From a bacterium (GTDB lineage Bacteria; Patescibacteriota; Patescibacteriia; JAGPKW01): 64,000 bases of DNA. Under the pieces are notes generated by a model. That model was given only the letters and a program-made list of their open reading frames with translations. It was not told the origin of the DNA and did not search any database. Location: the NCBI GenBank assembly GCA_021780535.1, contig JAJXYN010000012.1, positions 69,688 to 133,687 of the forward strand, read 5' to 3'. Below, piece after piece: positions 1 to 64,000 of the stretch (within the stretch, counting starts at the first letter, position 1; every line of letters begins with the position of its first letter). The position numbers and the translations under genes are program-made.

Positions 1-2869
1 CTTGTTTTATAGAAGTTAAATCTTTTTCATCTAGTAATTCAATTATTTTTTGATATAAATCCAAGCATGATAAATCTTCCAAATTATTAAATATATTTTT
101 ATATTTATCATTCAAAATCAAAGTTTCATCTTCTATTAATTTTTTTAATCTATTTAATAAAAACTTATTATTAATATCAAAATTTAAATTTAATTCTTGT
201 TTTAGACTTTCATAATTAGAAAATATTATATTTATAACCTTTTCTATAGTCTCTTTATTAAAATTATTTATCAAATATTCTTTCAAATTATTTTTTAATA
301 ATTCTAAATTTTCTTTATTTTTTCCTATCAGTTCAGCTTTTTTTGCTGTTGTTAATACAGCTTTTCTTTCTATACTTATATCTTCTGTATTTAAAAATGA
401 CCTAGAATCTAATTTTCCAGAAATATCTATATCTCTTATATCTTCCTGTGATAAATCCATAGAAACATTTAATCTGTAGTCACTTATTTCGCACCAATTA
501 TTTGGATTCAAACTTTGCTGTAATAGTTCATCTGTATAGCTGGATTTTTTTGAAAAAAATTCTTTTGGTTTTGTAAGTAAAGATTTAAGACCGTCTATAG
601 ATGCTGATTCATGAGTTAATAAGTCTTCAAAATATTGATAAATCTTTAGATTTTTTTCTTTTAATTCTTGCAACTTGTGATGTTCTTTTGTAAAAGAAGA
701 ATACATTCTAGTTATTTTGAATAAAGTCAAAAAATCTCTATAATATCCTTTTTCATGAAATATTTCTGAAACTATCTCACTAGATTTTCCATTTTTTAGA
801 TTAACAATATCAACAACATAAGATGGAGTTTTCTTTTCTTCTTCTGTTAGTTCATGTTGAACAACGTTTTGCAAGAAATCTTCTGATAAGTAACCATCAA
901 TAAGAGTTCCAAGTATTTCGTATTTATCTTTACCGAAATCATTTGGATTAGAATTTGGCACAAGAACAGCAAATAATTGATATAAATCTTGTATTTGAAA
1001 TTTACTAAATAATTCTAAATTACTTATTTTTTCAAGCGGAATATGATATTCATTCTCAAATGATTTATTTTTTGGTAAATATTTATATAAAATATCCAAA
1101 GAATTAAATTTCTCAGGTTTTACATAATTTAAAGTTGATATATAAGAATAAAAATCAGAATCTTTTTTGTCTGGATTTTCTAGTAAATAACTATTTTTCC
1201 AGTTATCTATAAAAATTTTATATTCTTCAGATCTTCCTTCTAAATATTTTTTTAAATTATCAAATATCTCTTTATGTTTTTCTTCAAAGACATTTGCAAA
1301 TCTAAATTCTAATAATTCTTTTTCATTATTTTTCTTTTTTAATATAGTCTCTAATTCTTTTTCTTTTCCATTTTCAACTACTTGAAATAGTTGTGGTTGA
1401 GTAAAACCATCATAAAGAGATGCATTTTCTAATACATTTTCCAATACTTTCTTGTATCTATCTAAAATATCTATCAAACCATTAGCATTGTGCTTTTTTA
1501 ATAAATCACATAGAGATTTCGGGGTATGTTCCTCATTTAAAAAATCGTTATTTAACAATATTAAAAGATCCTCATCCAATAAACAATCTTTAAAAATTGA
1601 TTCTAATCCTTTTATGTCTTGAGAATTGTTTGTAAAATTTTCTAAAAAATACATAAAATCTTCTTTTGTGTATTTTGTATTCTTGGTTTTTATTAAATTA
1701 ATAAAAAAACTTAAGTCATAATATTCTAATTTTTGTGGATCTTGTATTTGAGAACGCTTTATAACAAAATCAACCTCTCTTGCTAAGATGCTATCATTAT
1801 TAATTTTATTTATTATCTTTTCTTTTATTAATTCACCACATATTTTTCCATCAGTTTCTTGATAAAGACTGATAAGCACTCCTAAAGGATCAGTTTCGCT
1901 ATCTTCACTCAAGCTTTCTTTTATATTGTCAAAATTATGTTTTATGTTTTTTTCCAAAGCATCATCTAAATCTTTATGATTTAAGATATCTTGAATATCT
2001 ATAAAATTCAAAACGTCTTTTAATCCATAATCTATATTAAGAGCATAAAATCTTTCTGATATAGGCTTCATAAAATATTTTTGGATATACATTTCTTTTA
2101 TTTCTGGATCTGATTGTATTATTTCTTTAAAATAATTAGAAACTTCTTCTTTACTATTAAATTCTTTTGAATTTAAAAAATATAATATTCTGCAAAACAT
2201 TTCTTCTGGTGAAAAATAATGTATCATCTTCCTATTCTCCATAAAACTTAATAGTATAGATTTACATCCTTCTTCGTTTTTATTAACGCCGTCTTCTTTA
2301 TCAATAAGAATGCTCCATTTTAATTTTTCTGGAAATAGATTATCTAGGTAATTTTTTAGATCACATATTTTATTTTTTATTTTTTTGGTATCATCATTAT
2401 ACTCAATAGATCTACTACTAAGTTTTTCTAATAAAACAACAATTAATTTAGAAATTAAATCATCTAATCGTCTAAAATTTTTATCAGAACTCAATATAGG
2501 TATTTTCTTCAAATTATCTTTTCCTATAATTTTTTCCAATATGATAGTAATATTTTTAAAATGAAAAAAGTATTTTTTCATATATTCTAAATCCTGATCT
2601 ATTTTTTCAACCTCACCACTTATAATATTTTTAGACTTTCTTTCTAAGTCAAAATAAAATTTTATATCGTCAATAAACCAATTTAAAAATTCATTATTAC
2701 TTCTTACAAATTCTATAAGTCTTTTATTTTTTAAAAACTCTTCAAGATCTTCTATTTTTATATGATTATCAGAAATCGGTTTCATGATATCAAAAAATTC
2801 ATTAACAGATAATTCTTTTAATTCTTCAGTTGATTCTTGATTAATTGTTATATTATTAAATCTTTCCAT
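1..2869 (-). CDS. large hypothetical protein, partial (start ATG at 2869; ORF runs off the window edge, >950 aa)
   Basis: Minus-strand ATG at 2867-2869, preceded in frame by TAA. Hand translation gives MERFNNITINQESTEELKE... with no stop reached to position 1; the full length was not rigorously checked. The six-frame track lists nothing in 1-2900, as expected if it excludes ORFs truncated by the edge. No recognisable motifs. It lies directly downstream of, and co-oriented with, the serine recombinase. Confidence 0.5.
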   Translation of the reverse strand, partial: MERFNNITINQESTEELKELSVNEFFDIMKPISDNHIKIEDLEEFLKNKRLIEFVRSNNEFLNWFIDDIKFYFDLERKSKNIISGEVEKIDQDLEYMKKYFFHFKNITIILEKIIGKDNLKKIPILSSDKNFRRLDDLISKLIVVLLEKLSSRSIEYNDDTKKIKNKICDLKNYLDNLFPEKLKWSILIDKEDGVNKNEEGCKSILLSFMENRKMIHYFSPEEMFCRILYFLNSKEFNSKEEVSNYFKEIIQSDPEIKEMYIQKYFMKPISERFYALNIDYGLKDVLNFIDIQDILNHKDLDDALEKNIKHNFDNIKESLSEDSETDPLGVLISLYQETDGKICGELIKEKIINKINNDSILAREVDFVIKRSQIQDPQKLEYYDLSFFINLIKTKNTKYTKEDFMYFLENFTNNSQDIKGLESIFKDCLLDEDLLILLNNDFLNEEHTPKSLCDLLKKHNANGLIDILDRYKKVLENVLENASLYDGFTQPQLFQVVENGKEKELETILKKKNNEKELLEFRFANVFEEKHKEIFDNLKKYLEGRSEEYKIFIDNWKNSYLLENPDKKDSDFYSYISTLNYVKPEKFNSLDILYKYLPKNKSFENEYHIPLEKISNLELFSKFQIQDLYQLFAVLVPNSNPNDFGKDKYEILGTLIDGYLSEDFLQNVVQHELTEEEKKTPSYVVDIVNLKNGKSSEIVSEIFHEKGYYRDFLTLFKITRMYSSFTKEHHKLQELKEKNLKIYQYFEDLLTHESASIDGLKSLLTKPKEFFSKKSSYTDELLQQSLNPNNWCEISDYRLNVSMDLSQEDIRDIDISGKLDSRSFLNTEDISIERKAVLTTAKKAELIGKNKENLELLKNNLKEYLINNFNKETIEKVINIIFSNYESLKQELNLNFDINNKFLLNRLKKLIEDETLILNDKYKNIFNNLEDLSCLDLYQKIIELLDEKDLTSIKQ

Positions 2870-2906
2870 TCGGATTTCTTTTATTTATAAGAGTATTTTA
2901 TCATTT

Positions 2907-3494
2907 TTATCTAACATAGTCATATTGTTGATAAGATAAAATCTTGTTTTCCAAAACAATCTTTCCACCACTAAAACATCTCACAATCTCTCTTTTCTCA
3001 TCAACACTTCCATTAACCAAAACATGCTTAACATAATCCTTAATATTAATTTCTTTCTTATCCTTATTATCATCCTTATAAATAAGCCTATAAAAGCTAT
3101 TAAACCTATTAATTTCAAGTTTTAATTTATCGCTTATCATTTTCTCATCAATTCTAACCTTATCGACTATTTCTATAAGTTGTTTAATAATCAGATCTTC
3201 TCTCACATAACCATTCTTACAATTTTTATCTTTAGACTTTGTACAACCATAATAAATATAACTTAGAGGCTTTCCATTTTTTAATTTCTTTATTTTTTCT
3301 CTTGCAGATATTCCAGAATTACAAAGTCCACACGTAAATAAATTAGTAAATGCAAATTCTTTATTATTACTTCTGTAATCACATTCACTAGATATTTTCT
3401 CTCTTATTTTTTCAAATACTTCTTTTGTTATTATTGGTTCATGCTGTCCTTTATACCATTTACCATTTCCTTTAGGGATATTCAAAATATCCAT
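2907..3494 (-). CDS. large serine recombinase, C-terminal fragment (recombinase domain + zinc-ribbon), separated from the N-terminal fragment by a frameshift
   Basis: KGNGKWYKGQHEPIITKEVFEKI matches the conserved W..G.HEPII..E.F..VQ block of large serine recombinases. A Cys cluster CGLCNS...YYGC...C forms a zinc ribbon. It overlaps the upstream fragment in a different frame. Confidence 0.7.
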   Translation of the reverse strand: MDILNIPKGNGKWYKGQHEPIITKEVFEKIREKISSECDYRSNNKEFAFTNLFTCGLCNSGISAREKIKKLKNGKPLSYIYYGCTKSKDKNCKNGYVREDLIIKQLIEIVDKVRIDEKMISDKLKLEINRFNSFYRLIYKDDNKDKKEINIKDYVKHVLVNGSVDEKREIVRCFSGGKIVLENKILSYQQYDYVR

Positions 3495-4203
3495 AATAAA
3501 AAGTATTATTAAGCATTAAATAAATATTACTTAATGAAAAATCTTTTCCTGATTTTGTTTTGAAATTTATATCTTTTAACCAATTAAATATCTTTCTTCC
3601 TGAATAATTATCATAAGCAACTTTCTCAAATATTTCTCTTATAATATTCCATCTATCAGGATCTAAATGAATACATCCAGTTCTATCTTTTCTTAAATCA
3701 TTTAGATACCCAGTAGGAGCTACAGCAGGCCATAAACCTTGTTCTACTTTTGCTCTTAAACCTCTTTTTACATTAATACTCTTATTATCATTTTCAAGTT
3801 TTGCTTGTCCTCCTAGAATCATAAGCATAAATTTATCATTAGGAGTATTTTTAAATACTTGATTATATGTTTTTATTTCTATTAATAAGTTTTTATCTAC
3901 TAAGTCTATTAAAGATCCAAGATCTCCAGCGTTTCTAGATAATCTATCAGTATTCCAAGTTAGAAGGGAATTAAACTTCTTATTTTTTAGATCAGAAATA
4001 ATAGAGTTAAAAATATCTCTCTTGCTTGATTCTTTAGCTGAATGACTTTCTTTTTTAATATCAACTATTTCTAATCCTTCTTTTTCTGCTATTTGCATCA
4101 TTTCTTTAATCTGAGAATCAATAGAAAGAGCTTGTCTTTCGTCTTCTTCGCTAGACTTTCTAGCATAAAGACAATATTTCTTTTGAATTATTTGATTATC
4201 CAT
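3472..4203 (-). CDS. large serine recombinase, N-terminal resolvase/invertase catalytic domain fragment
   Basis: YARKSSEEDERQALSIDSQ carries the catalytic Ser in the Y.R.S....Q context, and TDRLSRN is the resolvase DRLSR motif. It ends ...LNNTFYYGYFEYP*; the motif continues KGNGKW in the other frame. Confidence 0.75.
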   Translation of the reverse strand: MDNQIIQKKYCLYARKSSEEDERQALSIDSQIKEMMQIAEKEGLEIVDIKKESHSAKESSKRDIFNSIISDLKNKKFNSLLTWNTDRLSRNAGDLGSLIDLVDKNLLIEIKTYNQVFKNTPNDKFMLMILGGQAKLENDNKSINVKRGLRAKVEQGLWPAVAPTGYLNDLRKDRTGCIHLDPDRWNIIREIFEKVAYDNYSGRKIFNWLKDINFKTKSGKDFSLSNIYLMLNNTFYYGYFEYP

Positions 4204-4217
4204 CTTTTTTATTTTTA

Positions 4218-4310
4218 TTTATCTTTTATTACATTAATGACGTAATAAAAAATTTATATCTAGACTTAAAGAGTAGGTAAACAGTAGATAAAAATGCTTT
4301 TAATTAATCT
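4218..4310. repeat. 92-bp direct repeat, copy A (promoter/operator-like module immediately 5' of the serine recombinase start)
   Basis: About 93% identical to 9418-9509. Contains the imperfect palindrome TTACATTAATGACGTAA with CATTAATG core. On the minus strand a TTTACC-17-TATAAA promoter-like arrangement places the palindrome at or just after the predicted TSS. Confidence 0.65.
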
Positions 4311-4353
4311 GTTTTTGAGCTAGAATATTAACAACTATTAAAAACTAAAAAAT

Positions 4354-4518
4354 ATGACAAATAAAGAAAAACTATTAAAAATCTATGATATTTATAAAAA
4401 ATATCTAGAGAGTATATATGAATTTAATATCAAAGAAAGAAATTTAGTGTTAAAATTTGAAGAAGAAATTGATAAAGCTAAAATAAGCCAAATAAAAAAT
4501 AAATTAAATAAATAAATT
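4354..4518 (+). CDS. small hypothetical protein (54 aa), below the ORF-track cutoff
   Basis: ATG..TAA ORF MTNKEKLLKIYDIYKKYLESIYEFNIKERNLVLKFEEEIDKAKISQIKNKLNK. Its stop lies 3 nt before the 4519 start codon. Confidence 0.25.
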
Positions 4519-6024
4519 ATGTCACTTGAAAATTATCATGAAGAACACGAGAAAAAACAAGAACAAATACAAGAGCTAATTAATACTCTAGAACAAAGAA
4601 AGGACCAATTATTACAAAAAGAAAATATTTCACAAGAAGAGCTAATTGAAGTTAAAAATCAAATAGAATCAGAAATAAATAAGAAAGCACAAGTCGCTGA
4701 ACACGTAGATGATGATTGTTTACTTTCTATAGCTCATGAAATGAAAGCAATAGACATTGATTTGCCAGTAGAAAGAAAAAGAGAAATGTATGAAGCTGTA
4801 GAGGCTTTAGATTCTCAAGTTATAAAAGCAAGAGTTGATGCAAAAATTCAAATAGGTGAAGTATTATATAAAGACCTAGACGCTTCTAATTTTGATTTTG
4901 AAAATTTAAAACAAAACTTTAAAAAATTATATTTAGAATTTTTAGAAATAAGAAAACAACTCATAGACAATAAAGAAAGTCCGGAAATACTTTCTAGCTT
5001 AAAAAGTAAAAAATATGAATTAGGTAAATTATCTCAAATTCTATACTCTAATTCAGAAAATTATGAAGAATTTATAAATAGAATAAAAGAAATATTTATA
5101 GACATAAAAGGTATAGATGAAAAAGATTTTAATGAATATTTTTCAGCAACATTTTTATACCCAGCAAATTTGAAGCCCATAGAAGATAAAGAATATTTAC
5201 CAGGACCTTTTGAATCTATTATATCAACTATAGAGTGCTTAAAAGTTGCAGAAAAAGTTAGAGATTCTGTATCTGATAGTTGTTCTTCTCTTTTATTCTC
5301 AGGATCTTCAATATGGGGTTCATTTTATGCTACAAAAGGTCAAGTACCTCAAGAAGCTGGTGATTATATGTTAGAACAAAGAAAATTAAAAAATATATCA
5401 GATACAGATTTTGTAAGTATATTTGAAGATTTTAACTCTATGGAAGCTGGTATTAAAAAATTAGTTGCTGATAAGATAATATCTGAAGATAGCGTTCAAA
5501 GATTTGAAGAATTTATAAAACTAAAAAAAGACAAGAAGGTTAATTATTTATCTTGTAGAGGTGAAATAAACGGAATAGAAACTAGTATGCATTTTTTTGA
5601 TAAAGAAACCTTTTCTTCATTAAGCGGTTTTATTGATAGTATAAATCCAGAAATAGATGACAGTTTAGTATTTTCTGATTTTAGAAAAGATAGACCAAAA
5701 GGAACTGGATATGAATTAATTAATCCAAATGAAGATGAAAAATCTGAAAAAATAGAGTTTGAAGATTTGGGTGGAATAAAATCTGTTGAACAAGGAAATA
5801 TAGTTCCAGTTGTATTCTTGCTTGAAAATAATAAAAATTTTTATTTAGGTTTAATACCAACACAATTAATGCAAAGTCCAATAAAAATGATTGATAAAGA
5901 TGGATTTGTAGAAGATATATCTAAAAAATTAAAAGATTTTATAATAAAAAATGGTGGCAACCCTGACTCTATAATTAAAAAATTAAGAGCTAGTAGATTA
6001 CCACCTGAATTCCTAGAATCATGA
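4519..6024 (+). CDS. hypothetical protein (501 aa) with coiled-coil N-terminal region
   Basis: Long ORF with no recognised catalytic motif. Confidence 0.55.
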   Translation: MSLENYHEEHEKKQEQIQELINTLEQRKDQLLQKENISQEELIEVKNQIESEINKKAQVAEHVDDDCLLSIAHEMKAIDIDLPVERKREMYEAVEALDSQVIKARVDAKIQIGEVLYKDLDASNFDFENLKQNFKKLYLEFLEIRKQLIDNKESPEILSSLKSKKYELGKLSQILYSNSENYEEFINRIKEIFIDIKGIDEKDFNEYFSATFLYPANLKPIEDKEYLPGPFESIISTIECLKVAEKVRDSVSDSCSSLLFSGSSIWGSFYATKGQVPQEAGDYMLEQRKLKNISDTDFVSIFEDFNSMEAGIKKLVADKIISEDSVQRFEEFIKLKKDKKVNYLSCRGEINGIETSMHFFDKETFSSLSGFIDSINPEIDDSLVFSDFRKDRPKGTGYELINPNEDEKSEKIEFEDLGGIKSVEQGNIVPVVFLLENNKNFYLGLIPTQLMQSPIKMIDKDGFVEDISKKLKDFIIKNGGNPDSIIKKLRASRLPPEFLES

Positions 6025-6204
6025 TGATTCTTTCGGAGACCAGACAGATACTTCGATTTTTGATCCGTCGGGTCTATGTCCAGTAATTCTTTTCTTTGTG
6101 TGTGTTTTTTCAAGTTCCTTAGCGGATTCTTGAAAAAGCATGCAGTCTTCATCATTGTCAGGATTCAATTCATTTTCCTGACTAGAAGTGTTCTTGTCTG
6201 ACAT
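6019..6204 (-). CDS. small hypothetical protein (61 aa), acidic N-terminus
   Basis: ORF in a locally GC-richer stretch; no motif recognised. Confidence 0.3.
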   Translation of the reverse strand: MSDKNTSSQENELNPDNDEDCMLFQESAKELEKTHTKKRITGHRPDGSKIEVSVWSPKESS

Positions 6205-6242
6205 AAGTCCTCCATATAAATATATTATAACACAAAAATATT

Positions 6243-6770
6243 ATGTTTGCAACATATAAACCAATAAAATCTTATTTAAACTTATTAGACAGTAAAAATA
6301 AGAAACCATCTACAGAATTAATGACTTTTTTAGAAAAAGAATATAAAGAAGTTCCTGGATCTTCCAATAATCATCAAACATGGAAAGGTGGTTATTTTGG
6401 ACATATAGAAGATTTGCTAAATATAGCAAATACTTTATACAAAACTTTTGATAAAAAAAGAAAGTTAGATTTTGATTTTAAAGATTGTATAATTGTTTTT
6501 TTACTTCATGATATAGAAAAACCTTTTAGATATGGGAAAGATAATGAATTTAAAAATGAAAAAGAAGAAATAATTCAAGAATTTATTATTAAAAAATATA
6601 ACTTTAAGCTTAATAAAGACCAAAAAAATGCTTTAAAGTATATTCACGGAGAAGAACAAGATTATTCTAGTAAAAAAAGAGTTATGTGTCCTTTGGCGGC
6701 TTTTTGTCATGTTTGTGACAATATAAGTGCTAGAATTTACTTTAATTATCCTCAAAAATTTGGTTGGTAA
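6243..6770 (+). CDS. HD-domain metal-dependent phosphohydrolase-like protein
   Basis: His ... His-Asp pattern: YFGHIEDLL followed by FLLHDIEKP. Confidence 0.55.
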   Translation: MFATYKPIKSYLNLLDSKNKKPSTELMTFLEKEYKEVPGSSNNHQTWKGGYFGHIEDLLNIANTLYKTFDKKRKLDFDFKDCIIVFLLHDIEKPFRYGKDNEFKNEKEEIIQEFIIKKYNFKLNKDQKNALKYIHGEEQDYSSKKRVMCPLAAFCHVCDNISARIYFNYPQKFGW

Positions 6771-6853
6771 TATTTACTTAATATTAGCCAATAAATATCA
6801 AAACGACTCAAATACCTAGTGTCGCATATGTCGCATTAAGCCTCTATTTTTTA
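6771..6853. repeat. ~80-bp intergenic repeat family, copy 1 (TATTTACTTA...ATATTAGCCAATAAATA.CAAAA...AGTGTCGCAT...CCTCTATTTTTT)
   Basis: About 85% identical, with indels, to 11077-11160. Confidence 0.6.
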
Positions 6854-6971
6854 TGTGTAACATTTGTAACATTTTATACTCTACGTACTGTCCAATTTGT
6901 CCAATTTTTTAAGACCGAATTGCTTAGAATATTTTAATAATTTATATTACAAAACGCTTATTGGTATTGAT

Positions 6972-7067
6972 TGCTATAATTTACAGACCGTAATGCTCAG
7001 CCATCCTTCGCATAGCTACGGCTGGCGATGCCAATTTGAGAGATAGACCGTAGTGGGTCTATTTTTT
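6972..7067 (+). promoter_or_regulatory. candidate leader/attenuator or small RNA: extended -10 promoter, three AGACCG(TA) direct repeats and an intrinsic terminator upstream of the 7129 gene
   Basis: TGcTATAAT at 6972-6980. AGACCGTA at 6985-6992 is repeated inside the terminator stem at 7045-7052; AGACCG also occurs at 6912. A hairpin AGCC...GGCT spans 6996-7028, and the segment is GC-rich relative to its surroundings. Confidence 0.3.
7044..7067 (+). terminator. intrinsic terminator-like hairpin (TAGACC-gtagtg-GGTCTA + TTTTTT)
   Basis: 6-bp stem followed by a T6 run. Confidence 0.45.
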
Positions 7068-7128
7068 GTTTATTTATTAATATTGTGTTAATATTTATTA
7101 AAATATAACCAATATTAATCAAATAATT

Positions 7129-7824
7129 ATGAGCAAACTAAAAGAATTTAGTAATTTTTTAAAAAATGTTGATTTGGACTCTTACAGAGTTAAATATAGA
7201 CCAATAAAAATAGTTGAAATGGATTTACCATCAGAGATACAAGCATTAAAATTAATATATAAAACTTATTGGGAAAAAAAGGATTTTATGTCTTTTGATG
7301 ACTTTTATAAAAAATATGAAGATGAATTGAACGAAAAATTAGAAAATTTTAGAAAAAAAATACAAATGTGTGAGCAATGTTTTTATCTTGGTTTACCAGC
7401 AAGAATATATAGAACATGGGCTAGTATTATAACTCAAATACATGCTGGTTATATTGCGGAATCTGTTTTTGGAGATGGTTCTGTTGATATGTCGGAAAAA
7501 TTAGATCATGCTGGAATAGATTTTTTAGTAAATTACAATGGATATATACTAAATTATCAAGTAAAGAAAGAAACTGAAAGTAGAGAAGTAAGAAAAGAAA
7601 AAAAACATAAAAATGAAAATAAAGGAGAATCTATAAATATATTTTATAAAGTACCTCAATCAAAAATATTTGAAGACCCAAAGACAAAAAAAGGAGAGTT
7701 TAGAAAACCATACTTAGATTTTATAAATAATAAAAACTTAGAAAGATATAATAATGGTTTTATTGTTTTTACAAAAGAACAATTTGAAAATAAAAAAAAT
7801 GAAATTGATAATAAAATAAATTAA
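7129..7824 (+). CDS. hypothetical protein (231 aa); candidate restriction endonuclease partner of the adjacent methyltransferase
   Basis: Convergent with the MTase gene, with 3' ends overlapping by 4 nt. Possible degenerate PD-(D/E)xK-like stretch GIDFLV...NYQVKK. No confident motif. Confidence 0.5.
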   Translation: MSKLKEFSNFLKNVDLDSYRVKYRPIKIVEMDLPSEIQALKLIYKTYWEKKDFMSFDDFYKKYEDELNEKLENFRKKIQMCEQCFYLGLPARIYRTWASIITQIHAGYIAESVFGDGSVDMSEKLDHAGIDFLVNYNGYILNYQVKKETESREVRKEKKHKNENKGESINIFYKVPQSKIFEDPKTKKGEFRKPYLDFINNKNLERYNNGFIVFTKEQFENKKNEIDNKIN

Positions 7825-9338
7825 ACTGACTTCAAAAATTCTTCTGCTATTTTTATATAATCAGGATTTATTTCAAATCCTATAAAACTACCTCCGAGTT
7901 TTTTTGTAGCAACACATTCAGAACCAGATCCAACAAAAGGAACTAAAACATTAAAATTACCAATTGGTTTGCAAGATTTTATTAACTTTTCAGATAATTC
8001 AAGCGGTTTTTGAGTCGGATGTTTTATAATATTATGGTCAAGATGTTTTTTTAGTAATTTAGGATTAAAACTTTTATTGCATGTTTTACAATAAAAAAAT
8101 CTTTCTTTTATTCCACTACCCCCAGCTAATGTTGATATTTTAATAACATCTCTTGGTAGGGCGCCGTTTTCATTTGCATTATATATAGTTGTTTTCCCTG
8201 TTTTGTTTAATCTTCCAATAGTGCCTGTTCTGGTTTTGCCAGCAGAATTTTTAAGAAAGCCTTCGGTATATGGCTCTCTTACGTCGTCTTTATTAAAAAT
8301 TTTATTATTTTTCCAACAACATATAATGGATTCATGACTTCTTTGCCAAAAATTTAAAGTTGGCATATTTTTATTTGTATAATGCCACACTAACCATCTT
8401 TTGTTTAAATCTATATTAATGAAAATATATGATAAAATTTCACTAAAACCATAAATAAATATTGTTCCTGTATCTTTTAAGACTCTTTTACATTCAGCCA
8501 TATATTTATTTGTCCAAGATATATAATCTTGAATATCCATGTTATCAAAATTGTTTCCAAAATTTTTTCCTATATTATAAGGAGGATCTATAATTACTAT
8601 ATCAAAAAAGTTATCTGGTAAATCTTTTATACCAATTAATAAGTCTTTCAAATATATTGAATTTAGTTTAATTATATTTTTTTTTGTCTTTTTCTTTTTA
8701 TCTTCTTTAATTTTTTTATTTTTTTCATCACTTAAATTTCTTATAATCTTAACAACAATGCCTCGCACTTCAACTTCTTTTCTAAAAAATGGTAACATTT
8801 GTTGATTTGCTGGTTGTAATCTAAATCCGTTTTTTTCTTTATATATTTTTTTTAAGGTAGCTTTATTTTCATCTATTATAGCAACAACGGTTTGTCCGTT
8901 ATCTGCATATGCTTGTTTTTTTATAACAACCACATCTCCATCAAATATTCCATCATCTATCATGCTATCACCACTAACTTTTAAAGAATAATAATCATTA
9001 TAGGAATTTTTTATTTCCTGTTTTGATAATATAATATCTCTTTCTTTATATTCAATTGCTTCTATTGGTAATCCAGCTGTTATAATCCCTATTAACGGTA
9101 TTTTTATTGTATCATTTCTTTTGTTTAAATTAATTAATTTAATAGATCTACTACTGTGGTTGTCTTTTTTGATAAATTTTTTATTAACCAATGATTCTAT
9201 ATGTTCGTGCACAGTTGACACGGAGGATAAATTAAAATTATTTTTTATTTCTTCTATTGTTGGCGATATATTATTTTTTAATATATAATTTTTTATAAAA
9301 TCATAAATTTCTTTTTGTCTTTTAGTTATTGTTTCCAT
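7821..9338 (-). CDS. LexA-like repressor (wHTH + S24 peptidase) fused to a beta-class DNA methyltransferase (N6-adenine/N4-cytosine)
   Basis: N-terminus KRQKEIYDFIKNY...SPTIEEI...STVHEHIESLVNKKFI is a LexA-type winged HTH. ITAGLPIEA matches the LexA Ala-Gly autocleavage site. VSGDSM plus TLKK form the S24 Ser/Lys dyad. The C-terminal half has DPPY motif IV (DIVIIDPPYNIG) before FxGxG motif I (VPFVGSGSE). Confidence 0.85.
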   Translation of the reverse strand: METITKRQKEIYDFIKNYILKNNISPTIEEIKNNFNLSSVSTVHEHIESLVNKKFIKKDNHSSRSIKLINLNKRNDTIKIPLIGIITAGLPIEAIEYKERDIILSKQEIKNSYNDYYSLKVSGDSMIDDGIFDGDVVVIKKQAYADNGQTVVAIIDENKATLKKIYKEKNGFRLQPANQQMLPFFRKEVEVRGIVVKIIRNLSDEKNKKIKEDKKKKTKKNIIKLNSIYLKDLLIGIKDLPDNFFDIVIIDPPYNIGKNFGNNFDNMDIQDYISWTNKYMAECKRVLKDTGTIFIYGFSEILSYIFINIDLNKRWLVWHYTNKNMPTLNFWQRSHESIICCWKNNKIFNKDDVREPYTEGFLKNSAGKTRTGTIGRLNKTGKTTIYNANENGALPRDVIKISTLAGGSGIKERFFYCKTCNKSFNPKLLKKHLDHNIIKHPTQKPLELSEKLIKSCKPIGNFNVLVPFVGSGSECVATKKLGGSFIGFEINPDYIKIAEEFLKSV

Positions 9339-9417
9339 GTATTTTTATTTATAATAATAATTATATTATACCGAAAATTTTCCGAAAATGTAAATATACT
9401 TTTCCACACGAGATAGT
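9339..9417 (-). promoter_or_regulatory. putative promoter of the LexA-MTase gene, with a near-palindrome in the spacer
   Basis: Minus strand reads TTTACA-18-TATAAT, and the spacer contains the 10-bp perfect palindrome GAAAATTTTC within CCGAAAATTTTCCG. CCGAAAAT is directly repeated. Confidence 0.35.
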
Positions 9418-9509
9418 TTATCTTTTATTACATTAATGACGCAATAAAAAAATTATATCTAGGCTTAAAGAGTAGATAAACAGTAGATAAAAATGCTTTT
9501 AATTAGATA
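9418..9509. repeat. 92-bp direct repeat, copy B (upstream of the LexA-MTase gene)
   Basis: About 93% identical to 4218-4310. Confidence 0.65.
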
Positions 9510-9550
9510 GAGTTTATATTATAATTGATTTATATAATTAAAAAATAAAA

Positions 9551-9904
9551 ATGACTCAGGAAATTCAAGAATTGTTAAATAAAATATATAATGATTTTAG
9601 TATTGAAAAATTTGGATTAAAAAAAGAATCTAGAATTTTTTTGGATAAGTTATTGTTGAATAATGAACATTTAAAAAAATTTTTTGAACTTGAATCTGAT
9701 GAATATGTTTTTAAGTTTATTAATATTATTTATTTAGATTTGATCGAAATAAGAAGTAAAATTAATGGAATTAAAAAAGTGGCTAAAAATTCTAGAAAAT
9801 TTGAAATTTTATTTATAAAATATTTTGGTCATAACTTAGAAAACCTAGAACAAGAGAAAAAAGAAAAGTTAAAAGAATTTATAGAAAAAGAATATAATAA
9901 TTAA
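9551..9904 (+). CDS. hypothetical protein (117 aa)
   Basis: ORF only. Confidence 0.45.
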   Translation: MTQEIQELLNKIYNDFSIEKFGLKKESRIFLDKLLLNNEHLKKFFELESDEYVFKFINIIYLDLIEIRSKINGIKKVAKNSRKFEILFIKYFGHNLENLEQEKKEKLKEFIEKEYNN

Positions 9905-9912
9905 TTGATAAT

Positions 9913-10605
9913 ATGAATTTAGAAAATCTTAATCAAAAAAATTTAATTCCAGAAATTAAAAAAGATATTTTAGAAAAAGTAGAAGCAGATTTATCCATAC
10001 TAAAAAATATAAATATTTTTATTGATAATTATGTTAAAGACTTTGAAGATGAGATTGAAAAATCTAGCTTAGAAGAATCTAAAAAGAAAGAATTGCAAGA
10101 TAAATTAAGATCCAATCTATCTGATATTAAAGATCTTTCATCTGAAATTGATGATATTATCGAAATTAAAATAGAGGTAAGAAATGTTGTCTTAAGTATA
10201 GAAGATAAATTTAAAGATTTAATAAGAGAAGAATTACCTGAAAAATGGCAAGAAATAATTTCTCAAGAAGATTTTAATATTGCAAATATTCAAAAAGACA
10301 AAGAAGATTTATTAAGAGCTAAAGAGTTTAGTGCAAATAGAAAAGAAACCATAGAACTTTATGACATATTATTAGCTACAATTCATCAAATAAATACTGA
10401 TAAACATAGTGGAATTAATGAAATAGACGAGAATGATATACAAAAAATTATAAATGATTTTAAACTTGTTAATAGATTAAATAAAATACTTAATGAAAAT
10501 TTGAATGAAAAAGATTTCAAAAAAAGATATATTTTAATGCAAATGTTAAAAAATAGAATTAAAAGTTTAGAATTTCAAGAAATAAAACAAAAATATCAAA
10601 AATAA
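9913..10605 (+). CDS. hypothetical coiled-coil protein (230 aa)
   Basis: ORF only; charged and coiled-coil-like. Confidence 0.5.
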   Translation: MNLENLNQKNLIPEIKKDILEKVEADLSILKNINIFIDNYVKDFEDEIEKSSLEESKKKELQDKLRSNLSDIKDLSSEIDDIIEIKIEVRNVVLSIEDKFKDLIREELPEKWQEIISQEDFNIANIQKDKEDLLRAKEFSANRKETIELYDILLATIHQINTDKHSGINEIDENDIQKIINDFKLVNRLNKILNENLNEKDFKKRYILMQMLKNRIKSLEFQEIKQKYQK

Positions 10606-10640
10606 AAAAGCGACTCATGTTAGAATCGCTCTTGCGGATG

Positions 10641-10979
10641 TTATCTTTTTCTTTTTTTCCATCCACGAATTGTTGCTATTGCATCGAAATTTTTTTCGTA
10701 ATAAACAAGAAGTTCAAACGCTATATAACTAGCAACTGCATGTTGTTCATATTTTTCAGTTAATTCTTCTAATTTTTTATCTATTTCTTCAAGATTAAAT
10801 TTTTCTGAAAACCAAACTTCTTCATTATAAACTAATTTTGAATCAATTTGACCCTTTTCAATATTATGAATCAATTCAAATTCAATATTAGCTCCAAAAA
10901 TTTCCTTATCAAAAACAATTTTCAAATTTAATGGATCATTTGGATCTTTTATAGTTTGAATAGCGTTTGATTCACTCAT
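10641..10979 (-). CDS. hypothetical protein (112 aa)
   Basis: ORF preceded by tandem duplicated GGAGGA Shine-Dalgarno sequences. Confidence 0.5.
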   Translation of the reverse strand: MSESNAIQTIKDPNDPLNLKIVFDKEIFGANIEFELIHNIEKGQIDSKLVYNEEVWFSEKFNLEEIDKKLEELTEKYEQHAVASYIAFELLVYYEKNFDAIATIRGWKKRKR

Positions 10980-11076
10980 TTTTATCCTCCAATTTATCCT
11001 CCAATATCATCAATCGATATTTTTGTATTTAACCACATTTTTAACAAAAAAGCAACTAATTTTATATTATAGTTTT

Positions 11077-11160
11077 ATTTACTTATATTTTATTTAATAT
11101 TAGCCAATAAATACCAAAATAAATCAAATACTTAGTGTCGCATTAAACCTCTATTTTTTG
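11077..11160. repeat. ~80-bp intergenic repeat family, copy 2
   Basis: About 85% identical to 6771-6853. Confidence 0.6.
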
Positions 11161-11178
11161 TTGTTTTTAGAAGTAAAT

Positions 11179-12258
11179 TTATTTGTTAAAACAAGAATTG
11201 CTATTTTGTTTTGTGTCATCAAATATTAAATTAACTCCATCACATTTTTCTCCTCTTAATGTTGAGATTGCTTGATATATAGCATCTTCTGTTTGTTGTC
11301 CTATTAATCTTGAAACCTCATTGTTATTTTTATCTATTAGAATAAATGTTGGTACTCCTATAATTTTGAATTCATTTTTTAGATAAAAATTTTCAGGTTT
11401 TGAAACGTCTATTTTTTTTAAATTTATATTTTTACCATCACATTTTGCAAATACTTGATTTAGAATTGGATCCATTTGTTTACAGATACTACAGTCGCTT
11501 GAATAAAATTCAATTAATGTTGGATAATTATTTTCAGAATTTAATATATAAGATTTTATATTATTTTTTGGACCATTATCTTTATTGAATATATTAAAAT
11601 CAAAAGATGTTGAGAATAGATATATTGATGATATTATCATTAAAATTCCTATTATTATTTCTATTTTTTTAAAATATTTATATATGTATGTTATTTTTGG
11701 TAATAAAATTTCAGAAAAAATTGATACAAGTATAAATGGTGAAAATAAACCAAATCCATATACAAATAAATAGAAAAATCCTAATAATGGACTTATTGAT
11801 TTGCTTAATATGAATGCTAATATACTTCCAAGTATAGGCCCTATACATGGTGACCAACCAGCTCCAAATACAAATCCTAATAAAAAATTATTTAGAATTT
11901 TAAATTTTGTATGAATTTTTGTTTCATTGATTTTTAGAGTTCTTTCAAGAAAAGATATTTTTACAATTCCTAAAAATTTTAAACCAAAAATAAATATTAT
12001 AAAACTACTTAGTATTGAAATGATGCTTTGATATTTATTTAAAAATAAACCAAAAATTGCGAATAAACCGCCAATTAATGCGAATGATGTGATGAATCCA
12101 AAACTGAAAGATAATGATGATTTGATTATATTTGCTTTATTTTTTGTTGATAAATCATTTGATAATATTCCTATATAAATTGGTATCAATGGTAATATGC
12201 AGGGAGTGAAAAATGTTAATGCGCCAGCGAAAAATATTGATATTATGGATAGATCCAT
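11179..12258 (-). CDS. DsbD/CcdA-like transmembrane thiol-disulfide transporter fused to a C-terminal thioredoxin domain
   Basis: Polytopic membrane N-terminal part with the two conserved Cys contexts FTPCILPLIP and GWSPCIGPIL. C-terminal thioredoxin CxxC motif YSSDCSICKQM. Confidence 0.7.
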   Translation of the reverse strand: MDLSIISIFFAGALTFFTPCILPLIPIYIGILSNDLSTKNKANIIKSSLSFSFGFITSFALIGGLFAIFGLFLNKYQSIISILSSFIIFIFGLKFLGIVKISFLERTLKINETKIHTKFKILNNFLLGFVFGAGWSPCIGPILGSILAFILSKSISPLLGFFYLFVYGFGLFSPFILVSIFSEILLPKITYIYKYFKKIEIIIGILMIISSIYLFSTSFDFNIFNKDNGPKNNIKSYILNSENNYPTLIEFYSSDCSICKQMDPILNQVFAKCDGKNINLKKIDVSKPENFYLKNEFKIIGVPTFILIDKNNNEVSRLIGQQTEDAIYQAISTLRGEKCDGVNLIFDDTKQNSNSCFNK

Positions 12259-12297
12259 TTTAACTATTTTTAAATTATTTAATTATATTATTGATTT

Positions 12298-12325
12298 ATT
12301 ATAACATAGGGGGAGGGGGTGTCAA
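12298..12325 (-). promoter_or_regulatory. sigma70-like promoter (TTGACA-16-TATAAT) with an unusual CCCCCTCCCCC spacer, driving the DsbD-like gene
   Basis: Minus-strand TTGACA at 12320-12325 and TATAAT at 12298-12303, with a 16-nt C-rich spacer. Confidence 0.45.
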
Positions 12326-12401
12326 ATATATTTTATTTGAGATAGTGATAAAAATAGGCTATTATTTATTTAATAGATTTATTTTATTTTTATAATAAAT
12401 T

Positions 12402-12824
12402 ATGAATAATAAATTTTTAACGTATTCTATATCTGTATCAATCTTATTGGTTTCAATTTCTATTAGTTTTTATTTATTTAAAGTCTTGCCAGATGTTAAT
12501 AAACAAAAATTAAATCTTGAAATACAACAAAATATTGAAGCAATAAAAACAAAATGTACAGAATTAGGGAAAGAACAATATGCCCAAGAATTAAAGATAT
12601 CTAATAATAAAACATCTTTTGGTACTCCTGTATATTTTTATAATGAGAAACTTAGTCAATGTTTATATGAAAATGTATTTATTGCAGAAAATTATACTTC
12701 TAATTATGTAGTTGATCTTTATACAAATAAACCTATTCTTGAAAGTGATTATTCAAATTCAAAACTTCAGTATGGATTAACAAAAGATGAGTTTAATAAA
12801 AAAGCATATGAATTAATGAATTAG
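12402..12824 (+). CDS. hypothetical protein with N-terminal TM/signal anchor (140 aa)
   Basis: ORF with a hydrophobic N-terminus. Confidence 0.45.
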   Translation: MNNKFLTYSISVSILLVSISISFYLFKVLPDVNKQKLNLEIQQNIEAIKTKCTELGKEQYAQELKISNNKTSFGTPVYFYNEKLSQCLYENVFIAENYTSNYVVDLYTNKPILESDYSNSKLQYGLTKDEFNKKAYELMN

Positions 12825-12890
12825 GTGTTTGGTTGATTGGTTTTTATAATAAAATCAAGTTAATGAATAATATAAAATAATATTTTAGTT

Positions 12891-13397
12891 ATGAATGATA
12901 CGGAGATGATAAAATTTAACCATGAAATTTTTGTTTGTGTGAATTTTTTGCATATTTATAATAAAAGTATACATTTTTTGAAACATGGCGACCCTTTAAT
13001 ACGAGAACCTGATTGTATTTGCGATAGAAATACTGCTATAGAAATTGTTGGTATTTATGATAGTGATAAACAGGCAGAAAAACTTTGGAATAATGATCTT
13101 GATATTAAAACTGAAAATATTTTTAGTTTTGATTTGCTTGCTTTTGAAAATTTGAATAAAAATATTTCAAAAAAACTTTTTAAATTAAATAAAGGTTTGT
13201 ATAAAGGATTTAATGGGAGAGTGATGTTAGTTTGTGATATTTTAAGCCCGCTTGTTACGGATAAGGATATTGATATTTTTGTGAAATCATACATTCCATT
13301 TAATGGTAATAGTGATTATGAAAAATATTTTTATGAAATTTGGATTTTATGGAAATCTAATGTTGCTGGTTGTTTTAGGATTAAAAAATTGGAATAA
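12891..13397 (+). CDS. hypothetical protein (168 aa)
   Basis: ORF only. Confidence 0.45.
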   Translation: MNDTEMIKFNHEIFVCVNFLHIYNKSIHFLKHGDPLIREPDCICDRNTAIEIVGIYDSDKQAEKLWNNDLDIKTENIFSFDLLAFENLNKNISKKLFKLNKGLYKGFNGRVMLVCDILSPLVTDKDIDIFVKSYIPFNGNSDYEKYFYEIWILWKSNVAGCFRIKKLE

Positions 13398-13466
13398 TTT
13401 ATTAATGAACTGCCGTGTTGATTAAATATTGTAAAAATATTAAAAATATGGTTTTATATAGATATC

Positions 13467-13769
13467 TTGTGTTATATAGGAGGTGGCGATATGTTGGAAG
13501 AAGTTGTTGCTCAAAAAGATGAAGAAATTAACCCAACAGAAAGATTGGATAAAATTATAGAAAAAGTTGACTTTACTAGGTTTGTATTACTTTCTGCTTC
13601 TTTGAAAATGACCACTAATGGTAATTTATCACAATTTCTTCAAGATATTGATCAGCAAGAAGATAGACAAATACTAATTCTTGCTAGAATATTTCAAACA
13701 AAAATAACAAGTAAGAGGGAACTTGTTAGGTTTAAAAACAAAATCAGAGAATTTAGCTTTTTTTTGTGA
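13467..13769 (+). CDS. hypothetical protein (100 aa)
   Basis: ORF followed by an intrinsic terminator. Confidence 0.4.
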   Translation: MCYIGGGDMLEEVVAQKDEEINPTERLDKIIEKVDFTRFVLLSASLKMTTNGNLSQFLQDIDQQEDRQILILARIFQTKITSKRELVRFKNKIREFSFFL

Positions 13770-13780
13770 TTGCTAATAAG

Positions 13781-13810
13781 GCCTTGGAAAATACAACCAA
13801 GGCTTTTTTA
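13781..13810 (+). terminator. intrinsic terminator (GCCTTGG-loop-CCAAGGC + T6)
   Basis: 7-bp GC-rich stem followed by a T run. Confidence 0.6.
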
Positions 13811-13846
13811 ATAAATAAAATAGGGGATAATACATTGTTTATCCCC
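13811..13846 (-). terminator. intrinsic terminator on the minus strand (GGGGATA-loop-TATCCCC + T-rich tract)
   Basis: Stem-loop with a T-rich run on the minus strand, downstream of the 13878-14135 gene. Confidence 0.5.
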
Positions 13847-13877
13847 ATGTGACCAATAGGCTTGAGATCTAGAAGTG

Positions 13878-14135
13878 CTAAGAAATTCTTCTAGCTCTTT
13901 TTTGCCCCGGTCCAACTTTCTCTACACACCATACTTCTATGGATTTGTGTTTTTCGCACAATCGTTCTGCGTAATTGGCAGATGATTGTGAAAAACTTCC
14001 TCTTGTTTCAAATTGTTTTTCAAATTCTTCCTTGATTTGCCTTCTTCGCATCTCGCTATTCATAATCATTTCCATTTTTTGTCTTGAAATTTGTTTTTTT
14101 TGTTGAGATTCAGGCGTTGTTGTAGAGTTTGTCAT
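13878..14135 (-). CDS. small hypothetical basic protein (85 aa)
   Basis: ORF in a locally GC-richer segment. Confidence 0.35.
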   Translation of the reverse strand: MTNSTTTPESQQKKQISRQKMEMIMNSEMRRRQIKEEFEKQFETRGSFSQSSANYAERLCEKHKSIEVWCVEKVGPGQKRARRIS

Positions 14136-14195
14136 TAAATTCCTCCCGTTGTTTAAATATATAACTTTGTGTCTGTTTTGTCAAAGCTAGTAACA

Positions 14196-15413
14196 TTATT
14201 CGGCAGTTTCTTTTTTTATTTTTTTTCTTATTGCGAAAAATATTATTATAATGATTTCAAATATTTGTATAAACATTGCTAGTGTGTAGCTTATTACTTT
14301 CAGTAAATTTATACTTTTACCAGAAAGTGCTGTAGCAATTAAATAGTTAAATGAATCCTCTATTACTTTTATCTTTATTGGGATATCAAATGTTATATAT
14401 CTTCCTATTATTACTATTAATCCAAGAAATACAAATAACCCGAATATTAAAAGCAATAAATCTTTTTTTTGTTTTTTGTTTTTTACTATATTCAAGTAAT
14501 ATTTTTTTGATTCTTCCATTAGATTTTCTCTATCTAATAAATCTGCAAAAAATAAATAAATATCCGTTTTTATAAATATAAGAAATTGCCATATTATTCC
14601 TAAAAACTCTATAAGAATAAAGGACTTTAGTAATAAATATAGCATATTTGAGATATGTATTATGCTAGTATTATTTAGAAATATTATTAATAAATATATC
14701 CCTAAAAAAAATAAATCAGAAAATATTCCGCTTAAATAAAGTCTGTATCTGTTTTTTTCTTTTATTGTGTATGCATTTTCAAAAATTGTTTCAGCAACAA
14801 TATAATTTGCTCTGGAGCTTATTCCAAATGATGTTACTATGTTTCTACTTCTTGCTGCTAAGAAATGGAAAAACTCATGTCTAAATGTTGATAGCCAAGA
14901 GTATGTGAATGATACTAATAAGCATAATAAATAATTTGAATTGAAAAAAAAGTCTTCATATTTTGGTAAATAGTTTAGATTTGTAATTGTTATGATAAAA
15001 GAAAATGCTATAAGTAGTATTAATAATGTTTTTACTGGTATAGAAAAAAATAATTTAGCAAAATTTTGTTTTATAAAAGGTAAATCGTTTTTTAATTTTA
15101 TATGTTCATTTTTAAATTTTTTTGATCCTATTTTTTTTATAATTTTTATTTCTAAAAAATTATTAATTCTTGTTTGTATCTCTTTTTTCGTATAATATTT
15201 TGTGTTTTTTAATATATTTTCTATTGAGTGGTGTTTTTGTAATAGTTTTATTATATGCTCTGAATCGTGATCTATGAGAATAGCGTTACCGTTTATTGTA
15301 ATAAAAAAATCTCCATCTTTTTCGCCCGTAGTTTTAAAATTGAAAAAATATATCTTGTCTGTAGCTTTTATTTTCATGATTATTATTTTATCATTTTTAA
15401 TTAAAACTGTCAT
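14196..15413 (-). CDS. polytopic membrane protein with HExxH motif (putative intramembrane zinc metalloprotease, M50-like) and a ~100-aa soluble N-terminal domain
   Basis: FRHEFFHFLAA contains HExxH in a hydrophobic segment; multiple TM helices. Confidence 0.45.
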   Translation of the reverse strand: MTVLIKNDKIIIMKIKATDKIYFFNFKTTGEKDGDFFITINGNAILIDHDSEHIIKLLQKHHSIENILKNTKYYTKKEIQTRINNFLEIKIIKKIGSKKFKNEHIKLKNDLPFIKQNFAKLFFSIPVKTLLILLIAFSFIITITNLNYLPKYEDFFFNSNYLLCLLVSFTYSWLSTFRHEFFHFLAARSRNIVTSFGISSRANYIVAETIFENAYTIKEKNRYRLYLSGIFSDLFFLGIYLLIIFLNNTSIIHISNMLYLLLKSFILIEFLGIIWQFLIFIKTDIYLFFADLLDRENLMEESKKYYLNIVKNKKQKKDLLLLIFGLFVFLGLIVIIGRYITFDIPIKIKVIEDSFNYLIATALSGKSINLLKVISYTLAMFIQIFEIIIIIFFAIRKKIKKETAE

Positions 15414-15576
15414 ATGAATTGTAAAAATTATGTTGATAAAATATCTAAAGAAAAATAACTGTGGATTACTTTTATAAATAGCTTATATTGGATAAAAATA
15501 TATTATGTGGAACGTATTGAACAGATGATTTATGAATGATATAATATTACACATAATCAGTTTAAATTAATTTAAA

Positions 15577-15717
15577 ATGGCTACTACAAAAAAGGCTGCA
15601 ACAAAAAAAGTTGTCGCAAAGAAACCGGTTGCAACAAAAAAAGTTGTTGCAAAAAAAACAGTTGCAAAAAAGGCTCCTGTTAAAAAAGCAAAATCTACAA
15701 GACAAGCTAATGGTTAA
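15577..15717 (+). CDS. small Lys/Ala-rich basic protein (46 aa), histone H1/Hc1-like low-complexity
   Basis: MATTKKAATKKVVAKKPVATKKVVAKKTVAKKAPVKKAKSTRQANG. Followed immediately by a strong terminator. Below the ORF-track cutoff. Confidence 0.45.
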   Translation: MATTKKAATKKVVAKKPVATKKVVAKKTVAKKAPVKKAKSTRQANG

Positions 15718-15746
15718 AAGAAAGACGTTTCGTCTTTCTTTTTTTA
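15718..15746 (+). terminator. intrinsic terminator (AAGAAAGACG-ttt-CGTCTTTCTT + T run)
   Basis: 10-bp perfect stem followed by a T run. Confidence 0.6.
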
Positions 15747-15796
15747 TACTATTGATATATCATAATACTGATTAAAATCGAATCAAGGAGGGCACT

Positions 15797-17707
15797 ATGT
15801 TTTTTAATAGAAAAGACGCTGTTAAGAGCAATCTTTATGATAGAATTATAGAAAAACAACTTCAGATTTATTTTTTCTTTGAAAACGAAGAAAAGAAACT
15901 GGGAATTTTTAAAAAATTTGTTTTGAATAATAAATATTTATTTATTATTTTTTTGCAAAAAAGTAATAGTAAAAAAATTAAATTAAAAAATGAACTCAAT
16001 ACTATTATCAAAAATGAATTAAATGTTGTTATTAATGATTTGCATAGTTATCAAAGTGAACTTGAACTTATAAAGAAAATTGCTATAGATTTTTTCCTTT
16101 TTGATAATAATGATATTGATGTATATCTTGATATTTATATTGCCAGAGAGATATTCTTAAAACTTCATGAGTATTATTATAATTATAATAATAGAACTAA
16201 GTATTTGGAAGTAAACTATTGGTTAATAAGGATATCTTATGCAGTTTCTGATCAACTAAAAGGGTTAGAATATTATTCAAATGCTGATTATTATTTGAAA
16301 TCTTCAGACGGAAGTGATCTTCTAGAAGAAGAAATTTATTTTATTATTAGAACCGTTGTTAATAAGACAAATATTCTTTCTCTCAGTGATGATGGTAAAC
16401 GTAAGTTAATGACTGAGTTTAAAAATCTTTTGGATATTTTTGAACGTTATGATTATTTAACTTCTGGCGAACTTGTTAACCGTGAGTTTTTAAACAGAAT
16501 TAAGTCTATATTGTTTTCAAATATTGCTGATTCTGGTTTAAGTCTTGCTAGGGTTGGAAAATTGGATGATAAAAATGTTGAATTAGTTTTGATGTTTGCT
16601 ACAAATGCTAAAAGATTTAGAAATCTTATGTCTAATAGTGATTCTATTTCTACAGCTGATATAGCACTTTCCGAAGCTATGTTTTATAATGGTAAGTATA
16701 AAACTAGAGAGGAATACACAGAAATTCTTAGGGATTTTATAAATAAACTTGAATCGGATCATAAAGTTTCTGATAATACAAAAGAAGAATTAATTGTTTC
16801 TATTGAAGAATTACTTTTAATTGAATGTCTTAGTAATAACGAGAACTCAAAGAAAAAGAAAAGAGAATTTTCTAAAAAATCTTTTGAACGAATATTTGGA
16901 TATATTTCATCTGCTAAAATGTCTTTTGATGGAATGTTTTTCTTTAATTATGTTAAGATTTATGTTGAGATGGTTAAAGATTTCCTTGATGAGTTTGAAA
17001 TAAGAGATGACATAATGGACATTATATTTACTTGTGACAAAAGAACGTATCTTCATATTTTGGAAGTTGAATTTATAAGCAAACCAATAATTGAAGAATA
17101 TATTGATGTTAACCCAGAATCTTTTATTGGTGTCTTTGATTTTTGTAATAATGTTGAAGATGTATATAGAAATAGAAAAGTTATTGTTGATAAGATTTTG
17201 CTGGCAGTTTCTTTGCATGATACTGGCAAAATTGCTATTTCTCAAATAGTTTCAAAGTCTATAACATTAACTGATTATGAGTTTGGAACTATAAAAACAC
17301 ATGCTAAATTGGGTTATGATTTAAATATTTCGTTTTCTAAATTATCTGCTGTTGTTGCTTTGTGTCACCATAAACCTTATGATCTTACTTTAAAAGGAAG
17401 GGATGCTGGGTATCCCGAATTTATCCCGGAGGAGCTTAAGAAGTATTTAATTGTTTCTCAAATTTGTTCATTAGCTGATTCTATATCAGCTGCTACGAGT
17501 GATGTATTGAGGGATTATAGCAACCCTAAGACTTTACCTCAAATAATTGATGATATTAGAATGAAGTCTGGCACTATTTATAATCCTAAGATTGTTACTT
17601 GTTTTGATAATCCAAAAGTCGTTGCCAAGATACAGAATATTATTACTAGAGTTAGAACTGATAAAATATGGAAGGTTCTTGCTAAAAATGAAAAAATTAA
17701 TTTCTAA
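15797..17707 (+). CDS. HD-GYP-type phosphohydrolase domain protein with large uncharacterised N-terminal region
   Basis: Strong SD AAGGAGG. C-terminal SLHDTGK and CHHKPYDL...GRDAGYP match the HD ... HHE...GYP pattern of HD-GYP domains. Confidence 0.5.
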   Translation: MFFNRKDAVKSNLYDRIIEKQLQIYFFFENEEKKLGIFKKFVLNNKYLFIIFLQKSNSKKIKLKNELNTIIKNELNVVINDLHSYQSELELIKKIAIDFFLFDNNDIDVYLDIYIAREIFLKLHEYYYNYNNRTKYLEVNYWLIRISYAVSDQLKGLEYYSNADYYLKSSDGSDLLEEEIYFIIRTVVNKTNILSLSDDGKRKLMTEFKNLLDIFERYDYLTSGELVNREFLNRIKSILFSNIADSGLSLARVGKLDDKNVELVLMFATNAKRFRNLMSNSDSISTADIALSEAMFYNGKYKTREEYTEILRDFINKLESDHKVSDNTKEELIVSIEELLLIECLSNNENSKKKKREFSKKSFERIFGYISSAKMSFDGMFFFNYVKIYVEMVKDFLDEFEIRDDIMDIIFTCDKRTYLHILEVEFISKPIIEEYIDVNPESFIGVFDFCNNVEDVYRNRKVIVDKILLAVSLHDTGKIAISQIVSKSITLTDYEFGTIKTHAKLGYDLNISFSKLSAVVALCHHKPYDLTLKGRDAGYPEFIPEELKKYLIVSQICSLADSISAATSDVLRDYSNPKTLPQIIDDIRMKSGTIYNPKIVTCFDNPKVVAKIQNIITRVRTDKIWKVLAKNEKINF

Positions 17708-17724
17708 TTAATTTTTTGGTTTAT

Positions 17725-17752
17725 AGCTCGCTGAAATATGCGAGCTTTTTTA
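17725..17752 (+). terminator. intrinsic terminator (AGCTCGC-loop-GCGAGCT + T5)
   Basis: Perfect 7-bp stem followed by a T run. Confidence 0.6.
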
Positions 17753-17849
17753 ATTTAATTATTAAATATAAGATTATTAATTAACAATAGACAATAAACT
17801 TTATAGATATTATACTTTAAAGATTATTAATTTGAATAAGTAAAAGAAA

Positions 17850-19016
17850 ATGAATATAGGTATTTTTACTGAAGCTTATTTCCCACAAATAAGTGGAGTA
17901 GCAACTTTGGTTGACGTTTTAGATAAAGAGCTTACTAAACTCGGTCATAACGTTTATATTTTTACAAATTACTATCCTGATACTATTGATGAAAATAAAA
18001 ATGTGTTTAGGCTTCCTAGTATTCCTTTTGTTTTTGATAAAGCTTGTCGTGTTGGTTCTTTCTATTCTCATAAGATAATGAAAGAGATTAAAAAAATAAA
18101 ACTTGATGTTATTCACACTCATACTGAGTTTTCTATGGGGTTGTTTGGCAGGATAGTTGCAAAAAAACTTAAAATTCCAATAGTACATACTTATCATACG
18201 ATGTATGGTGATTGGATAGATAGTTCTATAGGTAAAAATCCTGTTGGATTTGTTGCCTCAAATATAATATCTGACATTAGTAAGAAACATTGCAATTTTT
18301 GTTATAAGATTATTGCCCCAAGTGGAAAAATAAAAGAAGTATTAGAAGGTTATGGAATTAAAAAACCAATAGAAATAATTTCTAATGGAGTTAATTTAGA
18401 ACCTTTTATAAAAGCAAATGAAGAATACGATTTAGAAAAAATAAAAAAACTAAAAGAAGAATTGAATATAAATATTAATGATAAGATTTTATTAAATTTA
18501 GGAAGACAATCTAAAGAAAAAAGCGTGGATGTTATTGTAAGATCTTTACCAGAACTAATAAAAATTAGAAAAGATGTTAAATTTGTTGTGATTGGTGATG
18601 GTCCAGGAAAACAAGATTTAGAAAAATTAGTAAAAGATCTAAATTTAGAAAAGTATGTGATATTTCTAGGAAAAAGACCGAGACAAGATATAGAGAAATT
18701 TTATAAAATAGCAGATTTATTTATAACAGCTTCATTGTTTGAAGTTCAGCCAGTTACCGTTATAGAAGCGATGGCTGCTAAATTGCCGGTAATGGTTAAA
18801 AAAGATAAGGCTTTTGAGGGTGTGATTGAAAAGGATGTTACTGGATTTGTTTTTGAAAAAGATGAAGAATTGCCTTTGATATTGAACCAAATATTGGATA
18901 ATAAACTTTTATTAAATACTATTTCTAATAATGCTTTTGAAAAAATAGGTAATTTTTCTTCTATTAATTTTACAAAAAATGTTGAGAGAGTTTATTTTGA
19001 GGCAATAAAAAAATAA
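17850..19016 (+). CDS. glycosyltransferase family 4 (GT-B fold)
   Basis: N-terminal GIFTEAYFPQISGVATLV and C-terminal EVQPVTVIEAMAAKLPVMV, the GT4 E..EAMA signature. Confidence 0.8.
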   Translation: MNIGIFTEAYFPQISGVATLVDVLDKELTKLGHNVYIFTNYYPDTIDENKNVFRLPSIPFVFDKACRVGSFYSHKIMKEIKKIKLDVIHTHTEFSMGLFGRIVAKKLKIPIVHTYHTMYGDWIDSSIGKNPVGFVASNIISDISKKHCNFCYKIIAPSGKIKEVLEGYGIKKPIEIISNGVNLEPFIKANEEYDLEKIKKLKEELNININDKILLNLGRQSKEKSVDVIVRSLPELIKIRKDVKFVVIGDGPGKQDLEKLVKDLNLEKYVIFLGKRPRQDIEKFYKIADLFITASLFEVQPVTVIEAMAAKLPVMVKKDKAFEGVIEKDVTGFVFEKDEELPLILNQILDNKLLLNTISNNAFEKIGNFSSINFTKNVERVYFEAIKK

Positions 19017-19092
19017 TATTTTTTAATGCTTCTTCTTTTAAAATTAACAATTAAATATTATAATACTTAAATAACAAATTAATTAAAAAATT

Positions 19093-19710
19093 ATGAACAA
19101 GAAATTATTATTACTTTCTTTGATTATTCCGGTTATATTTATGGCTGGATGTACTAATAGTAATAATACAAATAATTCTAATAATAAAATAACTAACGAG
19201 AAGATGATACAACAACAAGATGTTAAAAATTCTATGGTTACTATAAATACAAATATGGGTGCTATTGGTCTTGAATTATATGCAAAAGATGCTCCAAATA
19301 CCGTTGCTAATTTTATAAAACTTGCGAAATCTGGTTTTTATGATGGTGTTAAATTTCATAGAGTTATTGAAGGTTTTATGATACAAGGTGGCGATCCTTT
19401 GACAAAAGATAATTCTAAAAAATCTTCTTGGGGTACTGGTGGTCCTGGATATAAGTTTAATGATGAAATTAATTCACACTTATTATTAAAGGGTGCTTTA
19501 GCTATGGCAAATTCTGGTGCTAATACTAACGGTAGTCAATTTTTTATAGTTACAGCTGATTCTACTCCTTGGCTTGATGGTAAACATACTGTTTTTGGTA
19601 ATGTTACAAGCGGAATGGATGTTGTTATGAATATTGAAAAAGTAAAAACAGATAGTAACGACAGGCCATTGTCAGATGTGACAATAAATAGTATAAAGAT
19701 AAATGAATAA
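19093..19710 (+). CDS. ppi: peptidyl-prolyl cis-trans isomerase, cyclophilin type, lipoprotein
   Basis: Lipobox [14 protein letters not shown] plus cyclophilin core [15 protein letters not shown]...GGPGYKF...SQFFI. Confidence 0.9.
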
Positions 19711-19726
19711 ATTTTAAATTAAAAAT

Positions 19727-21016
19727 ATGGTTTCTATTAAAGATATTCCTAGTTTTTTAGGTAAAGAGGTTTCTATTGCTGGTTGGGTCTCTAATTTTAG
19801 ATCTTCTGGCAAAATCATGTTCTTACAATTACGTGATGGTTCTGGCTTTATGCAGGCTGTTGCACAAAAATCTTCTTTTTCTGAAGAAGAATGGTTGAAT
19901 TTAGAAAAAATTAATCAAGAAGCTAGTATTGAACTTACTGGTATTGTTAAGGAAAATACTAGAGATACATTTGGTTTTGAACTTTCTGTTTCTAAGTTTT
20001 CTATTTTAAATTATTCTAATGAAGATTATCCTATATCAAATAAGGATCATGGTGTTGATTTTCTTATGGATCATAGACATCTTTGGCTTAGATCTAAAAG
20101 ACAATGGGCAATTCTTAGAATTAGAAATACTATAATAAATGCTACTTATGAATTTTTTAACAAAGAAGGATTTATTAAAATAGATTCTCCTATATTAACT
20201 GGAAATGCATGTGAGGGTACTACGGAACTTTTTGAATTAGATTATTTTGATAGACCAGCTTATTTATCTCAATCTGGACAATTATACCTTGAAGCTGCTA
20301 TTTTTGGTTTTGGTAAATGTTTTGATTTTGGGCCAGTATTTAGAGCTGAAAAATCAAAAACAAGAAGACATCTTACAGAATTTTGGATGATGGATGCTGA
20401 AATGGCTTTTCATGATTATATTGATAATATGAGAGTGCAAGAAAGTTTAATTTGTTTTATATTAGAGAAAGTTTTGAAAGATAATAGAAATGAGTTGCAA
20501 ATATTAGAAAGAAATGTTGAAATTTTAGAAAAGGTTAAAGCCCCATTTATAATTAAAACTCATAAAGATGTTGTAAAAGAACTACAAGAAATGGGTTCTG
20601 ATATTAAAGAAGATGATGATATGGGAGCTGATGATGAAACTATGCTTACTAAAAAATATGATAAACCTATATTTGTTACAAAATATCCTAAAACGGTTAA
20701 AGCTTTTTATATGAAAGAAGATCCAGAAGATTCATCTCGTGTTCTTTGTTCTGATTTACTTGCTCCAGAGGGGTATGGTGAAATTATTGGTGGAAGTCAA
20801 AGAGAAGATGATTATGATAAATTGATTTCTAGAATAAAAGATCATAAGTTAGATCCAAAAACATTTGAATGGTATTTGGATTTGAGAAAATATGGATCTG
20901 TACCACATTCTGGTTTTGGATATGGACTTGAAAGAATAGTAACTTGGATTTGTGGACTTGAACATGTTAGAGAGTCTATTCCATTTGCTAGAACTATCCA
21001 GCGTTTAGAACCATAG
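19727..21016 (+). CDS. asnS: asparaginyl-tRNA synthetase
   Basis: Class IIb aaRS; motif FRAEKSKTRRHLTEFWMMDAEMAF closely matches AsnRS, and the C-terminal GYGLERIV...ARTIQRLEP fits. Confidence 0.8.
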   Translation: MVSIKDIPSFLGKEVSIAGWVSNFRSSGKIMFLQLRDGSGFMQAVAQKSSFSEEEWLNLEKINQEASIELTGIVKENTRDTFGFELSVSKFSILNYSNEDYPISNKDHGVDFLMDHRHLWLRSKRQWAILRIRNTIINATYEFFNKEGFIKIDSPILTGNACEGTTELFELDYFDRPAYLSQSGQLYLEAAIFGFGKCFDFGPVFRAEKSKTRRHLTEFWMMDAEMAFHDYIDNMRVQESLICFILEKVLKDNRNELQILERNVEILEKVKAPFIIKTHKDVVKELQEMGSDIKEDDDMGADDETMLTKKYDKPIFVTKYPKTVKAFYMKEDPEDSSRVLCSDLLAPEGYGEIIGGSQREDDYDKLISRIKDHKLDPKTFEWYLDLRKYGSVPHSGFGYGLERIVTWICGLEHVRESIPFARTIQRLEP

Positions 21017-21125
21017 AACAAAATTAAAAATTGAAAAACTGAAAAATTCAAAACAATTTTAAATACTAAATTTTAAATTTTAAAACAAAATACAAATAAT
21101 AGGTAGCGTTTTAAGATTTGGTCAG

Positions 21126-21155
21126 TTGACACTAGGGAGAATTTTATGATACAAT
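21126..21155 (+). promoter_or_regulatory. near-consensus sigma70 promoter (TTGACA-18-TGaTACAAT) upstream of infA-rpmJ-rpsM
   Basis: TTGACA at 21126-21131, TG at 21147-21148, TACAAT at 21150-21155. Confidence 0.5.
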
Positions 21156-21224
21156 TTTGAGAATGCTTATTACATTACGACGTGAATTTTTAATTAACCA
21201 TAAATTATACTAATCTAAAAATAA

Positions 21225-21440
21225 ATGAGTTCAGGCGATTTTATTGAGGTTGATGGGGTAATAACTGAATTATTGCCAGCTACAACTTTTAGGGTGAAAT
21301 TACCAGATGGGAGAGAAATCATAGCTTATCTATGTGGTAAAATGAGGAAAAATAATATAAAATTAATAGTAGGTGATAAAGTAAAATTAGAAATTAGTCC
21401 TTATGATTTAGAAAAAGGAAGAATTGTCTATAGAGCCTAA
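21225..21440 (+). CDS. infA: translation initiation factor IF-1
   Basis: S1-like IF-1 sequence ...[38 protein letters not shown]. Confidence 0.9.
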
Positions 21441-21530
21441 AATTAAGCAAATATGTTTATTAACATATTGATTTATTTTTAAATTAATGTATAATTTTGT
21501 TTTATTGAATTGATAATTAAATAAAAAACT

Positions 21531-21647
21531 ATGAAAGTTAGAGCTTCTGTGAAAAAAATATGTAAAGATTGTAGAGTTATCCGTAGAGAGGGTCGTGTTT
21601 GGGTTGTTTGTAGTAAAAATGCAAAACATAAACAAAGACAAGGATAG
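21531..21647 (+). CDS. rpmJ: 50S ribosomal protein L36 (38 aa); below ORF-track cutoff
   Basis: [38 protein letters not shown]. Confidence 0.9.
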
Positions 21648-21716
21648 AATTTAGTGCCTAGTGCCTAGTGCCTGGTACCTAGTAAATGAAGACTAAATAA
21701 AGTAATAATTAAAAGT

Positions 21717-22100
21717 ATGATTCGTATTTCAGGTATAATTTTACCAAACAATAAAAGAATAGAAGTTGCTCTTACCTATCTTTATGGTATTGGGCCTACA
21801 AGATCTAAACAAATTTTAGCTGAATGTAATATTGATCCAAATCTTAGAGTTAAAGATGCTACAGAAGATCAAGCTAATGTTATTAGAGTTGCTACAACAA
21901 AATTTAAAGTTGAAGGCGATCTTAAAAAAGATATTTCAAGAAATATAAATTTAATGAAAGAAATTGGTTGTTATAAAGGATCAAGACATGCTAAAAGATT
22001 ACCAGTAAGAGGTCAAAGAACGAAAACTAATTCTAGAACTGTTAGAGGTAATAAGAGAGGTAGTGCTGGAAGTGGAAGAGTGGCTGCTGTAAAAAAGTAA
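21717..22100 (+). CDS. rpsM: 30S ribosomal protein S13
   Basis: MIRISGIILPNNKRIEVALTYLYGIGPTRSKQIL. Confidence 0.95.
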   Translation: MIRISGIILPNNKRIEVALTYLYGIGPTRSKQILAECNIDPNLRVKDATEDQANVIRVATTKFKVEGDLKKDISRNINLMKEIGCYKGSRHAKRLPVRGQRTKTNSRTVRGNKRGSAGSGRVAAVKK

Positions 22101-22131
22101 TTTAAAATAATTAACGTCTATACAAAATAAA

Positions 22132-22578
22132 ATGGCTGAAAAAGAAACAAAAAAAGTTGAAGCTAAAACATCTGCTTCAAAAAAACCTGTATCATCTACA
22201 AAGAAAGGTACTAAAAAAAGAGCTATAAAATTTATTAAAAAAGGTGTTGCTCATATTAACGCAACTTATAATAATACTATAATATCTATTTCTGATATGA
22301 ATGGTAATGTTATAGCTTGGTCTTCTGCTGGAATAAATGGATTTAAAGGGCCAAAAAAGGCTACTCCATTTGCTGCTTCTATAATAGTTGAAGATGTTTG
22401 TAATAAAGTAAAAAATTTTGGTCTTGAGGAAGTTAATGTTTTTATTAAAGGCGTTGGACTTGGAAGAGATGCTGCTGTGAGAGCTTTTAATGCTAATGGT
22501 ATTAATGTTACAAGTATTAAAGATATAACTCCAGTTCCTCATAATGGTTGTAGAAAACCAAAACCAAGAAGAGTATAA
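22132..22578 (+). CDS. rpsK: 30S ribosomal protein S11 (with Lys-rich N-terminal extension)
   Basis: HINATYNNTIISISDMNGNVIAWSSAG...KGPKKATPFAA. Confidence 0.9.
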   Translation: MAEKETKKVEAKTSASKKPVSSTKKGTKKRAIKFIKKGVAHINATYNNTIISISDMNGNVIAWSSAGINGFKGPKKATPFAASIIVEDVCNKVKNFGLEEVNVFIKGVGLGRDAAVRAFNANGINVTSIKDITPVPHNGCRKPKPRRV

Positions 22579-22608
22579 TAAAGAAGAATTAAATTAATTA
22601 TAAATAAT

Positions 22609-23205
22609 ATGGCGAATAAAATAGCTGCAAAAAAGACAAGAAGATTATTTGGGAAAAAAGGAAGCAAATCAGAAAGATTAAAAGCTGAAAGTGGCATCGT
22701 TAAAAGAGAATCAAAAAAAAGACTTACAGATTATGGTGAACGTTTTAAAGCTAAACAAGACTGTAAAAAAATTTATGGTTTAACAGAAAAATCTTTTAAA
22801 AAGTATTTTGATTTTGCTCAAAAATCTTCAGCTAATACAGAAGATATGTTTTTGATTTTGATTGAAAAAAGATTAGATAATACTGTTTTTGCGACTGGAT
22901 TTTTTAAGACAAGAGCTATGGCAAGACAAGTTGTGTCTCATGGTCATGTTTTGGTAAATGGTAGAAAACTTGATATTCCTTCTGCTCAAGTAAAAATTGG
23001 TGAAGTTATAACTTTAAAAATAACTGAAAAATTACAAAAAAAATTAGAAGACGAATTTAAAATGGATAAAAAAGAAATCAAATCAGCTGACCATGTTTAT
23101 TTTGAACCGTCAAAAATGGAAGCAAAAATTTTGAGAGATCCAGATGTAACTCCAATGAAAGAATTAGTAAATACTAGATTAATAGTAGAGTATTATTCAA
23201 GATAA
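22609..23205 (+). CDS. rpsD: 30S ribosomal protein S4
   Basis: S4 RNA-binding domain RLDNTVFATGFFKTRAMARQVVSHGHVLVNGRKLDIPS. Confidence 0.85.
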   Translation: MANKIAAKKTRRLFGKKGSKSERLKAESGIVKRESKKRLTDYGERFKAKQDCKKIYGLTEKSFKKYFDFAQKSSANTEDMFLILIEKRLDNTVFATGFFKTRAMARQVVSHGHVLVNGRKLDIPSAQVKIGEVITLKITEKLQKKLEDEFKMDKKEIKSADHVYFEPSKMEAKILRDPDVTPMKELVNTRLIVEYYSR

Positions 23206-23251
23206 TAATATTATAAAATAACTATTTAAAAAAGATTTAATATAATAAAAC

Positions 23252-24109
23252 ATGGAAAACAACATCCTATTGCCAGAGAAATTTCAAATTATAGAAGACA
23301 AAAACAGTTTATATTCTTTGGACTTGGTAATGGAACCTTTTCAATCTGGCTATGGCTTAACAATTGGTAATGCTTTAAGAAGAATATTACTTTCTTCTTT
23401 AGAAGGTTCATCTGTATTTGCTATAAAGATAAAAGGAGTAAAACATGAATTTGACACATTGTCTGGGGTTAAGGAAGATATGATAGAAATTATTATTAAC
23501 ACAAAAAACCTTGTTGTAAAATCATTTGCAAACGAACCTGTTGTTCTTGAAATAAAGAAAAAAGGTAAAGGTGAGGTTTTTGCTTCTGATATAAAAGCTA
23601 ATGCGGATGTTGAGATTTTAAACCCAAATTTAAAAATAGCAACAATTACTGATTCTAGCACTGAAATAGATATAAAACTTTGGGTGAAAAAAGGGTATGG
23701 ATTTTATCCAACCGAAGAAAGAAAAGAAGTTATAGATGAAGTTGGTGTTATCGCTATAGATGCTTTGTTCAGCCCAGTTGTGAATGCAAACTTTAAAGTT
23801 GAAAAAACTAGAGTTGGAGATATGGTTGATTTGGATAGAATTATTTTGTCTTTAAAAACAAATGGTTCTATTGGCCCAAGAAAAGCTATATTTGATTCAT
23901 TGGATATTTTAATGAAAAATTTAGAATTAATTAAAAACAATATCAACATTAATGATGACAAAGATGTTTTAGTTAGTTCTAAGAAAGTTGATCAAACTTC
24001 TGTAAAAAAAGAAAAATCTGAATCAAAAAAAGAAGAAAAGAAAACAATAAAAAAAACAACAGCCAAAAAAGAAGAACCTGCTGCAAAGAAGGCTAAAACT
24101 AAGAAATAG
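23252..24109 (+). CDS. rpoA: DNA-directed RNA polymerase alpha subunit; N-terminal domain only, with Lys-rich tail in place of the alpha-CTD
   Basis: Alpha-NTD motifs ...PFQSGYGLTIGNALRRILLSSLEGS.... The C-terminal ~50 aa are K/E-rich low complexity with no HhH alpha-CTD. Confidence 0.85.
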   Translation: MENNILLPEKFQIIEDKNSLYSLDLVMEPFQSGYGLTIGNALRRILLSSLEGSSVFAIKIKGVKHEFDTLSGVKEDMIEIIINTKNLVVKSFANEPVVLEIKKKGKGEVFASDIKANADVEILNPNLKIATITDSSTEIDIKLWVKKGYGFYPTEERKEVIDEVGVIAIDALFSPVVNANFKVEKTRVGDMVDLDRIILSLKTNGSIGPRKAIFDSLDILMKNLELIKNNININDDKDVLVSSKKVDQTSVKKEKSESKKEEKKTIKKTTAKKEEPAAKKAKTKK

Positions 24110-24124
24110 TTAATTTATTTTGAA

Positions 24125-24622
24125 ATGAGACATAAGAATAATAATAAAATTTTAGGTAGAGAAAAAGGACCAAGAAATTCATTATATAGAGCTACAGCCA
24201 CTAATTTATTTATTGCTGAATCTATAAAAACAACATTAGCTAAAGCTAAAGCTATTAGACCTTATACTGAAAAACTTATAACTAAAGCTAAAAGTGGTAC
24301 ATTGCATGATGTTAGAGAAGTTGTAAAAGAGATTCATGATAAAGATGTTGTTAAAAAATTATTTGGTGATATAGCCAAGAGGTTCACAAAAAGAAATGGC
24401 GGCTATACAAGAATAATTAAAACTGGACCAAGAATAAATGATGGTGCAGAAATGGCAATATTTGAATTAGTTGAGAAAGTAGAAAAAGTAAAGCCAACAA
24501 AAGAAATTAAAAAAGCTGAAAAGAAGGCTGAAAAAGTTGGAAATACTGCAAGAAAAGTAGAAAAGAAAGCTGCTTTTAAGACTAAGAAGGCTACAACTAA
24601 AAAAGAAGAAGTTGGTTCTTAA
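24125..24622 (+). CDS. rplQ: 50S ribosomal protein L17 (Lys-rich C-terminal extension)
   Basis: RHKNNNKILGREKGPRNSLYRATATNLFIAESIKTTLAKAKAIRPYTEKLIT. Confidence 0.9.
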   Translation: MRHKNNNKILGREKGPRNSLYRATATNLFIAESIKTTLAKAKAIRPYTEKLITKAKSGTLHDVREVVKEIHDKDVVKKLFGDIAKRFTKRNGGYTRIIKTGPRINDGAEMAIFELVEKVEKVKPTKEIKKAEKKAEKVGNTARKVEKKAAFKTKKATTKKEEVGS

Positions 24623-24703
24623 TTATTTAAAAGTTCCTAATGCCAAGTTCCAAGTTGAATGAGGTTTGTGGAAGATTAGAATATTAATGTTTATTTAAAA
24701 AAT

Positions 24704-25048
24704 ATGATAGAAAGAAAAATACAAAAAATTGATGCGACTGATGTTTCTTTTGGAAGATTAGCTACTAAAGTGGCAAATATTTTGAGAGGAAAGATAAAAA
24801 TTGATTACACTCCTCATATAGATAATGGTGATTTTGTTATTGTTGAAAATTTAAATTCAGTTAAAATAACTGGAGACAAAATGAACCAAAGAGAATATAT
24901 CAACCATTCTGGTTGGATTGGTGGATTAAGAAAGAGATTAATGAAGGATGTTTCAAAAGAGGAAGCTTTTAAAATAGCGGTTTTTGAAATGTTACCAAAT
25001 AACAAGACTAGAAAAGCTGTTATGAAGAGATTAAGTTTTAAAAACTAA
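24704..25048 (+). CDS. rplM: 50S ribosomal protein L13
   Basis: ...GRLATKVANILRGK.KIDYTPHIDNGDFVIVEN...KITG.K. Confidence 0.85.
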   Translation: MIERKIQKIDATDVSFGRLATKVANILRGKIKIDYTPHIDNGDFVIVENLNSVKITGDKMNQREYINHSGWIGGLRKRLMKDVSKEEAFKIAVFEMLPNNKTRKAVMKRLSFKN

Positions 25049-25057
25049 AAAACTGAT

Positions 25058-25495
25058 ATGCAAAAACAAGAAATTAAAAAACAAGATAAGAAAGAGATAA
25101 AATTTCCGGAAGGAAAATATCTTTATGCTGTTGGTAGAAGAAAATCTGCTATAGCTCAAGTTAGACTTTATAGTGGAAGAGGAAAATCTATTGTTAATGG
25201 AGTTGAGGCTGAAAAATATTTTGCAACTCCACTTATTAATAAAATGATTGAACCTTTGAAGCAAGTTTCAAAAGAAGGTGAATATGATGTTTATGTTAAA
25301 GTTGTTGGTGGTGGAACAAATGGGCAATCAGAGGCTATTAGACACGGAGTTTCAAGAGCAATATCAGAAGGTGATAAAGCTATTAGAACTACATTGAAGA
25401 AGTTAGGATTTTTAACTAGGGATCCTAGAGTAGTTGAAAGAAAGAAACCAGGTTTGAAGAAAGCTAGAAGAGCTCCTCAATGGGCAAAGCGTTAA
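25058..25495 (+). CDS. rpsI: 30S ribosomal protein S9
   Basis: YAVGRRKSAIAQVRL..G.G...NG... and C-terminal ...RRAPQWAKR. Confidence 0.9.
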   Translation: MQKQEIKKQDKKEIKFPEGKYLYAVGRRKSAIAQVRLYSGRGKSIVNGVEAEKYFATPLINKMIEPLKQVSKEGEYDVYVKVVGGGTNGQSEAIRHGVSRAISEGDKAIRTTLKKLGFLTRDPRVVERKKPGLKKARRAPQWAKR

Positions 25496-25561
25496 GCTTT
25501 GGCACCACAATTGGGAATATATCCCAAATTTATGCATTTTTCTAAAATCATATTTAAAAGG

Positions 25562-25593
25562 GACGTTCATTATTGTTATGAACGTCTTTTTTG
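25562..25593 (+). terminator. intrinsic terminator after rpsI (GACGTTCAT-loop-ATGAACGTC + T6)
   Basis: Perfect 9-bp stem followed by a T run. Confidence 0.65.
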
Positions 25594-25595
25594 TT

Positions 25596-25666
25596 CCTCA
25601 TGTGATTTTATCGGTGATAGATTAGTTACGTCATTACTTTTCTATCCCCGATAAAATCACACGAGG
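25596..25666. repeat. long imperfect inverted repeat (26-bp arms, ~19-nt spacer) at the ribosomal operon / accessory element junction
   Basis: CCTCATGTGATTTTATCGGTGATAGA ... TCTATCCCCGATAAAATCACACGAGG matches 24/26. The spacer contains TTACGTCATTA, an 11-mer shared with the palindrome of the 92-bp repeat. Confidence 0.6.
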
Positions 25667-25686
25667 CGATAATAGATTGCCTCCGA

Positions 25687-25726
25687 TAAAGACTTTTTAA
25701 ACTTATAAAGGTCTTTATTTTTTTAA
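25687..25726 (+). terminator. second terminator-like hairpin (TAAAGAC...GTCTTTA + T run)
   Basis: 7-bp stem with a T9 tract. Confidence 0.4.
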
Positions 25727-25972
25727 TAATCAAAATAGGATTTAAAAAATCTTATAGAAAGGAATAAATTTAAATAAAAAATTAAATAAAAAGTCAGTAA
25801 TCTCTTATAAATTAACTAATTAAATAATGAATAATGAAAATAATCTAAAAAGTTATATATTTTATTCTAATTGGAAAAAGAATAAAACTATTTTTAGAAA
25901 AATAAAAATAAAATTAATAGTTCTTTTTTATAGAATAAAAAGAAATTTTTTTAATAAATTAATCAAAACAAC

Positions 25973-26167
25973 ATGAATATAAAATTTATAAGCTCTATAT
26001 TAGAGTCTTTTTCTGATATCTTAGACGGTGATTTTTTGGTAGATGATAACTTTATTTTTATAGAAAAGCAGTTATCAAATGAAGAAAATAAAAGTGTTTT
26101 ATTTAAATTTGATCATGAGGGTAAACTCATAGAGACAAGAGTAAAAGATTTTAAGGAAATTTACTAA
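25973..26167 (+). CDS. hypothetical protein (64 aa)
   Basis: ORF only. Confidence 0.35.
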   Translation: MNIKFISSILESFSDILDGDFLVDDNFIFIEKQLSNEENKSVLFKFDHEGKLIETRVKDFKEIY

Positions 26168-26184
26168 ATAATTAGATATTTATA

Positions 26185-26916
26185 ATGGAAAATAGTGGTT
26201 GGATAAAACTTCATAGAAAAATAGAAGAAAACTGGATATTTCAAGAAAAAAGAGTTTTCAGTAAATTTGAAGCTTGGCTACATTTTTTATTAAGAGCAAA
26301 CCATAAAGATAATAGAATATCACTCGGAAATGAAATAATAGAAATCAAACAAGGAAGTTTTATCACATCAGAAATTAAATTAATGAATCTTTTTAATTGG
26401 TCAAAGACTAAAATCAGATCTTTTTTAGAAGTCTTAGAAAAAGAAAAAATGATTATTAAAAAATCTGATACAAAAAAGACCACTATTTCCATTGTAAATT
26501 ATAATATTTACCAGAATTTAGAAACCACAAAAAAACCAAACAAAAACCAAAACAAAACTATAACAGAACCACAAAAAGACACAGACGAAGAATTTAAAAA
26601 TGAAAAGAATTATATAAATAACGATAATAGAAATTTTAAAAAATTTTCAGAAGATGAATTATTTAAAATAGATTATCTTTTAGAAAAAATAGGAAGTGAA
26701 AAAGAAAAACAAACTCTACTCGCAATAGCTTATCAATTAGGAATAAATTGGTTAGAAACTAGAATACCTTTTATTTTAGAAGATAGAGCAAATATAAATA
26801 ATATAGGTGCATATATTATGACTTTGGCTAAAAAAGATGGTTATGTACCAAAAAAGATAACAAAAAATAATTTTAGAGAAATGAAAAATATGATAATGGA
26901 AAAATTATCAATCTAA
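26185..26916 (+). CDS. phage/plasmid replication initiator-like protein (winged-helix N-terminal domain)
   Basis: N-terminus MENSGWIKLHRKIEENWIFQ...AWLHFLLRANHKDN...IKQGSFITSEIKL...WSKTKIRSFLEVLEKEKMI resembles the conserved GWIKLHRK...LLL.ANHKD N-terminus of a replication-protein family from Firmicutes phages and plasmids. Recalled from memory, not searched. Confidence 0.45.
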   Translation: MENSGWIKLHRKIEENWIFQEKRVFSKFEAWLHFLLRANHKDNRISLGNEIIEIKQGSFITSEIKLMNLFNWSKTKIRSFLEVLEKEKMIIKKSDTKKTTISIVNYNIYQNLETTKKPNKNQNKTITEPQKDTDEEFKNEKNYINNDNRNFKKFSEDELFKIDYLLEKIGSEKEKQTLLAIAYQLGINWLETRIPFILEDRANINNIGAYIMTLAKKDGYVPKKITKNNFREMKNMIMEKLSI

Positions 26917-26933
26917 AAAATCCAATAAAGACA

Positions 26934-27815
26934 ATGTCTAAAACAAGTTTTATACAAGTACCAGAAGAAATAACAGAAAAATATTATAACAATTTGCAAT
27001 CAGCAGATAGATTTATAATACCAAGAATGAGATTTAAAAAGACAATATTATCGAGACAATTTATAAAAGGATTAAAACAAAAAACTTATTTAAAACAAAT
27101 ATCAGAAATATGGAAAGAATTCACAAAAGAGCAAAAACAAGCATGGAAAAATGTGGATTCTAGGAAATACCCTCATGGTTGGAGAATGTTTGTAACTGAT
27201 CAAAGTTTAAGAATAAAGCTAGGACTTACCGGAATAGTAACGCCTAATATTTATCATCAAGACTTGGTTGGTAAAATTCAAATACAATCGCCAGCACAAG
27301 AAATAAAATTAATTCAATTACATCCAAATAGTTATTGGATAAGTAAAAAAGTAAAAGGTTCAAAAAACATGTACGAGCCTGTGAAGATTGAAGAATATTT
27401 ATCTTTACCTTTAAAAATAGGGATAAGTTATAAATCAAATTTAGAAGTAACCGGCGAAGGAGCTTTTGCAAAATATTTCGTACGAATAAGGCATTTATAT
27501 CAAGGCAGAAATTTATTTACAGATGTAAGTATAGATATGCTTGCAAATACAGATTGGACATATAAAGAAGCTCAAAATACTTTCATGTTAGGTCAAGCAA
27601 TTTCTTATGATTTATATATTCATTTATACAAAGTAAAAGGAGAATTATTATTTGATAATTTAAAAGCTATTCATTCAGGAAGTAATTGGGCAAGAGATCA
27701 ATATTGTAAAAAGATAGAAAGAACATACACGAGAGGATTTTATCAAATACCAGAACATTGGTCGCCAGTGATAATCTCTCAAGGTGCTGATTATAAATCA
27801 ATTTATCCTATTTAA
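26934..27815 (+). CDS. hypothetical protein (293 aa)
   Basis: ORF tightly packed with its neighbours. Confidence 0.5.
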   Translation: MSKTSFIQVPEEITEKYYNNLQSADRFIIPRMRFKKTILSRQFIKGLKQKTYLKQISEIWKEFTKEQKQAWKNVDSRKYPHGWRMFVTDQSLRIKLGLTGIVTPNIYHQDLVGKIQIQSPAQEIKLIQLHPNSYWISKKVKGSKNMYEPVKIEEYLSLPLKIGISYKSNLEVTGEGAFAKYFVRIRHLYQGRNLFTDVSIDMLANTDWTYKEAQNTFMLGQAISYDLYIHLYKVKGELLFDNLKAIHSGSNWARDQYCKKIERTYTRGFYQIPEHWSPVIISQGADYKSIYPI

Positions 27816-27823
27816 TTAAAAAT

Positions 27824-28645
27824 ATGTCAGATTTTCCAAATACAATTTATAACCCAAGAGCAAAAGAAAATATTTATGGTGTTGTTTTTGATACAGCAAA
27901 TAAAAAGATGGCTTATGCGGAAGATTTTCAATTTTTAGATAATGAGGTTGTCGCTATTGAAAATGAGTTAGGAATAAATATAAAAGGCGTTTATCTAACT
28001 TTGAGAGAAAGAATAGAAAAAATGGAAATTGATATTTTTTTAGCAAATGATACTTTAGAGCCAAAAGCAAATAAATTTGAAATAGTAGATTTCTCAAATT
28101 TTACAGCAAGTAAAGTAGGTTCAGGTTCTAATATTAAAACGTGTTTTAGATTAAAACTTGCAACAGGAACTACAATAAACAGCAATGCAATAGCATATTT
28201 AAAATATTATAATTACGGGAATGCAGAATTTAGTTTTGATGAGAGTTTTCGTTTAATATTTTTTATAACTCAAATTTCAGGCGTTTTAAACGCTAATACT
28301 TTCTTAAAGGTAGATAATGACATAAATCCAGTAAATCCATCTAGCAAGGCCATAGGATTCAAATTAAATGGGTATAAATTGTTTGGCATTATTCACAATG
28401 GTACAAGTCTTCAAGAAATTGATTTGACTAAAAACCTTAATGCAAATGGAAAATTTAAACTAGAAATAAAATTTTTTATGTATAGTAAAATTGAATTTTA
28501 TGTAAATGATGTTAAGAGAGGCGAAAGTCAAAATATTCCTAATAGCTCAATGACTAATTCTAATATTTCAGTAAGTGTTGCAAATAATGCAGTTGCTAGT
28601 AATCAAGAAATTGCAGTGGGAAAAATATATTTAAGTGCTATATAA
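27824..28645 (+). CDS. hypothetical protein (273 aa), paralog of the next gene
   Basis: Shares the C-terminal block KIEFYVNDVKRG with 28651-29454 (IEFYVNDLLLA). Confidence 0.5.
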   Translation: MSDFPNTIYNPRAKENIYGVVFDTANKKMAYAEDFQFLDNEVVAIENELGINIKGVYLTLRERIEKMEIDIFLANDTLEPKANKFEIVDFSNFTASKVGSGSNIKTCFRLKLATGTTINSNAIAYLKYYNYGNAEFSFDESFRLIFFITQISGVLNANTFLKVDNDINPVNPSSKAIGFKLNGYKLFGIIHNGTSLQEIDLTKNLNANGKFKLEIKFFMYSKIEFYVNDVKRGESQNIPNSSMTNSNISVSVANNAVASNQEIAVGKIYLSAI

Positions 28646-28650
28646 AAAAT

Positions 28651-29454
28651 ATGAGTATAGAAAATTGGTGTAATTTACCAAAATCACAAATTGATAATGA
28701 AACAATAGAAAATGCTATAAAAAGATTAATACAAGCACATTGCAATGATGTTAATGCACATTTGGAAGATGGTCAGAGCTTACACTCTCATAAAGCAAGT
28801 GAGGTTATAGATCATTTAGCATTTTCAATAGTGTCAGACAAAATTCAACAAGGAGCTATAAAATTCTATCAAGTTGAAGATAATTTGAGGGTTAAATATA
28901 CTCCACCGCTTGAAAGTATGGATGGTTGGAATTCGTATGGTGTTAATTTAACTTTGGGTGGTTTTTCCATGTATCAAGCTAATTTGCAGAATGTTTTATA
29001 TTATGCGATGACTTCCGGAATAGTTCCATTGAATTGGGAAAAGAATTTTACTTTTTCATTTCTTTGTAAAATTGGAGATACTACAAACTGTGTTGCTTAT
29101 GCTCTTGCTGGTGATGTTATGTATGATTCAGAAGATCAAGGAATTGGTTTTAAATTCATGAATAATAAAGTTTATACAACGCATGTAAGTATGATTAATG
29201 ATGTTCTTACTGAATTTTTAACTGAAATAAATGTTCAAAATAAAAATAGTTTTAATTTATATAGAGTTGAATTTGTTGCAGGTCAAAAAATTGAATTTTA
29301 TGTAAATGATCTTTTACTTGCTACACATACAATAAATTTTCCAAGTCAGTATTATTGTCACGGAATTATATTTTGTTTCAATATAAAGAATGTAAAAGTT
29401 GGATATGGTGCAATGTATGAAGTTGGGCAATTATATTTTGCTCAAGATAAATAA
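28651..29454 (+). CDS. hypothetical protein (267 aa), paralog of the previous gene
   Basis: Shared IEFYVND block. Confidence 0.5.
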   Translation: MSIENWCNLPKSQIDNETIENAIKRLIQAHCNDVNAHLEDGQSLHSHKASEVIDHLAFSIVSDKIQQGAIKFYQVEDNLRVKYTPPLESMDGWNSYGVNLTLGGFSMYQANLQNVLYYAMTSGIVPLNWEKNFTFSFLCKIGDTTNCVAYALAGDVMYDSEDQGIGFKFMNNKVYTTHVSMINDVLTEFLTEINVQNKNSFNLYRVEFVAGQKIEFYVNDLLLATHTINFPSQYYCHGIIFCFNIKNVKVGYGAMYEVGQLYFAQDK

Positions 29455-29469
29455 TTAATAAAAATAATA

Positions 29470-29904
29470 ATGGAAATAGCTGAAATAATAACAGGGAAGG
29501 AATATCCTGAAAAAGTTATACCGATGATAGAAAATTGTAAAAAATCTATAGATATAGTTGTATTTGATTGGCGATGGTATCCGGATCAAATAGGGTCTAG
29601 TATTCAAAGATTTAATAATGCAATTGTTAAAAAAGGAAATACTGGAAAGCAAATAAGGGCAATAACAAATACAAAAGAAATTTCAAATGTTTTAATTCAA
29701 GGAAATATAAAAGCAAAAATATGGAAATCAAAAAGATTATTACATACAAAATTAATGATGATAGATGATGAAATTGCAATAATAGGAAGTCATAATTATA
29801 CATTAAATGCTTTTACAATAAATCAAGAAGTTTCTTTAATTATCAAGCAGAAACAAGTTTTAGAAAAATTAAAATTATATTTTGAAAATTTATGGCAGTT
29901 ATAA
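29470..29904 (+). CDS. phospholipase D-family (single HKD) Nuc-like endonuclease
   Basis: HTKLMMIDDEIAIIGSHN matches HxK(x4)D(x6)GSxN. The ~144-aa size is typical of dimeric Nuc-type PLD nucleases. Confidence 0.7.
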   Translation: MEIAEIITGKEYPEKVIPMIENCKKSIDIVVFDWRWYPDQIGSSIQRFNNAIVKKGNTGKQIRAITNTKEISNVLIQGNIKAKIWKSKRLLHTKLMMIDDEIAIIGSHNYTLNAFTINQEVSLIIKQKQVLEKLKLYFENLWQL

Positions 29905-30254
29905 AGCCAATACAGGAAGTTAAATCTTTAAATATTAAAAATAAATTAGGTACTTCATCTAATTTTGGTCAATTAACATTTGGTGAGACTAGATTTGGTC
30001 AATTTAAAAGTGAATATGGAATATATCAACAAAGAAGAAAAAGAAAAATTAAAATAACGATAAAAACTAAATTCTACTTACCAAAAAATCCAAAAACAGA
30101 AAGACAAATGATAAACCGATTAAAATTTAAAGAAGCAGTAAAAAAATGGCAAAATTTGACAAATAATGAGAAAGAAAAATATAATATAAGTACAAAATAT
30201 AAAAACTTATCAGGATATAATTTATTTATTAAACTAACTTTACTATCTAATTAA
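29892..30254 (+). CDS. hypothetical basic protein (120 aa)
   Basis: ORF overlapping the upstream gene by 13 nt. Confidence 0.4.
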   Translation: MAVIKPIQEVKSLNIKNKLGTSSNFGQLTFGETRFGQFKSEYGIYQQRRKRKIKITIKTKFYLPKNPKTERQMINRLKFKEAVKKWQNLTNNEKEKYNISTKYKNLSGYNLFIKLTLLSN

Positions 30255-30306
30255 AGAGTCGAGTAAAAGCAAAACATTTTATTAAATAGTTTAAAAATAA
30301 AAATAT

Positions 30307-30882
30307 ATGCCAAAAGTTTCAGGGCCATTAATGTCTATGGACGCTAGTGGTAAACTCGGAAATTCAATTGTGTTTGGTAAATGGAAAGGTCAACATACAG
30401 TTAGAAGTTATGTAAAACCAGCAAATCCAAAAAAACCAGAGCAAGGTGATGTTAGACTTATATTAGGTGGACTTGGTAGGGCTTGTGGTTTTGTAGCAAA
30501 AGATAAAGGTTATCATACAAAATTGTTAGCTTTAAATATTATTCCATCATCTCAAAGTAAACAATCTTTTTTAGTTAAATACTTCAAAGATTTATTTATA
30601 AATGGAAGTGGAACAGTAATGAATACTAATTACGATGATCTTTTACTAGAGTTACAAGCACATACTGCTTATGCTGATTTTAATACAAAAGCTGTATCAA
30701 TAGGAATATCAGATTTTAGTTTGAGTTATGCTAGTTTAGCACCATTTGAAAAAGCTCTTTGTCTTTATATATTAGCAAAAGGCGCAATTTCTTTGGGATT
30801 TACAGGAACACCTTACACAAAATCACTTGCAACTTGGACATCAACAGATATTCAATCTTTGATAGTAGATTTACAAGGTTAA
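30307..30882 (+). CDS. hypothetical protein (191 aa)
   Basis: ORF followed by a hairpin. Confidence 0.45.
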   Translation: MPKVSGPLMSMDASGKLGNSIVFGKWKGQHTVRSYVKPANPKKPEQGDVRLILGGLGRACGFVAKDKGYHTKLLALNIIPSSQSKQSFLVKYFKDLFINGSGTVMNTNYDDLLLELQAHTAYADFNTKAVSIGISDFSLSYASLAPFEKALCLYILAKGAISLGFTGTPYTKSLATWTSTDIQSLIVDLQG

Positions 30883-30916
30883 AAATAGGAGGTCTCATTT
30901 TATATGAGGCCTCTTA

Positions 30917-31990
30917 CGATTAAAAAAATTCAAAATACAATTTAAACCACCCACGATAAACTCAATAACAAACCTTTATCGGTTCAGAAATGCTATTTAA
31001 CTTTAACTTGATAAAGTCTTATACAAAGTATGAAGTACGCTCGCTAAATTTTTTATTCCGGAGTACCTCCATAAAAAAATAAGCTCGCTGATGAACGTTT
31101 ATCTATAATCAACGTTTTTTATCTAGTCCATCCCGCTCCTTTCTTATTAATGTTCGCAGTAGCTCACATAAATAAGAAATCCGCTAGCTAAAATTGCCCA
31201 TAATTTTTTGAGTACAAAAAAATAGGCAATTTCTCTGCTAATAAACTTCAGTTTGCAAAATAGACAAGTGCTAACCCGTAAAATTTTTATAAATCTTCGT
31301 AGTAACTACGATTAATAAAAAATTTTACTCACTGCATCACATTATTTTTATGTTCCGCTATCGCTACACATAAAAATAAGTGATTTATGAAAATTAAAAA
31401 GTAAGAAGTGCTAACCCGGAAAAAAATAATAAACTAAGGTTAAAAAATCCGGTGAACGTAACGGTGCTCGCATAACAAGACATTTTGCGACACCTCGCTA
31501 CGTGATTGCTAGTTTAAAAGCACATCTAAAGAACCGCTCGCCGCTCGCAAAATGCTATGTTATGCGACACCTATACAGACCATCACGTTTATTGCCCCGG
31601 ACTTTTTAGAAAATTAATCTATTTTTTTCCTAACTTCCGTAATCCTGCTATAACGTGCATCTCGTTTCGCCCTCTGCAAACTATAAACAGTCCATCACGT
31701 AAGTGCTTCGGGCGACCAAAAAACAACGATAAAAAGCGTAAATACAACGCAAAACAAGTCTTAAAAAACAAAACAAAATTTAAAATAAAAATAAAGCCTT
31801 CCGATTATGATAAGAAACGGAATGCCTCTAAGGATTTACTCATAGACTATTTTAGATAAAAAAAGCCTATAAACAATATTTTAAAAAAATAAAAACTTTA
31901 AAAATTAGCCATTTTTAATAAAACAAAAAAGCATAAAAGCTTTATATTTTTTTGCTATTTATAAAATACTTTTAGTGTTTTGGTTTTATA
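30917..31990. other. ~1-kb non-coding, GC-enriched, repeat-laden region (candidate origin/iteron array, att/regulatory region or structured RNA)
   Basis: No convincing ORF in any frame. Local GC is far above the window background (stretches near 50%). Several short direct repeats and a 15-bp palindrome are present; see the findings for details. Confidence 0.5.
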
Positions 31991-32015
31991 AAATAACAGC
32001 GTAATTACAATATAA

Positions 32016-32639
32016 ATGGAAATAAATAAAAGATATAAACAAAATATATTAATACCAGATCAATTTTTGACCCAGAACGAAGTTGGGTGCTTGTTGAAAT
32101 CCATAGATACAAGAACATTTTTAGGAAAAAGAGATAAAGTAATTCTGTTGTTATTTTTAAATACAGGACTTAGAAAAAATGAATTATTAAGTTTGAATAT
32201 AGAAAACTATAAAAAAGAAAATAATGATTATTGGTTAGAATTCAAAGCAAAAGGCGGACAAATACATATACAAAATATATCTCAAATAGAAGTTATAAAA
32301 GCCGTAGATTCATATTTAAAATTATGGAAAATAGGAAACAATGAATTAGAGCCTATATTTCAAAGTACTTATGATTGCAAAAATAAGAGTGGCAAAAGAT
32401 TAAGTAAACAGTCATTAGAATTTATGCTTAAAAAATATGGCAAACAAGCAGGAATTCAAAAAAAATTACATATTCATATGTTAAGACATACAGCAGGAAG
32501 TGAATTTTATAGATTAACTCAAAATTTACCTTTAACTCAAATGTTTTTAAGACATAAAAGTATAAATTCAACTCTTATCTATATGCACGCAGACAAAACA
32601 AAAGTAAAAGAAGTTCAAAAATTGATGTTCAAAAATTAG
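32016..32639 (+). CDS. tyrosine recombinase, catalytic-domain-only (207 aa; lacks N-terminal core-binding domain)
   Basis: R...HxxR...Y motifs: GLRKNELLSL, HMLRHTAGSEF and LRHKSINSTLIYMH (Tyr nucleophile). Confidence 0.7.
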   Translation: MEINKRYKQNILIPDQFLTQNEVGCLLKSIDTRTFLGKRDKVILLLFLNTGLRKNELLSLNIENYKKENNDYWLEFKAKGGQIHIQNISQIEVIKAVDSYLKLWKIGNNELEPIFQSTYDCKNKSGKRLSKQSLEFMLKKYGKQAGIQKKLHIHMLRHTAGSEFYRLTQNLPLTQMFLRHKSINSTLIYMHADKTKVKEVQKLMFKN

Positions 32640-32790
32640 AAAAAAATCTCAAAGAAATCATCAAAAAAATACAGGACAAATCTTGAAAAATAACTCAGAT
32701 CAAACTCGAAAAAAATATCAGAAAAAACTTTGAAAAAATATCAAACTAAATATCAATAAAAACCTAAATAAAATATCTAACAAACAAAAG
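32640..32790. repeat. array of short direct repeats (AAAT[A/C]TCA, ~7 copies at ~12-35-nt spacing), arm-type-site-like, downstream of the recombinase gene
   Basis: AAAATCTCA, AAATCATCA, AAATCTTGA, AAATATCAG, AAATATCAAAC, AAATATCAAT and AAATATCTA. Confidence 0.35.
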
Positions 32791-32792
32791 AT

Positions 32793-33212
32793 ATGATTAT
32801 AAAAGATCTAAATAGATTAAATAAAAAAGTAAAAGAATTATGCGAAAAATTTATCAATGAGTGTAAAAACAAAGATATAACTGTAATTATCACAGAAACA
32901 TTTAGAGATAAATCAAGACAAGAACAAGCAGTAATCGAAAATAAAAGCAATGCTCATTTTGGTTACTCATTTCATAATTATGGATTAGCTTTCGATTTTG
33001 CTGTGTTAAATAAAAATAAAGGAATCACTTGGAATGTAAATAAAGATAAAAATTGGTTTATTTGCGGTGAAATCGGTAAGAAACTAGGTCTTTCTTGGGG
33101 TGGTGATTGGAAAATGAAAGATTATTGTCATTTTGAGTTCTATTTTAATATAAATAGAGATGTTTTGCTTAATAAATTATTAAAAGGATTTGATGCTAAT
33201 AAATTAAGTTAA
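32793..33212 (+). CDS. M15-family zinc peptidase (VanY / L-Ala-D-Glu endopeptidase-like), phage endolysin-like
   Basis: SFHNYGLAFDFAV matches the H..G.A.D zinc-ligand pattern, and DYCHFE matches D..H. Confidence 0.7.
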   Translation: MIIKDLNRLNKKVKELCEKFINECKNKDITVIITETFRDKSRQEQAVIENKSNAHFGYSFHNYGLAFDFAVLNKNKGITWNVNKDKNWFICGEIGKKLGLSWGGDWKMKDYCHFEFYFNINRDVLLNKLLKGFDANKLS

Positions 33213-33216
33213 AAAT

Positions 33217-33420
33217 ATGCCAGAAACAAAACAAATTTATCAATCAATGACGATTATGGGCGCTGTTATCGTAATAATTTCTTTTGTTGTTAATAGATTA
33301 AATATTGATATTTCAAATAAAGAAGTTGTTGATGTAGTGAGTGCGGTTTTTGTAATAGGAGGCGCTTTGATTTCTATTATTGGACGAATTAGGGCTAATA
33401 AGAGGATAGGGAAAAAATAA
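33217..33420 (+). CDS. small two-TM membrane protein (holin-like), adjacent to the M15 peptidase
   Basis: 67 aa with two hydrophobic helices and a basic C-terminus. Its start is 4 nt after the peptidase stop. Confidence 0.4.
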   Translation: MPETKQIYQSMTIMGAVIVIISFVVNRLNIDISNKEVVDVVSAVFVIGGALISIIGRIRANKRIGKK

Positions 33421-33858
33421 CAATTATGTTTTATATTAGATAATTATTTATAATTAGGATTTCTTCATCATTTCTTCATTTTGTTTTGCTATAATATTTC
33501 TATTTATTTTTTAAAATATAATTTATGTTTTACTTTATGACTGATAAAAATGAAGTATTAGTTTTTATCAGTGCCGTTATTATATTTATTTTGTCTGTTA
33601 TTGTATATTATAAATTTTTTTATAATAGAAATAAGTAGTTTATAAATTTGTACACTGGTTGATTTTGTTATATTTAAAAGGTATATTATTTAAAATATTT
33701 CAATTAAATAAAAGAATTAATTTAAAATAGCTTGTAAAAAGCTTATTTTGAAAATATTTTTTGTGCACAACCACAAATGCGGTAAAGATGTTATAATTAA
33801 AATATATATTAAGATATAAATTATAACTATTTAATTTTTAAAGAAGTATGTTAAAAGT

Positions 33859-35982
33859 ATGTTAAAAGTTCAAATAGAAAAAAATAAAATATTTTCTCCT
33901 CTTAGAAAAAAATGGTTAATAAATACTCCAGAAGAAGAAGTCAGACAAGGTTATATTTGTAAGCTTGTTAATGATTATGGGTATGATTTAGAACAAATAG
34001 ATGAAGAGTTGCAGGTAAATAATAGTTTAAGAGGACAAGGTAAATCAAGAGCAGATATTGTCATTTGGAAATCAAAAGAAGAAAGGTTGAGCAAAAAAAA
34101 TGCTTTTATTGTTGTTGAATGTAAATCTGATAATGTTGTTATACATCCAGAAGATTATTATCAAGGTAATAACTATGCTTCTTGGGCAAGGGCTAAATTT
34201 TTTATTACTCACAATAATGCTGAAACAAAGTATTTTCAGATGCTTGAAGATAAATTACCTATTGATTTAAATGAAATAGCTAATATACCCAAAGCGGAAG
34301 AAGTAAATAATGAGATTAGATTGAAAGAGTTAGTTGATGAAACTAAAGTATTTACTAGAGATGAATTTTCAAAGTTACTTTATAAATGTCATACAATAAT
34401 TAGAAATAATGACAAACTTTCTCCTGAAGGTGCTTTTGATGAAATTAGTAAAATATTATTTATTAAGATAAGATATGAAAGACAAAAAGGGAAAAATATA
34501 TTTTCTCTTGCTCGTTTTAATGAATTAAAAAATAATTATGAAGAAACTGCTTCTAGAAACTCTAAGCCGTTTTATCAAAATTTATTTGAAAAAACAAAAG
34601 ATGATTTAGAGAAAGATGAACTTTTTGAAACGAATGAAGAGATAAAAATTCGTGAAAATAGCTTTGAACAAATAGTAAAAGAACTGGAGAAATATAATCT
34701 TTCAGATACAGGAGATGATGTTAAAGGAATAGCTTTTGAGCAATTTTTAGGCAAAACATTTAGAGGTGAGCTTGGGCAATTTTTTACTCCTAGAACAATA
34801 GTTGATTTCATGGTTGATATTTTAGACCCAAAAGAAAATGATTTAATTTGTGATCCTTGTTGTGGATCTGGTGGTTTTCTTATTAAAGCTTTTGACTATA
34901 TTAGAGCTAAAATTGAAGCTGATATTTTGAGACAAAAAGAAGAAATCAAAAATAAATATTTTGATGAAAAGTATCAAAAATTAGATGATAAAGAAAAGCA
35001 AAAGATTGATGATACTGTAGAACGTGAATTTAAGAAATTGAATCAAGAACTAGATAATAAAATAGAAAAATCTAGATTACATAATTTATCTCATAATTGT
35101 ATATATGGTTCTGACGCTAATCCAAGAATGGCAAGAACTAGTAAAATGAATATGATTATGCATGGTGATGGTCATGGTGGAGTTCATCATAATGATGGAT
35201 TATTGGATGTTAATGGTATCTTTGAAAACCGTTTTGATATAATTCTTACAAACCCTCCTTTTGGTTCAAGAGTTGGCAAAGATCACAAAATAACAGATAA
35301 TGATAATAAATATAAAGGCAAAGAATCTTATATTAAAGAAAAATTTGGTGATGCAGGTTTAAATGCAATATCTAATTTAGAGAATAACATTGGTAAAAAT
35401 CTTATAGAAACTTATGAAACTGGAAGTTTTTCAACTCTTACAGAAGTTTTGTTTATGGAACGTTATCTAAGATTGCTTAAGCAAGGTGGGAAAATGGCCG
35501 TTGTTTTGCCAGAGGGTTTTTTAAATAATCCAAATTTACAAAAAGTAAGAGAATATTTTGAAGGTAGAGCTAAGATTGAGCTTATCGTTTCTATCCCTCA
35601 GGATGTATTTATAGCTAGCGGGGCTACGGTAAAGCCCAGTTTGGTGTTTTTACAAAAATTTACTCAAGTAGATAGTAAAAAATATGAAAAAATAAAAGAG
35701 GAAGTAAATAAAAATATTATAGAAAAATATCAAATTCAAATAGATGAATTAGAAAATGAATTAGAAAAACTAAAAGGAGATAAAAGAAAACTAAAGAAAA
35801 AAGAATTGGATAATTTAGAAATTCTTATTGAAACTGAGATAAAACAGGAGATTAAAAATAAATTTGATTATCAAATACCAATAGTAGAAGTTGAAAAAGC
35901 TGGCATTACAACAACAGGAGAAAAATGTGAAAATGAACTTTTAGATGTAGTAAAAGAGTATAGAAAATATAAATCTAAATAA
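33859..35982 (+). CDS. restriction-modification enzyme subunit: N-terminal HsdR_N-like PD-(D/E)xK nuclease domain fused to a gamma-class N6-adenine methyltransferase (BcgI A-subunit-like type IIB; alternatively an unusual type I HsdM)
   Basis: N-terminus RGQGKSRADIVIW...IVVECKSDN gives a D...ExK motif. MTase motif I DPCCGSGGFL and motif IV ILTNPPFGS. The adjacent HsdS-like gene and the absence of a helicase-type HsdR in the window fit a BcgI-like A/B system. Confidence 0.7.
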   Translation: MLKVQIEKNKIFSPLRKKWLINTPEEEVRQGYICKLVNDYGYDLEQIDEELQVNNSLRGQGKSRADIVIWKSKEERLSKKNAFIVVECKSDNVVIHPEDYYQGNNYASWARAKFFITHNNAETKYFQMLEDKLPIDLNEIANIPKAEEVNNEIRLKELVDETKVFTRDEFSKLLYKCHTIIRNNDKLSPEGAFDEISKILFIKIRYERQKGKNIFSLARFNELKNNYEETASRNSKPFYQNLFEKTKDDLEKDELFETNEEIKIRENSFEQIVKELEKYNLSDTGDDVKGIAFEQFLGKTFRGELGQFFTPRTIVDFMVDILDPKENDLICDPCCGSGGFLIKAFDYIRAKIEADILRQKEEIKNKYFDEKYQKLDDKEKQKIDDTVEREFKKLNQELDNKIEKSRLHNLSHNCIYGSDANPRMARTSKMNMIMHGDGHGGVHHNDGLLDVNGIFENRFDIILTNPPFGSRVGKDHKITDNDNKYKGKESYIKEKFGDAGLNAISNLENNIGKNLIETYETGSFSTLTEVLFMERYLRLLKQGGKMAVVLPEGFLNNPNLQKVREYFEGRAKIELIVSIPQDVFIASGATVKPSLVFLQKFTQVDSKKYEKIKEEVNKNIIEKYQIQIDELENELEKLKGDKRKLKKKELDNLEILIETEIKQEIKNKFDYQIPIVEVEKAGITTTGEKCENELLDVVKEYRKYKSK

Positions 35983-35983
35983 C

Positions 35984-37339
35984 ATGGTTTCTGTGATAAA
36001 TAAAATTGAATATAAATATTTACAATTCACATCTTTTAAAAATTGGTTAAATTGGGATGTAAAAAGTTATGCAAAAAACAATCTTAAATCAGATTATGAG
36101 TTTATAAAATTAGGCTCTGTGTTAAAAGAACATGTTGAAAAAGTAAAATTAAAAGATTTTCCAGACAAAGAGTTTGGTATTTTAGGTGTAAATAATAAAA
36201 TTGGTATTTTCGATGCTTATTTGGAAAAAGGTTCAAAAATAAATCAGCCATATAAAATATTAAAAAACAATTGGATTGCTTATAATCCTTATCGTGTAAA
36301 TGTTGGTTCAATAGGAATTAAAACACAAAATGAAAAATATGAGTATATAAGTAATGCTTATGTTGTTTTTAGTTGTGATGAACAAAGATTAGATACGGAT
36401 TTCTTTTTTAGACTTTTTAAAACAGATACATTTAATAATCTTGTTAAGAAATCAACGAAAGGTTCTGTTCGTCAAAATCTTTCTTTTGATTTACTTAGTA
36501 ATATTCAAATTCCTTTGCCTTCTATTAGTGCTCAAAAAGAATTTATAAAAATTTATAATAATAAAATATCAGACATTAAAAAACTAGAAATTCAAGTTAA
36601 CGAAATAAGTAGTAAAATTGAAAGTTATTTAATGAAAGAGCTTAATATAAGCGTAGAGAAAACTCAAAAAATAAAAGGTCTTCATTTTGTAAATTTTAAA
36701 AATTTAAATAAGTGGACATTAAATGAAACAACTTTAGAGAAAATACAAGAAAAATCAAAATATAAGGCTGTCCCAATAGAAAAAATATCAGAAAGTATTT
36801 TAAGAGGAAAATCTCCAAAATATGACGATAATTCTAATTGTGTTATTTTAAATCAAAAATGTAATCGTTGGGATGAAATTGATTTGGAATTTGCAAAAAC
36901 AGTAAATAAAGAATGGCTAAATAAGCAAACTCTTTTTACTAAAGAAAGTGATGTTTTGATAAATTCAACCGGCGAAGGAACAATTGGAAGATCTACGTAT
37001 ATATTAAAAAGTTATGAGGGGTTACTTTTTGATAGTCATCTACTTTTATTTAGGGGAGATAAAAAAATTATAAATGGAAAATATTTTGTGTATTGGTTTA
37101 ATTCAACAATAAATCAACAATATCTGAATGAAATAAAATCAGCGCAAACAACAAAACAAACAGAATTAGGATCTAATAATTTAAGTAATATGTTGATTCC
37201 TTTACCACCTCTTGAAACGCAAGAAGAAATAGTAAATCAAATAGATTCTTGGAAAAATAAAATTAAGGATATTAATGAAAAAATTGAGTCATTAAGAGAA
37301 GGTGCTCAAAAAGAATTTGAAGTTAATCTTTTTAAATAG
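35984..37339 (+). CDS. HsdS-like specificity subunit (two target-recognition domains), partner of the upstream nuclease-MTase
   Basis: Start is 2 nt after the upstream stop. Bipartite repeated TRD architecture with conserved central and C-terminal coiled regions. Confidence 0.75.
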   Translation: MVSVINKIEYKYLQFTSFKNWLNWDVKSYAKNNLKSDYEFIKLGSVLKEHVEKVKLKDFPDKEFGILGVNNKIGIFDAYLEKGSKINQPYKILKNNWIAYNPYRVNVGSIGIKTQNEKYEYISNAYVVFSCDEQRLDTDFFFRLFKTDTFNNLVKKSTKGSVRQNLSFDLLSNIQIPLPSISAQKEFIKIYNNKISDIKKLEIQVNEISSKIESYLMKELNISVEKTQKIKGLHFVNFKNLNKWTLNETTLEKIQEKSKYKAVPIEKISESILRGKSPKYDDNSNCVILNQKCNRWDEIDLEFAKTVNKEWLNKQTLFTKESDVLINSTGEGTIGRSTYILKSYEGLLFDSHLLLFRGDKKIINGKYFVYWFNSTINQQYLNEIKSAQTTKQTELGSNNLSNMLIPLPPLETQEEIVNQIDSWKNKIKDINEKIESLREGAQKEFEVNLFK

Positions 37340-37368
37340 ATGCAATAAAGTAAAATTTATAAAAAATA

Positions 37369-37398
37369 AAAAACTAAGATTTATTTCTTAGTTTTTTT
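37369..37398 (+). terminator. intrinsic terminator (AAAAACTAAGA-loop-TCTTAGTTTTT + T run)
   Basis: Hairpin followed by a T run after the HsdS-like gene. Confidence 0.55.
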
Positions 37399-37506
37399 AT
37401 TTTTTATAAAGTTCATGATTTGTTCATTTTTTGCATACCTTATTGAAAAAACATTTAAAAGGTGTATCATTAAATAGTAAATATACTAAATGATTTTTAT
37501 AAAAAT

Positions 37507-38781
37507 ATGAATGAAATTATATGTCCAAATTGTAAAAAAGCTTTTAAAGTTGATGAGGCTGGTTTTGCTGATATTCTTAAACAAGTCCGCGATGAAGCGT
37601 TTAGTAAAGAATTAAAAGAACGTGAGAGAATGTTTGCTGAAGATAAAGAGAATTCTATTAAATTAGCTGAAGCAAATATTAAAAATTTGTTACAAAAAGA
37701 TATTTCAAAAAAAGAAACGGAAATAGCTGAAATAAAAGCTAAAAAAGATTTAGAGATTGCTGAACTTGATGCAAAAAAAGAAGCTGAATTGGCTGAAATG
37801 AAATCAAAAATAGATAATGCAGAAATTGAGAAAAAACTTGCCGTAACTGAAGCAGTAAATAAAATTGAGAAAGATCGTGATAATCTTGCAGGTGAATTAA
37901 AAATTAAAGATACAGAAAAACAATTACTTGAAACATCATTAAAAGAAAAATATATCACAGAACTTAAAACAAAGGATGATATTATTAAAATGAAAGATGA
38001 TGAAATTGCTCTTCGTAAAGATATGAAAGTTAAACTTTCTACAAAAATGATAGGTGAAACATTAGAACAACATTGCGAAACAGAGTTTAATAAACTTCGT
38101 GCTACTGGTTTTCAAAATGCATATTTTGAAAAAGATAATGATGTAAAAACTGGTAGTAAGGGTGATTATATTTATCGTGAAAATACTGAAGAAGGTAATG
38201 AAATTATTTCTATTATGTTTGAAATGAAAAATGAAGGAGATGAAACTGCTACAAAGAAAAAAAATGAAGATTTTTTACGTGAGCTTGATAAAGATCGTAT
38301 AGAGAAAAAATGTGAATACGCGGTGCTTGTTACTCTTCTTGAATCTGAAAATGAATTATATAACACTGGTATCGTTGATGTTTTTCATAAATATCCAAAA
38401 ATGTATGTAATTCGTCCACAATTTTTTATTCAAATAATAACTTTATTACGTAATGCAGCTACGAATTCTCTAAAATATAAAGCAGAACTTGCATTAGTAA
38501 GAAATCAAAATGTTGATATTACAAATTTTGAGGACAATGTAAATAAATTTAAAGAAGAATTTGGAAGAAATTATGAATTGGCCAGTCGTAAGTTTAAAAC
38601 AGCTATTGAAGAAATAGATAAAACAATAGATCATCTTCAAAAAACTAAAGAAGAACTTTTATCATCTGAAAACAACCTTCGTTTAGCCAATAATAAAACA
38701 GAGGATTTAACCATTAAAAAACTAACACGTGGTAATCCTACTATGACAGCTAAATTTGCAGAGATTACAAATATTAAATAA
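37507..38781 (+). CDS. DUF2130-family protein: N-terminal zinc ribbon, long coiled coil, C-terminal PD-(D/E)xK-like region
   Basis: N-terminus [32 protein letters not shown] matches the characteristic DUF2130 start (from memory). The C-terminal GDYIY...IMFEMKNE...CEYAVLV has a D...E.K pattern. Confidence 0.55.
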
Positions 38782-38795
38782 TAACTAAAATATAT

Positions 38796-39008
38796 ATGCA
38801 AAGACAAAATGTTTCATCTTCTGATATTGCTTCAATTGGGTACGATCAAAATTTATTCATATTAGAAATTGAATTTTTAAGTGGAGGAATATATCAATAT
38901 ATTAATGTGCCAAGTAGTATTTTTCAAGGAATAATGTCCGCTTCTTCTCATGGTGTTTATTTTCATCAATATATTAAAGATAAATATAGCTGTAATAAAA
39001 TTAAATAA
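38796..39008 (+). CDS. KTSC-domain small protein (70 aa)
   Basis: ...IASIGYDQNLFILEIEFLSGGIYQYINVPSSIFQGIMSASSHGVYFHQYIKDKY matches the KTSC domain pattern (I..GYD.....L.VEF..G..Y.Y..VP...........SKG.YFN..I...Y). Confidence 0.6.
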   Translation: MQRQNVSSSDIASIGYDQNLFILEIEFLSGGIYQYINVPSSIFQGIMSASSHGVYFHQYIKDKYSCNKIK

Positions 39009-39010
39009 AT

Positions 39011-40897
39011 ATGTTTTTAACAAAATTAATAATAATAAATAACAAAAGTTGCAAAAGAGTAATTTTAGAACCATCTAAGGATGAGCCAGAAATTTTGATT
39101 GGTATAAACGATTGCGGAAAGTCTACAATTTTAAAGTCTTTAGATTTATTTTTTGATGAGAAAAAAAATTTTAGTTTTATTAAAGAAGATCAACAAAAAA
39201 ATGATCTTTCAAACTCTCCTTTAAACAACTTAGAAATCAATGAATTATTAGAAGAAAATAAGTATCCAAGTTTTTTTGAGTATTCTGGTGATGTTATTAT
39301 CGTTATTTGTCAATTTGAGGTAGAAGAAAATGATTTAAAAAATAATGAATTTCAAGAAAGTTCAAAAAATGCTCATTTAAAATGGAGTATTATTGATAAT
39401 AAAATAAATTTAATGCGTGTATTTCATAATTCTGAACAAGGATCACAGAATTTGAGCGGGTATTATTTACTAACTAATGATTATAAAGATAATGAAAGTT
39501 ATTTAGAGTTATGGAATAAGCCAGCTAAAGAATTAACAGAAATTAAGAAAAAATTTAATATTGATAATAAAGATGTAGATAATGAAAATAATGTTGGTCG
39601 TTTAAAGAATATTGAAAATATAGAGGCAATTTATAAAAAAATGCCTACCTTATGTATGAAATGGTCTAAATATAGTGATTTTTCAAAAGATAAAACATTC
39701 TACCCAAATTTTAAATATTTGGATTGGAATTTTTCTTTAAAGGAATTAGAAGATATAGCTACTGAGGCAATGAATAAGGTGACAGAACCACTACTTCAAG
39801 AGATAAGACAGTTGGTTTCTGAAAAACAATCCGAAGCTATAATCGGTGTTAATAATGAATTTGCTAGTATGATGGGAGATTTGAAAGATGATCTACCTAA
39901 GTGTGTAAAAAAAATTAGCTCATCAGTATTTTTTGATGTAAGTCAAAAGGTTACTGATATAAAACTAGAAAAAGAAAATGTTGATGGAGAAATACATATA
40001 GATAATCAAGGAGAGGGCATAAAGAGGCAGATTTGGTTTGCGTTGTTAAAGTGGCGTAGTAAATTAATATCTAATGAAAATAAATCAAATAAATATGTTT
40101 GGTGTTTTGATGAACCAGAAACACATTTATATCCTGCCGCACAAAGGCAACTCTTTGAGACATTAAAAGAAATGTGTAGTAATGAATTTCAAATATTATT
40201 GAGCACACACTCAACAATTTTTATAGATAGAACAAAAATTAGTGATGTTAAGCAAGTAACTTTAGAAGGTGGTTACTCAACTATTTATAAAAGCGATAAC
40301 TCAACAGATCTTTTTAATTGTTTGGGTATAAAAAATAGTGATTTTTTGTTTTTTGATAAGTTTTTAGCCGTAGAAGGCTTTACTGAGTATGGTTTAATTC
40401 CATATTTGTATCAGTTGAAATATTCTAGGTCATTATTAAATGATGGAATACAAATCATCAACTTAAAAGGGGAAGACCAATATTTAAATAATAAAGGTAT
40501 CTTAGAAAATATTTTATCTGATTTTCAGAAGACTAGTGATAAAATTTTTTATTTATTTGATAATGATACAGGAATGTCTGGCGACAATATTTTTACTTCT
40601 GGCACTTATGATATAGAAGATTCTATTGAAAATAATATTTGGATTGAATTTGTAAAAGATAATTGTGATATAGATATAACGGAAGATATTTTGAATAATG
40701 ATATAAGAAAAAAATTAGAAAACAAGAATGGTAAAAAATTTTATAAGTTACTTGGAGATTATGTAGTAAAAAATTTAAAAGATGAAAAATATTTGCCATC
40801 TAAAGCTAGATCGGGTTATTTGTTAACTAAGTATTTTAAAGACATTAAAGATATTCCTAAAAAAATTGATAACCTTTTTAACGCATTAAGTTCTTAA
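39011..40897 (+). CDS. OLD-family ATP-dependent endonuclease (N-terminal ABC/AAA_15-type ATPase + C-terminal TOPRIM)
   Basis: Walker A GINDCGKST. Walker B / D-loop region VWCFDEPETHLYP...ILLSTHS. TOPRIM motifs LAVEGFTE and FYLFDNDTG (DxD). Confidence 0.65.
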   Translation: MFLTKLIIINNKSCKRVILEPSKDEPEILIGINDCGKSTILKSLDLFFDEKKNFSFIKEDQQKNDLSNSPLNNLEINELLEENKYPSFFEYSGDVIIVICQFEVEENDLKNNEFQESSKNAHLKWSIIDNKINLMRVFHNSEQGSQNLSGYYLLTNDYKDNESYLELWNKPAKELTEIKKKFNIDNKDVDNENNVGRLKNIENIEAIYKKMPTLCMKWSKYSDFSKDKTFYPNFKYLDWNFSLKELEDIATEAMNKVTEPLLQEIRQLVSEKQSEAIIGVNNEFASMMGDLKDDLPKCVKKISSSVFFDVSQKVTDIKLEKENVDGEIHIDNQGEGIKRQIWFALLKWRSKLISNENKSNKYVWCFDEPETHLYPAAQRQLFETLKEMCSNEFQILLSTHSTIFIDRTKISDVKQVTLEGGYSTIYKSDNSTDLFNCLGIKNSDFLFFDKFLAVEGFTEYGLIPYLYQLKYSRSLLNDGIQIINLKGEDQYLNNKGILENILSDFQKTSDKIFYLFDNDTGMSGDNIFTSGTYDIEDSIENNIWIEFVKDNCDIDITEDILNNDIRKKLENKNGKKFYKLLGDYVVKNLKDEKYLPSKARSGYLLTKYFKDIKDIPKKIDNLFNALSS

Positions 40898-40946
40898 TAT
40901 AATTTGTACACAATAATTGTTCAAATATTTCTCTAAAACTAAACAA

Positions 40947-40976
40947 AAAAGCACTTATACACAGTGCTTTTTTTGT
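40947..40976 (+). terminator. intrinsic terminator (AAAAGCACT-loop-AGTGCTTTT + T run)
   Basis: Hairpin followed by a T run after the OLD-family gene. Confidence 0.6.
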
Positions 40977-41160
40977 TGGTTCTAAGATGAATTTTCAGAA
41001 ATTTAATAAGATTTTAATTAGAAAATTAATAATTTGTTCATCACCACTATGTTATAGTTTCTTTTGTTAAAAACTTAATAGAAGGGGATTTAAAAATATT
41101 ATTTTAAGACATAAGGAAATCTTAAAATAGTGATTTTAATTAAAAATGGTTTGTAATTTC

Positions 41161-41352
41161 TTATTTTTTCTTTTCTTTGGCTTCTGGAAATACTTTTAAG
41201 AAATCATCTTCATTTACTACTACGATTTCTTTTTTTATTTCTCTTTTTGAGGCTTTTAGTTCTTTTGATAAGACTTTTCTTCTTATTGTTTCATAATGTA
41301 CGCCGTATTTTTTTGATAATTCTAGTAGAGTATATTCTTTATTATCGGACAT
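41161..41352 (-). CDS. excisionase/MerR-like HTH DNA-binding protein (63 aa)
   Basis: YTLLELSKKYGVHYETIRRKV is HTH_17-like. Divergent from the integrase gene, with an intergenic 7-bp inverted repeat TGTGTAT-ca-ATACACA. Confidence 0.5.
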   Translation of the reverse strand: MSDNKEYTLLELSKKYGVHYETIRRKVLSKELKASKREIKKEIVVVNEDDFLKVFPEAKEKKK

Positions 41353-41575
41353 TTGATTTTTTGTTTATCTGATTTTATTAGATGTAATATATATTTTATC
41401 AGTAATTTTGGCTAATATAAATACTTTTTGAAATATGTTGATAGGTCTATTGTGTATCAATACACATTATGATATAATTTTTACATAAGAGATTGCTGAC
41501 CATTTTAAAAGTGGTTGGTATTTTTATTTTTTTAAATATTAAATACTGACAATATCTAATAATTAACTTAAAAAA

Positions 41576-42505
41576 ATGGCAGAAATTATTAATATTGATA
41601 AGAGTAATATTAAAATAGTAAATGATTTTTTAGATTGGTTGGCTATCGGACATTCTTTGGAAACAGTTGATTCATATAAGTGGCCTTTGAGATTATTTTG
41701 TAAATGGTTATCTGGCAAAGAAAAAAATGTTATTGATATGAAAGAAAAAGATTTTGTAGCCTTTCATTTATTTTTAAAAGAAGACAGGCAGGTAAAAAAT
41801 TCAACGATGGCTCATTATTTTACATCTATTAGAACACTTTGGAGATATATGTATAGAAATGAAATGGTAAATTATGGTGATGATAAAATTCCAATGCCAA
41901 AAGCTGATGATAAACAATCTTATCCTTATGCGGAAGAGGCTGATATAAATAAAATACTTGATTCATTTAGGGGCTGGGATATAAAAGATATTAGAGATAA
42001 AGCTATTGTTTCTTTATTGTATAAGACAGGTTTAAGAATAGGAGAGTTGAGAAGTCTTGATATTTCTGATGTTGATTTAGAATTTAAAAAAGCTACTGTT
42101 CAAACTGAAAAAAGGATAGGACACAAAAGAGAAATTTATTGGGATGATAAAACAAATGAATTTTTAAAAAACTGGATAGATACAAGAGAAGAATTTTTAC
42201 TACAAGAAAGACGATCAGAAAATGCTTTATTTATAGGTATGACAATGGGTAGTAAAGATAAAAGAATAGATAGATCAACAGTACAAAAGATGTTTAGAAA
42301 AAAAAGAGATGAGTTAGGAATAAATAAAAAACTAACACCACATTCTTGCAGACATGGATTCGGACATAGAGCAGTAGAAAAGAATGTAAATATTAGATAT
42401 CTTCAAGTAATGCTTGGGCATTCAAAAATAGACACAACAATGATTTATATGGGTTGTAAAAATAAAGACGTAGAAACTGCTTATAGACAATTAATGTTCG
42501 CTTAG
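41576..42505 (+). CDS. tyrosine site-specific integrase (XerC/XerD-like, full length with N-terminal core-binding domain)
   Basis: RIGELRSL (Arg), HSCRHGFGHR (HxxR) and LGHSKIDTTMIYM (His and Tyr nucleophile). Confidence 0.85.
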   Translation: MAEIINIDKSNIKIVNDFLDWLAIGHSLETVDSYKWPLRLFCKWLSGKEKNVIDMKEKDFVAFHLFLKEDRQVKNSTMAHYFTSIRTLWRYMYRNEMVNYGDDKIPMPKADDKQSYPYAEEADINKILDSFRGWDIKDIRDKAIVSLLYKTGLRIGELRSLDISDVDLEFKKATVQTEKRIGHKREIYWDDKTNEFLKNWIDTREEFLLQERRSENALFIGMTMGSKDKRIDRSTVQKMFRKKRDELGINKKLTPHSCRHGFGHRAVEKNVNIRYLQVMLGHSKIDTTMIYMGCKNKDVETAYRQLMFA

Positions 42506-42512
42506 ACTAATC

Positions 42513-42542
42513 AAAAGAAGTTCCTAAAAAACTTCTTTTTGG
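42513..42542 (+). terminator. terminator-like hairpin after the integrase (AAAGAAGTT-loop-AACTTCTTT + T run)
   Basis: Hairpin followed by a T run. Confidence 0.5.
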
Positions 42543-42989
42543 TTTAAAAATATAAATACTGTTGTGGTAAAAGTTAATCTCCACAATTAAATTTTACAAA
42601 ATATTTAGTAGTTGATATAATGAAAAGAATTAAATATCTCTTAGGTTTAAAAATACTTATTGGAATAACAGCAATGACGAAACCCCAATGGGCAAAAAGA
42701 TAATTTTCTGTTTATTTTTTCTATCATAGTAAAAACAATTCTGAGAAATCGGAATTGTTTTTTTGTTTTATCTTATCAATTTATGATTTGCTGAAATTTT
42801 AAGATTGCAGTGATTTTTTCATCTTCATTTTTTTAAGTTTTCACACATACATGTGTTCGAATTAAAAATAATGAAGCATGAAAAAACACTATTAATGTTT
42901 TTGGAATAGATTGTTATTTATTTGAATTAATCCTCTATATCGTGTTATATTTATTATAATAATACTAACTAATATTTAAATATAAAAAC

Positions 42990-43250
42990 ATGGAAGAAGA
43001 AAAAGCATCTAACACAACTGCGACTAATGAAGAATGTTGTAAGGATAATTGTTGTAGTGAAAATTATAAAAAATATAAGCATGGTAATGCTAATGGTGGT
43101 GGAGCTATTTATGGTTTAGGTTTTATTGGAGCCGCTATTTATTTTATTGGTCATGCTGCAACTTTTGGTCTTGGAATTCTTGGTTTTTTAAAAGCTATTG
43201 TTTGGCCAGCTTTTGTTATTTATAAGCTTTTAGAATTTTTTCATTTATAG
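42990..43250 (+). CDS. small membrane protein with Cys-rich N-terminus and Gly-zipper TM helices (86 aa)
   Basis: CCKDNCC N-terminus and G..G...G-rich hydrophobic segments. Confidence 0.4.
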   Translation: MEEEKASNTTATNEECCKDNCCSENYKKYKHGNANGGGAIYGLGFIGAAIYFIGHAATFGLGILGFLKAIVWPAFVIYKLLEFFHL

Positions 43251-43322
43251 AAATTAATTAAAAATACCTTTCTATTAAAATAGTTTGGTGTTTTTATTTT
43301 TTGTGATAATATTTAGTTTGTT

Positions 43323-43673
43323 ATGAAAGGCAAAAAACTTAGAAAAATTATTCATAAAGCTAGATTACAAGCTAAGTTGGAATTTGAAAATTCTGATGGT
43401 TTTGATATTGGTTTTGATCAAAATTCTGATGTTAATGATTGCTTGGATTTGCATGGTCATACAAAAAGAGAGGCTCAATTTCTTGTTGATGATTTTATTT
43501 CTTTTGCTGTTTCTAATAATTTTTCTAAAATTAGAATAATAACTGGGATTGGAGAGGATGGTTATAGTGTTTTAAAAAATTTTATTTATGATTATTTAAA
43601 AGAAAATGATTATAAATTTAATAAATCTCCACATAATAGAGGAGGAGATGGGGCGGTGGATATTTATTTATAG
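43323..43673 (+). CDS. Smr (small MutS-related) domain protein
   Basis: LDLHGHTKREAQFLVDDFI...IRIITGIGEDG matches the Smr pattern LDLHG....EA......F.......V.VI.GKG. Confidence 0.6.
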   Translation: MKGKKLRKIIHKARLQAKLEFENSDGFDIGFDQNSDVNDCLDLHGHTKREAQFLVDDFISFAVSNNFSKIRIITGIGEDGYSVLKNFIYDYLKENDYKFNKSPHNRGGDGAVDIYL

Positions 43674-43835
43674 AATGAACGAGAATGAATGAAGATGAAT
43701 GAGATTTGAACACAAAAGTGTTTCAATTTGAATAGGTGTTGTTTATAGTGTAAGATTTATATTATGGAAATATAGAAATATTAAAATATTTAAAAGTTGC
43801 TTCTTTTTAATATTTTAATATTTTAATATTTTAAT

Positions 43836-45116
43836 TTGTATTCTATGCTTGATATTAAATTTATTATTGAAAACCAAGAACTGGTAAAACAGAACTGTAT
43901 TAATAGACTTTCTAAGGTTGATGTTGATTTGTTGTTGTCTAAATATGAAGAGAGATTAAGTATTCTAAAAAAAATTGAATTATTACAAGCTGAGAGAAAT
44001 AAAAATTCTAAGACAAAACCTACTTTAGAAATTATTGAAGAAATAAAAAAGAAAAATTTAGAGATTGAAGAATTACAACCTAAATTAAATATTTTGGAAT
44101 CTGAGGTTAGAGAATTATTGTTGCAAGTGCCAAATATGACTCACAAAGATGTTTTTGTTAGTTTTAATGAAGATGAAAATCCTGTTCTTGAGATTTGTGG
44201 GGAACCTACTAAATTTGATTTTATTCCTAAAGATCATGTTGAACTTGCTGAATCTTTGGATTTGATAGATTTTGATAGAGGTACTAAAGTTGCTGGAGCT
44301 AAATTTTACTATTTAAAAAATGAATTAGCTCTTTTGGAATTTGCATTAACTCAATATGCGCTTGAAGTTTGTGTTAATAGAGGGTTTACTCCATTTGTAA
44401 CTCCAGATTTGGCTAAAAAAGAAATTTTAGAAGGTTTAGGATTTCAACCAAGAGGAGAATCTACACAGATTTATAGTATTGAAAATTCTGATTTATGTTT
44501 AGTTGGAACTGCTGAAATTACTATGGGTGGTTATCATGCAAATGAAGTTTTAGATGAAAAAATTTTACCACTTAAATATGCTGCAGTTTCTCATTGTTTT
44601 AGAACTGAAGCTGGTGCTGCTTCTAAATTTTCAAAAGGTATTTTTAGAGTTCATCAATTTAGTAAAATTGAAATGTTTGCTTACACAACTCCAGAAACAA
44701 GTGAATCTATTCATAAAGAATTACTTGAAATAGAAAAAGAAATTTTTAAAGGATTAAAAATCCCTTTTAGAGTTATTGATCACTGCACTGCTGATCTTGG
44801 TGGGCCATCTATTAGAACTTATGATTTAGAAGCTTGGATGCCTGGAAAACCAAAATCTGACGGGGTTATGGGAAATTGGGGTGAAATAACTTCAACATCT
44901 AATTGTACTGATTTTCAAGCAAGGGGTTTAAATATTAAATATAAAAAAGAAGATGGATCAAAGGAATTTATCCATACTTTAAATGGAACTGCTATATCTA
45001 TGGCTAGAGCTTTGATTTGTATAATGGAAAATAACCAAACGAAAGATGGGGAAATAATAATACCAGAAGTGTTGAGAAAATATTTGAATGGAAGAGAAAA
45101 AATAAGTAGAAAATAA
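43836..45116 (+). CDS. serS: seryl-tRNA synthetase (true start possibly the internal ATG at 43845, MLDIKF...)
   Basis: N-terminal coiled-coil arm. Class II motifs FRTEAGAASKFSKGIFRVHQFSKIEMF and GRE...; C-terminal ...NGTAISMARALICIMEN. Confidence 0.9.
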   Translation: MYSMLDIKFIIENQELVKQNCINRLSKVDVDLLLSKYEERLSILKKIELLQAERNKNSKTKPTLEIIEEIKKKNLEIEELQPKLNILESEVRELLLQVPNMTHKDVFVSFNEDENPVLEICGEPTKFDFIPKDHVELAESLDLIDFDRGTKVAGAKFYYLKNELALLEFALTQYALEVCVNRGFTPFVTPDLAKKEILEGLGFQPRGESTQIYSIENSDLCLVGTAEITMGGYHANEVLDEKILPLKYAAVSHCFRTEAGAASKFSKGIFRVHQFSKIEMFAYTTPETSESIHKELLEIEKEIFKGLKIPFRVIDHCTADLGGPSIRTYDLEAWMPGKPKSDGVMGNWGEITSTSNCTDFQARGLNIKYKKEDGSKEFIHTLNGTAISMARALICIMENNQTKDGEIIIPEVLRKYLNGREKISRK

Positions 45117-45119
45117 ATT

Positions 45120-46130
45120 ATGTTTATAAAGAAAATTGGAATTGATCTTGGTACTATTAATACTTTAGTTTTTGTTCCAAAAAAAGGTATTGTTGTGAAC
45201 GAGCCTTCTGTTGTTGCTATTGATACGAAAACAAAAAAACCTATAGCTATAGGAAATGAAGCCAAAGAAATGATAGGAAGAAACCCAGATGAAATAAGAG
45301 TTTTAAAACCATTGAAAGATGGTGTTATTGCTGATTATACTGCTACTGAGGCTATGCTTAGATATTTTATTACCAAAACTACTGGTAATTTTAAATTTAT
45401 TCATCCAGAAATAATGATTTCTGTGCCTTCTTGTATTACATCTACCGAGAAAAAGGCTGTTATTGATGCTACTATTTCTGCTGGAGCTAAGTCAGCTTAT
45501 ATTATTAAAGAATCTATAGCATCTGCTATTGGTGCTGGTATTCCTGTTGCAGAGGCTTCTGGTCACATGATTATTGATATTGGTGGAGGAACGAGTGAAA
45601 TTGCTGTTATATCTCTCGGTGGTATAGTTGTTTCTCATTCTATTAAAATAGCTGGAAATAAATTTGATAGTGCTATTATTGATTATATTAAAAAAAATTA
45701 TAATTTTTCTATAGGCGAAAGAACCGCTGAAATTGTTAAAATTAAGGTTGGTAGTGCTTTATTTTCTAAAGAAAAACTAACTACCGAAATTACTGGTATA
45801 GATGTTGTGTCTGGTTTGCCTAAAGTTTTTACTGTTAATTCTGATGATGTTACTTTTGCTATACAAGAAGAACTGAAAGCTATAATTGAAGCTATAAAAA
45901 AAGTTTTGCATGATATTCCACCAGAATTATCTTCTGACATTATGGAGAATGGTATAGTTCTTGCTGGTGGTAGTTCTTTGGTTAGAAATATTGATAAATT
46001 ATTTTGTAATGCTCTTGGTATAAAAGTTAGAGTTGCGGAAAACCCTTTGCTTTGTGTTGTAAAAGGTATTAGTATAGTATTAGATCATTTAAATATGTAT
46101 AAAAAAAGTATATTTAGTGGCAGGGGATAA
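45120..46130 (+). CDS. mreB: rod shape-determining protein MreB
   Basis: IGIDLGTINTLVF...NEPSVVAI, actin-fold phosphate motifs, and C-terminal LAGGSSLVRNIDKL. Confidence 0.9.
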   Translation: MFIKKIGIDLGTINTLVFVPKKGIVVNEPSVVAIDTKTKKPIAIGNEAKEMIGRNPDEIRVLKPLKDGVIADYTATEAMLRYFITKTTGNFKFIHPEIMISVPSCITSTEKKAVIDATISAGAKSAYIIKESIASAIGAGIPVAEASGHMIIDIGGGTSEIAVISLGGIVVSHSIKIAGNKFDSAIIDYIKKNYNFSIGERTAEIVKIKVGSALFSKEKLTTEITGIDVVSGLPKVFTVNSDDVTFAIQEELKAIIEAIKKVLHDIPPELSSDIMENGIVLAGGSSLVRNIDKLFCNALGIKVRVAENPLLCVVKGISIVLDHLNMYKKSIFSGRG

Positions 46131-47328
46131 TTTGAAAAAAAGCGAGAAAAAATACAAAACAAATATGAAAATTGCTATTGATGCCTCTCGTGCTAATCTT
46201 GAAAAAAAGACTGGTGTTGAGTGGTATTCTCATAATTTGATACAAGCTTTGAAGAACATAGACAAAGAAAATCAATATTTTTTATATTCTCAAAATGAAT
46301 TAAAAAATGATTTATCTAATTTGCCTGATAATTTTTATACAAGAGTTCTTGCTTGGAATCGTAAAAAATTTTGGACCCAATTAAAATTGTGGTGGCATGT
46401 TAATTATGATAAAAATCGTGTCTTGTTTGTTCCTTCTGGGATGATACCTGTTATTCCTTTTAGAACTTTTAAACTTGTTACGACTATACACGATGTTTGT
46501 TTTCTTGATCATCCAGAATATTATTCAAAAAAAGATTTAATTATGCAAAAAATAGCATTTAGATTAGGTGTTTTTTTTGCAAATAAAATTATAACTGTAT
46601 CAGAATTTTCAAAACAACAAATTATAAAATATTCTAATTGTCGTCCCGGTAAAATTTTTGTTACTCATTTAGGATATGATAAAAATATATATAAAAAAAT
46701 AAATAATAACGACTTTTTTGATAGAATAAAAAAGAAATACTCTTTGCCAGATAAATTTATCCTTTTTATTGGAAGAATTGAGGAAAAGAAAAATATTTTG
46801 AATCAAGTGAAAGCATTTGTTAAATTTAATCAAAAATATTTGGATTATAAGTTTGTTTTGATAGGTAAACCAGGATATGGTTATGATTCTATTAAAACCG
46901 AAATATTTGAACAAAATTTACAAAAAAATTTAATAGAATTAGGTTATGTAAATAAAGACGAAATAGCTCCAATTATAAATATGGCATCTGTATTTCTTTT
47001 TGTTTCTAATTATGAAGGTTTTGGGATACCTATTGTAGAGGCTATGAAATGTGGTACTCCTGTAATAACTTCAAATATGACATCTATGCCAGAAGTTGCC
47101 GGAGATGCCGCATTATACTCTGAGCCAAATAATATTTTGAAAATTAGTGAAAATCTTTGTAATGTGATAGAAAATAAAGATGGCATAAGGGATGAACTTA
47201 TTTTAAAAGGATTTGAAAGAGCCTCTTTGTTTGATTGGGAAAAATGTGCAAGAGAAACATTGTTTGTTTTAAAACAATTAAGAAAAAAAACTTTACGAGA
47301 ATGGATTGCAGAAAAAACTAAAAGATAA
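46117..47328 (+). CDS. glycosyltransferase family 4 (likely true start at internal MKIAIDAS, ~46165)
   Basis: EGFGIPIVEAMKCGTPVITSN, the GT4 E..EAMA signature. Confidence 0.8.
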   Translation: MAGDNLKKSEKKYKTNMKIAIDASRANLEKKTGVEWYSHNLIQALKNIDKENQYFLYSQNELKNDLSNLPDNFYTRVLAWNRKKFWTQLKLWWHVNYDKNRVLFVPSGMIPVIPFRTFKLVTTIHDVCFLDHPEYYSKKDLIMQKIAFRLGVFFANKIITVSEFSKQQIIKYSNCRPGKIFVTHLGYDKNIYKKINNNDFFDRIKKKYSLPDKFILFIGRIEEKKNILNQVKAFVKFNQKYLDYKFVLIGKPGYGYDSIKTEIFEQNLQKNLIELGYVNKDEIAPIINMASVFLFVSNYEGFGIPIVEAMKCGTPVITSNMTSMPEVAGDAALYSEPNNILKISENLCNVIENKDGIRDELILKGFERASLFDWEKCARETLFVLKQLRKKTLREWIAEKTKR

Positions 47329-47457
47329 TATTTTTTATTTTGATTTAATAAAAATTAAAAATACGAGATTTTTATAACCTTGTATTTTTTTTGCACCATT
47401 TTGTTAATATTATTCGTATTAATTAATATATGAAATAATTTAATAAATTATAAAATC

Positions 47458-47853
47458 ATGCAAAATTTAATAAATTTATATAAAACCCCATCAGATTTAT
47501 ATCAAAAAGTTTTAAATAGAATAGAAAACGAGAAAAATATTGCCATAATAAAGAAAAGACTAATAGTATCTTCTGTTGTTTTTAGTATAGCAATAACTTG
47601 TTTTGTGTTTTCTATATTATTCTTTTTAACGGCTGCTTCTCAAAGTGGCTTTTCTCAAATGTTTTCTTTGATATTTTCTGACTTTAACATTATTCCTACA
47701 TACTTTACTAATTTTATTTTGTCTTTACTTGAGAGCTTACCAACATTTAATATAATATTGTCTTTATTGATGGTGTTATTTGTTTCTTCTGTTTCAAGAT
47801 TTTTGACAAAAGATATTAAAAATTTTGTTATTTATTCTCATGTTAAATATTAA
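47458..47853 (+). CDS. hypothetical membrane protein (131 aa)
   Basis: Multiple hydrophobic helices. Confidence 0.4.
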   Translation: MQNLINLYKTPSDLYQKVLNRIENEKNIAIIKKRLIVSSVVFSIAITCFVFSILFFLTAASQSGFSQMFSLIFSDFNIIPTYFTNFILSLLESLPTFNIILSLLMVLFVSSVSRFLTKDIKNFVIYSHVKY

Positions 47854-47864
47854 ATTATAATTTT

Positions 47865-48422
47865 ATGGAAAAAAATGAAAAAAATTCAATAATCAATGAT
47901 TTGTTTAATTCAAAAGTTTTTATTATTTCTATGATATCTGTTGCATCTTTAATTCTTCTTTTATTGGTTTTTAGATTAGGTGTTTTTGTTGGTTTTGAGA
48001 AAGCTAGATTTTCTTATAAATGGAGTGATAATTATTATAGAAACTTTGATGGCCCAAGAAATAATTTTAATGAAATGATGCCATCTCCATTTTCTTTTAA
48101 TGGAGATAGATTTATGAATGCTCATGGCGTTTTTGGAGAAATAATTAAAGTGGATACAAATAGTATAGTAATAAAAGATAAAAATAATATTGAAAAAGTT
48201 GTGTCAATTGGATCTGATACTTCAATACGAGAATTTAAAAAAGATATTAAAATAACTGATTTAAAAATAAATGATAAAATTGTTGTTATAGGCGAACCAG
48301 ACTCTACTGGAAATATTATTGCAAAATTTATAAGAATTTTACCAGATAATATGCCAAATCCTCCACAAGATAATACCGCCTTGCCACCTGCTAATATAGA
48401 TCAGAATTCTTTAAATAAATAA
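47865..48422 (+). CDS. hypothetical protein with N-terminal TM anchor (185 aa)
   Basis: ORF with a hydrophobic N-terminus. Confidence 0.4.
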   Translation: MEKNEKNSIINDLFNSKVFIISMISVASLILLLLVFRLGVFVGFEKARFSYKWSDNYYRNFDGPRNNFNEMMPSPFSFNGDRFMNAHGVFGEIIKVDTNSIVIKDKNNIEKVVSIGSDTSIREFKKDIKITDLKINDKIVVIGEPDSTGNIIAKFIRILPDNMPNPPQDNTALPPANIDQNSLNK

Positions 48423-48443
48423 AATTGATAATCAAAAATAATT

Positions 48444-50459
48444 ATGAACAGAATTTCAGAAAAACCAAAAAGAAAGAAAAAAATTATAATTTCTATAATT
48501 CTTGTTGTTCTTGTTATTATAGGGTTTGTTATTTTTAATACAATTTCTAAACAAGCTTCTGGTGAAACCAAATATACTATGGGTGCTGTAACAAAAGATA
48601 TGTTTATAAAAACATTATCTGGTGGTGGTCAGGTTTATGCTTCAAATCAATATGATATTAAATCTAAAGTATCAACAACTATAACTGATGTTTTGAAAAA
48701 AAATGGAGATAAGGTTAAAAAAGGTGATATAATTTTAAAATTAGATTCTTCAGATTTGAGTCAACAATTAAGAAGTGCTCAAAATAATTTAGCTAATGCA
48801 GAACTTAATTATCAAAAGGCTATTGCTCCAGCCGATGCTGTTAGTTTGGCTCAAGCTCAATCTTCTTTACAAAGTGCAAAAGATAATTTAGAAAAATTAA
48901 AATCTTCTCAAATAACAAATTTATCTTCTGCTAATGACGCTGTTACAAATGCACAAATTTCAGTTTCTAATTCTTATGCAACGACTTTGAATAATATAGA
49001 TACTGCTTTTGCTGGTTTTAACACGATAATTAATGATTCTCAGCAAGTTCTTTATTTGACAGATACTCTTTTACCACAAGATATAACTGGTAATTCTACC
49101 ACTGATCAAAATCTTATAGATATAAATGCATTTTGGAATGTTACTATACCAAAATATTGGCAAGATATTTTAAATTCTACAAATTTTGATTCTGATTCTG
49201 ATAAACAAACATTGCAAACTCTTATACAAAAAGCTACTATTTATTATAAAAATGCGCAAATTATTTACGGAAAGAATGTTATTGATTATAGAAATTTAAA
49301 TAAAACATCTTCTAACGACCAAATAAAGGCGTTTTTGGATGAGGCTATAGCAACATCTCAGTCTATCTCTGATTGTGTTAGAGGATTGAATAATGTTTAT
49401 GGTTATTATATAGATTATAGTAATCAAAGACACAGAACTCTATATTCTAGTATAAATTCTTATAATAATACATTAAAAACAGACACGATTTCAGCCACGA
49501 ATTATCTATCTTCTTTAACTAGCTCTAAAACTGGTTCTAATGGTATTTATGGTGCGGAATCAAATTATCAAGATGCTGTTAATGCTTTAAATTCATTAAA
49601 ACAAACTCAGCCAATGGATCTTAGTGCTGCTCAAAATAATTTGGATATTCAACAAAAATCTTATGATAAATTAAAAAATGGCCCAACGGCATTAGATATA
49701 AAATCTTATCAATTATCTATTGCTTCTGCTCAAGCATCCCTTGCAGATACACAATCTCAACTATCTAATTATATTATAACATCTCCAATAGATGGGGTTA
49801 TAGCTAATCTTCCAGCTTCTGTTGGTAACGATATAACCAACGGAACTACATTGGTTAGTATTGTTAGTCCGGATAGTATTGCTGAATTAACTTTTAATGA
49901 AATTGATGTTGCAAAAATAAAAATTGGACAAAAGGCTACTTTAACTTTTGATGCTATCCCGGATTTAAATTTGACTGGGGAAGTTATAGATATAGATACT
50001 CTAGGTACAGTTTCTCAAGGAGTTGTTTCTTATACTGTTAAAATTGCTTTTGATACTAATGATTCAAGAATTATGCCTGGCATGAGTGTGAATGCGGATG
50101 TTGTAATAACTGCAAATAGTGATGTATTGCTTGTTCCTAATGCTGCCATTAAAACTTCAACATCTGATGGCTCTAGTTATGTCCAAGTTTTCCCTGATAA
50201 TAAATCAACGGGGACGATTACTTCTTCAACTCCTCCTGTTGAAAAAACCGTTGAAGTTGGTTTAAGCAATGATAGTTATACAGAGATTACAAGTGGTTTA
50301 AATGAAGGTGATTTGGTTGTTGTAAAGACAACTATCCCAACTACAACTTCTAAAACTTCTGGCTCTAGTTTACTTCCTGTTGGTGGTGCTAATAGATCTG
50401 GCTTTGGTGGTGGTACTGGTAATATGAGATCATCTGGTGCTGCTAGAATTGGTGGATAA
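48444..50459 (+). CDS. efflux transporter periplasmic adaptor (membrane fusion protein, MacA/HlyD family) with greatly extended coiled-coil region
   Basis: N-terminal TM anchor. Lipoyl and beta-barrel segments ...ITSPIDGVIANLPASVGN...IGQKATLTFDAIPDLNLTGEVIDID. Confidence 0.7.
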   Translation: MNRISEKPKRKKKIIISIILVVLVIIGFVIFNTISKQASGETKYTMGAVTKDMFIKTLSGGGQVYASNQYDIKSKVSTTITDVLKKNGDKVKKGDIILKLDSSDLSQQLRSAQNNLANAELNYQKAIAPADAVSLAQAQSSLQSAKDNLEKLKSSQITNLSSANDAVTNAQISVSNSYATTLNNIDTAFAGFNTIINDSQQVLYLTDTLLPQDITGNSTTDQNLIDINAFWNVTIPKYWQDILNSTNFDSDSDKQTLQTLIQKATIYYKNAQIIYGKNVIDYRNLNKTSSNDQIKAFLDEAIATSQSISDCVRGLNNVYGYYIDYSNQRHRTLYSSINSYNNTLKTDTISATNYLSSLTSSKTGSNGIYGAESNYQDAVNALNSLKQTQPMDLSAAQNNLDIQQKSYDKLKNGPTALDIKSYQLSIASAQASLADTQSQLSNYIITSPIDGVIANLPASVGNDITNGTTLVSIVSPDSIAELTFNEIDVAKIKIGQKATLTFDAIPDLNLTGEVIDIDTLGTVSQGVVSYTVKIAFDTNDSRIMPGMSVNADVVITANSDVLLVPNAAIKTSTSDGSSYVQVFPDNKSTGTITSSTPPVEKTVEVGLSNDSYTEITSGLNEGDLVVVKTTIPTTTSKTSGSSLLPVGGANRSGFGGGTGNMRSSGAARIGG

Positions 50460-50473
50460 TTATAATAAATTAT

Positions 50474-51193
50474 ATGAAAAAAAATAAAAATATAATTGAA
50501 TGTAAAAATATAACTAAAACATATATTAATGGTGGTATTGAAACAAAAGTTTTAAAAGGTATTTCTTTTGAGATTAAAGAAGGTGAATTTGTTGCTATTA
50601 TGGGACCATCTGGTTCTGGGAAATCAACATTAATGCATATATTGGGTGCATTAGATGTTGCTACTAGTGGTGAATATCTTTTAGATGAACACAATGTTTC
50701 AACTTTTACAGATGATGAATTAGCTGATATTAGAATGAACAAAATTGGGTTTGTTTTTCAAGCTTTTAATCTTTTGCCACGTACTACTGTTATGAGGAAT
50801 GTTATGCTTCCTTTAATATATCAAAACGTTCCAGAAGATGAGGCTGAGGATAGAGCTGTGGAAGCTTTAAAAAGTGCTAGTTTTGATGAGGCTAGAATAT
50901 ATAATTTATCAAATCAATTATCTGGAGGACAAATGCAAAGAGTTGCTATTGCTAGAGCTTTAATTAATGATCCATCATTGATATTAGCTGATGAACCAAC
51001 TGGTAATCTTGATAGTAAAACCGGAGAGATTGTTTTAGCTACTTTTGAAAAACTTAATAAAGAAGATGGACATACTATAGTTTTAATTACTCACGAACCT
51101 GACATAGCTATGCATGCTGACAGAACTATTGTTTTAAAAGATGGAGTAATAATTGAAGATAGGGATAATGTTAAATTAAAAATTAAGAAATAA
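50474..51193 (+). CDS. ABC transporter ATP-binding protein (MacB/LolD/FtsE family)
   Basis: Walker A GPSGSGKST, signature LSGGQMQRVAIARAL, Walker B ILADEPTGNLD. Confidence 0.9.
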   Translation: MKKNKNIIECKNITKTYINGGIETKVLKGISFEIKEGEFVAIMGPSGSGKSTLMHILGALDVATSGEYLLDEHNVSTFTDDELADIRMNKIGFVFQAFNLLPRTTVMRNVMLPLIYQNVPEDEAEDRAVEALKSASFDEARIYNLSNQLSGGQMQRVAIARALINDPSLILADEPTGNLDSKTGEIVLATFEKLNKEDGHTIVLITHEPDIAMHADRTIVLKDGVIIEDRDNVKLKIKK

Positions 51194-51202
51194 AAAAATA
51201 AA

Positions 51203-52441
51203 ATGAAACCATATTATTTTTTAAAAGAAGTTTATTATGCTCTCGTATCTAATAAGGTTAGATCTGGCCTTACTGTTCTTGGTATTGTTATAGGTATTGC
51301 TTCTGTAATTTCTATGATAGCTATAGGTCAAGGTTCACAGAATAGTATAAAAGCTAGTGTTGAATCGTTGGGATCTAATCTTATAATTGTTACACCTGGA
51401 CAGCAAAGAGGTTTTGGTTTTCAAGTTAGTGGTGGTAGGGGCGGAGCTCAAACTTTAACTTCAGCTGACGCTGATGCAATATCTCAAAATGTTTCATCAA
51501 TACAAATAATGGACCAAGAATTAAATGGTAGATATCAATTAATAGGAAAAGGAACTAATACAAATACATCTGTAATGGGAACAACAGAAAATTATCCAAG
51601 TGTGAGAAATGTCCAAATTGATCAGGGGAATTTTATATCATCTGCTGATGTTTCTAATATGAATAAAGTTGTTGTTCTTGGTGCAACTGTATTAACTGAT
51701 CTTTTTGGTGATGGAACAGATCCGGCTTCTGTTATTGGACAAACTATTCAAATAAAAACATTGCAAGTAAAAATTATAGGCGTTACGAAGGCTAAAGGTG
51801 GTAACGGATTTAATAATCAAGACGACATGGTTTATATACCATTAACAACAGCTCAACATTATTTAGCGGGTACTAAAACTAAATATATTAGCACACTTGC
51901 TATCCAGGCTGTTGATGAACAATCTATGAGTGATATACAAAATCAAGTAACGCAATTACTTTTAACACGTCATAATATTTCTGATCCAACTGCTGCTGAT
52001 TTTACAGTTACTAATCAATCAGATGTTGTTTCTACGGCGTCTTCTGTAACTGGTACTTTTACAACATTACTTGGTGCTGTTGCTGGTATATCTTTGGTTG
52101 TTGGTGGTATTGGTATTATGAATATGATGCTTACAACCGTTACAGAGAGAACAAGAGAAATAGGACTACGAAAAGCTATTGGAGCAAAAAGAAAAGATAT
52201 AAATTTACAATTTTTGGCGGAAGCTGTTGCTTTAACTTTCATAGGTGGCGCTATAGGAATTTTACTTGGTTGGATAGTTTCAATGATTGTTACAAAATTT
52301 AGCGGTATTGCTACACAAGTTTCTTTATCTTCTGTAATTCTTTCATTTGGTGTTTCTGCTTTAATCGGTGTTGTGTTTGGATATTATCCAGCAAATAGAG
52401 CTTCAAAATTAAGTCCAATAGAGGCGTTAAAATATGAATAA
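51203..52441 (+). CDS. ABC transporter permease (MacB-type periplasmic domain + FtsX TM domain)
   Basis: N-terminal TM helix, large periplasmic domain, and C-terminal FtsX-like 3-TM module ...RTREIGLRKAIGAKRKDI.... Confidence 0.8.
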   Translation: MKPYYFLKEVYYALVSNKVRSGLTVLGIVIGIASVISMIAIGQGSQNSIKASVESLGSNLIIVTPGQQRGFGFQVSGGRGGAQTLTSADADAISQNVSSIQIMDQELNGRYQLIGKGTNTNTSVMGTTENYPSVRNVQIDQGNFISSADVSNMNKVVVLGATVLTDLFGDGTDPASVIGQTIQIKTLQVKIIGVTKAKGGNGFNNQDDMVYIPLTTAQHYLAGTKTKYISTLAIQAVDEQSMSDIQNQVTQLLLTRHNISDPTAADFTVTNQSDVVSTASSVTGTFTTLLGAVAGISLVVGGIGIMNMMLTTVTERTREIGLRKAIGAKRKDINLQFLAEAVALTFIGGAIGILLGWIVSMIVTKFSGIATQVSLSSVILSFGVSALIGVVFGYYPANRASKLSPIEALKYE

Positions 52442-52464
52442 AATTAAAAAATAAAATAAATTAT

Positions 52465-52929
52465 ATGGAAAAAAATAATATGAATAAACAAATTGCTATA
52501 TTTATCGTATCTATAATAATAGTTGGAGGTGGTTCTTTTTTTGGTGGCATGCAATTTCAAAAAAGCCAAAAAACTTCAAATTCAAGTTTTGGAAATTTTC
52601 AAAGACAAGGTGGTGGAATTGGTACTGGAATGACAAGAAGAAATAATGGTGGTGGTTTTTCTAATGGTACTATTTTATCTATGGATGATAAAAGTATTAC
52701 TTTAAAACTTAGGAACGGTGGTTCTCAGATCATATTTTTTGGAGATTCAACTTCAATTTTAAAATCGGATACTGGTGCTAAAAGTGATTTAGCTGTTGAC
52801 CAAAATATTACTGTTACTGGCAAAACTAATTCAGATGGTAGTGTGACTGCTAATTCTATTCAAATAATGCCGATAAGACCTATAAATAATACAGTTAGTA
52901 ATCAACCTCTTATACCAGCTAATAATTAA
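52465..52929 (+). CDS. hypothetical secreted/anchored Gly-rich protein (154 aa)
   Basis: N-terminal TM or signal peptide followed by a G-rich region. Confidence 0.4.
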   Translation: MEKNNMNKQIAIFIVSIIIVGGGSFFGGMQFQKSQKTSNSSFGNFQRQGGGIGTGMTRRNNGGGFSNGTILSMDDKSITLKLRNGGSQIIFFGDSTSILKSDTGAKSDLAVDQNITVTGKTNSDGSVTANSIQIMPIRPINNTVSNQPLIPANN

Positions 52930-52960
52930 ATTTCTAAAATATAAAAAATAATTATATTTT

Positions 52961-53545
52961 ATGGACCAAGCTTCTGATATTGAACTTATAAATAAATATT
53001 TAAAAAATAATGATCAAGAGTCATTTAATCTTTTGATAAAAAAATATTTAGATATGATTTATAATTTTACTTGTATTTATGTTGGAAACAAAGAAGATGT
53101 AGATGATGTTGTGCAAAATACTTTCGTAAAAGTTTGGAAAAATATAAAAAAATTTAATATTGATAAAAATTTTAAAACTTGGATATTTGAAATAGCAAAA
53201 AATACATCACTAGATTATTTAAAAAAGAAAAAAAATATTAATTTTTCTGAATTAAATAATTCTAGTGATAATGATGATGAATTTATAAATTTAATAAAAG
53301 ATGATAACTTTTCTCCAAGTGAGATTTTTGAGAACAAAGAGAACGCTTATTTGGTAAAATCAGAAATTGAAAAGCTTTCAATAAAGTATAAACAAATAAT
53401 AAATCTTTATTATTTTAATGATTTTAACTTTAGGGAGATTTCTGAAATATTAAAAGAGTCTATAGACACAGTAAAAAGTAAGCACAGAAGAGCATTAATC
53501 TTACTTAGAGAAAATTTAAATAAAAATCGTAACATAATTAATTAA
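52961..53545 (+). CDS. RNA polymerase sigma factor, ECF (sigma-70 region 2 + region 4)
   Basis: Region 2 VQNTFVKVWKNIKKFN...FKTWIFEIAKN. Region 4 HTH REISEILKESIDTVKSKHRRAL. Confidence 0.8.
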   Translation: MDQASDIELINKYLKNNDQESFNLLIKKYLDMIYNFTCIYVGNKEDVDDVVQNTFVKVWKNIKKFNIDKNFKTWIFEIAKNTSLDYLKKKKNINFSELNNSSDNDDEFINLIKDDNFSPSEIFENKENAYLVKSEIEKLSIKYKQIINLYYFNDFNFREISEILKESIDTVKSKHRRALILLRENLNKNRNIIN

Positions 53546-53622
53546 TTTAAAATTGTTACGATTTTTGTTTTCGCTAATATTTACTTTTTTAATAAAATAA
53601 TGTATTATATAACTTGTTAAAT

Positions 53623-53697
53623 GGCCTCATCGTCTAGTGGTTAGGACATATCCTTCTCAAGGATGGAACCGGAGTTCGATTCTCCGTGGGGCTACCA
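53623..53697 (+). tRNA. tRNA-Glu (anticodon CTC), encoded 3' CCA
   Basis: Cloverleaf folds by hand. Acceptor GGCCTCA/TGGGGCT (two G-U pairs). D-arm GTCT-AGTGGTTA-GGAC. Anticodon stem TATCC/GGATG with loop TTCTCAA. T-arm CGGAG-TTCGATT-CTCCG. The 5' half TCGTCTAGTGGTTAGGAC resembles bacterial tRNA-Glu. Confidence 0.8.
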
Positions 53698-53726
53698 AAA
53701 AATTAATAATTTAATAATTTAAAAAA

Positions 53727-53912
53727 ATGAAGATAGAAAAAGACATTGAAGAAAAAAAATTAGCCAATTCATCTATTTCATCTTTTGAATCTGATGATTG
53801 GGATGAAGAAGATTGTGATTGTGAAGAAGGTTGTTGTGATAGTGAAGACGTAGAGGGGAATTGTCCAGCTAGTGGATGTATTGGATGTTCTGGCGGACAT
53901 TGTAGTAGATAG
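53727..53912 (+). CDS. small acidic Cys-rich peptide (61 aa; 10 Cys in the C-terminal 32 residues)
   Basis: MKIEKDIEEKKLANSSISSFESDDWDEEDCDCEEGCCDSEDVEGNCPASGCIGCSGGHCSR. Has its own terminator. Confidence 0.45.
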   Translation: MKIEKDIEEKKLANSSISSFESDDWDEEDCDCEEGCCDSEDVEGNCPASGCIGCSGGHCSR

Positions 53913-53920
53913 TAAAATTG

Positions 53921-53946
53921 TACGTGACTTTTCACGTATTTTTTAT
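53921..53946 (+). terminator. intrinsic terminator (TACGTGA-cttt-TCACGTA + T run)
   Basis: Perfect 7-bp stem followed by a T7 run. Confidence 0.6.
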
Positions 53947-54071
53947 TTAAGTTTATAAACATTGAATAATAATATTTTACACTTCATTTGTTATTTTATA
54001 AGTGATATAATAAAAGAAAATAATTATCTCTAATTTAGATTTGGTAACTATTAAAAAAGGTAAAACAAATT

Positions 54072-56291
54072 ATGATTGTAGATCCTAAAGAACTTACAAT
54101 TATTGGCGAAACCAATTTCCGTAATATGAGAAAAAAGTTTGGCATAAAAGTTGACGATAGACGTCGTCATGTTTATGTTATTGGAAAATCTGGTTCTGGT
54201 AAATCTGCTCTTCTAGAAAATATGATCATGCAAGATATTATGAACGGCAACGGATGTTGTGTCATGGATCCTCATGGAGAATTAGCAGAATCTATTGTTA
54301 GATGTATTCCTCCAGAAAGACAGAAAGATGTTATTTATTTTAATCCATCTGATGTAGAATATCCTATTGCTTTTAATATTTTAGAAGGTACTGGGGATGA
54401 TTCTAGTAAAAATTTAGTAACTTCTGGTCTTATTGGTATATTTAAAAAAATATGGGCTGATTCTTGGGGACCTAGACTTGAATATGTTTTGAGAAATACT
54501 ATTCTATCTCTTATGTATGCTGAAGGGAGTACTCTTCTTGGAATTAATAGAATGCTTACTGATAAAAAATACAGAAACTCTGTTCTTGAAAATGTTCACG
54601 ATCCTATTTTGAAAGCTTTTTGGACTCAAGAATACGAAAATTATCCTGCAAAAGAATTGCCAATGATTATAAGCCCTATACAAAATAAAGTTGGACAGTT
54701 TTTGTCTAACCCTATTGTTCGTAATATTCTTGGTCAACCGAATAGTACTATAGATTTGAGAGAAATAATGGATAAGAAAAAAATATTTTTAGTAAATCTT
54801 TCAAAGGGTAGAATTGGTGAAGATAATTCATCTCTTATTGGTTCTATGATTGTTACAAAATTATATTTGGCAGCAATGAGCCGTGTTAATATTTCAGAGA
54901 GTGAAAGAAGTGATTTTTATCTTTATGTAGATGAATTTCAAAATTTTGCTACGGATTCTTTCGCAGATATTTTATCAGAAGCTAGAAAATATAGACTTGC
55001 ACTTATTATTGCTCATCAATATGTATTACAACTTCCAGAAAAAGTTTCTGATGCTATTTTTGGTAATGGAGGTACGTTAATAACTTTTCGTCTTGGACCA
55101 CAAGATGCTGAAATTTTTGAAAAAGAATTTGGGCCAGATTTTTTATTGGAAGATTTGGTAAATATTCCAAAATATAATATTGTTCTAAAACTTCTTATAG
55201 ATGGAGTTGCGTCTAGATCTTTTTCAGCAGCTACGCTTCCCCCTATAACAAAAACTATTGGATATGAAGATAGGTCAGCTTTTATTATTGCTGAATCAAG
55301 AAAAAAATACTCAAGAAGTAAAGATCTTGTTGAAAATCAGATTAGAGAATGGAGTATGAGTGAAGATGAGAGGCGTTCTGTAGAAAAAAAGAAAAAAGAA
55401 GAAGATTTTAAAAAAGAAAATTCTATTAAAGGTATTGTTGAGGAAAAAACTGGAGAAAAAATGTATTATACTAATTGTTGGGTTTGTGGTATGAAAATAG
55501 AAGTTCCATTCGCCCCAGATGATAAAAGACCTATATATTGTATTGATGATTTAAAAAAAGTTAGAGAAAAAATAATTCAAGAACCTATATTTAATAGATT
55601 TGTTGAAAATAAAGAAAAAAAAATAGAGAAAAATAAAAAAGAAGAAAAAAGAGAACAAAAACCAAGACAAGAAAATAATATTAATAATAAACAACAAGAT
55701 AGAAATAGAGAAAATAAAAAAGAAAGCATAAAGAGAGATGATAATAGAAATAAAGATGGGAGAGATAATAAACAACAAAACAACAACCAACAAAGACAAG
55801 ATATAAAAAAACCTGTTGAGCAAGTTGTGAGACCTATAATAAATAATAATATTGGAAAAATTATTCCTATTGAAGAAGAAAAATTAATTAAACCAATAAT
55901 TAAAGAAATAATTATTGAACCTGAAAAAGAAATAAAAAAAATAGAAGAAGTTAAACCAGTTATTAAAATAGAACAACCAAAAGAAGAAATAAAAGAGTTG
56001 GACTTTAAATCTATGCTTGGAGATATTATGAAGGAAACTGGAATAGAGGAAAAACAAAAAAGAGAAAAAATGGAAAAAGAAAAAAATGAAAAAGGGATAG
56101 AAAAAGAAAATGAAAAATTAATTGAACCAATACAAGATATAAAAGAGATTGAAAATGTTATTATTAAACCAGGAATGAGTTTGAATCAATTAAAAGAGAA
56201 GAGTTTTGATGAGATTAAACAAGAATTAAGTCAAAATAATAAGAATAATCAGTCTAATATTTTAAAGGCTGGAGAAGTTATTAAATTATAG
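54072..56291 (+). CDS. FtsK/HerA/TraG-superfamily P-loop ATPase (DUF87/T4CP-like, no TM segments) with Cys cluster and long K/E/N/Q-rich low-complexity C-terminal tail
   Basis: Walker A YVIGKSGSGKSALLENMI...CVMDPHGE, Walker B LYVDEFQNFAT, and a LALIIAHQYVLQL Q-motif-like segment. CWVCG...YC cluster, then ~240 aa of low complexity. Confidence 0.55.
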   Translation: MIVDPKELTIIGETNFRNMRKKFGIKVDDRRRHVYVIGKSGSGKSALLENMIMQDIMNGNGCCVMDPHGELAESIVRCIPPERQKDVIYFNPSDVEYPIAFNILEGTGDDSSKNLVTSGLIGIFKKIWADSWGPRLEYVLRNTILSLMYAEGSTLLGINRMLTDKKYRNSVLENVHDPILKAFWTQEYENYPAKELPMIISPIQNKVGQFLSNPIVRNILGQPNSTIDLREIMDKKKIFLVNLSKGRIGEDNSSLIGSMIVTKLYLAAMSRVNISESERSDFYLYVDEFQNFATDSFADILSEARKYRLALIIAHQYVLQLPEKVSDAIFGNGGTLITFRLGPQDAEIFEKEFGPDFLLEDLVNIPKYNIVLKLLIDGVASRSFSAATLPPITKTIGYEDRSAFIIAESRKKYSRSKDLVENQIREWSMSEDERRSVEKKKKEEDFKKENSIKGIVEEKTGEKMYYTNCWVCGMKIEVPFAPDDKRPIYCIDDLKKVREKIIQEPIFNRFVENKEKKIEKNKKEEKREQKPRQENNINNKQQDRNRENKKESIKRDDNRNKDGRDNKQQNNNQQRQDIKKPVEQVVRPIINNNIGKIIPIEEEKLIKPIIKEIIIEPEKEIKKIEEVKPVIKIEQPKEEIKELDFKSMLGDIMKETGIEEKQKREKMEKEKNEKGIEKENEKLIEPIQDIKEIENVIIKPGMSLNQLKEKSFDEIKQELSQNNKNNQSNILKAGEVIKL

Positions 56292-56293
56292 TT

Positions 56294-57586
56294 ATGAATA
56301 ATTATAAAAAGGGAAGTAATTTCATAATAATTATATTTGTGGTTCTCGTACTACTTCCTTCTTTTGTTTTGGTTCCTATAACTAACTTTATATTAAATAA
56401 TGGTGGTGTGGCGTTTTTAGAACTACCTATATTTGCAAAAATATCCGCCTTTATAGCATCTTTTTCTACGATGCTTGGTATTTTTATGATCTATAGACAA
56501 ATAGAAAAAGATAAGAAGGTTAATTCTTCTAGGTTCTTGGTAGATCTAAATGATTCTATAATGTCATTTGAAAGTACTAGAAATGTTTATAAAAAGTTAT
56601 TAGATCTTGAAGATAAGAAATATGATAGAAAGCTTTATGAAAAAGCTTTTAAAACTGATGAGGATAAATATAATTTATTGTCATATTTTGGTTTTTTTGA
56701 AAATTTACAATTTTTTTTAGAAAAGAAAATAATTAAAATCTCGGAAATAAATGATTTATTTTCTAAAAGATTTTTTATAGCTATTAATAATCCTTATATT
56801 CAAGAGGAAATATCAAAAAATGCTGAATCTTGGGTGAATATTTATAAATTATATAAAACTTTTGTTGTTTATAAAAATGATAAAAATATTAAAATCCCGT
56901 ATAAACAATATGCTTTATCAAAGACAAAAGAATATTCTAAATATTCGAAAAACTATTTCAATTATAAATCAATTAAAAACAATTTATTTATAATATTTAT
57001 TTTATCATCATCTATTTTTACATTGTTGTTGTTTTTTTTGTTGATTGCATTTGGTTATCCTGTAAATAATATTTCTAGTATAATAGGTTCTTGTGGTACA
57101 GTTATTGGTGCTTTAGCTATATTTTTTCAACTTAATGTGGAGAATGGAATAAATAAATCTAGATTTCTTTTTGAATTGAATAAATCATTTCTCTCTAAAG
57201 AATATTTTAAAGAAATAAATGTTTTAGCTTCATATAATATTAATTATAATAAAAAATTTAATTTAAAAAATAATTTGTTTAGTAAGGTAAAAATAGAAAA
57301 TTTGTTTAATTATTTAACATTTTTTGAATCAATAAATATAATGTTAGAAAACCATGGATTAGATGCTTCTGAAATAAATTCATTTTTTGGTTTTAGATTT
57401 TTTGTTGTAGTAAATAATCCTTATATTCAAGATATTTTATTAATAAAAGATGCTGTATATTTTAAAAATATTTATAGATTGCATGATAAATTAATAAAAT
57501 ATAGAAAATTTAAGTTTTTAGATGTTATATATGGTAACTATTCTTTAGAAAAAAGATATCAAAACTATAAGCAATTATTAAAATAA
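56294..57586 (+). CDS. hypothetical membrane protein (430 aa) with internal tandem duplication; paralog of 58387-59688
   Basis: Two repeats of a TM-hairpin plus soluble module (..YRQIEKDKK..SRFLVDLN.. and ..KSRFLFELNKSFLSKE..). Aligns end to end with 58387-59688. Confidence 0.5.
   Translation: MNNYKKGSNFIIIIFVVLVLLPSFVLVPITNFILNNGGVAFLELPIFAKISAFIASFSTMLGIFMIYRQIEKDKKVNSSRFLVDLNDSIMSFESTRNVYKKLLDLEDKKYDRKLYEKAFKTDEDKYNLLSYFGFFENLQFFLEKKIIKISEINDLFSKRFFIAINNPYIQEEISKNAESWVNIYKLYKTFVVYKNDKNIKIPYKQYALSKTKEYSKYSKNYFNYKSIKNNLFIIFILSSSIFTLLLFFLLIAFGYPVNNISSIIGSCGTVIGALAIFFQLNVENGINKSRFLFELNKSFLSKEYFKEINVLASYNINYNKKFNLKNNLFSKVKIENLFNYLTFFESINIMLENHGLDASEINSFFGFRFFVVVNNPYIQDILLIKDAVYFKNIYRLHDKLIKYRKFKFLDVIYGNYSLEKRYQNYKQLLK
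57305..57418. repeat. 114-bp direct repeat, copy 1 (inside the coding region of 56294-57586)
   Basis: About 96% identical to 58275-58388. Confidence 0.6.
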
Positions 57587-57588
57587 AA

Positions 57589-58287
57589 ATGGATAAAATA
57601 AAAAAATTAGGAATAATTGGTGGTTTGGGACCAGAATCAACAGCTAGATTTTATTTAGATATTATAAAATATTTTAAGATAAAAAATCCGAATACATATC
57701 CATCTATTGTTATAGATAGTGTTTCTTTTGATAAACATTTAGAGGGAGAAATAATTGTTGAAAACAAAAATGAGAATAAAATGAAAGAGATATTGATTAA
57801 TAGTGCTAAAAAAATTAAAAGATCAGGTGCTGATATATGTGTTATGCCCTGTAATACGTTACATATATTTTTTAATGATATATCAAAAAATATGAAAATG
57901 ATTAGTATTATAGATTCTGTTATTAATGAAATTAAAATTAAAAAATTAAAAAAAGTTTTATTATTAGCTACTACAAAAACAATTGAATCTAAAATATATT
58001 CAAACGCTTTTTTAAAAAATAAAATAAATTTCATAATACCATCCAGCGTTGATCAGAAAAAGATATCTCAAATAATAATAAAAATATTAGATAATAAATA
58101 TGTTAAAAAAGATTTTGAACTATTAAAAAAAATAATATATAAATTCAAGAAAAATGGTGTAGATTCAATAATTCTAGGTTGCACGGATTTTGATATTATT
58201 CTGGATGATTTAAAAAAACTAGATATAAAAATTATAGATTCTTTAGATGTTTTAGCTAAAACAACGGTAGAATATTTAATTATTTAA
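57589..58287 (+). CDS. Asp/Glu/hydantoin-family racemase (aspartate racemase-like)
   Basis: GIIGGLGPEST, VMPCNTLH (first catalytic Cys) and ILGCTDF (second Cys). Confidence 0.75.
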   Translation: MDKIKKLGIIGGLGPESTARFYLDIIKYFKIKNPNTYPSIVIDSVSFDKHLEGEIIVENKNENKMKEILINSAKKIKRSGADICVMPCNTLHIFFNDISKNMKMISIIDSVINEIKIKKLKKVLLLATTKTIESKIYSNAFLKNKINFIIPSSVDQKKISQIIIKILDNKYVKKDFELLKKIIYKFKKNGVDSIILGCTDFDIILDDLKKLDIKIIDSLDVLAKTTVEYLII

Positions 58288-58388
58288 CATTTTTTGAATC
58301 AATAAATATAATGTTGGAAAATCATGGATTAGATGTTCCTGAAATAAATTCATTTTTTGGTTTTAGATTTTTTATTGTAGTAAATAAT
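58275..58388. repeat. 114-bp direct repeat, copy 2 (spanning the racemase stop codon and the start of the second paralog)
   Basis: About 96% identical to 57305-57418. Confidence 0.6.
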
Positions 58389-59688
58389 GAAAAGAAAAAG
58401 TAATAATTTAATATTGATTTTTGTAATACTAATATTGTTACCATCTCTTTTTATTATTCCTATTGTAAATGTTGTATTGAAAAATGTTGGAATAGGTGAT
58501 GTATTTCGTTCTAATCCTTTATTTGCCATTATATCATCTATTGCTTCATCTATCTCTGTTATTATTGGTATTTTAGTTGTTTATAGACAAATAGAAAAAG
58601 AAAAGAAAATTAATTCTAATACTTTTTTGATAAGTCTTAATGATTATTTTGCTACAGATGAAAATATTAAAAGATGTTTTCATAAATTAATGAAGCTTGA
58701 GAAAAGAAAGTATTCTTTTAGTGTTTATGAAAAAGAATTTAAGACTGATGAAGATAAATATGATTTGCTTGAATATTTGAATTTTATGGAAAGTCTTCAA
58801 TATTTTATTGCGGAAAGAGTTATTAAGATAAGTGAAATAAACGAATTATTTTCAAAAAGATTTTTTATAGCCATTAATAGCCCGTATATTCAAGAAATAA
58901 AACTTAAAAAATATGATTATTCTTGGGTGAGTTTATATAGACTTGCTAGGTCTTTGATTGACTACAGAAGAGAGAAAGGATACCAGGTGCCATATGAACA
59001 ATATTCCCTAGAAAATATGCCAAATTATGAAAAATACTCAAAAGGGTATTATGATCATAAGTCTTTAATGGCAAATTATTTTAAATTGTTTATTGTAGCC
59101 TCTACCGTATTTTTAATTACTTTTTTTATAGTATTACATTTTGTGTTCAGCTTGCAACTTCAAGATACTTCTAAGGCTATATCTATAACCGGAGTTATAA
59201 TTGGAGCTTTGGCTTTGTTATTTCAGAAAATTGAAGAAAATAATATTGATAGAGCAAGGTTTTTGTTTGAATTGAATAAAATTTTTTTAAGTAAACAACT
59301 TTTCGGAGATGTCTATATGGCTACAACTAAAAATTTTTATCGCAATGAACCTTTTGATGAAAAGCATAATTATGTAAAACATTTAAGCAAAATTGATGCT
59401 GTACAGTACCTTTCTTTTTTTGAAGAACTATATATTTTAATAAATAAAAAAATTATTAATATTCAAGAAGCGAGTTTTTTTTTCAGTCATAAATTTTTTG
59501 CAGTTGTTAATAATAAATTCTTTTTAAAAATGTTTATATTAAAAAATAAAAAAAATCTATTAAATATATATAAACTTTTTAAAATATTTGACGACTGTGT
59601 TATAAAGTATGCAACCTATGAAGATGGAAAATATGTTTTAAAAAATATTGATAAAAATTATTATAATTTGATAAATAATATAAAATAA
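58387..59688 (+). CDS. hypothetical membrane protein (433 aa), paralog of 56294-57586 with the same internal duplication
   Basis: Shared ..VYRQIEKEKKINSNTFLISLND.. and ..RARFLFELNKIFLSKQ.. blocks. Confidence 0.5.
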   Translation: MKRKSNNLILIFVILILLPSLFIIPIVNVVLKNVGIGDVFRSNPLFAIISSIASSISVIIGILVVYRQIEKEKKINSNTFLISLNDYFATDENIKRCFHKLMKLEKRKYSFSVYEKEFKTDEDKYDLLEYLNFMESLQYFIAERVIKISEINELFSKRFFIAINSPYIQEIKLKKYDYSWVSLYRLARSLIDYRREKGYQVPYEQYSLENMPNYEKYSKGYYDHKSLMANYFKLFIVASTVFLITFFIVLHFVFSLQLQDTSKAISITGVIIGALALLFQKIEENNIDRARFLFELNKIFLSKQLFGDVYMATTKNFYRNEPFDEKHNYVKHLSKIDAVQYLSFFEELYILINKKIINIQEASFFFSHKFFAVVNNKFFLKMFILKNKKNLLNIYKLFKIFDDCVIKYATYEDGKYVLKNIDKNYYNLINNIK

Positions 59689-59689
59689 T

Positions 59690-60763
59690 ATGGAAAAATA
59701 TAAAATAAATATTTTAACAGGAGGAAATTCTTCAGAATATTATTCTTCTGTTAAATCTTATGAGAATATTATTGATATTTTGAATAAAAAAAAATCAAAA
59801 ATAAAAATAGAAAATGTTTTTTTTATTCAAAAAGATTTTGTTATTGTACATAATTCAAAGAAGTTACCAAAAAATGAGAAAGAACTTCATAAGGGTGGTA
59901 TTAAAATTGATATATTTAATTTACCAGAAGAATTAAAAAAAACAGATATTTATTCTTTTTCTTTATTAATGGGTAACCATGGTGAAGATGGTGATATTCA
60001 GGGCCTTGCTGAATTTTATGATTTAAATGGTTCTTTTGGTAGAGTTGCTTCATCTTCTTGTTCTATGAATAAGAATATGATGTCTAGAATAATAAAATCA
60101 GACTTTGATCCCAGTTTGTTAAAAATTATTCCTGAAATTAAAATAACAAAAAGTACAAAAATTAGTGAAATAAATAAATTCATAGATTCTTTAAATTCTG
60201 AATATTTTGTGATAAAACCAAATAAATTAGGTTCTTCTATATTAACTTATAAAATTGATAGAAATAAAATTATTAATTTTATAAAGAACAATAAAAGTAT
60301 TTTTAAATACGATGATCAATTTTTATTACAGGAATTTATATTAGGAAGCGATATCACGGTTGGTATTTTTGAAAATGAAAATAAAATAATAATCTTAGAT
60401 CCTATAGATCAGATAACAAAAAAACATTTTTTAGGTTATAACGAAAAACATGATGTAAGTAGTAGTATAAAAATGTCTTATAAAATTGAAGATAAATTGA
60501 AAGATAAATTAACAAACATATCAAAGACTATTTTTGAAAACTATTTTGAAAATTATGTTAGAATAGATTATGTGGTTAATGATTATGGTATATATTTTTT
60601 AGAGGTTAATACAATACCTGGCTTAACAAAATATAGTCCATTTACATTAATGTTAGATAAAAGAAATATTTCTATTGATTCTATGATATGCGGTTTTATT
60701 GAAAAATCTCTAAAAATAAAGAAATTGGATATAGATTTTGATAAATTTAAAATGAAAGGTTAA
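59690..60763 (+). CDS. D-alanine--D-alanine ligase-family ATP-grasp enzyme
   Basis: N-terminal KINILTGGNSSEYYSSVKS, EYFVIKPNKLGSSI, and C-terminal RIDYVVNDYGIYFLEVNTIPGLT. Confidence 0.65.
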   Translation: MEKYKINILTGGNSSEYYSSVKSYENIIDILNKKKSKIKIENVFFIQKDFVIVHNSKKLPKNEKELHKGGIKIDIFNLPEELKKTDIYSFSLLMGNHGEDGDIQGLAEFYDLNGSFGRVASSSCSMNKNMMSRIIKSDFDPSLLKIIPEIKITKSTKISEINKFIDSLNSEYFVIKPNKLGSSILTYKIDRNKIINFIKNNKSIFKYDDQFLLQEFILGSDITVGIFENENKIIILDPIDQITKKHFLGYNEKHDVSSSIKMSYKIEDKLKDKLTNISKTIFENYFENYVRIDYVVNDYGIYFLEVNTIPGLTKYSPFTLMLDKRNISIDSMICGFIEKSLKIKKLDIDFDKFKMKG

Positions 60764-60913
60764 TAAAATTAAAATATTAGAGAAAACCAAGAGAAAGGCT
60801 AAAACTTTAAAAAGGCAATTAATTGAGGAGATTGATGAAAAGGATTTGAAGAAAAAAAATAAGGGCAACTAAAAGATTTCTCTTCTTTGTTACCCTGGGG
60901 CCGTATTTGTTGT

Positions 60914-61042
60914 TCAATACGGTCCGCTTTCGTTCGAAGTGTCCACGTCGTCGGTTTCGGTGTTGCCCTGCTCTTCTGCGGTGCTCATATCCGCACCGTC
61001 GTCTCCGCCAGTGAAATCATCGTCTGTGCTTTCTTCGGGCAT
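60914..61042 (-). CDS. 42-aa highly acidic micro-protein encoded in a ~155-bp GC-rich patch (below ORF-track cutoff)
   Basis: MPEESTDDDFTGGDDGADMSTAEEQGNTETDDVDTSNESGPY. GGAGG SD 7 nt upstream of the ATG. G/C-ending codons contrast with the host AT-rich usage. Confidence 0.4.
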   Translation of the reverse strand: MPEESTDDDFTGGDDGADMSTAEEQGNTETDDVDTSNESGPY

Positions 61043-61142
61043 TTTATGCCTCCAAACTATCTAGTATAGCTAGTATAAATACTTATGCTATTGTGTTATA
61101 TCTGAGATTAGAGTAGCATATTTAATAAAAAAAGTCAATTTT

Positions 61143-62138
61143 ATGAAGTATATTTTTAATATAAATAAAGATTTAAATTTTTTAGAATTTATTAGAAGTA
61201 TTTTAAAGTTTGAAAAAACTAATGGCTTTTTATTTAGTTGTAATACTTATTTTCATTCAATAATAGGTGATTTATCAGAGGAAGAAAAAATTGTTTTAAA
61301 TTATTTTGGAAATAAGTTTTTTACAGATGATTATATAATAGTTCATAACATTAAAATAAAATCTGGTTTAAGCTTTTTATGGAATATTTATTCTGATAAT
61401 TCTAAAATTTTAGAATTAGAAAATACCATAGAATGGAAAAATATGAAAGAAAAAATGTATTCTAAATTTGAAAATATATGGTCTATAGAATATCCAAAGC
61501 TTATTAAATGGAAGGAGATATTGGAAATTTATAATCATAATAATATAATAGATATTGTTTTAAAAGTTAATAATTTTTTTGATGTAGATAATGTGAATGA
61601 AATAAATATTAATTTGTTTATTAATGGGGATAAAAATTTTTCAGCAGGATACGCCAATCCTATTTCTGAAAACGTTTTTAATCTTTTTTTGTCTAATGTT
61701 GAAATAAAAAATACAGAAAATGTCTTATGTAATATTATTCATGAAACTGTTCATGTTTTAAATAATAAATCAGAATTATATAAAAGCTTATATAAAAAAC
61801 TTTATAATAAAAGGAAGAATGATATTTTAAGATTTAAAAATATAAATTGGAGGGTTTTAGCATTACCAGAAGTAATCGCGTATAATGTGTCTTCCGTAAA
61901 TTATCCAAGTAAAAGCTATATTGGCAGAAAAATATTCAATTCAATAAAATCAAAAGAATTTGTTGATGATCAGAGCATTAGAAGGGATAATTTTGCTTAT
62001 CGATATATAGAAGTTTCCTTTTTATGCTTAGAAAAAACAATAAAATATTTAGAAAATGATAAAAAAATGGATATAAATTATTTAGAATTTGTTTTTGATA
62101 ATTGGATAGAGTATTTGAATAAATTAAATGCACGATAA
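61143..62138 (+). CDS. hypothetical protein (331 aa)
   Basis: ORF only. Confidence 0.5.
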   Translation: MKYIFNINKDLNFLEFIRSILKFEKTNGFLFSCNTYFHSIIGDLSEEEKIVLNYFGNKFFTDDYIIVHNIKIKSGLSFLWNIYSDNSKILELENTIEWKNMKEKMYSKFENIWSIEYPKLIKWKEILEIYNHNNIIDIVLKVNNFFDVDNVNEININLFINGDKNFSAGYANPISENVFNLFLSNVEIKNTENVLCNIIHETVHVLNNKSELYKSLYKKLYNKRKNDILRFKNINWRVLALPEVIAYNVSSVNYPSKSYIGRKIFNSIKSKEFVDDQSIRRDNFAYRYIEVSFLCLEKTIKYLENDKKMDINYLEFVFDNWIEYLNKLNAR

Positions 62139-62391
62139 ATTGTTGCAATGAAATTAAATTTGTAATGGATAAAAATAAAGACAAATTGAATTTTTTAGTC
62201 TTTTTTTGTTTGTTAATATCAAATTAATCGATTTATTAATATTCTATAAAATTGATGGTGTTATATTTTTTGATTATTAATTTAATTAGAAAATATATGT
62301 TTATAAAACATGATAAAAAATCAATTAGACTACCAAATTATGATTATTAGATAATTAATGAACGAAGTGAATATAATTATCTTATGCCGCT

Positions 62392-62924
62392 ATGTCGGCG
62401 TCTAAAAATGATTTATATTTCATAACAATATGTACATATAATAAAAATAATTATTTTGGAAAAATTAAAAATGGGAAGATGGTGTTAAATTGGTGTGGGG
62501 GTGTTGTAAACGAATATTGGTTTGAGATACCAAAATATTTCCCATTTGTTAAATTGCATGAATTTGTAATTATGCCAAATCATATCCATGGAATTATTCA
62601 AATTGATAAAAAAATTTGTTATCATTTCACAATGTAGGGGCATGCCGTTTTTGTTTTGTAGGGGCATGCCATGGCATGCCCCTACGGGAATTCGGGAAAC
62701 AAATTTCAAATTCATTGCCAATAATTATAAATCATTTGAAAGGTGCAATTACACGAAAAATCAACAAAATCCAACCAAATTATTTCAAATGGCAATGTAA
62801 TTATTATGAACATATTATTCGTAATGAAAAATCATATCTGAAAATAATTAATTATATTATTAATAATCCGAAAATTTGGTATAGGGACAGGAATAATGTT
62901 AAAAATATTGACATTTTGATATAA
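62392..62924 (+). pseudogene. IS200/IS605-family Y1 (HUH) transposase / RAYT-like gene, disrupted by a frameshift at an embedded GC-rich palindrome
   Basis: N-terminal part YFITICTYNKNNYFG...HEFVIMPNHIHGIIQI has the HuH motif and stops at TAG 62635-62637. The C-terminal part continues in another frame with LPIIINHLKGAITRKIN...FKWQCNYYEHIIRNEKSYLKIINYIINNP, which carries the catalytic-Tyr block. A perfect 28-bp palindrome GTAGGGGCATGCCATGGCATGCCCCTAC sits between the two parts. Confidence 0.65.
62638..62690. repeat. GC-rich REP-like palindromic element (partial copy + perfect 28-bp palindrome) inside the RAYT-like gene
   Basis: TAGGGGCATGCCG...GTAGGGGCATGCCATGGCATGCCCCTAC. Confidence 0.6.
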
Positions 62925-62966
62925 AAAGTGTATTTTGAAGATGCAAAATCTTTATAGGAGGCTATC

Positions 62967-63827
62967 ATGAAGATTGGACGTCTTATCATGATCGCAGTGA
63001 TGCTGATGGTCGCATCCTTGACCATTTCCGCCCAGAGTGTGCCGAGGGACTTGCAAACGGAACTGTCGAAGTTCTGGCCGGATCAGGCCAGTCTCGACAA
63101 GAATGTTTGGCAGCTTTTCCCGGTGGACGTGTCGGAGATCGACGTGTACCCGGAAGGATTTTTCGCTATCAAAGCTCCTTTGGGTGGTTATGCTGAAGAA
63201 TTTTATGTCAGCGACCAGAGTAATGGGGCTGTCGAATTTGACTCAGAGTTCTATAAGCTAAACTTTGACAAAACTGCCCCAACTGTCAAAGGTCTTGTTT
63301 TCTACTTGAATTCGAAATATCATCCCAAAGATGTATATATCGGCATTATTTATGATGATCGAATTGTTAAGAGTAATATTGGGAAACAAAGAAACAAGGA
63401 CGATAAGGATGAGTTTAATAGGCCTTTCTATAAGGTAAACCAGGCTGACTTTAAGGCCGATAATGACCAAGATCCTGGAAGTTACGACACTGGTATTCCT
63501 ATCATCAGGTACGGTGCGAACAGCGAAAACAACCTCGTCGCAACGCCGAAGATGATCGTGAAGGTCTTCAAGGTTGCACATCCCGTTGGTGATTTCATGG
63601 AATATCATCAGGGACAAAAGTTGGAAAAAATTATTCTTGAGGGGCTTGACAAAAGCCAGCCGGAGAGTTTAAGAATAATCAAGGAGTTCCCTAATGATTA
63701 TTTTTACCCTCTCGATGTTGGTTTTGTTTTCGATGATAAAAAAGAAGAATTCTATGGTCTTTATGGAACATCTTCTGGTTATCTCATTCTTGCTTCCTTG
63801 GATTTTTTCGATAACTGGAAGCCGTAA
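62967..63827 (+). CDS. secreted hypothetical protein (signal peptide) with atypically high GC in its 5' half
   Basis: SD GGAGG. N-terminal MKIGRLIMIAVMLMVASLTISAQS signal. Codon composition switches abruptly from the AT-rich background. Confidence 0.55.
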   Translation: MKIGRLIMIAVMLMVASLTISAQSVPRDLQTELSKFWPDQASLDKNVWQLFPVDVSEIDVYPEGFFAIKAPLGGYAEEFYVSDQSNGAVEFDSEFYKLNFDKTAPTVKGLVFYLNSKYHPKDVYIGIIYDDRIVKSNIGKQRNKDDKDEFNRPFYKVNQADFKADNDQDPGSYDTGIPIIRYGANSENNLVATPKMIVKVFKVAHPVGDFMEYHQGQKLEKIILEGLDKSQPESLRIIKEFPNDYFYPLDVGFVFDDKKEEFYGLYGTSSGYLILASLDFFDNWKP

Positions 63828-63834
63828 ATAACCT

Positions 63835-63876
63835 GACCCTTTCGTGCTTGATTGCACGATCGGGTCTTTTTATTTT
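63835..63876 (+). terminator. compound intrinsic terminator (GACCC..TCGTGC-ttgatt-GCACGA..GGGTC + T run)
   Basis: Nested GC-rich hairpin followed by TTTTTATTTT. Confidence 0.6.
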
Positions 63877-63968
63877 GTATTAAATTTGCTTATTATATCT
63901 AAGTGTTTAATTGACTTTTATGGTAAAATGTTGTATAATTTATATATCAAATTTTAGGAGGCACTCTT

Positions 63969-64000
63969 GTGAACTACAAGATTGTAAGAAAAAAAGAAAC
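63969..64000 (+). CDS. start of a gene running off the window (GTG/TTG start after TG-TATAAT-like -10 and AGGAGG SD)
   Basis: tgttgtataat ... ttttaggaggcactcTTGTGaactacaag... Confidence 0.25.
   Translation, partial: MNYKIVRKKE

Follow-up and report, generated by a model that had tools for sequence, protein, structure and literature searches.

KTSC-OLD gene pair accompanied by a DUF2130 gene beside a restriction-modification unit in a CPR bacterium: a candidate context variant of OLD-family defence

The 64,000-nucleotide stretch of contig JAJXYN010000012.1 that was analysed (the window) includes a cassette of three + strand ORFs between positions 37507 and 40897. In 5' to 3' order, these encode a 424-aa DUF2130 protein (gene 1, 37507..38781), a 70-aa stand-alone KTSC-domain protein (gene 2, 38796..39008) and a 628-aa OLD-family ABC ATPase fused to a TOPRIM nuclease (gene 3, 39011..40897), with intergenic gaps of 14 and 2 nt. 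A preliminary description of the sequence had reported three co-oriented genes of these families, lengths and spacings, and the exact coordinates and Pfam assignments confirmed this. The best + strand promoter-like site of the region, TTGAAA-16-TATCAT (37443..37470, 10 of 12 matches), lies just 5' of gene 1 and is a consensus match only, of a kind not enriched over shuffled sequence in this AT-rich DNA. A hairpin followed by a T-run at approximately 37361..37404 on the + strand, recognised from inverted repeats I25 and I10 and by reading of the sequence, stands 3' of the gene for a specificity (S) subunit and would end the upstream restriction-modification (R-M) transcription unit; it fails the G-C criterion of the terminator scan because it is too AT-rich. 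A bidirectional terminator-like hairpin found by the scan and by sequence reading (40945..40973) follows gene 3. The tight packing, the promoter-like site in front and the hairpins flanking the cassette give the three genes the look of a single transcription unit, in agreement with the operonic arrangement proposed at the outset.

The R-M unit (33859..37339, + strand) consists of two genes identified by Pfam and PADLOC (MTase_I, 1072 bits; Specificity_I, 283 bits). The first encodes a 707-aa protein in which an HSDR_N_2 nuclease-like N-terminus is fused to an N6 methyltransferase, and the second encodes the 451-aa S subunit; a separate hsdR gene is absent from this unit. Its similarity to MAD2 and MAD5 is weak, and identification as MADS was rejected, as the similarities to MAD2, MAD3 and MAD5 fall far under the NCBIfam cut-offs. 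Downstream of gene 3, the terminator hairpin is followed by a 63-aa reverse-strand ORF and then by a tyrosine recombinase gene (41576..42505, + strand; Pfam Phage_integrase), for which the best NCBIfam scores are of Xer type (XerA, XerD and XerC), all under cut-offs. Beyond it lie the housekeeping genes Smr, serS and mreB. A search of the island edges for att-like repeats or tRNA genes gave nothing convincing, the sole tRNA being at 53.6 kb. Hence, of the R-M-to-integrase defence island envisaged previously, the variable island beside an R-M pair stands, but the recombinase is not established as a mobile-element integrase.

The product of gene 3 was matched in Pfam by AAA_15 (E=9e-34), AAA_21 (E=3e-16) and OLD-like_TOPRIM (E=2e-6). 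All of the motifs originally picked out in its translation (GINDCGKST, DEPETHLYP, STHS, VEGFTE and DND) are present and fall on invariant columns of a 33-homologue alignment. In this alignment, ABC ATPase residues G31, K37, Q333-G334-G336, D367-E368 and H400 are invariant, and the set of Walker A, Walker B, signature-like motif and H-loop is complete. Glutamate E455 and the DxD metal site (D517 and D519) of the TOPRIM domain are likewise invariant. The AF2 model (pLDDT 83.6) gave as top Foldseek matches the Thermus OLD 6p74 (5e-16), GajA (3e-15, among values of about 1e-14 to 1e-15) and the OLD of Retron-Eco8 (7e-13), each with a probability of 1.00; TM-scores against the solved OLD structures are low (about 0.3) because the domain arrangement differs. 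The alignment and the model thus show a predicted OLD fold in which the ABC ATPase and the TOPRIM metal site are intact. PADLOC made only a generic assignment of gene 3 (Old/AriA/GajA models) and has no model for gene 1 or gene 2, and Pfam scans of the neighbouring ORFs found no GajB-like helicase, DUF4435 protein or reverse transcriptase near the cassette, in keeping with the initial distinction from Gabija and PARIS. HEC-04 is not in the best 25 of the 63 PADLOC families matched by gene 3. The gene 3 protein has no plasmid match and is absent from IMG/VR, and its only two matches in phages are both weak.

Gene 1 is a full member of DUF2130 (PF09903; E=1.9e-87, 293 bits against a gathering cut-off of 26.7, residues 152-408). 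Its AF2 model, which has a mean pLDDT of 68.7 and is dominated by a long helix, consists of a small N-terminal hairpin, a helix of ~160 residues, an alpha-beta-beta-beta-alpha-beta core and a helical tail. The predicted PD-(D/E)xK-type core residues are E193, D220, E239 and K241, the last three being invariant in both DUF2130 subfamilies and located on beta-2 and beta-3 in the predicted topology. DUF2130 has been listed in the PD-(D/E)XK superfamily as a family of unknown function (PMC3424549), and, as judged by the alignment and the model, gene 1 encodes a PD-(D/E)xK-type protein that is predicted to be nuclease-like. At this model quality, Foldseek returned no PDB match with E below 0.1, and a profile search against PDB sequences returned only coiled-coil noise. 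The N-terminal hairpin carries one CPxC knuckle (C6 and C9), and the other invariant Cys and His residues (H189, C190 and C269) lie far from it along the chain and are not shared by the second DUF2130 subfamily. Thus, the long helix and the PD-(D/E)xK-type core expected of gene 1 were recovered in the model, but with a single CxxC knuckle the zinc ribbon that had also been proposed, requiring four ligands, is not evident.

Gene 2 matches the KTSC profile (PF13619) over all of its positions 1-58 of 58 (E=7e-23, 80.5 bits against a gathering cut-off of 25) and the solved 70-aa KTSC protein 7x8c end to end (E=2e-23, all 70 residues). It also matches residues 628-695 of 8wiv, the Paenibacillus HerA subunit of a SIR2-HerA defence complex, and a stand-alone KTSC gene was found 3' of SIR2-HerA in two loci (L150 and L152). 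The attachment of KTSC to a defence NTPase therefore has precedent. Systems of HerA, KTSC and an endoDNase have been mentioned as unpublished observations (PMC9503650). DUF2130 was considered as the endoDNase of such HerA-KTSC variants and rejected; SIR2 was confirmed between DUF2130 and HerA in L150, and a SIR2-sized 419-aa gene precedes HerA in L152, so that DUF2130 there looks like a neighbour and not a replacement effector. No paper in the literature searched links DUF2130 or KTSC to OLD, which agrees with the first impression that the configuration was undescribed.

The association of gene 2 with gene 3 was assessed in 72 loci of the window's OLD clade, which come from CPR, Bacteroidota and other groups. 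The homologue search had given at least 426 matches with E below 1e-10. Carriers in culture include Psychroflexus planctonicus (L028), Pedobacter nanyangensis (L035), Muriicola sp. Z0-33 (L051) and Chishuiella changwenlii (L055). OLD has a canonical KTSC gene directly next to it in ~24 of the 72 loci, which span CPR, Bacteroidota and Ignavibacteriota, and KTSC is translationally coupled to OLD, with a gap of 0-12 nt in most KTSC-OLD loci. Pairwise identities of KTSC and OLD are correlated (Spearman 0.32, Mantel p about 0.004), showing that KTSC diverges in step with OLD. On these grounds KTSC-OLD looks like a real two-gene module, although the correlation is modest and shared host phylogeny could be part of its cause. 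In about half of the 72 loci no small partner of OLD can be recognised, and a third gene is missing from many, hence OLD may act alone. R-M operons of several types contain or immediately adjoin at least 24 of the 72 loci, with type I, IIG, III and ISP-like enzymes as direct neighbours; this count is a lower bound because the local profiles missed several large downstream genes in Bacteroidota loci.

The distribution of DUF2130, counted by profile HMM since tblastn alone missed the second subfamily in five loci (L001, L004, L011, L012 and L016), is different in kind. The gene abuts OLD, or the small partner of OLD, in 11 of the 72 loci, always co-oriented, and occurs nowhere else in the 8-kb flanks of these loci, a non-random adjacency. 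Both gene orders and two DUF2130 subfamilies are represented, and the identities of OLD and DUF2130 are uncorrelated (rho 0.13). For example, the window and L009 share 38% identity in OLD and 77% in DUF2130, and L020 and L016 share 74% and 25%, respectively. These discordant histories, together with the two orders and two subfamilies, imply at least seven independent juxtapositions. The three families occur together elsewhere, as KTSC-OLD-DUF2130 in L011 and L012 and as KTSC-like-OLD-DUF2130 in L016, and a different, 343-aa protein family fills the third slot in 11 loci. In the reverse survey, of 80 DUF2130 loci, none included an OLD of the window type (0/80) and DUF2130 was solitary in at least 77; its neighbours are hypervariable, 345 flanking proteins falling into 317 clusters. 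What is conserved is the KTSC-OLD pair; at least two families, DUF2130 among them, alternate beside it as a facultative third gene. The trio proposed earlier as a candidate defence system does recur, but not as a conserved, obligate unit.

On balance, the cassette is probably a KTSC-OLD core module, a context variant of the OLD anti-phage systems that is typically found in or just downstream of an R-M operon, with DUF2130 as a non-obligate addition. The sequence comparisons favour a candidate variant of OLD-family defence, new in its context and with optional accessory genes, over a fixed new three-gene system. In such a module, KTSC would be a small adaptor that binds the OLD oligomer and serves nucleic-acid binding or assembly, like the KTSC-like end of the HerA arm in SIR2-HerA, and would gate or target the ATP-controlled DNA nicking or exonuclease activity of OLD against invading DNA. 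This activity may back up the neighbouring R-M system, as suggested by analogy only, or finish off DNA that R-M has cut. DUF2130 would be a separate, usually solitary and horizontally mobile gene for a coiled-coil PD-(D/E)xK nuclease-like protein, which has been repeatedly recruited beside this OLD clade. In the window it is probably co-transcribed with the module and may add a second nuclease activity, comparable to the pairing of an ABC ATPase with a NERD nuclease in HEC-02. Against this reading, the repeated recruitment of DUF2130 to the abutting position and the swapping of its subfamilies in one slot could instead reflect a functional dependence that tolerates changes of partner. An R-M link was also recognised for only about one in three OLD loci, as a lower bound.

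A broader reading is offered tentatively. The clade might form a new context-defined class of OLD that is tethered to R-M and combines an exchangeable small adaptor (KTSC, KTSC-like, WYL-like or an unannotated 107-aa family) with a coiled-coil PD-(D/E)xK nuclease that can likewise be exchanged (DUF2130 or a member of the 343-aa family), and that either degrades R-M-cut DNA or fires when phage anti-restriction disables R-M.

It is doubtful that OLD ATPase-nuclease, KTSC adaptor and DUF2130 nuclease form an obligate three-component defence complex, in which the 343-aa family would be the alternative third subunit of other lineages. Such a complex would fit the tight spacing and the shared promoter and terminator in the window, the restriction of DUF2130 in OLD loci to positions abutting the module, and the filling of the same slot by different DUF2130 subfamilies next to closely related OLDs. 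Triads of a small protein, OLD and a third gene are present in 17 of the 72 loci, the third gene being DUF2130 in 7 and one of the 343-aa family in 10, and HEC-02 sets a precedent for co-dependence of an ABC ATPase and a PD-(D/E)xK nuclease. The 343-aa family has weak PDDEXK_15 matches, and its D...ExK motif is in register with that of DUF2130, but the hhalign probability for the two families is only 12% (E=0.0024) and homology is not established. Close relatives of the window OLD also argue against an obligate complex. Among 11 of these (59-86% identity), both partners are present in the window only; in the closest (86%), KTSC is present but the upstream place of DUF2130 is taken by a type III Res gene, and two others have neither partner. 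The solitary occurrence of DUF2130 and its failure to co-diverge with OLD weigh in the same direction.

Alternatively, the three genes might work separately and only occupy a common cargo slot of a defence island or R-M operon, with OLD acting alone in the manner of class 1, DUF2130 as a single-gene nuclease and KTSC as an unrelated small DNA-binding protein or regulator. OLD loci that have no partner are numerous, and unrelated genes are found stacked in R-M operons, for example OLD with HEPN_AbiV in L159 and OLD with Hypoth_Ymh in L161. DUF2130 also occurs beside SIR2-HerA, GmrSD and AAA_13 genes, and class 1 OLDs can defend alone. Independence is nevertheless improbable, given that KTSC abuts and co-diverges with OLD in about a third of the loci across phyla and that every DUF2130 gene in an OLD locus is abutting and co-oriented. 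A non-immune role in DNA repair, recombination or chromosome maintenance, for example as an RmuC-like coiled-coil PD-(D/E)xK protein with a Cran1-like housekeeping OLD ATPase, is highly improbable, for although an archaeal OLD-family ATPase acts in cell-cycle progression and not in defence (PMC12796447), the flanking recombinase is Xer-like and the 80-86% identity of DUF2130 across many CPR lineages could mean a constrained cellular role, the distribution is patchy, the contexts are hypervariable with R-M and other defence genes adjacent, and such identity across deeply divergent CPR, along with the occurrence of DUF2130 on 22 contigs predicted to be viral, is better accounted for by horizontal transfer than by vertical inheritance of a housekeeping gene.

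A clade of this kind would offer testable roles for two large families of no known function, DUF2130 and stand-alone KTSC, and the R-M-tethered modular reading, if true, would give both their first assigned functions. Because KTSC is found beside HerA-based systems as well, it might be a small adaptor of general use to defence NTPases. The locus also bears on how R-M is backed up or extended in reduced-genome CPR bacteria, a group whose defences are still poorly understood. The classes of OLD nucleases are drawn by genomic context, according to whether the gene stands alone, is paired with a helicase or a retron, or is split as in PARIS. By this criterion, a widespread OLD clade that is coupled to KTSC, often followed or preceded by a PD-(D/E)xK third gene and often embedded in R-M would add a class.

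Of the known systems, class 1 OLD (P2 Old, Thermus scotoductus OLD 6p74 and Vibrio cholerae OLD) includes the best sequence and fold match of gene 3 among solved structures and likewise has no helicase partner, though the identity is only 14% over the structural alignment. Class 1 is defined as single genes away from other defence genes (PMC10568477), whereas gene 3 has KTSC 2 nt upstream, a DUF2130 gene in the same apparent unit and an R-M pair directly upstream, and members of its clade are often linked to a small gene (KTSC or another), to a nuclease-like third gene and to R-M operons. Gabija (class 2, GajA with the UvrD-like GajB) resembles the cassette in that an OLD-family nuclease has an adjacently encoded partner, and GajA models and structures match gene 3 about as well as those of class 1, but here no helicase gene is adjacent and the partners are a 70-aa KTSC protein and a PD-(D/E)xK-like protein. 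A further mark of class 2 is an additional helical insert within TOPRIM. Class 3 (retron I-B) is marked by a neighbouring reverse transcriptase and an msr/msd non-coding RNA; no reverse transcriptase domain is present in the ORFs neighbouring the cassette. PARIS (class 4, AriA ABC ATPase with the DUF4435 TOPRIM protein AriB) is similar in that PADLOC AriA models match the ATPase of gene 3, and it has a conceptual tie to restriction, its name standing for phage anti-restriction induced system (PMC11464382); in gene 3, unlike PARIS, TOPRIM is fused to the ATPase and no DUF4435 gene is nearby.

The same embedded architecture logic is seen in HEC-04, an ABC ATPase-TOPRIM fusion that lies within another defence system and depends on its own Walker A and TOPRIM metal-site residues, and in HEC-02, an ABC ATPase with a PD-(D/E)xK (NERD) nuclease in which both genes are required (Payne et al., bioRxiv 10.1101/2024.01.29.577857). 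For defence genes nested in R-M operons, among them fusions of an ATPase with TOPRIM and pairs of an ATPase with a PD-(D/E)xK protein, experimental validation exists. The hosts of the HEC systems are Hma systems, and no KTSC or DUF2130 component is described there. In SIR2-HerA, where as in the cassette KTSC goes with an NTPase, a defence NTPase carries KTSC or is followed at once by a KTSC gene, and DUF2130 is found beside these systems too; there, the NTPase is a HerA/FtsK-type hexamer and not an ABC/OLD ATPase, and the effector is SIR2. PrrC is kept latent through its R-M partner until a phage anti-restriction peptide sets it free. It is embedded almost exclusively in type I R-M (bioRxiv 10.1101/2024.01.29.577857). 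PrrC and RloC differ from gene 3 in their nuclease domain, an anticodon nuclease in place of TOPRIM, and resemble the OLD clade in joining a nuclease to an ABC-type ATPase in one protein, with genes that lie within type I R-M operons.

Three co-oriented ORFs (+ strand, 14 and 2 nt apart) were found exactly where and in the order that the preliminary description had placed them. They encode a 424-aa DUF2130 protein (gene 1, 37507-38781; Pfam E=1.9e-87), a 70-aa KTSC protein (gene 2, 38796-39008; Pfam E=7e-23) and a 628-aa OLD-family protein (gene 3, 39011-40897; Pfam AAA_15/AAA_21 and an OLD-like TOPRIM). As judged by a hairpin with a T-run that terminates the upstream S-subunit gene, a promoter-like site (TTGAAA-16-TATCAT) 5' of gene 1 and a bidirectional hairpin 3' of gene 3, the unit looks like a single transcript. 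The window has ~25% GC and no Shine-Dalgarno sequences, and the nearest homologues are from Patescibacteria/CPR metagenome bins.

All of the Walker A, Walker B, H-loop and TOPRIM motifs quoted earlier for gene 3 are present, and K37, D367/E368, H400, E455 and D517/D519 form invariant columns in an alignment of 33 homologue sequences. The top PADLOC matches were the generic Old, AriA and GajA models, and a sequence search of solved structures found only the class 1 Thermus OLD. The AF2 model of gene 3 is good (pLDDT 83.6), and its fold matched Thermus OLD (5e-16), GajA (~1e-14 to 1e-15) and Retron-Eco8 OLD (~1e-12), with 13-15% identity to each. On these PADLOC, sequence and fold matches, gene 3 is judged a genuine member of the OLD family, about equally distant from each characterised class.

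The R-M system 5' of the cassette (33859-37339) comprises two genes, and the island has no separate hsdR: the first gene encodes a 707-aa protein in which an HSDR_N_2 nuclease-like N-terminus is fused to an N6 methyltransferase, the second a 451-aa S subunit. The pair has sub-threshold similarity to MAD2/MAD5, and its layout, one nuclease-methylase subunit and one for specificity, is reminiscent of type IIB systems. Just 5' of it, 32016-33212 encodes a 207-aa tyrosine recombinase, matched in the catalytic domain only, and an M15-family (endolysin-like) peptidase, which may be a mobile-element or prophage remnant. A further block at 26185-30254, flanked by the rpoA-rplQ operon and the island, comprises four successive ORFs (243-293 aa) without a Pfam match, then a PLD-family (Nuc/NgoFVII-like) nuclease of 144 aa and an ORF of 120 aa; it could be another defence-type unit. 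The downstream gene reported as an integrase is indeed a tyrosine recombinase (41576-42505, +), but it is Xer-like, with XerA, XerD and XerC as best models, all below cut-offs, and with housekeeping genes beyond; it may be of the chromosomal Xer type rather than a mobile-element integrase. A divergent 63-aa ORF (41161-41352, -) has no family match.

Partners were surveyed with profile HMMs in the 8-kb flanks of 72 OLD loci: the window, 63 loci of orthologue grade (33-67% identity) recovered by scanning one genome per species, from CPR, Bacteroidota, Chloroflexota, Ignavibacteriota and Proteobacteria, and 8 found by exact look-ups of closer metagenomic relatives. A canonical KTSC gene adjoins OLD in ~24 of these loci, almost always directly 5' with gaps of 0-12 nt. 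When KTSC-like, WYL-like and unannotated 107-128 aa genes in the same slot are included, ~35/72 loci have a small partner of some kind. In 11/72 loci, DUF2130 directly adjoins OLD or the small partner, lying 5' in the window and in L001/L004/L162/L163 and 3' in L009, L011, L012, L015, L016 and L020. It never occurs elsewhere in the flanks. An unrelated, highly conserved 343-aa family, with weak PDDEXK_15 matches in five members, adjoins the OLD stop codon, on the downstream side, in 11/72. In 17/72 loci OLD is part of a triad with a small protein and a third gene, and many loci have no recognisable partner. The trio proposed as a cassette is not fixed: among 11 informative close relatives (OLD 59-86% identical), KTSC and DUF2130 occur together only in the window. 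The 86% relative has the order type III Res - KTSC - OLD, four have hsdM - DUF2130 - (107 aa) - OLD - hsdS - hsdR, and two have neither gene.

Several of these partners have features of their own. The 107-128 aa family (motif PFDFGPSRRNLxPNP; L001:7674-7997, L163:4328-4651, L003:7641-7994, L009:830-1216) occupies the KTSC slot directly 5' of OLD in CPR relatives and has no match in Pfam, NCBIfam, PHROGs or PADLOC. The 343-350 aa family (L006:6820-7851, L031:9908-10939 and nine further loci) has a mean column identity of 80% and, weak PDDEXK_15 matches apart, no NCBIfam, PHROG or PADLOC family; a small partner also lies 5' of OLD in 10/10 of its loci with a visible upstream side. At L027:5696-7990, a 616-aa protein (SLFN_AlbA_2, HATPase_c_4, Fic-like_C and a C-terminal KTSC) just precedes a stand-alone KTSC, a KTSC-like gene and OLD, giving three consecutive KTSC-type modules. 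In a 63% relative (L164:6943-7365), a 140-aa KTSC protein is encoded 3' of OLD, and its C-terminal extension has a candidate J-domain-like 'HPD' segment (...LILRFHPDRSWGNEE...), spotted by eye.

Conserved co-occurrence was likewise not borne out from the DUF2130 side, as none of 80 metagenomic DUF2130 loci (55-83% identity) carries an orthologous OLD. The 345 proteins flanking DUF2130 there fell into 317 clusters, and tightly linked neighbours include defence-type genes (GmrSD, AAA_13, AAA_15/21, ResIII, DUF559, RhuM, SLFN-type helicase, HipA) and unrelated ones. A distant OLD-like gene is directly beside DUF2130 in two loci (L082, L146), and in two others DUF2130 adjoins a HerA-KTSC system, on a different side in each: DUF2130 - SIR2 - HerA - KTSC (L150:1043-5675; SIR2 confirmed by Pfam) and a 419-aa gene, likened to SIR2 by size alone, - HerA - KTSC - DUF2130 (L152:1702-6548). 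Relatives of the window's DUF2130 with 80-86% identity number in the hundreds and span many deeply divergent CPR lineages, and the window-type subfamily is also on 22 predicted viral contigs (L166-L187), which suggests recent horizontal spread; the OLD clade is on none. From the survey and the viral contigs, DUF2130 is thus mainly a solitary mobile gene of variable or defence regions.

Pairwise identities of KTSC and OLD correlate (Spearman 0.32, Mantel permutation p ~0.004, 15 loci), and those of DUF2130 and OLD do not (rho 0.13, not significant). The window shares 77% identity with L009 in DUF2130 and 38% in OLD, the corresponding values being 24-26% and 63-66% with the L001 group, and 25% and 74% between L020 and L016. 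These discordant identities imply that DUF2130, in two subfamilies and both gene orders, was placed beside the OLD clade at least ~7 separate times.

DUF2130 is listed among PD-(D/E)XK families, with no function assigned there (PMC3424549). In the moderate AF2 model of gene 1 (pLDDT 68.7), a hairpin and a ~160-residue helix precede an alpha-beta-beta-beta-alpha-beta core and a helical tail; D220, E239 and K241, invariant in both subfamilies, sit in the core. A fold search with this model was uninformative, and the zinc ribbon ascribed to gene 1 amounts to a single CPxC knuckle, a four-ligand ribbon not being demonstrable. Three tandem 33-nt repeats (37706-37815) encode an 11-residue repeat inside the long coiled-coil helix. 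Gene 2 aligns end to end with 7x8c, a solved 70-aa KTSC protein. It also matches residues 628-695 of HerA in the SIR2-HerA defence complex of Paenibacillus, which belong to the 'C-terminal arm domain' responsible for stabilising the HerA hexamer (PMC11472057). KTSC was termed DNA-binding by Aravind and colleagues, and HerA plus KTSC plus endoDNase systems were mentioned as unpublished observations (PMC9503650).

Functional statements on the cassette are predictions from sequence, models and analogy. Most likely, the OLD ATPase-TOPRIM would nick or degrade invading DNA under ATP control, an activity demonstrated for other OLDs (PMC10568477). Given the translational coupling, co-divergence and HerA precedent, KTSC probably binds OLD as an adaptor or assembly factor. 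DUF2130 probably adds independent or auxiliary nuclease activity; that it has been recruited to the abutting position again and again suggests that being close to OLD brings some benefit, not that the partnership is obligate.

OLD is encoded within, or immediately 3' of, R-M enzymes of type I (L001 group, L159, L161), type IIG (L011), ISP-like (L015, L020) and type III (L016, L156, L160), and in the window it follows the HSDR_N-methyltransferase and its S partner. By local profiles, same-strand R-M genes are within 5 kb of OLD in at least 24/72 loci and in 9/11 close relatives. By analogy, this linkage suggests a restriction-coupled role, in which the OLD system would either degrade cut DNA or, like PrrC and PARIS, step in once restriction has been blocked.

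None of the small partners, KTSC included, is modelled in PADLOC v2.0.0, nor are the two DUF2130 subfamilies and the 343-aa family, and no published link of DUF2130 or KTSC to OLD was found in the literature searched. By the context-based classification of OLDs in the field (PMC10568477), the cassette belongs to a known family, of which it is a new context variant; it is neither a categorically new system nor a fixed three-gene one. Gabija has a GajB-like helicase, PARIS a DUF4435 protein and retron-type OLD a reverse transcriptase, whereas none of these is among the genes neighbouring gene 3. Type I R-M operons are known to host embedded defence systems (TgvAB), and two validated systems are comparable (Payne et al.): HEC-04, an embedded ABC ATPase-TOPRIM fusion, recalls the R-M-linked OLD, and HEC-02, an ABC ATPase plus PD-(D/E)xK pair, recalls OLD with DUF2130.
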